From Promethearchaeia archaeon (GTDB lineage Archaea > Asgardarchaeota > Lokiarchaeia > Sigyniarchaeales > SOKP01): a DNA stretch of 32,000 nucleotides. Made by a program: the position numbers and the translations under genes. Of the stretch, positions 1-32,000 are shown in pieces. The stretch is taken from NCBI GenBank assembly GCA_046497275.1, contig JAWOFX010000186.1, positions 7,273 through 39,272 on the forward strand, written 5' to 3'. How positions within the stretch are numbered: position 1 is the stretch's first letter; each line of letters starts with the position of its first letter. Below the pieces are notes generated by a model. It did not search any database, was not told the DNA's origin, and was given only the letters and a program-made list of their open reading frames with translations.

Positions 1-1
1 A

Positions 2-490
2 AAGATATAATGGAATCGAAATATCATTAAGTATAGCACCAAATATTAATCCAAATGAAACCGCAAAGCCAATATAAATTATCATTAAAATGCTTTTATT
101 TTCCCATTCATCTCCGAAAAAACAAGAAAAATATAATATTATCCCAATAATTCCTAAAAGGATTAATAATATAATACTTCTCCCATAATAAAACACAAAA
201 AACGATAAAATCCCATACGATATGAGAAAAAAAACTATGGATACTGTCAATACGATACTCTTTTTAGACAATTTTCTCTCCTTTGTGTCTTGAGGCAGTT
301 TTAGATACAAGACAAGTAGCATCCCTGCAACAATTACTAGAAAATATATTATTGGTCCAAATACTAGGTTATCGATGAACCAATTATATCCAACATTAAA
401 TCGGCTATTTAATAAACCTAGAATAAGGAAAATTGTTCCTTTAAACCAATTAATTAATTGATATCTTCCGACAAACGCTTTAATTTTAAT
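2..490 (-). CDS. Multi-pass membrane protein, possibly degenerate UbiA prenyltransferase-like; truncated by window start; start codon unclear
   Basis: Manual translation gives 163 stop-free codons (IKIKAFVGRYQLINWFKGTIFLILGLLNS...LIFGAILNDISIPLYL) with several hydrophobic segments. It lies 14 nt downstream of the 505..2610 gene. No ATG/GTG/TTG occurs before codon 58; ATT at 490 has GGTGA 6 nt upstream. The UbiA resemblance is by eye only and the Asp-rich motif is not evident. Confidence 0.55.
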   Translation of the reverse strand, partial: MKIKAFVGRYQLINWFKGTIFLILGLLNSRFNVGYNWFIDNLVFGPIIYFLVIVAGMLLVLYLKLPQDTKERKLSKKSIVLTVSIVFFLISYGILSFFVFYYGRSIILLILLGIIGIILYFSCFFGDEWENKSILMIIYIGFAVSFGLIFGAILNDISIPLYL

Positions 491-504
491 AGTTCATCAC
501 CTTT

Positions 505-2610
505 TTATGCCCCCTCTATTGTTTTATTTGCATTTAAAAAATCAAGAGTTAATTTTTGTCCGTTATATTCTATTATGGTTTGCATACTCCCAAATGTCTG
601 ATTGCAGTATGGACTTTCAAATCGCTCATATGGTCCTAGATCGATTATTTGATCCTCCACCTTCATTTCCCCATCCCAACTTACCCGAATTTTTCCTTTA
701 GAGGGGGAATTGTAAATGATTTCATACCCTATAGATTTTTTTGAGATTCCAATATTTGCATTCAGAATTTTGGCTATAAAATCTTCATAGGAATCGAAAG
801 CATCATCATCAACACTTCCTAATTCAACTATCCATGCATTTTTCTTTCCTTCCGCTCTTAGTTCATAATTGCTTTTCCACTCTGTTGGGTTATTTGAATA
901 TAAAGCTACGAAGCTGTCATTTCGCCGTCCAAATACCCAATTGTTTGATTTATTCCATTCATTAAAAGCCCAACGTGGGAAATATGCGTGTGTATATGAT
1001 TTCTCTCCTAAAAATTCTTGAACTAATTCTAATATAAGCGATTGAGCGCGTCGGTCATATTGGATAATACCCACATTTTCATATAAAGTCGCACGGGGTT
1101 TCCAACCACTCGTGAATTTTTGATCACTAGCACTAAGGGCACTTGGAGAGCTAGTAAATATAGTAGCATTTCCGTCCAAGCAAGCTTGCCAGATAAGTTC
1201 TTGAAGACCATTCATTCCTTTTTGATGATCCTGGACCCCAGACAATTGGTAATAGGGAGTTTTATATGTATAGGTGTTAGCAGTCTCGAGGGACACACCC
1301 TGAGTGATATCCTTTATTATATGACTAAAATCTTTCAGAGAAGTTCCATAAATAGTGGCTCCAATATCAAATAAATCAACAAAAGCTTCATCGTTAAATA
1401 TCAATGCGGGATCTAACTCATAAGTATTCATAATTCTTAAAGAAGATTCTAATACTGGAGGAGCTGCAGGAGCAGACATTGGCCACCAAAACATAAGATC
1501 TGATTCGGTTTCATATCCAAATCCATAATTAGGACCCTCTGAGATATCTATATTATTCCTTGATTTATGAATATGGGTATTTGTATTTGCGGTCGCATTT
1601 GCTATATCTTCTAATATTTTAGGAGTGAAATAATTCCCTGTTGCCATAAATACGGCAGCCCCGTTTTCTCCAGTAGTTATATCATCTGATCCAATACCAA
1701 GCATCAACCAAGCTGGTTCTGCAGTTGACTCTTTTTCGGGAGGATTAGATGCGGAAGTACCTACTTGTTTTTCATCCTCAGTTCTTCCGTGGGCAGTGGC
1801 ATAAAAACCTTTATAATAATTATTTGCAAAATCAAATCCGATTAAATCAATTAGCATTTCTGCTTTTTTTTGAATGGTAGTATTCTGAGCGAAATCCACC
1901 AAATTTAATAAAGCAGTTAAATCAAGGCGATAATAAATATTTGAATGCCACTCTGCAAACCCAAACTTAGCTCTCCAATCAAGCCAACGGTTCACTAAAG
2001 GAAGAGCATGTTCGATATGTTGGGATCCATTCCATCCTGAATTAGGAAATATGGTATTAGGAAATAATTGACCAGCTAATAATTCCGCCGTATGGAATAA
2101 GATCATATGATTTTCAGTCCAAAAGATCATCTCATCTGGACCTGATTCTGTAAACCAATACTTAAAATTTAAAATGGCATCTTTTATGCTATCATTCAAG
2201 CCAGAGGGGATATTATATTTGCCAAGATCTAAATACATCATTCTTAGTAATGTATTCATATCAAAATCCGAACAATCTTCTCTGATATTGATTTTATCGA
2301 GGGATTGGTTGATCCTTGCTTCATTATATTCTGTCTCATTCAGATATACTTTGGCACATTGAGCATTAAATCCATCGCTATTATTTGCTAAATCCAAATA
2401 CATATCTTTACGTTCCGTAAAATTTAAATCAGAGAGATAATACGAGGATGGATTCGCAAAATCATCAAGATCAGTATTTATCTCCCCTTCTTTAATTATA
2501 CCAGACGGTTTTGGAATCAAAGTAGGTATAAATATTATAATTGGCATAAGCACTAATATTACTGCGATAATAAGAAGTTGAATGTATTTTTTCATCTTTT
2601 TTAACACCAA
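505..2610 (-). CDS. Membrane-anchored/secreted protein (~700 aa), possibly heparinase II/III- or alginate-lyase-like fold; likely start ATG 2595
   Basis: Long ORF with N-terminal MKKYIQLLIIAVILVLMPIIIFIP anchor and motifs FWTENH, GFAEWHSNIYY, HGRTE, YQLS. Helical N-half and beta-rich C-half. The fold call is from pattern recognition only. Confidence 0.6.
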   Translation of the reverse strand: MVLKKMKKYIQLLIIAVILVLMPIIIFIPTLIPKPSGIIKEGEINTDLDDFANPSSYYLSDLNFTERKDMYLDLANNSDGFNAQCAKVYLNETEYNEARINQSLDKINIREDCSDFDMNTLLRMMYLDLGKYNIPSGLNDSIKDAILNFKYWFTESGPDEMIFWTENHMILFHTAELLAGQLFPNTIFPNSGWNGSQHIEHALPLVNRWLDWRAKFGFAEWHSNIYYRLDLTALLNLVDFAQNTTIQKKAEMLIDLIGFDFANNYYKGFYATAHGRTEDEKQVGTSASNPPEKESTAEPAWLMLGIGSDDITTGENGAAVFMATGNYFTPKILEDIANATANTNTHIHKSRNNIDISEGPNYGFGYETESDLMFWWPMSAPAAPPVLESSLRIMNTYELDPALIFNDEAFVDLFDIGATIYGTSLKDFSHIIKDITQGVSLETANTYTYKTPYYQLSGVQDHQKGMNGLQELIWQACLDGNATIFTSSPSALSASDQKFTSGWKPRATLYENVGIIQYDRRAQSLILELVQEFLGEKSYTHAYFPRWAFNEWNKSNNWVFGRRNDSFVALYSNNPTEWKSNYELRAEGKKNAWIVELGSVDDDAFDSYEDFIAKILNANIGISKKSIGYEIIYNSPSKGKIRVSWDGEMKVEDQIIDLGPYERFESPYCNQTFGSMQTIIEYNGQKLTLDFLNANKTIEGA

Positions 2611-2854
2611 ATTTATTAGATTTTTTATTAGATTTTGAGTTTTTTAATAAAAAATTAAAATTATTGTTGTTAATCATTATTTTTGATACAGAACCTAATA
2701 AATTTTTTTTTAATGTTTAATAATCCAAATAAATTTTGACAGAACTTTTGGTTGTACTTTATTTTCTAAAAATTTTTAGCTCATTAAAATTACTTATAAG
2801 GAAGAGATCTTTATAAAACCTGATTTAAACATTAATACAATGAAAAATAAATAT

Positions 2855-2871
2855 AAAAAAAGATAAAAAAA
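2855..2871 (-). terminator. Oligo(T) archaeal terminator after fdhB-like gene
   Basis: Minus strand reads TAG-TTTTTTT-ATC-TTTTTTT immediately after the stop codon. Confidence 0.55.
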
Positions 2872-4020
2872 CTACGTTTTCTCTAATTCCATCTCTCTAA
2901 TTGCCTTACCACTTCTAAATGGGGTATCTTCAACCGATTCTCCTGCGCGATACTTAAATTCCTTTTGAAACTGCTCATTTAGAGACTGAAAAATTAGCGA
3001 AAGTGGTATATTCATAGGACAATTATTCGCACAATTTCCACATTCTACACATCGATCAGCAACATGGGCAATGCGCGTTAACTGATAACTTACATTATCA
3101 ATATTTTTTTCCTTCCGCTTTTTCTGAAGGATACAATCGACGCAATAACATACTGGACAGCCCCTAATACACATTCCGCACATAGTGCATTTCTGAAGCT
3201 GTTCCAGTTTTTCCTTTTGAGATAATTTATTCCATTCTTCGAGATCCTTCGCTCGTTTTTCTTCTGCAGTCTTAAGAATCTCAGCCATTTTGTCTTCATG
3301 TGCTTTTTTAATATCACTTGGTAGTTTTTCAGCCTTAATTCCTGATTTATCGATTAATTCGCCTGCAGCATCACTATGAACTTTTAAGATAATATTTTCA
3401 TCTTCAATAGGAATTCCAATATCACTAATAGAAATGTCTGCGATTATAGGTTGCTTTCGAATACATCTCGAGCAATTATCAGCAATTTCGATTCCTACTT
3501 GTTTTGTCTTTCCATCATCAAGTAAAAATAATAATCCATCATCCGTGATTTTCTCCTTTACGATTTTTGTGGTATCAAGATCCTTCTCGCTTCGAAGTTC
3601 CCGTGAGACATTTAATGTCATTCCGCGATCTTCAATTCCAATGATAAATAAGTTATCTAAATTCACTTGTTTTATTTTGCTCAATTCTATTAATGCTCTT
3701 GTATCGCAAGGTCGAGCTATTAAAGCGATTTTCTCATTTTTCGCTCCATCTGCGCTTGCATGTAAGAATTTAGAGGCAGAATCCGTTCGGGCGTATCCAT
3801 AGGTAATTAAATTAGACACGGGAAAACTTTCAATCTCCTCGGGTTTTTCCCATAATTTTGGAGAGATTGAAAATCGATCTACTTCACCGGATTTTTTACT
3901 TACTTTTACTTCTGCGCCGATTATTTTATCAACCATTCCCTCTTTCAATAAGGTCTTTAACAATGTAGGGAAGTCTTTTTCTTTTATGAGATATTCTGCT
4001 TGTGTTTCCACAGCTTTCAA
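2872..4020 (-). CDS. FdhB-like F420-interacting iron-sulfur flavoprotein (FrhB/FdhB family with C-terminal 2x[4Fe-4S])
   Basis: Motifs IARPCDTRALIEL, CSRC, CTMCGMCIRGCPVCYCVDC and RCVECGNCANNCP are typical of methanogen FdhB. TTG start. Confidence 0.8.
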   Translation of the reverse strand: MKAVETQAEYLIKEKDFPTLLKTLLKEGMVDKIIGAEVKVSKKSGEVDRFSISPKLWEKPEEIESFPVSNLITYGYARTDSASKFLHASADGAKNEKIALIARPCDTRALIELSKIKQVNLDNLFIIGIEDRGMTLNVSRELRSEKDLDTTKIVKEKITDDGLLFLLDDGKTKQVGIEIADNCSRCIRKQPIIADISISDIGIPIEDENIILKVHSDAAGELIDKSGIKAEKLPSDIKKAHEDKMAEILKTAEEKRAKDLEEWNKLSQKEKLEQLQKCTMCGMCIRGCPVCYCVDCILQKKRKEKNIDNVSYQLTRIAHVADRCVECGNCANNCPMNIPLSLIFQSLNEQFQKEFKYRAGESVEDTPFRSGKAIREMELEKT

Positions 4021-4152
4021 CTCGTAATCTTTATAATTTTATAATTTTGAAAAATAATTTATGGTGAGAAACATAAATTCTTAGTTCATATACGTTTCGT
4101 TTCTATTATTTTCCAATTTGATTTTTTATTTTTTAATTTTATTAAATACTTT

Positions 4153-4226
4153 ATGTGTTTAAATGGGGCTTCCATTTCTTCAACAAGATTCTCATTTTTT
4201 CAACCTTGTCTCATTAGGACACACAT
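4153..4226 (-). promoter_or_regulatory. SECIS element, eukaryote-like (kink-turn AUGA...GA core, apical A-run)
   Basis: Minus strand: AUGUGU-gucc-ua-AUGA-GACAAGGUU-gAAAAAAugag-AAUCUUGUU-GA-ag-AAAUGG-aagcc-CCAUUU-aa-ACACAU. GACAAGGUU pairs fully with AAUCUUGUU (two G-U). AA starts 10 nt after AUGA and a GA follows the 3' strand directly. AUGUGU/ACACAU closes the base. It starts about 6 nt after the vhuD stop. Confidence 0.85.
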
Positions 4227-4232
4227 TTAATT

Positions 4233-4652
4233 TTATGAGGAGCTTTCTTTTAAAGGATTTCCACCCAATCCTTTAATAGTATTATAGAATTCTGTGGCTA
4301 CTTCTTTAAACCTTGCGCCTTCAGCAGAACTGCAAAATTCCATTCTAAGTCTCTCAGGTGCGATTCCTGCTGAATTTAACACATCTTTTAGATATTCTAC
4401 GCTACGATACGCAAATTTATTTCCTGTCTCGTAATCACACTCTCCTGGATGTCAGCCGACGATTAATACCCCATCAGAACCCCTTCCGAATGCGCGCATA
4501 ACAAGATCTGCTCCAACTCGTCCGGTACATGGAACAATAATTATTCTATATGCTGTTGGATATTGGGCGCGAATTGTGCCTGCCATATCAGCTCCTCCGT
4601 ATCCTCATTTTCTACAACAAAATGCGATTATCTTAATTCCATTATTTGTCAT
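4233..4652 (-). CDS. vhuD: Selenocysteine-containing MvhD/VhuD-type [2Fe-2S] protein (139 aa, Sec16 and Sec67)
   Basis: Absent from ORF track. MTNNGIKIIAFCCRK(U)GYGGADMAGTIRAQYPTAYRIIIVPCTGRV...GVLIVG(U)HPGECDYETGN...RLRMEFCSSAEGARF...GGNPLKESSS*. TGA at 4605-4607 and 4452-4454 match Cys in the in-window paralog (FCCNWCSYAGAD; TGCHIGDCHY). TAA stop. GAGGT upstream of the ATG. Confidence 0.93.
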
Positions 4653-4665
4653 TTTATTTACCTCT

Positions 4666-6624
4666 TTACTCTGCAATAGGTAGTAATGCATCAATAAATG
4701 CATCATATTGATTATCTTTATAATGTGCTAATTCTATAGCTTTTGAAGGACACAAGGATTCACAAATTCCGCATCCTCTACAGCTAATGATATCCACTTC
4801 TATTAAGTTTTTTCCATTGATTGAAATCGCACCGTAAGGACATGCCTCAACACATTTATAACATTTCGCACATCGTTCATCATTTGGTTGAGCTCGAATT
4901 AGCTCTATTATGTATTCCTCGTTTTTCATCGGGATACTTGCTTCAGAGGCTGCTCCTTTTGCTTGACTTACCGTAAGGTCTATTGATTTTTGGGCTTGAC
5001 AAGAACCCGCAATATAGATTCCCGGAGTTTTTGTTGATATGGGATCTAATCGTGGATGTGCTTCTTTTAGAAAGCCATCCGGAGTCTTTTCCAAATTCAT
5101 CACTTTAGCAATTTCATCTGTACCTTTAGATGGAAGTGATGCTGAAGAGAGTATCACCATATCAAATTCTTTTTCAATGATTGTATCTGTTCCCACCGGT
5201 TCTAATTTAACTATGAGATTTTTTGTTTCGGGATCTTCTTGTATATCTCCCACCATTCCTTTTACAAATAATATGCCTTGATTTCGTGCCCGCCGATAAT
5301 ATTCTTCATACATCTTACCACCAGCACGAATATCTATATAGCATACCATTATCTCAGAATCGGGATACTCTGATTTGATAAGCTTGGAATTTTTTATCGA
5401 AAGATTGCAGCACACCACGCTACAATATTCATGTGTTTTTAAACTTCTCGATCCCACGCAATTAATGAAGAGTATCCTTTTAGGTCGTTCTCCATCAGAT
5501 GGTCGTTTTAAATGTCCTAGTGTTGGTCCGTTTGGTGCGATTATTCGTTCCAATTGTACTTGTGTTATAACGTTATCATATATTCCATACCCATAATCAT
5601 CTCCTTGGTAAAGATCCCAACCAGTTGCAATTATTATTGTTCCTACTTCTAACTCAACAATTTCATCTTGTTGACTAAAATCAATCGATTCATTATCACA
5701 AGCGTCTACACATGCAAAACATTCTACACATGAATCTCGTTCAATGTTAGAAATTGCAGGAACTGCTTGCGCAAATGCAATATCAATACATTTTCGAGCA
5801 GAAAGGTTCTCGTCAAAATAGTTTGGCACATATATAGGACATACATCAGTACAAGATCCGCACCCAGTTCAAAGTGTTTCATTAACATATCGCGCTTTGC
5901 GTTTTACTTTCACGTTAAAATTCCCAATATATCCATCTACATCTACAACTTCACTATATGATAAAATTTCGACGTTTTTATTACGCTCAACTTCTAGCAT
6001 TTTAGGTCCCAAGATTCAGATACTGCAATCATCAGTTGGAAATGTTCTATCAAGTTGAGCCATTCTTCCTCCTATGGTAGTCTCTTTCTCCACTAAGTAC
6101 ACTTTATATCCCTCATTTGCTAAATCTAGTGCAGCATTTATTCCCCCAATTCCACCACCGATTACTAGAGCCTCTGGTTTTACGGATACTTTTTTCGTTG
6201 GAATATCTTCTAATAACCTAGACCTTCCAATACCTGCTTTAACTAATTCAATTGCTTTCTCTGTTGCCTCCTCTCGTACATCGGGATCTTGATGAACATA
6301 AGAACATTGCTCTCTTATATTAACAAATTCAAGATGTCTTGGTGGCAAACCTGCTTCTTTCAAAATATCCATAAATACTGGTTCATGAGTAAGAGGAGTT
6401 CAAGCTGCTAAAACTATTCTATCAAAACCTTTTTCTGCGATCTGTTCTTTCATGAATTCTGCGCCACCAGACGTACACATGTTTAGATATTCGTATGCGT
6501 TTACATTCTCTTCTTTATCAATCTCTTCGACAATCTTCGGTACATCGAGTATTCCTGCCACGTTTACACCTCAGCGACAGATAAAAGCTCCTACGTTTTC
6601 CTTGGTCTGTTCATCATCAGACAT
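4666..6624 (-). CDS. hdrA: Selenocysteine-containing heterodisulfide reductase subunit A (652 aa, Sec18, 75, 203, 252)
   Basis: The ORF-track fragments 6016..6372 and 4666..5829 join in one frame from ATG 6624. TGA at 6571-6573 (FICR-U-GVNVAG), 6400-6402 (LAA-U-TPLTHEP), 6016-6018 (TDDCSI-U-ILGPK) and 5869-5871 (ETL-U-TGCGSCTDVCP), all at conserved Cys positions. FAD motif GGGIGG, CVGSR and CSVVCC, C-terminal ferredoxin domain. AGGAGGT at 6654-6648. Confidence 0.95.
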
Positions 6625-6906
6625 TTTTCTCACTCTTAGAAAGTAATACCTCCTAATATCTTGAGATTTACTTGTTTTTGATTTATAATTATTATTAGTA
6701 TTTATTTTAATTGGTAAAATTAAGATTTGTTCTTAAAATTTGTTCTTATCAAGAATCATTGAATTCTTTAAAATTATCGATATTTCATAATCATCAATCC
6801 AGTAAGATAAAGTCTGAATTTTTTGGCTTTATTTAACTTGAGGATCTTTTTCTGAATTTTTGATCTATTCCATATTTTTTTAATTTGACCTTTCCTATAA
6901 AGTATT

Positions 6907-7230
6907 ATGGAAATTATTGCGATGGGAGAATTACGTGCCTTTTTGAAGGATCAACTCTCAAATTGGAAAGATCCGGTCATCTTCATTAGTTCAGATTTTA
7001 TCCCTGGATGTCCGAAATGTAATAGTAATGCAACTGTTTATTATATTAAATTAACTGAAAGAATATCGATTCCGAATGAACAGAATGTAATAAAAGCAGA
7101 GAAGCATAAATTTCCAATTGATATTTATGTGAAATATCCTTTCATGAAGGGAATACCTCAGAAAATAGTTATAGGGACAAGAGATTCGAGGGGTGGTTTA
7201 GAAATGATTCTAAGACGTGTGATTGATTGA
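6907..7230 (+). CDS. Small hypothetical protein with a CxxC (CPKC) motif
   Basis: 107-aa ORF divergent from hdrA with plausible composition; no family recognised. Confidence 0.6.
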   Translation: MEIIAMGELRAFLKDQLSNWKDPVIFISSDFIPGCPKCNSNATVYYIKLTERISIPNEQNVIKAEKHKFPIDIYVKYPFMKGIPQKIVIGTRDSRGGLEMILRRVID

Positions 7231-7259
7231 ATCTATAGACACAAATATTCAATTAAGTT

Positions 7260-7871
7260 TTATTCGAAGCTTTGATTCTGTTTACTTTTTTGATATTGTT
7301 TTAAGATATTATTTGCGATATCTTGATATTCTGAAATTGCCTTCTGAGAAAATTCTTCTAATAATTTTTCAAAATCCTTTTTCACATTTGCCCATGCTAT
7401 TCTATAATTCAAATAATCCCAATCAATGGAATCAGAGTTTGCAATTAAAATTTGAATAATATCATCAATATCTATCAAAGTTCGATCGGATCTTGCTAGT
7501 TTTGTTAATATGAAATCTTCAATTGATAGAACTCTTATATTTTTGTCGATATGAAATGTTCTCTCTCTCATTTTTTGATCCCAGTCAAATTTATCGCATG
7601 GTTTTAACCAAATCTCAGCTTCATTTTTTTTTCCAAATATTGTGAATAGATCATGATTTATTTTGGGATTTTGTTGTGTTTGAATCCCATATTTAGAGAG
7701 AGTCTCAACTAGTCTATTTAATTTTTTTTGAGATTCAACATATATAGCTATATCTATATCTAATGTAGTTCTACCGACATTATAAGCTGGGAGAGCTAAT
7801 CCACCTATAAGAACGGAGGTAATATTAAGTTTAGATCCAATATTAAAAAAGAGCTCAGTTAGACTCATCAT
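7260..7871 (-). CDS. Nucleotidyltransferase (Pol-beta superfamily, AbiEii/DUF6036-like MNT)
   Basis: Motifs VLIGGLALPAYNVGRTTLDIDIAI (GG...TxDID) and SIEDFILTKLARSDR...DIDDI. Confidence 0.8.
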   Translation of the reverse strand: MMSLTELFFNIGSKLNITSVLIGGLALPAYNVGRTTLDIDIAIYVESQKKLNRLVETLSKYGIQTQQNPKINHDLFTIFGKKNEAEIWLKPCDKFDWDQKMRERTFHIDKNIRVLSIEDFILTKLARSDRTLIDIDDIIQILIANSDSIDWDYLNYRIAWANVKKDFEKLLEEFSQKAISEYQDIANNILKQYQKSKQNQSFE

Positions 7872-8025
7872 TTATTTCTATTAATTTAATTAAATCCTTA
7901 ATAATTTGTTGACGTGTTTTCCCTTTTTTAAGTAATTTTTGAAAATTCTCTACTTTTTTAAAAGCTCTCTCTATATCAGAAGGGGAAAGAATCATTGGCG
8001 CTCGTTCTTTTTTATTTTTAGACAT
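7855..8025 (-). CDS. 56-aa basic protein overlapping the nucleotidyltransferase start (putative antitoxin/partner)
   Basis: Below ORF-track cutoff. MSKNKKERAPMILSPSDIERAFKKVENFQKLLKKGKTRQQIIKDLIKLIEINDESN*. Its 3' end overlaps the downstream start by 17 nt, and a TATA-like AATATAAA lies about 30 nt upstream. Confidence 0.65.
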   Translation of the reverse strand: MSKNKKERAPMILSPSDIERAFKKVENFQKLLKKGKTRQQIIKDLIKLIEINDESN

Positions 8026-8260
8026 ATTAAATCGAATTTTCTCTTGAAACTTTTATATTGAATTATTTTTCTATTTAAAAAAATTCTTGAAATAAATATA
8101 ATTTTATCCATATTAAAGAATTTCTTTAATTAACATATCTTTTCCTTGATATAATAAATTAAAGACCATCCAAATTTTATGTCTTTTATGTATTTTTTCC
8201 TTTTGGATAAATTTTAAATAATATTTTATAAAAAAAAATCTAAATAAGCAAGACATCATT

Positions 8261-8671
8261 TTAAGATGTTAATTTTTTCATCACTTTTTCTAATTCCTCA
8301 TCACTCGCTTGCTTTTTAGGAATATTTAGTGAAATTTTTCTATCTCTTCTATTTCGAGGGATAATATGTACGTGAGAATGTTCTACCATTTGCCCAGCGG
8401 CCCTAAAATTATTCTGTATAATGTTATATCCATCAATATCTAATTTATCATGGATTAAGGATGCCACTTTTTTAACGGTTTTAAATAGATTAGAGACTTC
8501 TTCATCTGGAAGGCTTTCTATGGTTGAATAGTGCTTTTGGGGAATCACTATTGTATGGCCTTGCGATATTGGATTAATATCAAGGAACGCCATATTCGTA
8601 TCATTCTCAAATACAATTTTTGATGGAATTTGACCATTTACTATCTTACAAAAAATGCAATCTTCATTCAA
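8261..8671 (-). CDS. hit: HIT (Hint-type) nucleotide hydrolase
   Basis: N-terminal DCIFCKIV, AFLDINPISQGHTIVIPQKH and histidine triad GQMVEHSHVHIIPR. TTG start. Confidence 0.93.
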   Translation of the reverse strand: MNEDCIFCKIVNGQIPSKIVFENDTNMAFLDINPISQGHTIVIPQKHYSTIESLPDEEVSNLFKTVKKVASLIHDKLDIDGYNIIQNNFRAAGQMVEHSHVHIIPRNRRDRKISLNIPKKQASDEELEKVMKKLTS

Positions 8672-8849
8672 TTCTATTCTTCTCTTTTCATTGAGTAATT
8701 GATTATTTTTGAAAATGTCTCGTAGATTAATAAGTTTTAAGCTTTAAATTTAAATAATAAAATCTCCTTAAATTTAGATACGGGTAGAAGCGATCCTCGT
8801 TTTTCAACTCTTAAAAAAATAAAAATTAAATAATTAGGAGTTTTCAATT

Positions 8850-9770
8850 ATGAATGAATCTAGACTACAGAATTCTAAAACCAGAGAAATAGAAAATAAT
8901 GACAATATTTATCGAGAAGAAAAATGTTGCGAAGATCCAAGGATTGAAAAGGTTCGTGGGGAGGAAGTATGTGTGAATTGTGGCACGGTACATCAAAGAG
9001 ATATTGTTGGATTAAAACAGAGAGCATTTACTTCTGAAGAGGTGGAGAAACGAAGAATAACTGAACCTCGCTGGAGACAATTTGGACCCAGAACTACGAT
9101 TCCTTCTGCTAAAAAAGAGGATAAAATGAGCCCTCAACAAAAATCCCTCTTTTCTCGTTTATCAAAAATTCAAAAATCCTTAATCTCAAGTATTGAGCGC
9201 AATTTCTGGGAAGCACGACCCAAACTTACCATGCTAACCTCAATGTTAAATATTCCTAAATATATAGAGGAAACTGCTTGGAAAATATATACTGAAGCAG
9301 CAAAAAAGAAATTGACTTTAGGAAGAACCATAGATGGATTTGTCGCGGCATCTTTATATGCTGCAATTAGAGTACATGAATATCCACGTATTCTTGATGA
9401 GATATGCGATGCACTTATGATTTCGCGACATAAAGTTATTAAATCACTTGGATTGATATTGAAAAAAATTTTACCTGAATTAGGGTTACGTTATCATCCA
9501 ATAACCCCAAAAAAACTAATTTATCGGTTTGGGAGTGAAGCTGAACTGTCATTAAAAACTCAGAAACAAGCATACAACTTACTTTCAACAACATTTCAAT
9601 CTGGATTACTGATAACTGGAAAGGATCCCCGTGGATTCGCTGCGGCAGCACTCTATATGGCAGCACAATCTGCTTCCGAACAAATTACTCAAAAAAAAAT
9701 GGCGGATATCGCTGGAATCACTGAAGTTACACTTAGAAATAGACTAAAAGATATGCGTAAACATTTATGA
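8850..9770 (+). CDS. tfb: Transcription initiation factor IIB (TFB) paralog
   Basis: Zn ribbon CC...CVNCG, TEPRW..GPRT linker, two cyclin folds (LGRTIDGFVAASLYAAIR; GKDPRGFAAAALY) and C-terminal GITEVTLRNR helix-turn-helix. Confidence 0.93.
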   Translation: MNESRLQNSKTREIENNDNIYREEKCCEDPRIEKVRGEEVCVNCGTVHQRDIVGLKQRAFTSEEVEKRRITEPRWRQFGPRTTIPSAKKEDKMSPQQKSLFSRLSKIQKSLISSIERNFWEARPKLTMLTSMLNIPKYIEETAWKIYTEAAKKKLTLGRTIDGFVAASLYAAIRVHEYPRILDEICDALMISRHKVIKSLGLILKKILPELGLRYHPITPKKLIYRFGSEAELSLKTQKQAYNLLSTTFQSGLLITGKDPRGFAAAALYMAAQSASEQITQKKMADIAGITEVTLRNRLKDMRKHL

Positions 9771-9963
9771 AATATTTACTCTTTTTTTGAACTTTAATTT
9801 TTCATTCTACTCAACACTGAGAATTAAAAGGCTCTTTTAATTCTTTCCTATGAAAAAGAACTATAACTTCAAGAAAGGAAAGGTTTTTTAATTTTTCTAT
9901 TCTATAATTCTTTAACATCTATTTAGAAAATTAATTAGTAATAAATAATAAAGAAGTGATTAT

Positions 9964-10224
9964 ATGGCTAAGAGTAAGGGTGTCGTAAAGTGGTTCAACA
10001 GTAAGAAGGGCTACGGCTTTATCACACCTGATGATGGCGGAGACGATATATTTGTACACTACTCGGGAATTGCTGGCGATGAAAATAGTTTTAAGGCAAT
10101 TTATGAAGGTGACAAAGTTGAATATGAGGTCACTGAAGGCAAGAAAGGTCCACAAGCTACAGAAGTAGAAGTAACCGAGAAAGCTCCCCGAAATAATTAT
10201 AATAAAAGAGGCTCCTTCTATTAA
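9964..10224 (+). CDS. cspA: Cold-shock domain protein (CspA family)
   Basis: [16 protein letters not shown] (RNP1), DIFVHYSGI (RNP2) and GKKGPQA. Confidence 0.95.
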
Positions 10225-10728
10225 AAAAAGTGTTAAATTTTAATTAATAAATTAGAATTTCAATAAATTATAAATTAGAGATTTAAAGATATACACGTTT
10301 CAAGAAATAAACGGGTTTCCCATCTTTTTCTCGCTTTTTTCTTTTATAATATAATCCACTAGATTTACCAATCTTCTTTTGCAGGTATCCCAATCGCACT
10401 TCCTTTCCAGTAAAGACATCCATTTATGTCTCTATACTCACTCTTATTGAATTGCGAATTTATCCACTTTCCTTAAATTTACAATCCATTCATTTCCAAA
10501 GTTCTTAAATATCAATCTCTCAAATTGAAACGTAAGCTCTATTTAAGTGGTTTCTGAACCTACTATGATGATTGAATTTCAAAATTAGCAATAAAATCAT
10601 ATTTTATGTACATTAATGTAAAAAATCTCAGTTAATTACAGAAAATAAACATTTAATTTACCATACGTTTAAGATAGATCTAAATATTTTTATAAACAAA
10701 AAAAATAATAATTAAAAATTGTGTTAAA

Positions 10729-13278
10729 ATGAACCTAAAAATAAAAAAACCAATTGTGTTATATCTAACGCTGTCGATTATGCTTATATTTTCAATAAAT
10801 AGCCTGTTTTTACTTATCGACATTGAAGATAATAATAGCACACAGAACAATGATAATTTCAACTTAGAAACTTCACAGACGTGGAATTTAGATCCATTCA
10901 TTATTTCTCAAACGGGAGGGGGCAATGGAACGTGGGATTGGGCGGTTAGTCAAGAGTGGTGTGATGGGTCTGGAACTCAAAATGATCCTTATGTTATTGA
11001 AAAGGTTGTGATTGATGGTGGAGGTGGAATCGGTACAAGCGGTATTACTATTATTGATTCAAATGAATATTTTATCATCCAAAATACTACAATAACCAAT
11101 ACAGGCCTATTATCTGAAGATGCGGGAATAAAACTATTAAATACCACTAATGGGGTAATAAAAAACAATAATTTATCCTACAATCTTGGAAACGGGATTT
11201 ATTTGAACAATTCAGATCATAATGAAATTATAACCAATGAGATCCATAATAATGACCGTAATGGCATATATTTCTATCATTATAATGATTATAATCTTAT
11301 TAGTGAAAATTCGCTATATTCAAATGGATTAGCTGGGTTTTATCATGGGATTTATTTGGAGCGTCATTCCAAATATAACATAATAAGCAAGAATAAAGTC
11401 ATTGATACGGGAGGTTATGGAATTCGAATTTATATTGATTGCGGTAATACGACTGTTATTGAAAATGAAGTGAAAAATTCACAATCAGGAATTTTGATAA
11501 ATGAGGATGATTGTATAGTTACTAAAAATATTATTTTAAATAATTCAGAATATGGTTTATTAATTACACTTTCAATGGGTTCTCATTCATCAGTAACAGA
11601 TAATTATTTTGAACATAACGGGTTTACATCAAACGGAAATGCAATATACGCAATAGGATCTAACTTTTTAACCATAATAAATAATACTCTTATAGATAAT
11701 TATCGCGGTATATACCTAAAAAATTGCCAAAATAATATTCTTTCTAACAATCAAATTTCAGATACATTAGATTATGCAATTAATATTATCGACACTTTTG
11801 GCGATGAACCTGAAAACGACATAATAAAAAACAATTATATTTTTAAATGTGGAAATGGAATCAAATTGGAAAAGTGGGCTAATAATATCGAGATAATAAA
11901 CAATACAATTATCAAACAGAGAGGATATGGTATCAGTATTGACAGGTATTGCAAGAATAATATAGTGAAAAACAATTACTTACTCAATAATGGCAGGGGA
12001 ATACTAATTGGAGATGAATCAAATTATAATAATATCACGAAAAATATTATTCAAGGCTCTGAATATGAGGGCTTAGAAATATACCCAACTGCAATTAATA
12101 CTACGGTATATCAAAACTATTTTGTTTTTAATGATATCCAAGTTTTAAATTATGCGGGCTCAACCATGTGGAATTATACAACTTTAGGTAATTATTGGTC
12201 AAATTATACAGGATATGATTTAGATGATGATGGTATAGGAGATATTCCTCATCCAATCATTAGCGTTGCAAATGGAATGGATTATTACCCTATTTTCAAA
12301 AAGATTACCCCAATATTCATTGATGATTATACAGATTATGATTGGGAATGGGCAGCTCAGCAATTTTGGGTAAACGGTTCAGGTACTGAAGAAGATCCTT
12401 ATATTATTCAAAATAAAATAATTGATAAACAATGGCAGGCAGCTTGCATTGAGATTAGAAATTCTGAAAAACATTTCATTATCTCTGATTGTACCCTAAA
12501 CACTAATGATGCGATTTTTCCGGGAATTACTTTATATAACGTTAAAAATGGAGAGATCAAGAATAACTCTATCACCACCAGCCATACGGGACTTGAGATA
12601 TATGGAAGTAGTGAGGTAAATATTTCACGAAATCACATTAATTATAATTATATCGGTATAGATTTAGCTCATAGTGAAAAGATAAATGTTTCAAACAATA
12701 ATATTGATCATAACAATATTGGACTCAGTATCCACCAAAGTAATAACAATTTATTCCAGGAAAATTCTCTATTAAACACAGATTCTTGCATTATTGAATA
12801 TGAATCTGAGAATAATACATTTGACGGTAATATTTGTGATCCGCCACCTTTACAGAAGCTTTATATGACTATGACCGATCAACTTTTCACTGTGGATGAG
12901 TTTACCATCACTTTCTTCATTTCTAATGCGACCTATCATGGAGTTGAAGAGGTTTCAATAACCGCGTATTGGAATGGTACTGATGTTTCGGCAAATATAA
13001 CCGAGCTCGGGAGTGGGTATTATATGATTTCACTCGATCCTATTTTTATAGCTCCTGGAGAATCTGGAATCGATTTTGAAGCCTCACTCTCAAAAAATGG
13101 TTTTGAAGAGCTTTCTTACTCTTCCGAATTTTCAATTGACCCAGAGGCTCTCCAAAAGGATGAAACGCCTTCTACACCCGGTGGAGCAATTCCTTGGTCG
13201 ACTCCAGCTATTTTAACCTCAACGCTCATCGCGATTATTGGGCTACTACTATTTCTTCGCAAAAAACAATTTAACTAA
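10729..13278 (+). CDS. Cell-surface right-handed beta-helix (NosD/pectin-lyase-like) repeat protein with N-terminal signal and C-terminal membrane anchor
   Basis: Asn/Ile-rich repeats (NNxIxxNxxGIxL), GNYWSNYTG.D.DDDGIGDIP motif, duplicated W.WA.....W..GSGT..DPY.I module, and C-terminal GAIP...hydrophobic helix-RKK. Confidence 0.88.
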   Translation: MNLKIKKPIVLYLTLSIMLIFSINSLFLLIDIEDNNSTQNNDNFNLETSQTWNLDPFIISQTGGGNGTWDWAVSQEWCDGSGTQNDPYVIEKVVIDGGGGIGTSGITIIDSNEYFIIQNTTITNTGLLSEDAGIKLLNTTNGVIKNNNLSYNLGNGIYLNNSDHNEIITNEIHNNDRNGIYFYHYNDYNLISENSLYSNGLAGFYHGIYLERHSKYNIISKNKVIDTGGYGIRIYIDCGNTTVIENEVKNSQSGILINEDDCIVTKNIILNNSEYGLLITLSMGSHSSVTDNYFEHNGFTSNGNAIYAIGSNFLTIINNTLIDNYRGIYLKNCQNNILSNNQISDTLDYAINIIDTFGDEPENDIIKNNYIFKCGNGIKLEKWANNIEIINNTIIKQRGYGISIDRYCKNNIVKNNYLLNNGRGILIGDESNYNNITKNIIQGSEYEGLEIYPTAINTTVYQNYFVFNDIQVLNYAGSTMWNYTTLGNYWSNYTGYDLDDDGIGDIPHPIISVANGMDYYPIFKKITPIFIDDYTDYDWEWAAQQFWVNGSGTEEDPYIIQNKIIDKQWQAACIEIRNSEKHFIISDCTLNTNDAIFPGITLYNVKNGEIKNNSITTSHTGLEIYGSSEVNISRNHINYNYIGIDLAHSEKINVSNNNIDHNNIGLSIHQSNNNLFQENSLLNTDSCIIEYESENNTFDGNICDPPPLQKLYMTMTDQLFTVDEFTITFFISNATYHGVEEVSITAYWNGTDVSANITELGSGYYMISLDPIFIAPGESGIDFEASLSKNGFEELSYSSEFSIDPEALQKDETPSTPGGAIPWSTPAILTSTLIAIIGLLLFLRKKQFN

Positions 13279-13510
13279 TTCTATTTTTTTTTATTAAATA
13301 AAATTGATAAAAATAGGTATCCTTTGATATAAACATCAAATTATATCTCTCTAAATTTTAATCAGAAAGAAATTAGAATAGTAGGAAATAAAAATAATAA
13401 TTAATACAAATAAGTTTTAAAAAAAAGATGAAAAAATAAAAGGAATTAAAATTGTTTAATGGCAATATGCTTCAAATTTGAAGTAAATCGGATTTCTTTT
13501 GAACGGAACT

Positions 13511-13518
13511 TTTATATA
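13511..13518 (+). promoter_or_regulatory. Putative TATA box for the 13576 gene
   Basis: TTTATATA preceded by purine-rich GAACGGAAC, about 58 nt upstream of the ATG. The AT-rich background limits certainty. Confidence 0.35.
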
Positions 13519-13575
13519 TAAACCTATAATCTTTTTCCTTGAAATTCAATTAAGAATAAAAATTCACTGATTACT

Positions 13576-14085
13576 ATGGCAAATGGAAAAGAATTAGCTG
13601 TTGCAGGCTTAATTCTAGGATTAATTGGAGCAGGCTTAGGAGGATATGTATTCTTCGACAATATCTTAGCGCCTGAATTGGACAATGGAGACACAACCTC
13701 TGAGATAAAAACTTATTATGTCGAAGATCATGGCAGTGCAATATCTGTAGAATGGACCATAACCCCTCTTTCTGGAATGAATATTACTTTCACGACGAAT
13801 CAAACTATGAAACTGCATGCTTTATTTACTTGCTACTTGATCTATGACACTTCAGAAGCTGATATTACGAAAATTTATTTATATCTTAATGAATTTTCTA
13901 TGACTCCCTCTCCTTATTTTATAGATGATTTTGATTATGCCAGTTCTGAACGATATTACGTGAGTATGCAAGCATATAATAATTCTCTCCCACCAGGAAC
14001 GTATAGTATAACTGTTAGAGGAAAGGTTGATGACATCTCGACTGTTTTTGCTATACCCTCTTTATTCGCAGAAGTATATAATTAA
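13576..14085 (+). CDS. Membrane-anchored beta-rich hypothetical protein
   Basis: N-terminal helix LAVAGLILGLIGAGLGGYVFF followed by a beta-strand-like soluble domain. Confidence 0.75.
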   Translation: MANGKELAVAGLILGLIGAGLGGYVFFDNILAPELDNGDTTSEIKTYYVEDHGSAISVEWTITPLSGMNITFTTNQTMKLHALFTCYLIYDTSEADITKIYLYLNEFSMTPSPYFIDDFDYASSERYYVSMQAYNNSLPPGTYSITVRGKVDDISTVFAIPSLFAEVYN

Positions 14086-14227
14086 AAAATCATAATTAAT
14101 TCCATTTTTTTTATTTTAATTGAACATAATTCCATAATGAAAGAATAAACACATTAAAAACAAGGTATATTAAAAATAAAAAATCTAAAAAAAAATTAAA
14201 AAGATAAGTAAAAAGAATTAAACAGAA

Positions 14228-14791
14228 TTAGCTTTCATATTCTTCAAGTTGCTCGGAAAAGAGACGCTTAACTGCCTCAATCCTGGTTTCCTCTCCAATT
14301 TGTTCAACATTCTTGAGTGATATGGCTTCTTTTGGACACACAGCGATACATTGTGGCTCAGGCTCTCCTACTTCAGGATCTATGAACTCTTCTCGCATAT
14401 TTTCACATAAATCACACACAAGTGCTTTCTGTGTATTTATATTAAGTGAAATAACACCGAAATCGCATGCTCTTATACAGAATCCGCACCCATTGCATTT
14501 ATCCTCATCCACAATTATGCTTCCTGTGGCATCATCTTGCTCTAGTGCTTTTTCGGGGCAACTTCGAACACATGGTGAATCTTCACATTTTTGACACGCT
14601 AATGCGATATTGAACACCGGTTCGATACGTACTCTATGAATTCTAGTATTGATAGGGTTAAAAGTCCCTTCATGAACAAAAGAGCATACACTTTCACAAG
14701 TTTCGCAACCAGTACAGAGATCTGGATCAACCATTATGAATTGATGCATCCTTCCGCCTCTTTTTTTAGTCTTGGATCTTGCAGTAGCCAT
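14228..14791 (-). CDS. 4Fe-4S polyferredoxin (AOR-associated electron-transfer subunit)
   Basis: CTGCETCESVC, CQKCEDSPCVRSCP, CNGCGFCIRAC and CDLC...CIAVCP. Starts 3 nt after the AOR stop; the true start may be the internal MHQF ATG. Confidence 0.9.
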   Translation of the reverse strand: MATARSKTKKRGGRMHQFIMVDPDLCTGCETCESVCSFVHEGTFNPINTRIHRVRIEPVFNIALACQKCEDSPCVRSCPEKALEQDDATGSIIVDEDKCNGCGFCIRACDFGVISLNINTQKALVCDLCENMREEFIDPEVGEPEPQCIAVCPKEAISLKNVEQIGEETRIEAVKRLFSEQLEEYES

Positions 14792-14794
14792 TGG

Positions 14795-16741
14795 TTATTT
14801 TTTCCCCCCTTTTTTCTTTGGTGGTTCTAAATTTCCAATAACAAAATCCAAACCCAAACTTTTGAGAGTTTCTTCAGTAGGAATACCTGTTTCTGTATCC
14901 CATCCTCGAGCTTCATAATACCCACTCAATAATTTTTGATATCCTTTTTCCTCTAGGGTTACTCCTTTAGCAGGTCCTTTAGTATGTGCTTCTTTGAAGA
15001 ATCGCTCAGGAGGATGGTCATCTGCTCTTGTCCATCCTTCACGGATATTAAAGCACTTCGATAAGGTTACTATTGCATTTCCTCGTTCTTTCATAGAATC
15101 TCCAGTATGAGGGATGCCAGTTACTAATTCATAGACTTTCGCCATCTCATCATCATCCTCATAGACTCCACGAGTGAATTTACAAATAATATAGGAATCA
15201 ATAACGGCATAGATATCCTCTACATCAATTATTGCGTTTCCTCGTTCAACGGGTTTATCATAGGCAAACCTATCAAACTTTCCTTTAGCATCAAGTCCAT
15301 AAGCTCCATTTCGTAAGTGGCACGCTCCGCGAATTGAAACACTCTCTCCCACGGCAAAAGAAGTCATGCCATGAAGATCGAATGCAGGCATTTCCAATCC
15401 TTTAATATTCATTGCATGAAAACTAGCATTTTCGCGTCCCATTTCTTCTAAACGTTTTCCTGCCATTAAAGTTCCATCACCAAAAACTTCCCCAGCAAAA
15501 CCCTCTCCTCGTATCATCTCTTCGGTAAATCGGACTAGATTTTTTGTAGAGCCAAATGGTAATTCATATCCCAAGTCTTTTTTAGTGATAATTCCCTCTT
15601 CAAATAAATCACACGCCATAGCCGCAGTAACGCCACCTGATATTCCATCAATGCCTAAATCATCACATAATTCAATACATTTAAACACAGTAGGCCAATC
15701 AGCATTACCACAAGCTGTACCAAAAGAATATAAAAGTTCTATATCTGTACTTGCAACTAAATTTGGATAATCAGGATGGTTTTTTGATACTCTTGCTAAA
15801 TGATCGCAAGCAACGGAGCATTGAGAACATGCTACTTTCTTTACGACCCAATCTTCATTAAGAGTTTCTCCTGTATACTCACCATTCGTTATTTTTTCCC
15901 AAGTGCCCTCCTTATAATTATACGTGGGCATCATTCCAAGTTTATTATAACTCGTAAGTCCAGCTGGGGTTCCTAAATCTCGATATTTCGAAGTTGCAGG
16001 TCCGTTAGCAACTTTAATTAGTTTTTTAGCTAATTGATAAAATTCTTTAGGTTTTGCTACAGAAATAGGTTTCGTGCCTCTAAAGGCAATAGCTTTTAGG
16101 TTTTTGGAGCCCATTACCGTTCCCATACCAGTTCTACCCGCCTGACGATTTCGATCATTAGTGATACATCCCAATCGACTCATCCTCTCTCCACCGGGAC
16201 CGATTGCCATCACAGCTAATCTTTGATCTTGAAATTCTTCTCTTAGTATTTCTTCTGTATCCCAACATCCCTTGCCCCACAATAAATCTTCGCACGACAT
16301 GCTATATCTATCATCATCATCCACAACAAATACAACCGGTTCTGGTGCTTTACCCTTAAAAACTATCATATTAACACCAGCACGTCTTGCTTGGGCACCA
16401 ACTGATCCCGAGGAAATAGACATACCGAACATATTTGTTAGAGGTGATTTTGCAAACACACCATATTTTGAACTTGTTGGTAAAATGGTTCCCGGAAATG
16501 GACCTATTGCCCAAACGAAAATATTATCAGGACTTAAAGGATCAATACCTGGTTCTAATTCATCCCATAATACTTTTGCTCCAAAACCATAACCACCTAT
16601 CCAGTTTGCGAGAAAATCATTTGATAATTTAGTTTCTGTTATCTTTCCCGTAGTTAAGTCGACATCGAGTCTTGTCTGCGTGTAACCCTTTACTTCATCT
16701 GGAATTGTTAAATTTTTTGCTTCGGTCATTTCTATATTCAC
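14795..16741 (-). CDS. aor: Tungsten-dependent aldehyde:ferredoxin oxidoreductase family protein
   Basis: IGGYGFG, KSPLT, IGPGGE, AGRTGMGTVMGSKNLKAI, CSQCSVAC, CDDLGIDGIS, GACH, CKF and YYEARGWD..TGIP motifs. Confidence 0.93.
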   Translation of the reverse strand: MNIEMTEAKNLTIPDEVKGYTQTRLDVDLTTGKITETKLSNDFLANWIGGYGFGAKVLWDELEPGIDPLSPDNIFVWAIGPFPGTILPTSSKYGVFAKSPLTNMFGMSISSGSVGAQARRAGVNMIVFKGKAPEPVVFVVDDDDRYSMSCEDLLWGKGCWDTEEILREEFQDQRLAVMAIGPGGERMSRLGCITNDRNRQAGRTGMGTVMGSKNLKAIAFRGTKPISVAKPKEFYQLAKKLIKVANGPATSKYRDLGTPAGLTSYNKLGMMPTYNYKEGTWEKITNGEYTGETLNEDWVVKKVACSQCSVACDHLARVSKNHPDYPNLVASTDIELLYSFGTACGNADWPTVFKCIELCDDLGIDGISGGVTAAMACDLFEEGIITKKDLGYELPFGSTKNLVRFTEEMIRGEGFAGEVFGDGTLMAGKRLEEMGRENASFHAMNIKGLEMPAFDLHGMTSFAVGESVSIRGACHLRNGAYGLDAKGKFDRFAYDKPVERGNAIIDVEDIYAVIDSYIICKFTRGVYEDDDEMAKVYELVTGIPHTGDSMKERGNAIVTLSKCFNIREGWTRADDHPPERFFKEAHTKGPAKGVTLEEKGYQKLLSGYYEARGWDTETGIPTEETLKSLGLDFVIGNLEPPKKKGGKK

Positions 16742-17239
16742 ACTTAATTATTGGTTCTAGTTTATTAAAATATTTATCTCAATTCATATAAGAGAATTGA
16801 ACTTTATTAGTTTGATTATTAACTCATATAACTCTATGAACGATATATAACGTAATTTCCGTCTCTTATATTGTTTTAATCTTCAATTGATTTATATTTT
16901 TTTTATGATATTAGGATATAATTTAAAATTAGTATTTAAAATTAGTATATGGAAGAGCTTGAAGATCGATATGTATATTCATCCATTTCAGAGAAAGTCA
17001 TATTTCCTCAAAGCAGAATTAATGATTTATAATTTTAATATGAATCTCTGATTCTGATCATAAAGAAAATAGAATTATTTATATTTCTGATTGATCAATA
17101 TATATACTAAAAGTTTTCGAAATCCGAAATTATTCAAAAAAATCTTATCAATTCCAAAATATAATGACAGAGATTCGATAAGATTTCATTCACTTTTAAT
17201 ATTTAATTTTTAAAAAAATAAATAAAGTAGAAATTAGGA

Positions 17240-17923
17240 ATGAATTTAAAATCAGATATAGATTTTAAGGAATATTTGAAACCAACAAATTATTGTGATC
17301 ATAATAATAAAAAGATCATCGCAAAAGTAAATGAACTTAATAAAAATGATGATTCTCCTAAGGAAAAGGCTCTAAGTATTTTTTATTTTGTAAGAGATAA
17401 GGTAAAATTCATGTTGAATGATTTTATTAAAGCTTCTGAAGTACTTAAGAGAGGAAATGGAGATTGTGGTGGGAAATCTAATCTTCAAGTTGCTCTACTC
17501 AGGGCAGCGAGTATTCCAGCTCGGTTCCATATTTTTTCTTTAACTAAAGAGAGTCTTAAAGGTGTGGTGCCGAATACTATTTATAAAATAATGCCTCTTT
17601 TGATAGAAAATCATCCTTGCTGTGAATGTTATCTTTCCGAAAATTGGATAGCGTGTGACACTTTATTTGATAAATCTCTTATGCAGGGATTTTTAAAAAA
17701 GGAAATTTACACCAAAGAGCAAATTCCAATGATTGATTGGGATGGTGAAAATGATTTGAATACTATGGTTCCGTGGATTATTAAGGATAAAGGTATATAT
17801 CCCTCTCTTGATGAGATAATTGATAAAGCAGAAACGCAATCCCAAGATATGCCCGAAGATCTTAAGAATATGTTAACTCAAAAATTAACTAAGCATTTAG
17901 AGAAATTACGAAATCTTAGATAA
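17240..17923 (+). CDS. Transglutaminase-like (papain-fold) protein
   Basis: GDCGGKSNLQVALLRAASIPAR (catalytic Cys), H(PCCE) and W(IAC)D catalytic triad pattern. Confidence 0.88.
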   Translation: MNLKSDIDFKEYLKPTNYCDHNNKKIIAKVNELNKNDDSPKEKALSIFYFVRDKVKFMLNDFIKASEVLKRGNGDCGGKSNLQVALLRAASIPARFHIFSLTKESLKGVVPNTIYKIMPLLIENHPCCECYLSENWIACDTLFDKSLMQGFLKKEIYTKEQIPMIDWDGENDLNTMVPWIIKDKGIYPSLDEIIDKAETQSQDMPEDLKNMLTQKLTKHLEKLRNLR

Positions 17924-17988
17924 AACAAGTACTCTATTAATTCATCTATAGCAAATTTTTACTATATAATTTACTAGCCTTTAAAGTT

Positions 17989-18846
17989 TTAGGGCTTAAG
18001 AGTTTTTATATTAGAATATTTTAAAACTTCTCCAGAAATAAAGAATAATCCTTTCTGTCCTACATCTCTACCTTGATCATGATTATCTGCCCAATCTACT
18101 GAAACTTTCCATCCACTTTTTTTAAAATAATTAGTTATCTTTTCTTTTTCTATTCCCCATTTAAAATGTTTGGAAAATGGCCCTAATCTCACCTCAGCAT
18201 ATACAGGGACACATAGATCTGTAAATATTCGGCTCTTTTTTGAGCTAATCTCGCTAATTTTTTTTAATACTAAACTAGCTTCATTTTTTTCCAAGTAATA
18301 CATGACTCCCTCTAAAACCCAAAAGGTTGGGATATCTTTCGAATAACCATAGTGAAAAAGTTTATCAATCCAATTAAGATTCGAGAGATTTTCACTTATT
18401 CGTATTAATTCACACAAAGATTTTTCTCCTTTTAATATTTCTTTTTTATACTCCATTAACTCAGGCAAATCTATTTCAAACAAAGTGTGCAAGTTTTTTG
18501 ATAATGGAGTGAATCGATACGCGCGTGTATCTAATCCTGCACCTAATAAAACTACTTGAGATCTATTTCTTTCATAACACCATAGTTTCAATAAATTTTC
18601 CTCGATATAGTAGGATCTCACTATGCTATAATCCATTTTTGAATATCTCCCATGATCTTTAAAATATTCAGTTAAGTCGCCAGCTAAACTTTTTGCATAC
18701 GGATCAATAATCAATGCATCTTTCAATTCAAATTCTTGAGCACGATAATATGCCATAAGTCTCGCTGTAAAAGGAATAGGTGCTCTGTCTTGATCCACTC
18801 TGTTATATTTATTATTGAACCTTTCAAAAGAAGGATTCTTTTTCAT
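17989..18846 (-). CDS. SAM-dependent methyltransferase, leucine carboxyl methyltransferase (LCM)-like
   Basis: TARLMAYYRA, DPYA..LAG, VRSYYI, QVVLLGAGLDTRAYR, FEIDLP and WVLEGVMYYL. Confidence 0.9.
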   Translation of the reverse strand: MKKNPSFERFNNKYNRVDQDRAPIPFTARLMAYYRAQEFELKDALIIDPYAKSLAGDLTEYFKDHGRYSKMDYSIVRSYYIEENLLKLWCYERNRSQVVLLGAGLDTRAYRFTPLSKNLHTLFEIDLPELMEYKKEILKGEKSLCELIRISENLSNLNWIDKLFHYGYSKDIPTFWVLEGVMYYLEKNEASLVLKKISEISSKKSRIFTDLCVPVYAEVRLGPFSKHFKWGIEKEKITNYFKKSGWKVSVDWADNHDQGRDVGQKGLFFISGEVLKYSNIKTLKP

Positions 18847-18962
18847 AATTTTAAAATCATGTATACATATAAATTTTTTAACGAGTAATATAATTTATTA
18901 AAAATTCTTGAATTTTATTAATTTAAACCCTAGCTAGTAAAATAAGTATAGAACTTGAAAAA

Positions 18963-20072
18963 TTATTTTGATTTTCTAGAAATCATTTTCCTGAAGAAAT
19001 TCTTTCTTTTTTCTCTCCAATCAGTCTCTTTATCTCTGGGAGGGATATATTGATCAATATATTTTTGTGATAATAAAGTCTCTATCAATTTTTGCCCTGG
19101 TTCCGTTCTGGTAATAATTATCGAATAATTTTCCGGTGCACCTGTGGATCCTACACTTATATCAGAAAATCTACCAGCAAAATCATCACAGACTTTGCAA
19201 TGGGATCTTACAGCAGGGTCTAAATTCTTAATATTAACTTCTAAGGTATCACCTTTCTCACTTTCAACAAAAAAGTTCTTCTTTATATATGTTTTTTTAA
19301 TATCTGAAGGTTTTATTCCTTTATCCTTCCTTATTAACTCATAAAGCGTGGAATACTCAAAGTTTTCAAAACAGAATAAACTGATAATATATTTGACAAC
19401 ATGAGCAGGTTTTATACTGAGCAATTTCATTTTCCTTAAGGCTTTTACTTGACAAGGCGTTCCTACAAAAGCCACACGGATTTGGTCAATGTCATAAATA
19501 CCTTTTTCTTTTTGAATTTGTAAGGGAATATTGTACAAGTCTTTTAATGGTAAAACTTGACTAGATATAGAATATCGTGTTCCGGCAGATTTTAAGAGTT
19601 CCTCTTTGTCAAATATTAATTTTGGTTTTGGGTGAAGTTCCTCATCATATTCAGAAACAACAGCAGCATCGATTTTATTTTTCTCGAATAGATAAGATAA
19701 GATAGTAGTAACTATTCCTCCATCTTGTCCAACCTTATTTATTGCTTCTCTTGTTGTTTTTGCAGCGATTATATCAATTATATGCCCTAATTCATCTTGT
19801 ATTTCAAGATTTTCGACTAATAATTCCTCCAACGTGTCTGTTTGAGGACAAATATAATAACAAAGTCCACATTCTGTGCAATTATCTTCATTTTTTTTTG
19901 ATTTGAATTTAGGAATATATTCATCTAACTTAATCACATCAAAGCTTTGGCTTTCACAATAAGCTACACATGCCCCACATGCGCAACATAAATCTTTTTG
20001 AATTACTTCCTTATCTAAATCTTTAAATGTTTTTACTTCCTCTTGCTCACTATTAGATAATGATTCTGTCAT
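18963..20072 (-). CDS. FrhB/FpoF-family F420-dependent oxidoreductase subunit with N-terminal ferredoxin
   Basis: CCACGACVAYC and CTECGLCYYICP, GQDGGIVT, AGTRYS, AFVGTPCQ, SLFCFENF and CKVCDDF...SDISVG. Confidence 0.88.
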   Translation of the reverse strand: MTESLSNSEQEEVKTFKDLDKEVIQKDLCCACGACVAYCESQSFDVIKLDEYIPKFKSKKNEDNCTECGLCYYICPQTDTLEELLVENLEIQDELGHIIDIIAAKTTREAINKVGQDGGIVTTILSYLFEKNKIDAAVVSEYDEELHPKPKLIFDKEELLKSAGTRYSISSQVLPLKDLYNIPLQIQKEKGIYDIDQIRVAFVGTPCQVKALRKMKLLSIKPAHVVKYIISLFCFENFEYSTLYELIRKDKGIKPSDIKKTYIKKNFFVESEKGDTLEVNIKNLDPAVRSHCKVCDDFAGRFSDISVGSTGAPENYSIIITRTEPGQKLIETLLSQKYIDQYIPPRDKETDWREKRKNFFRKMISRKSK

Positions 20073-20081
20073 TTTTTATCC

Positions 20082-20546
20082 TTATTCCTTTTTTAGTTCA
20101 ATCTTTCCAAATTTTTTGGGAAAAGATGAGGGACCTAAATTTGAAATAATCTCATTAAATTCCCGTATTAATTCAGCAAATTGTTTTCCTTCACTAGCTG
20201 AAATCCATTCTAATCGAAATCTATTAGGATTAATTCCTATTTTTTTCAATAAAGTTTTCATATGATTCATTCTTTCTCTTGCTAATTCATTACCACTAAT
20301 ATAATGGCAATCACCGATATGACATCCTGTAACTAAAACACCATCTATACCATTTTTAAATGCAGTTAAAATAAATGAGGGTTCTACCCTTCCTGAACAC
20401 ATCACTCGTACTATTCTGATACTTGGAGGATATTGAAATCTTGAAACTCCCGCTAAGTCTGCTCCGGCATAAGAACACCAGTTACAGCAGAAAACTAAAA
20501 TTTCTGGAAGAAAGGCTTCTTTCTCTTTAATTTTTGTTTTACTCAT
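20082..20546 (-). CDS. mvhD: MvhD [2Fe-2S] protein, all-Cys form
   Basis: FCCNWCSYAGADLAG, VMCSGRV, GCHIGDCHY and WISASEG. Confidence 0.95.
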   Translation of the reverse strand: MSKTKIKEKEAFLPEILVFCCNWCSYAGADLAGVSRFQYPPSIRIVRVMCSGRVEPSFILTAFKNGIDGVLVTGCHIGDCHYISGNELARERMNHMKTLLKKIGINPNRFRLEWISASEGKQFAELIREFNEIISNLGPSSFPKKFGKIELKKE

Positions 20547-20575
20547 TATTAATTTAATCCCTCAAATATTGGATA

Positions 20576-23500
20576 TTATTCTAAATTAATGCCTGGTAAT
20601 AATTCAATCTGTTTTCTAATCTGAAAATTACTGAAATGTCTCTGATTAATAGCCCCTAATGGACATTCAGCCGCACATGCCCCGCATCCTTTACAGAGTG
20701 CTTTAATTACATGTGCTTTTTTCTCATTGACAGTATAAAGACCAATCTGTTTAGTAATTTCTAACATTTCTATCGCATTGTAAGGACATATCTCTGCACA
20801 TGCACCACATCCTATACATTTCTCCTCATTCACATAACAAGTTATCCCCTCCGTCTCGACTTCTCCTTTAACCATTAAAGAAGCGGCTCTCCCGGCAGCT
20901 CCATATGCTTGTGTTATTGCTTCATCTATCCATTTTGGCCAGTGTGCTCCGCCACATAAGAAAATCCCATCAGTTGCAAAATCAACTGGACGAAGTTTAA
21001 CATGAGCCTCCAAAAAGAATCCATCTTTAGTGGTAGGGACTTTAAGCATTTTAGCGAGTTCATTAGTTCCCCTCCCCGGAATTTCAGGGGTTGCAAGAAC
21101 TAATAGGTCTGTATCATATTCAACTTCACAATTCGCACCAAGATTATTATAATTTATGTGAAATGCTCCATTATTCTCTGAAATCGTTATTTCTTTGATG
21201 GATTTATATCTTTCAAAAGAAACTTTTTTCCTTAAATCACGCCATAATCGCTCAGCATTCAAGTCAGAAAATTGTAATTCTCTATATAGAATATGGATAT
21301 GTGCTTCTGGATTGATATCCAAGAGTTTTTCAATATTTTTAAGCGCTACTTTACAACAAATATTACTACAATAGGTTTTTATAGTCTCACCTTGATTAAA
21401 TTCATTCCGTCTTTGATCCACACATAATATAATTGTAGCATCATTAAAACCTGGTACTTTTGTATCTTGCGTAGCTTCTAATTCATTTTGAGTGAAAACT
21501 TTATTTGGATGCTTTTTAATAGCATCTTTCCATCTATCTGTATCTGATTGACTAGTTCCCGTAGCCACAATGATAGTTCCAACTATGAAATCAAAAGTGT
21601 CTGATTCATTTTGGACATTTTGGGTTTTAATTTCATAATTTCCTACGTATCCGGTTATATCTGTGATTATAGAGCTCGTTAATAAATGAACATTTGATTT
21701 TGTCTTTAAATCATTAATATCCTTCAAAATATCTTGTTTATGCATAGGAATATCATATAAATCAATGAATTCTAAAGAATTCCCTCCTAAACTTGGCTTT
21801 TTCTCAACAAGATATAATTCAAATCCTTGATTAGCAAGATTATGAGCTGCCACTATACCAGCAATTCCGCCACCTATTATCATAGCTGATTTTTCAACCT
21901 TAACTTTGATTTTTTCAAGAGGTTGAAGATTAACGACTTTAGCCAAATACATTCTGATTAAGTCGCAAGCTTTTTTAGTCGCTTTTTCAGGCTCATTATG
22001 GTGTACCCAAGAATCTTGATCTCTAATATTAACCAATTCAAATAAAAATGGATTTAATCCAGCTTCTTTTAAAGTATTTCTAAATAATGGTTCATGAGTT
22101 CTTGGAGTACATGATGCTACCATAAATCTATTTAATTTATATTCTTTAATCATTTCCTTGATTCTCTCTTGAGAATCCGAACTGCATGAATACATATTTT
22201 CTTCGGCATGTGTTACATAAGGAAGCTTAGAAACATAATCAACCACCGCTGAAGTATCAACAACCCCCGCGATATTTATTCCACATTGGCATACAAGAAC
22301 ACCTACTCTTGGTTCATCATCTATACCTACAGGAATTTCTGGGGGATAAACAACCTCTTTTATATTATTAAATCTAACGGGATTGAGTTTTTCACTTATT
22401 TTGGCGGCGCAAGCACTTCCCTCAGCAACCGCTACAGGTATATCTTTTGGTTTCCTTGAATAACCAGTAAAAAATATGTTATTTTCTTCTGATTTAATCA
22501 ATCCCTCTTCATTAATAAAACCAAATTCATTATAGTCAACATTAATGCAATCTAATAAATCATAATAAGAATCATTTGGAAATAAAGCACTTGCTAATAC
22601 AACCATATCATATTCATCATTTTCAACTTTATTTTTATCAATATCTTCATAAAATAAAGTCAATTTACCATTTTGCGGATTCTCCTTAACCAAGGAAACT
22701 CTACCATTAACATAATTTACTCCGTATTCCTCTTTACTTTTTACTATAAATTCATAAAAATTCTTACCTTTTGCTCTTATCTCTGTATTGAATATAGCAC
22801 ATTCAGTATCTGGAGCATGTTCTTTAGCCACGATTGCTTGTTTAGCAGAGGACATACAACAAATTGAAGAACAATATTTTTTACAATCTGGATGATGGAA
22901 ATCTCGCGATCCAACACATTGTAGAAAAGCAATCTTATGAGGATGTTTTTTATCATCGAAACATATTAATTCTCCACCTGTTGGCCCATTAGCAGATAAT
23001 AATCTTTCAAATTGCATACTTGAAAGAACATTTGGATTTGAACCCGCCAGTAGAGAATAAAACTCTGGGTACTGCTGTTCATAACCAGTGGCTATAACGA
23101 TCGCTCCAACATTTATATCAATTTCTTTGGGTTTTTGAGTGAAATCAATCGCGTCTGCTTTACACCCTGTAGCACATAGTTTACAAATTCCATGATTCAA
23201 ATAAAGACATTTGTTTTCATCAATTAAATAGATTGGAGGAACTGAAGAGGGAAATGAGATATGAGCAGCACTACGAGTAGTTAAGTGAGCATCAAATTCA
23301 CTTGGAATTCCTTTTACGGGACAAATTGTAGCACAATCTCCACAACCCTTACATTTTGTCTCATCAACATACCTTGGTTTTCGAATTACTTTCACATTAT
23401 AATTTCCAGCCGTTCCATTAATTTTTTCTACATGTGAATAGGTTAGTAGCTCAATATTAGGATTTCTATATACTTCCACCATTTTTGGAGCTAAAATACA

Positions 23501-23677
23501 CAAAGAACAATCTAACGTAGGAAATGTCTTATCTAATTGTGCCATTGTACCTCCAATTGTAGGCTTTTTTTCTACTAAGTATACTTTAAACCCTAATTCA
23601 GTTAGATCTAAAGAAGTTTGGATACCCGCTATACCAGCACCTATCACTAGAACGGAACTTGATAATGCTTCTGTCAT
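20576..23677 (-). CDS. hdrA: Long, domain-rearranged HdrA-like flavoprotein (1033 aa), all-Cys form
   Basis: Order: FAD module 1 (GAGIAG, TLDCSLC, ferredoxin insert, QCVGSR, CSSICC); HdrA N-terminal-type domain (VCQCG, SCS, ASCTP); FAD module 2 (GGGIAG, CSNICC); C-terminal ferredoxin. Confidence 0.9.
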   Translation of the reverse strand: MTEALSSSVLVIGAGIAGIQTSLDLTELGFKVYLVEKKPTIGGTMAQLDKTFPTLDCSLCILAPKMVEVYRNPNIELLTYSHVEKINGTAGNYNVKVIRKPRYVDETKCKGCGDCATICPVKGIPSEFDAHLTTRSAAHISFPSSVPPIYLIDENKCLYLNHGICKLCATGCKADAIDFTQKPKEIDINVGAIVIATGYEQQYPEFYSLLAGSNPNVLSSMQFERLLSANGPTGGELICFDDKKHPHKIAFLQCVGSRDFHHPDCKKYCSSICCMSSAKQAIVAKEHAPDTECAIFNTEIRAKGKNFYEFIVKSKEEYGVNYVNGRVSLVKENPQNGKLTLFYEDIDKNKVENDEYDMVVLASALFPNDSYYDLLDCINVDYNEFGFINEEGLIKSEENNIFFTGYSRKPKDIPVAVAEGSACAAKISEKLNPVRFNNIKEVVYPPEIPVGIDDEPRVGVLVCQCGINIAGVVDTSAVVDYVSKLPYVTHAEENMYSCSSDSQERIKEMIKEYKLNRFMVASCTPRTHEPLFRNTLKEAGLNPFLFELVNIRDQDSWVHHNEPEKATKKACDLIRMYLAKVVNLQPLEKIKVKVEKSAMIIGGGIAGIVAAHNLANQGFELYLVEKKPSLGGNSLEFIDLYDIPMHKQDILKDINDLKTKSNVHLLTSSIITDITGYVGNYEIKTQNVQNESDTFDFIVGTIIVATGTSQSDTDRWKDAIKKHPNKVFTQNELEATQDTKVPGFNDATIILCVDQRRNEFNQGETIKTYCSNICCKVALKNIEKLLDINPEAHIHILYRELQFSDLNAERLWRDLRKKVSFERYKSIKEITISENNGAFHINYNNLGANCEVEYDTDLLVLATPEIPGRGTNELAKMLKVPTTKDGFFLEAHVKLRPVDFATDGIFLCGGAHWPKWIDEAITQAYGAAGRAASLMVKGEVETEGITCYVNEEKCIGCGACAEICPYNAIEMLEITKQIGLYTVNEKKAHVIKALCKGCGACAAECPLGAINQRHFSNFQIRKQIELLPGINLE

Positions 23678-23913
23678 ATTACATAAATCAGCTTAAAAAT
23701 TAATTGAATTGAATAAACTCTTGTAAGATATAAAAATAGTTTTTGAATTTTTAATTTAAGTATTTATTTTCAAAACATTTGCCCCTAAATAATTGATTTT
23801 TTAGAGGCTTTAAAATGTTCTTTTTACTTAAAAAACATTCGAAACAAAGATTCAAAAATTCTTTATTTTATTAAAATAATATATTAATCATAAATTAAGG
23901 AACGGGAAAAAAA

Positions 23914-24582
23914 ATAGAGTCTTCAATAAGAAGAAAGTTCTATAGTCAAGATAATGAGTTGTTATGTATTTTAGATTATTATAATTTTTCAAATGTGAAG
24001 ATAAAATTTACTAACCCGGAACTTTTAAACCTTTCAAAGTCTTCTGAAACTTTTGATTCTCTATTTCTGAAAGACATAAAAGAGAATTTAGCAGTCGATA
24101 ATGAACGTTTAGAAATTAATATTGATTGTTATGGTGATACCAATTTAATTGAATATATCAAAATCATTAGTCTTCAAACTATTGAAGAATATAACTACAT
24201 AACGCATAAGATTGTGGATTTACTCTCAAAAGTTCGAGAATCAGTGATCACATCTAAAATTGAGAGAAAATTTTATTCAAAAAATGATGAATTGTTATGT
24301 GTTGTGAATTATCTTGATTTTAATCGGGTTAATATAACTTTTGTGAATCCAGATCAATTTAAACTCGAAAAAAGTTCTAAAATTTTTAAGAACATTTTTA
24401 GCGAAAAAATAATCTCAGATCTGAAGCAGAAAAATCCAGAAATAAAGATCAATTATAACTTACATGAGAATTCTGAAATTATCGAGTCTATCGATATTTT
24501 AAATATTGGAAATATATCTAATTATAACTATATCTGTGAGAAATTAATGGAATTATTATCAGAAAAAGCTGTTATGCAATAA
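23914..24582 (+). CDS. Hypothetical protein built from two ~105-aa homologous repeats; frame is open upstream of the annotated TTG 23959
   Basis: Repeat 1 IESSIRRKFYSQDNELLCILDY...YNYITHKIVDLL; repeat 2 ITSKIERKFYSKNDELLCVVNY...YNYICEKLMELL. The in-frame stop is at 23896-23898. Confidence 0.7.
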   Translation: MESSIRRKFYSQDNELLCILDYYNFSNVKIKFTNPELLNLSKSSETFDSLFLKDIKENLAVDNERLEINIDCYGDTNLIEYIKIISLQTIEEYNYITHKIVDLLSKVRESVITSKIERKFYSKNDELLCVVNYLDFNRVNITFVNPDQFKLEKSSKIFKNIFSEKIISDLKQKNPEIKINYNLHENSEIIESIDILNIGNISNYNYICEKLMELLSEKAVMQ

Positions 24583-24768
24583 TTTTTCTCCTATTTTTAC
24601 AGATTTATTTTGCATTTTCACTATTAATCTTAATCCTCTTTTACTTTTAAAAAATATAAATGCTATTTTAAGACAATTTGACATTAAAATATTTATTTCT
24701 CATGAGTATTATGTAACATAACTAATGAAAAAAGAGTGTGAGATTTTATAACTCAACTAGCATCAAAA

Positions 24769-25248
24769 ATGATTTCTTGTCCTAAATGTGGGGAGAGGAA
24801 TAAGATAATTTATTACGCTAGTATTAATACATTCATGGATATCGATGGTAGCTTAATTGCCAGATTGATTGATGGGACGTTAAATACACATAAATGTCAT
24901 AATTGCGGAACTTTAATACGTTTATCCCGGGATGTACTTATTAATACTCCAAATGATATGTTTTATCTCAATCCTGTTGAAAGTCGAGAATATAAGGAAT
25001 CAATTTTAAAAAAAAATAGGATTTTAACTCAAAATGGAAGAAACCTTTCTGGGTATGAATCTACATTTTCAAAAGCAAAAACCAAACTTGAAAAAGAACA
25101 AGTAAAACCCGCTCCTCTTCCACCTCCTGCCCCTAAAATTACACCCCGTACTCAAATTTATAATGAACTCCATAGAATTCTCTCTGAGAAATTGTCGCCA
25201 AAAATTAAAAAAGATACCGAAAAGGAAGAATCAAAAAATGATATATAA
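24769..25248 (+). CDS. CpXC-domain zinc-ribbon protein with Pro-rich C-terminal region
   Basis: ISCPKCG...ASINT...LIDGTLNTHKCHNCG, then KPAPLPPPAPKITP. Confidence 0.8.
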   Translation: MISCPKCGERNKIIYYASINTFMDIDGSLIARLIDGTLNTHKCHNCGTLIRLSRDVLINTPNDMFYLNPVESREYKESILKKNRILTQNGRNLSGYESTFSKAKTKLEKEQVKPAPLPPPAPKITPRTQIYNELHRILSEKLSPKIKKDTEKEESKNDI

Positions 25249-25414
25249 AAAAGATTTCCAATCGAAAGAATCTCTCCTTTCTTTACATCTTTTGGTTTAC
25301 TTTTAACTTTATAATTCTCAATTTTTTTCTAAAGAATATTACAGTCTTTATTTTAATTCTTTGTAAATTTATCTTATACATACTAATATAAATACGCGAA
25401 TTTTATAATAGTAG

Positions 25415-27367
25415 ATGGAAGAAAAGAAAATTGTCTGTGCAAGAGATTGTTATGATGCGTGTAGTATGATTATAGAAACCGATAAAAAAGGCAATTTGAT
25501 TTCGATTAGAGGTGACTCAGATCATCCAATCACAAGAGGTGTGTTATGTCCTCGAGGAGTAAAAGATATTGAACATGTATATAAAAATCGAATCTTATAT
25601 CCTCACAAGTTCGATAATTCGATGAGAGATTATGAAAGATTCTCATGGGAAGAAGCCCTTAATAAAATATCGGTAAAACTTATAGAATGTTTGGAAAAGT
25701 ATGATTCAGATTCAATATTACATATAGATTTCGCGGGAAATGGTGGTATTTTAACATGGGATTATCCTTTAAGATTTTGGAATTTTATAGGGGCTGCCCA
25801 AACTGATTATTCAATTTGTACTAAATCTGGGCATAAAGCAATCTCACTTCACTATGGAAAAAGCTATGGAATCCAACCAGAAAACCTTTTAAACCAAAAA
25901 TTAATAGTATTTTGGGGGTTTAATGCTTCAGAGAGTGCTCCTCATCTATGGAATTTATGTCTTAAAGCTAGAAAGAAAAATAATACCTTATTAGTTACAA
26001 TCGATCCAAGAAAATCCGAGACAGCAAAACAATCTGATTTATGGATAAATCCTTTTCCAGGGACTGATACTTATTTAGCGCTTGGCATATCCAAATATTT
26101 AATTGATAATGAATATATAAATAAGGAATTCATTAAGAAATGGACATTTGGATTTGATAAATATAAATTATTAGTGGATAGTATTGAATATAATGAAGTT
26201 GAAGAGATTTGCCACATAAACAAGAAAACATTAAGAGACGTATCAGGACTTTACGCTAAATTTAGACCGAATGCTTCTTTGATCGGGATAGGACTATCGA
26301 AAAGTAGATATGGAGCGAATTCAGTCCGAACTATATCACTTATTCCTGCATTGTTAGGAATTCATCGTGGATTTTTCTTTAGCAATGATCAAGCGTACTT
26401 TATTAATAAAGATTATTTGAGATTGGAAGATCTAAATAAAGATCGGAAGATCATAAGTCAGGTAAATATTGCTGAAGATCTTGAAAAAAATAATATTAAG
26501 TTTATCTATATTTTCAATTCGAATCCCTCAGCCAGTTTACCAAATCAAAAAAAATTTAGAGCATTCTTGAAAAGAAAGGATGTATTTGTTGTGGTTCATG
26601 ATAGTCATTGGTCCTCGATATGTAATTTCGCAGATATCGTGCTTCCAGCTCCAACCTTTTTTGAAAAAGAAGATATAATAATTCCTTGGAGTCATTCATA
26701 TATTCGATATAATCCTAAAATAATAAACCCATTGGGAGAAAGCAAGAGTGAAATGTGGGTTTTTAAGAAAATATCAGAGAAATTAGATATAAAAAAGGGT
26801 GGATTATGGGAAGATCCCTTGCAAGTTGGCAAAAAATTTCTAGAATATTCCTTAGAAAAGGGTTCATTTGAAGATCTAATAAACGATAACCTATTAAAAT
26901 TGAAAACGAGGAAAATTAATAAATATTATACACCATCGAAAAAGATCGAGTTCTATTCTACTGTTGCCAAGAAAATGGGGATTGCCCCATTACCTAACAC
27001 TGATCATCCAACAGTTGATTCTGATGAATTTATTTTGTTGACCAGTTCACTTAAAAACTATACCCATTCACAATTTCAAGAAATTTATGGTGAAATACCT
27101 CCAATTTTAAAATTGAATATTGAAGATGCTCAAGAATTAGGGATTGAGGATGATATGAAGGTAGAAATCTATAATTCATTTGGTTCTATAAAATTAAAAT
27201 CACAAATGCCAGATCAAATGAAAAAAGGAGTCTTATGGGCTCCCAAATTAGTAATTGGATTAGATGGAAATCCTGTTAATATTTTGACGTCTAACATTCC
27301 CCAAAAAATAGGAGGCGGTTCTTCCTTTAATTCAACAAAAGTTCGAATTAGGAAAATTTCTTCATAA
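25415..27367 (+). CDS. Molybdopterin-dependent oxidoreductase (DMSO reductase superfamily, uncharacterised subgroup)
   Basis: CARDCYDAC...HPITRGVLCPRG [4Fe-4S] motif, FWGFN, IDPRKSETA, ADIVLPAPTFFEKED and a C-terminal molydopterin dinucleotide-binding domain. No in-frame TGA. Confidence 0.9.
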   Translation: MEEKKIVCARDCYDACSMIIETDKKGNLISIRGDSDHPITRGVLCPRGVKDIEHVYKNRILYPHKFDNSMRDYERFSWEEALNKISVKLIECLEKYDSDSILHIDFAGNGGILTWDYPLRFWNFIGAAQTDYSICTKSGHKAISLHYGKSYGIQPENLLNQKLIVFWGFNASESAPHLWNLCLKARKKNNTLLVTIDPRKSETAKQSDLWINPFPGTDTYLALGISKYLIDNEYINKEFIKKWTFGFDKYKLLVDSIEYNEVEEICHINKKTLRDVSGLYAKFRPNASLIGIGLSKSRYGANSVRTISLIPALLGIHRGFFFSNDQAYFINKDYLRLEDLNKDRKIISQVNIAEDLEKNNIKFIYIFNSNPSASLPNQKKFRAFLKRKDVFVVVHDSHWSSICNFADIVLPAPTFFEKEDIIIPWSHSYIRYNPKIINPLGESKSEMWVFKKISEKLDIKKGGLWEDPLQVGKKFLEYSLEKGSFEDLINDNLLKLKTRKINKYYTPSKKIEFYSTVAKKMGIAPLPNTDHPTVDSDEFILLTSSLKNYTHSQFQEIYGEIPPILKLNIEDAQELGIEDDMKVEIYNSFGSIKLKSQMPDQMKKGVLWAPKLVIGLDGNPVNILTSNIPQKIGGGSSFNSTKVRIRKISS

Positions 27368-27372
27368 TTATT

Positions 27373-27756
27373 TTGGAAAAACCTGGAATTTGTACCAATG
27401 AAATACTTAAAGAATTAGATTTAGCTAAAGTACAACTTCAATGGCATTTAGATATTCTGCTTTCCAATGAAATTATCAAAATGAAAAAGCTAGGACGATA
27501 TACAACATTTTATTCTAATTTAAATAATGTTGATTTAGATTATACTAAAATCTTATTATCCAAATCTGATATTACTTCAAATATTTTGGATCTCATTAAG
27601 AAAAACCCAGGAATCAATTCAAAAACTATTTCTGAAAGATTAAATTTAAGTCGGAGCTCAATAAAATACCATGTAGACAAGTTAATTAAAAGAAAAATCA
27701 TTTCCTTTAAAGATGTAGGGAATGAAAAACAACTCGATTTTATTAAAAGAAAATAA
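27373..27756 (+). CDS. Tandem winged helix-turn-helix protein, apparently N-terminally short
   Basis: EKPGICTNEIL...LQWHLDILL and IKKNPGINSKTISERLNLSRSSIKYHVDKL. TTG start 5 nt after the previous stop. Confidence 0.75.
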   Translation: MEKPGICTNEILKELDLAKVQLQWHLDILLSNEIIKMKKLGRYTTFYSNLNNVDLDYTKILLSKSDITSNILDLIKKNPGINSKTISERLNLSRSSIKYHVDKLIKRKIISFKDVGNEKQLDFIKRK

Positions 27757-27863
27757 ATTTTGCTAAGTTAAGAAGATGAAAAGAATCTGACTCTAAATCT
27801 CTTATTATTTATATTTTTCTTTAAGTCACAACAATCAATAGTTATCTCAAATTATATAAGTAG

Positions 27864-28616
27864 ATGAAAATGGAATTTTGGAAATATTACGATGTGACGC
27901 ACAAGGAGCACCTTGTGTGCAATCCTACAAGCGTTGAAAAATTGGAGGTGCTTATAGATCTTATGAAACTAAAATCGGGCTCAAAAGTGTTAGAAATCGC
28001 CACCGGTAAAGGCGAATTCCTGATTCGGCTTGTCGAAAAGTATAATGTGTCCGGTATAGGCGTTGATCTCTCACCATACCACCTCGGTGATGCTAGAAGA
28101 AAAGCGAAAGAACGTGTTCCGAATGCCGATTTAACACTAATTGAAATGGATGGTGCCGATTATAAGCCTGATGCACTGGAGAGCTTCGACCTTACATGTT
28201 GTTTAGGTGCCAGTTGGATTTATAATGGACATGAGGGGACACTTAAATATTTGATGAGTCAAACCAAGCGCAACGGACTCATCGTGGTGGGAGAACCCTT
28301 TTGGATTTGTACGCCCCCGGAAGAATATTTTAACCTTTCGGAACTTAAATACGAAACCTACAGTACGCATCTTGGGAATGTACAAATTGGAGAAAATCTT
28401 GGTTTAAATCTATTGTACACATTTGTGAGTAACTCCGATGAATGGGATAGATATCTCGGGCTTCAATGGTACGCAACAGATAAGTATGTCCAAGCAAATC
28501 CGAGCGATCCAGATATTCCCGAGCTTTTAGCCAAATTAAATAAAGAAAAATATCTATATCTAAATTGGGAGCGAGACACGTTGGGATGGGCAATATATGT
28601 GTTTAGAAAAACCTAA
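27864..28616 (+). CDS. Class I SAM-dependent methyltransferase (YjhP-like)
   Basis: HLVCNP, VLEIATGKGE, GIGVDLS, CCLGASWI, GEPFW, WDRY and RDTLGWAIYV. Confidence 0.88.
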   Translation: MKMEFWKYYDVTHKEHLVCNPTSVEKLEVLIDLMKLKSGSKVLEIATGKGEFLIRLVEKYNVSGIGVDLSPYHLGDARRKAKERVPNADLTLIEMDGADYKPDALESFDLTCCLGASWIYNGHEGTLKYLMSQTKRNGLIVVGEPFWICTPPEEYFNLSELKYETYSTHLGNVQIGENLGLNLLYTFVSNSDEWDRYLGLQWYATDKYVQANPSDPDIPELLAKLNKEKYLYLNWERDTLGWAIYVFRKT

Positions 28617-28761
28617 ATAGTTTTATTTAGAGTTTTTGTAAAAAATTAACATTTCTCTTCTCATAAATAATAAAATTCTTTGATAATCGATAATTAATTA
28701 TTTTATTGTATAAGAATCAATTTTAATTTTTTATTTCCATAAATCCATACAGAGCTTTGAA

Positions 28762-31700
28762 ATGAACCAAAAACCGCAATCAATCACAATTGGAAAATCA
28801 ACAATATGTCCATTTTGTGGAAAAACTTTAGCCTCAAAGTTTTCTAAATGTTATAATATTCACTGTTCAGGAAAAAAATTCAATCTTTATAATTGGGTAA
28901 TATATAGATTAAATCCAGAATTGGGAATTGGTAAAATTATAAAAGAATTAAAAATTCCAACTTCAAAATCTTTGGATGAGGATGATACCTCCTTCATCAC
29001 AAAATATAAAGTTCAATTTCAAGATTCTATAATTAAGATTATCCATCCTGTTGATCTGATTCATTATGTATTTCAAATCAATGATAAGGTTAAGACAAAT
29101 GAAGGAATTGGAGTCATAAACTCTTCTGATTTTCTCATTAAAGACGGAGAGATTTCTTATGAAATTCTATTCTCAAATGGAAAAAGATCGCAAGTTTATG
29201 AATCTAACATTATTTCTCATTTGAAAAAATCTTCAAAATTCGAAATCTCCCAAAAAAAGTTAGATCCTCCTCAAAATTTTCTTATTAAGTACTGGGCATC
29301 CCTTTTTCATTCTTATTACACCTCTCATCAAATAAAATGTATTACTAACTCCAGACTTTCATTAATGCCTCATCAAATCAATGTAGCGCATCGATTATCT
29401 GAGAAATACTTTCCCAGGATGATCCTTGCGGATGAAGTTGGATTGGGAAAAACAATTGAAGCTGGCATTTATATTAAGGAAATGATGGCTCGAAATCTGG
29501 CAGAAAGAATTCTAATTATAACTCCTGCTACCCTTATTAATCAATGGAAATTTGAGTTTTCGAACAAATTCAATATCAAGTTTAAAATATATGATGGCAA
29601 GAAAATTAAAAAATTGCGCAAAAAAGGAAGTCATAAAAGTTCAAATTTATTGAAAAATCCCTTCTATTATGATAATTTAATTATTTGTTCCTTACAATTT
29701 GCGCGCAATCCAAAATATATCAACCTTTTATCTCAAATCTCTTGGGATATAGTGGTCTTTGATGAGGCACATCACTTAAGAAGATATCTGCTTAATATGT
29801 CAACAGGTAGTTATAGGGAAACACTAAATTATAAATTAGGCAGAGAATTAAGTCAGAGCACAGAATCTTTATTATTATTAACAGCAACTCCCTTACAGTT
29901 GCATTCATTTGAACTTTATTCCCTAATTGAACTTGTACACCCGGAGGCATTTGAAAGTTTTAGTGATTTTGAGCATTTTAGAAAAAATATGCCTTTTATT
30001 AGTCTTTTAGTAAAAAATATCTCACAATTAAATAAATTAAACACATTTGAAGTAAAAAACACTATAAAATTGCTTAAAGAACTCAATTATGTCAATCATA
30101 ATATTTCTCTAAATGAATTTGTCAATCAAATGCATGATCCTAATAAGAAAGAAGCAATCTTCAAAAAATTAGAGAAAGAACATACCCTATCAAAATTTCT
30201 TATACGAAACAGAAAAAAAAATGTAATTTCAAGAGACTATATTAATGAACGTATCGTGAAAACTATCTTAGTAAATCCTAAACAGGAAGAGCTTGAAATT
30301 TATAATGAGATCCGTCTATATTTGGCTAAGATTTATAATATGGCTGGGGATCTAAAAAACAGAAATATTGGGCTCGGTTTTGTTATAACTACACTTCAGA
30401 AACTTCTGACCAGTTCGAAGTATGCGTTTCTAAAAAGCCTTGAAAGAAGATTAAAACAAATTAATAATAAGAAGGATCACTTTGATTATATAGAAACGAT
30501 TAAGAAGGAAGACCCTGAATATTTTGAATCGGAATTAGAAGAGAGAACATTAGATAATGGAAAAAAAGATCAGAAATATAACTCTTCAAAACAAATATTA
30601 AATCTGGAAAATCAAGAAAAGATTTTATCAGATTTTTATAAAAAACTTGTGGCAATCCCTTATGATTCTAAATCCGAAAAACTATTAAAACTTCTTAACA
30701 GGATTCATCAGAATAATCCAAAAGAGAAATTAATAATTTTTACTCAGTTTGTAGATACTTTAAAATTTTTGAAAAAGAGAATAGAGAGAGAGAATTCAGA
30801 ATTTTTCGTTGAAACTTTTTACGGTGGGAAGAATAAACAAGAAAAAGCAGAATCAGTAAAAAACTTTAGAGAAAATAACTCCTTTTCAGTGCTTCTATCA
30901 ACAGAGATTGGAGGAGAAGGGCGTAATTTCCAATTTTGTAGAATTTTAATTAATTACGATCTTCCTTGGAATCCCATGAAATTGGAACAGAGAATAGGGA
31001 GACTGGACAGAATTGGCCAAAAATCAGAAAAAATTTATATCTATAATTTTTTTATGGAAGGGACTATAGAAACAGATATTATCTTCGCATTAAATAAACG
31101 AATCAATTTATTTAAGGAATCTATAGGTAAATTAGAACCAATTATCGGAAAAATAGAAGAAGACTTTAAAGACTTAATATTTACTGATGATAAAGAAAAA
31201 CAGAAAAAATTAAGGGAATTCAATAGAAATCTAGATGATCAAATCAAAAAAGCAAATGAGATGGAGATGCAGTTGGATGATCTGCTTATAGATAAAAAAT
31301 CTTTTCAGATGGATGCTTTTATGAACTATTTATCGTGTGAGGATGTAAAATTAACTCACAATGAGCTTTACCATCTTATAGATGCTTTTTTTTCATTAGA
31401 AAATGGCAAATATGGTGAATTAAGCATATTAAATCATTCAAATATCACGAAAAAGGATGATATAAAATATCTTACTAAAATAAGTCTTTCAAACTTCTTT
31501 CTAAAAAAGTCTCGAAAATTTCTTGATCAGCAATATGAAGGAACCTTCGATTTAGAATTAGCAAAAGCAAAAGAGGAGAAAGATTTTTTTGCATTAGGAC
31601 ATCCAATGATAAATGAAATTTTGAAATTTTGCAGGAGTGATATTTTTAATGGAAGTTTTACGAAATTAACTCTTAAAAAACAACATTTACCAAGAGAATT

Positions 31701-32000
31701 TCAAGAAAAACTTGTAAATATGGATAGAATATATTTAATCATTTTTAAAACTAAATTTCAAGGACTCCTTATTGAAGAAAATTCAAATCCTATTATAATC
31801 GATAAAAATGGCAAGGAAATAAAAGATTTAGAAGATATTATATTGGATATTAAAAATTTTGATAAATTTTACTCTTTTGAATCCGAAAGAGAAAACGAAA
31901 TGGAAATAACTGAATTTAAAGTCCAAAATTTAGTTAAGCGAGCAGAAATGTTGTCAAAAGAAAAAAACCTGAATTGGAAATCTGAGATTTATAGATTAAA
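28762..32000 (+). CDS. SNF2/RapA(HepA)-like ATP-dependent helicase with N-terminal zinc finger; truncated by window end
   Basis: Missing from ORF track because no stop falls in the window. MNQKPQ...CPFC...C..IHC; LMPHQ; LADEVGLGKTIEAG (motif I); DEAHHL (II); LLLLTATP (III); IIFTQF (IV); STEIGGEGRNFQF and YDLPWNPMKLEQRIGRLDRIGQ (V/VI). The same frame is still open at 32000. Confidence 0.93.
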   Translation, partial: MNQKPQSITIGKSTICPFCGKTLASKFSKCYNIHCSGKKFNLYNWVIYRLNPELGIGKIIKELKIPTSKSLDEDDTSFITKYKVQFQDSIIKIIHPVDLIHYVFQINDKVKTNEGIGVINSSDFLIKDGEISYEILFSNGKRSQVYESNIISHLKKSSKFEISQKKLDPPQNFLIKYWASLFHSYYTSHQIKCITNSRLSLMPHQINVAHRLSEKYFPRMILADEVGLGKTIEAGIYIKEMMARNLAERILIITPATLINQWKFEFSNKFNIKFKIYDGKKIKKLRKKGSHKSSNLLKNPFYYDNLIICSLQFARNPKYINLLSQISWDIVVFDEAHHLRRYLLNMSTGSYRETLNYKLGRELSQSTESLLLLTATPLQLHSFELYSLIELVHPEAFESFSDFEHFRKNMPFISLLVKNISQLNKLNTFEVKNTIKLLKELNYVNHNISLNEFVNQMHDPNKKEAIFKKLEKEHTLSKFLIRNRKKNVISRDYINERIVKTILVNPKQEELEIYNEIRLYLAKIYNMAGDLKNRNIGLGFVITTLQKLLTSSKYAFLKSLERRLKQINNKKDHFDYIETIKKEDPEYFESELEERTLDNGKKDQKYNSSKQILNLENQEKILSDFYKKLVAIPYDSKSEKLLKLLNRIHQNNPKEKLIIFTQFVDTLKFLKKRIERENSEFFVETFYGGKNKQEKAESVKNFRENNSFSVLLSTEIGGEGRNFQFCRILINYDLPWNPMKLEQRIGRLDRIGQKSEKIYIYNFFMEGTIETDIIFALNKRINLFKESIGKLEPIIGKIEEDFKDLIFTDDKEKQKKLREFNRNLDDQIKKANEMEMQLDDLLIDKKSFQMDAFMNYLSCEDVKLTHNELYHLIDAFFSLENGKYGELSILNHSNITKKDDIKYLTKISLSNFFLKKSRKFLDQQYEGTFDLELAKAKEEKDFFALGHPMINEILKFCRSDIFNGSFTKLTLKKQHLPREFQEKLVNMDRIYLIIFKTKFQGLLIEENSNPIIIDKNGKEIKDLEDIILDIKNFDKFYSFESERENEMEITEFKVQNLVKRAEMLSKEKNLNWKSEIYRL

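Follow-up and report, generated by a model that had tools for sequence, protein, structure and literature searches.

The window, a stretch of 32,000 nucleotides of DNA, contains an hdrA-like gene on its minus strand (4666..6624). When TGA was translated as selenocysteine (Sec, U), this frame gave 652 residues from an ATG start at 6624 and then a TAA stop. We observed in-frame TGA at exactly four codons (18, 75, 203 and 252); neither TAA nor TAG occurs inside the frame. Under translation table 11, the gene was visible only as fragments, such as 4666..5829 (387 aa) and 6016..6372 (118 aa). The genome has a G+C content of 30% and its commonest stop codon is TAA. A chance frame is excluded because, in AT-rich DNA, 652 codons run without TAA or TAG and the whole length matches a solved HdrA structure (5ODC chain A, E 1.9e-205). 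The four-TGA frame is not accidental.

The positions of the four TGA codons were assigned by alignment to 5ODC, the Cys form of HdrA from Methanothermococcus thermolithotrophicus. Codon 18 (6571..6573, minus strand) corresponds to Cys13 and lies in an MvhD-like, [4Fe-4S]-carrying N-terminal domain, and codon 75 (6400..6402, minus strand) corresponds to Cys71 of the same domain. Codon 203 (6016..6018, minus strand) corresponds to Cys197 and to Sec197 of Methanococcus maripaludis, which is the canonical Sec site of HdrA; it is the second residue of the CxxC/U pair adjoining the FAD. Codon 252 (5869..5871, minus strand) corresponds to Cys246, the residue with which the first CxxCxxCxxxCP motif of an inserted ferredoxin domain begins. 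The window also encodes a fused all-Cys HdrA paralogue (23677..20576, minus strand). BLASTP against this paralogue paired every Sec with a Cys at all four sites (ICR-U-G/VCQCG, AA-U-TP/ASCTP, DCSI-U/DCSLC and ETL-U-TGC/ETKCKGC). An earlier note on this DNA had described a single frame from 6624 to 4666 broken only by these four TGA codons, each opposite a Cys of the all-Cys paralogue, and hidden as fragmentary open reading frames (ORFs). Our retranslation, the BLASTP pairings and the table 11 pieces agree with that description.

We then assigned the product to a protein family. The 5ODC match extends over residues 9-641 against 4-643 of the structure, and four further HdrA structures were matched, among them 9SFI, 8RVU and 7BKB. 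Pfam searches identified an FAD/Rossmann domain (Pyr_redox_2, FAD_oxidored) and several Fer4-family 4Fe-4S ferredoxin domains. The top NCBIfam families were HdrA2 (753 bits, cut-off 1100) and HdrA (630 bits, cut-off 1400). Because neither equivalog cut-off was reached, we name the protein an HdrA-family homologue and do not assert the CoB-CoM heterodisulfide as its substrate. Related HdrA loci were drawn from 40 related genomes, GTDB species representatives (titled Promethearchaeota, as the Loki group is now called) and JGI metagenome contigs. Across the alignment of these relatives, 26 positions are held as Cys or Sec, with three exceptions. They comprise N-terminal positions 16, 18, 50 and 75, the CxxC/U pair at 200 and 203, and a cluster at 389, 401, 405 and 406 in the thioredoxin-reductase (TrxR) domain; the remaining conserved positions form four ferredoxin-type motifs. 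The predicted product is an HdrA-family electron-bifurcating flavoprotein. In its layout, an MvhD-like [4Fe-4S] domain would form the N-terminus and be followed by an FAD domain resembling thioredoxin reductase; one ferredoxin domain would be inserted and another would lie at the C-terminus. The protein would act as a flavin-based electron-bifurcating subunit.

A vhuD/mvhD gene (4233..4652, minus strand) starts 13 bases 3' of the hdrA stop and has its own Shine-Dalgarno-like AGAGG. It contains 139 codons, ends in TAA, and carries in-frame TGA at codons 16 (4605-4607) and 67 (4452-4454). The product matches PF02662 (E 1e-45), and VhuD is its best NCBIfam family. Alignment of the HdrA N-terminal domain with VhuD was weak (E 0.003) and placed Sec18 opposite Sec16 and Sec75 opposite Sec67. 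Two homologous folds thus carry Sec at matching positions, two in each. Further downstream lies a gene for an FrhB/FdhB-like iron-sulfur protein (2872..4020, minus strand; 382 aa) with an FrhB_FdhB_C domain (32 bits) and a 2x[4Fe-4S] domain. A homologue of this protein was found by tblastn in 95 related loci, and its position is downstream of hdrA-vhuD among the matches listed. It is probably the third subunit of an HdrA-VhuD module. We found neither hdrBC nor vhuAGU next to hdrA among the window ORFs and in a search for the CCG domain. The CCG-domain search for hdrB and hdrC gave 43 matches genome-wide, none of them on the contig of the window.

A Sec insertion element of the canonical lokiSECIS type (4180..4214, minus strand) starts 18 nt 3' of the vhuD stop. 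It consists of AUGA, a perfect 9-bp stem, an 11-nt A-rich apical loop (GAAAAAAUGAG) and GA, and was the sole perfect match to the pattern on the minus strand of the window. The element lies 240 nt from the nearest UGA and 2359 nt from the farthest, with six UGAs spread across 2.1 kb and two genes. In related loci, the pattern was located 440-510 nt past hdrA in 108 of 127 cases. The 19 loci that it missed include paralogues in the same genome (C171 and C24), and this reflects a limit of a simple pattern and does not imply that the element is absent there.

To compare the element across relatives, we aligned 61 distinct SECIS sequences, in which each of the nine stem pairs had changed on both sides (9/9). 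The covariation score was 0.89; shuffles gave 0.25 and slid registers 0.14-0.19. These sequences were picked by a pattern that requires pairing, which leaves the covariation and the fixed position, but not the paired percentage, as independent evidence. The ATGA, the AAA of the loop and the A of the 3' GA were invariant. A genome search with a model of the SECIS placed this element at the top (55.4 bits) among four matches, with 150 of ~13,500 candidates scored, and is no census of selenoprotein genes. Rfam gave no match within the window at gathering thresholds, and thus none to a lokiSECIS family.

The genome, which is 98.9% complete, was searched for the machinery of Sec synthesis and insertion. 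The Rfam covariance model identified a tRNA-Sec(UCA) at 49.4 bits (cut-off 47). Its anticodon loop reads CUUCAAA, its acceptor stem is 9 bp long, and its T-psi-C loop carries an insertion of 30 nt. ARAGORN reported no tRNA on loci L001 and L002 because of this insertion, and the tRNA-Sec was recovered by the covariance model alone. The SepSecS gene adjoins the tRNA-Sec (486 bits, cut-off 225), and SelD, which has an in-frame TGA of its own, scored 173 bits (cut-off 125). An EFSec candidate on the tRNA-Sec contig scored 234-236 bits against a cut-off of 242; its best family was selB, followed by EF-1alpha at 131 bits. A full-length PSTK candidate scored 173 bits against a cut-off of 290. The EFSec and PSTK cut-offs come from models of bacterial and methanogen sequences. 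The earlier note had asked for Sec machinery elsewhere in the genome, and the search found it, with tRNA-Sec, SepSecS and SelD above their cut-offs and the EFSec and PSTK candidates below theirs.

We also assessed whether TGA might have been reassigned throughout the genome, for example to Trp, Gly or Cys. The in-frame TGAs themselves speak for this, and nothing further does. TGA terminates 217 of 1555 long ORFs in the genome (14%), including that of a TFB-like gene at 8850..9770, and is thus an ordinary stop here. In addition, in-frame TGAs are restricted to Cys columns of known selenoprotein families, and a dedicated tRNA-Sec and a SECIS exist. Reassignment is refuted by the stop-codon usage, and we give it almost no weight.

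To examine the gene in a second assembly, we used locus L156, an independently assembled 73-kb JGI contig that represents a conspecific haplotype. Over 2601 bases it has 68 mismatches to the window (97.3% nucleotide identity), and it retains all six TGA codons, four in hdrA and two in vhuD. The earlier note had raised the prospect of TGY at these sites, and the independent assembly has TGA at every one. Between the two haplotypes, hdrA shows 55.5 synonymous and 7.5 nonsynonymous differences (pN/pS 0.037). The ratio ranged from 0.017 to 0.076 in four TGA-bounded segments, and codons 1-17 had no differences. Past codon 252 we counted 16 synonymous changes and one nonsynonymous change (pN/pS 0.017). 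Relaxed selection, which the note had also listed as a point to check, is contradicted by strong purifying selection both gene-wide and after the last TGA.

The sequence occurs in sets from salt-lake and sediment samples (runs X1-X16). RNA-library contigs gave partial coverage. In the metatranscriptomic set X2, from another study, contigs cover only 6138-6700 (codons 1-160), and carry-over of DNA into this library is possible. One of them is identical to the window over 6138-6607, a region that spans codons 18 and 75. The contig set of run X1 contained two short, divergent pieces only, and the uncovered parts count as no evidence.

These data bear on the possibility that hdrA is a pseudogene, or an artefact of assembly or sequencing, in which the TGAs are true stops. 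The frame is fragmented under table 11 and TGA serves this genome as a normal stop, as such a reading would have it. However, every stop in the frame is TGA, each falls on an invariant Cys column, and an independent assembly carries the same codons. The pN/pS of 0.037, the presence of a SECIS and of Sec machinery, and the same arrangement in more than 100 related loci argue further against decay or error. This explanation is effectively refuted, and we consider it highly improbable. hdrA is very likely a functional selenoprotein gene. The note's inference of a functional four-Sec HdrA is favoured by the Sec machinery, by the TGAs of the second assembly and by the purifying selection alike.

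Taken together, the sequence data suggest an intact hdrA-type selenoprotein gene of a Loki-type Asgard archaeon, for which one lokiSECIS recodes all six UGAs of the hdrA-vhuD mRNA, a reading to which we assign a probability of about 0.88. We propose that hdrA and the two-Sec vhuD/mvhD are co-transcribed as one bicistronic mRNA, and that the single eukaryote-like lokiSECIS would direct Sec to all six UGAs, as was proposed in 2016. Other parts of the genome would supply the tRNA-Sec(UCA), PSTK, SepSecS, SelD and EFSec that this requires.

We performed a survey of Sec sites over 126 distinct homologues. Site 203 was Sec in 121 of 123 homologues, and site 18 in 108 of the 117 that cover it. At site 75, 48 homologues had Sec and 70 had Cys, and site 50 was Sec in 8 of the 126. 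The set {18, 75, 203} was common among homologues. Other four-Sec sets were {18, 50, 75, 203} (three times), {18, 75, 203, 302} (twice) and {18, 75, 203, 618} (once), and one homologue had five Sec residues, {18, 203, 405, 406, 621}. Sporadic Sec was observed in relatives at cluster-ligand Cys 302, 305, 309, 405/406, 595, 618 and 621.

Site 252 showed Cys in 122 of the 123 other homologues, and its only other Sec was in L156, of the same species. All four same-genus species that possess the orthologue have Cys at this position. A tree of 80 sequences required at least eight Cys/Sec switches at site 75 and one at site 252. The question whether the exact four-site set is new, which the earlier note had left for such a comparison, can be answered for these 126 homologues: the set was found in this species only.

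The Sec positions of Loki HdrA described previously number five, all of them non-motif Cys save one in the last [4Fe-4S] motif (PMC4989117). A 2024 catalogue extended the Asgard selenoproteins to 1439 (PMC11227280). In a comparison with the 2016 text, Sec252 lies outside the positions described: it belongs to the inserted ferredoxin domain and to the first motif there, whereas the motif exception of 2016 is in the last [4Fe-4S] motif. Measured against that text and the 126 homologues, Sec252 is one modest novelty, and the rest of the gene is of the published kind.

A possible explanation for this pattern of sites lies in the SECIS itself. Since it would work over long distances on every in-frame UGA of the operon, one TGY-to-TGA mutation would be enough to convert a Cys to Sec at once. 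Conversion by one mutation would explain both the flicker of Sec sites between lineages and the private fourth site.

The roles of the four Sec residues as Fe-S ligands or redox partners can be proposed from the alignment. Sec18 and Sec75 would take the place of two Cys among the four that are invariant in the N-terminal cluster; recent cryo-EM studies regard this cluster as a mobile 'shuttle' (PMC13580544, PMC13518236). Sec203 and Cys200 would form the canonical Cys-x-x-Sec redox pair beside the FAD. The role of the equivalent Cys197 is disputed: it has been described as a ligand of the partner's N-terminal cluster (PMC9012536), as part of a redox pair with a selenylsulfide relay in the Cys197/Sec197 position (PMC13518236), and as binding an unknown ligand (PMC13580544). 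Sec252 may coordinate, through its selenolate, one [4Fe-4S] cluster in the inserted ferredoxin domain that lies on a low-potential path to ferredoxin.

For codon 252, two readings were weighed. In the first, Sec is inserted efficiently at codon 252 and its selenolate ligates a ferredoxin-type [4Fe-4S] cluster in the low-potential output branch of HdrA. Together with the sporadic Sec of relatives at other cluster ligands and the switches at site 75, this would mean that Loki-type archaea, through an operon-wide SECIS, run a natural 'selenocysteine scan' of their Fe-S ligands. We put this forward tentatively, at somewhat below even odds. In the second, which is the main rival for that one site, UGAs 18, 75 and 203 encode Sec, and UGA-252 is a recent, neutral or slightly deleterious, non-adaptive change that is inefficiently decoded and rescued by the operon-wide SECIS. 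Inefficient decoding would give part truncation and part Sec. The presence of Sec252 in only 1 of 123 other homologues, from the same species, is consistent with a tolerated UGA, as is Cys in the nearest same-genus relatives. The single-lineage Sec at 302, 305, 309, 595, 618 and 621 likewise resembles drift under a permissive SECIS. However, the TGA is common to two haplotypes that are ~7% different in the block around codon 252 (pS 0.35 in codons 204-251), and so must have some age. Constraint is also very strong over the 400 codons that follow, with 16 synonymous changes against one nonsynonymous change. We regard the tolerated-UGA explanation as rather unlikely.

If the proposed scan of Fe-S ligands is real, Loki-type archaea would offer a ready-made series of Se-ligated clusters for redox tuning in electron bifurcation. 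If codon 252 in particular is truly decoded as Sec, it would be a natural Se-for-S swap at a [4Fe-4S] cluster, of use to the biophysics of bifurcation. The main value of the present analysis is in annotation: hdrA, the two-Sec vhuD and the SECIS should enter databases as a single selenoprotein operon, and not as fragments or a pseudogene. The survey, in turn, quantifies Cys-to-Sec replacement in Loki-type HdrA, in which sites 203 and 18 are almost always Sec, site 75 is recurrently gained and lost, and the others are sporadic. Knowledge of Asgard Sec decoding is unchanged by this gene.

The closest known system is the set of Loki hdrA-vhuD tandems. In 2016, Mariotti et al. reported up to four Sec in Loki HdrA, which stands in tandem with VhuD, with one SECIS for up to six UGAs (PMC4989117), in line with the multi-Sec proteins that the earlier note mentioned for Lokiarchaeota. 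The geometry of the lokiSECIS was defined in that work as AUGA, a 9-bp stem, an 11-nt loop with an A-rich start and GA, found only after vhuD (PMC4989117). A four-Sec HdrA with a two-Sec VhuD and a shared SECIS is thus of a kind already published in 2016 (PMC4989117). The locus described here has the same order of hdrA, very short spacer, vhuD and single SECIS, the same four elements of the SECIS (AUGA, 9-bp stem, 11-nt A-rich loop, GA), and a Sec count that reaches the published maximum of four for HdrA, with two for VhuD and six UGAs over ~2 kb (PMC4989117). As the Loki model predicts, the hdrA stop is not UGA; here it is TAA (PMC4989117). The tRNA-Sec has the same ~30-nt T-psi-C insertion, reported as a 31-nt intron in Loki, and the EFSec candidate is likewise on the tRNA-Sec contig (PMC4989117). 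The difference from the published tandems is the fourth Sec, which here is codon 252, the first-motif Cys of the inserted ferredoxin domain (PMC4989117).

The comparison with HdrA of Methanococcales showed the same domain architecture, all cofactor Cys positions, and Sec at the canonical DCSxU site. Sec at this site in methanococcal HdrA, which the note had stated as background, is borne out by Sec197 of M. maripaludis HdrA, observed by cryo-EM (PMC13518236). A vhuD with two Sec is adjacent to hdrA in both systems. In contrast, HdrA has four Sec here and one in Methanococcales, the SECIS is eukaryote-like here and of the euryarchaeal type there, and the present host is no methanogen. Unlike in Methanococcales, hdrBC and vhuAGU are not adjacent to hdrA.

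The last comparison is within the window itself. An all-Cys HdrA-MvhD-FrhB module (23677..18963, minus strand) is paralogous to the Sec-containing genes and has the same three gene types. Its HdrA is 39% identical to the Sec HdrA, with Cys at every Sec position and no TGA, but it joins two HdrA units into a single chain of 1033 aa in which the domain order is permuted. Methanococcus has pairs of Sec and Cys isoforms, and the Sec HdrA and the all-Cys module of this window form a parallel to them.

We compared the two haplotypes of the four-Sec hdrA, window 4666-6624 and positions 1501-3459 of L156, a conspecific contig. Divergence by segment was strongly non-uniform along hdrA-vhuD: pS was 0.20-0.35 across hdrA codons 19-251, compared to 0.06 over codons 253-652 and only 0.02 for vhuD. 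Because pS differs between these segments, the two sequences suggest a recombination mosaic, with all four hdrA Sec codons inside the divergent block.

The genome holding the window encodes four further full-length HdrA paralogues. Three in-frame TGAs were found in each of C109:18802-20718 and C171:5213-7171, two in C24:1961-3910, and none in C44:114063-116000. Of these four, only the C109 copy gave a match to our SECIS model and pattern; a variant SECIS may serve those on C171 and C24. In an HdrA paralogue of a related genome (L061; G021:C12:40469-42388), the five in-frame TGAs include a neighbouring pair at positions 405 and 406, where the TrxR-domain cluster motif has its CC, and one at position 621. 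Tandem UGA-UGA decoding in this gene would be unusual.

We located tRNA-Sec in the window's genome at L001:11-129 (contig C33) and L002:63-181 (contig C165). This tRNA has a 30-nt insertion in its T-psi-C loop and was missed by ARAGORN. The identical tRNA-Sec sequence stands at the ends of both contigs, one of which carries SepSecS and the other an EFSec candidate; C33 and C165 probably join at tRNA-Sec. The gene for selenophosphate synthetase, SelD (C114:629-1420), has one in-frame TGA, and therefore the Sec pathway needs its own selenoprotein. SelD as a selenoprotein is similar to earlier reports on Loki.

We also assessed other genes in the window. A 701-aa ORF (505-2610, minus strand) has a hydrophobic segment at its N-terminus, and a Pfam search assigned it no family at E ≤ 0.001. 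Two regions hold more low-potential redox enzymes close to both HdrA modules: 14228-16741 (minus strand) encodes an aldehyde:ferredoxin oxidoreductase (648 aa) adjoining a polyferredoxin (187 aa), and 25415-27367 (plus strand), apart from these, encodes a molybdopterin oxidoreductase (650 aa).

The all-Cys paralogous module (18963-23677, minus strand) comprises three genes: a fused double HdrA of 1033 aa (23677..20576), MvhD (20546..20082) and a clearly assigned FrhB/FdhB (20072..18963). The first unit of the double HdrA opens straight at the FAD domain and contains the DCSLC pair, an MvhD-like domain lies mid-chain, and the second FAD unit is without the CxxC pair. A similar arrangement, a complementary "heterodimer in one chain", is reported for ANME HdrA (PMC9012536).
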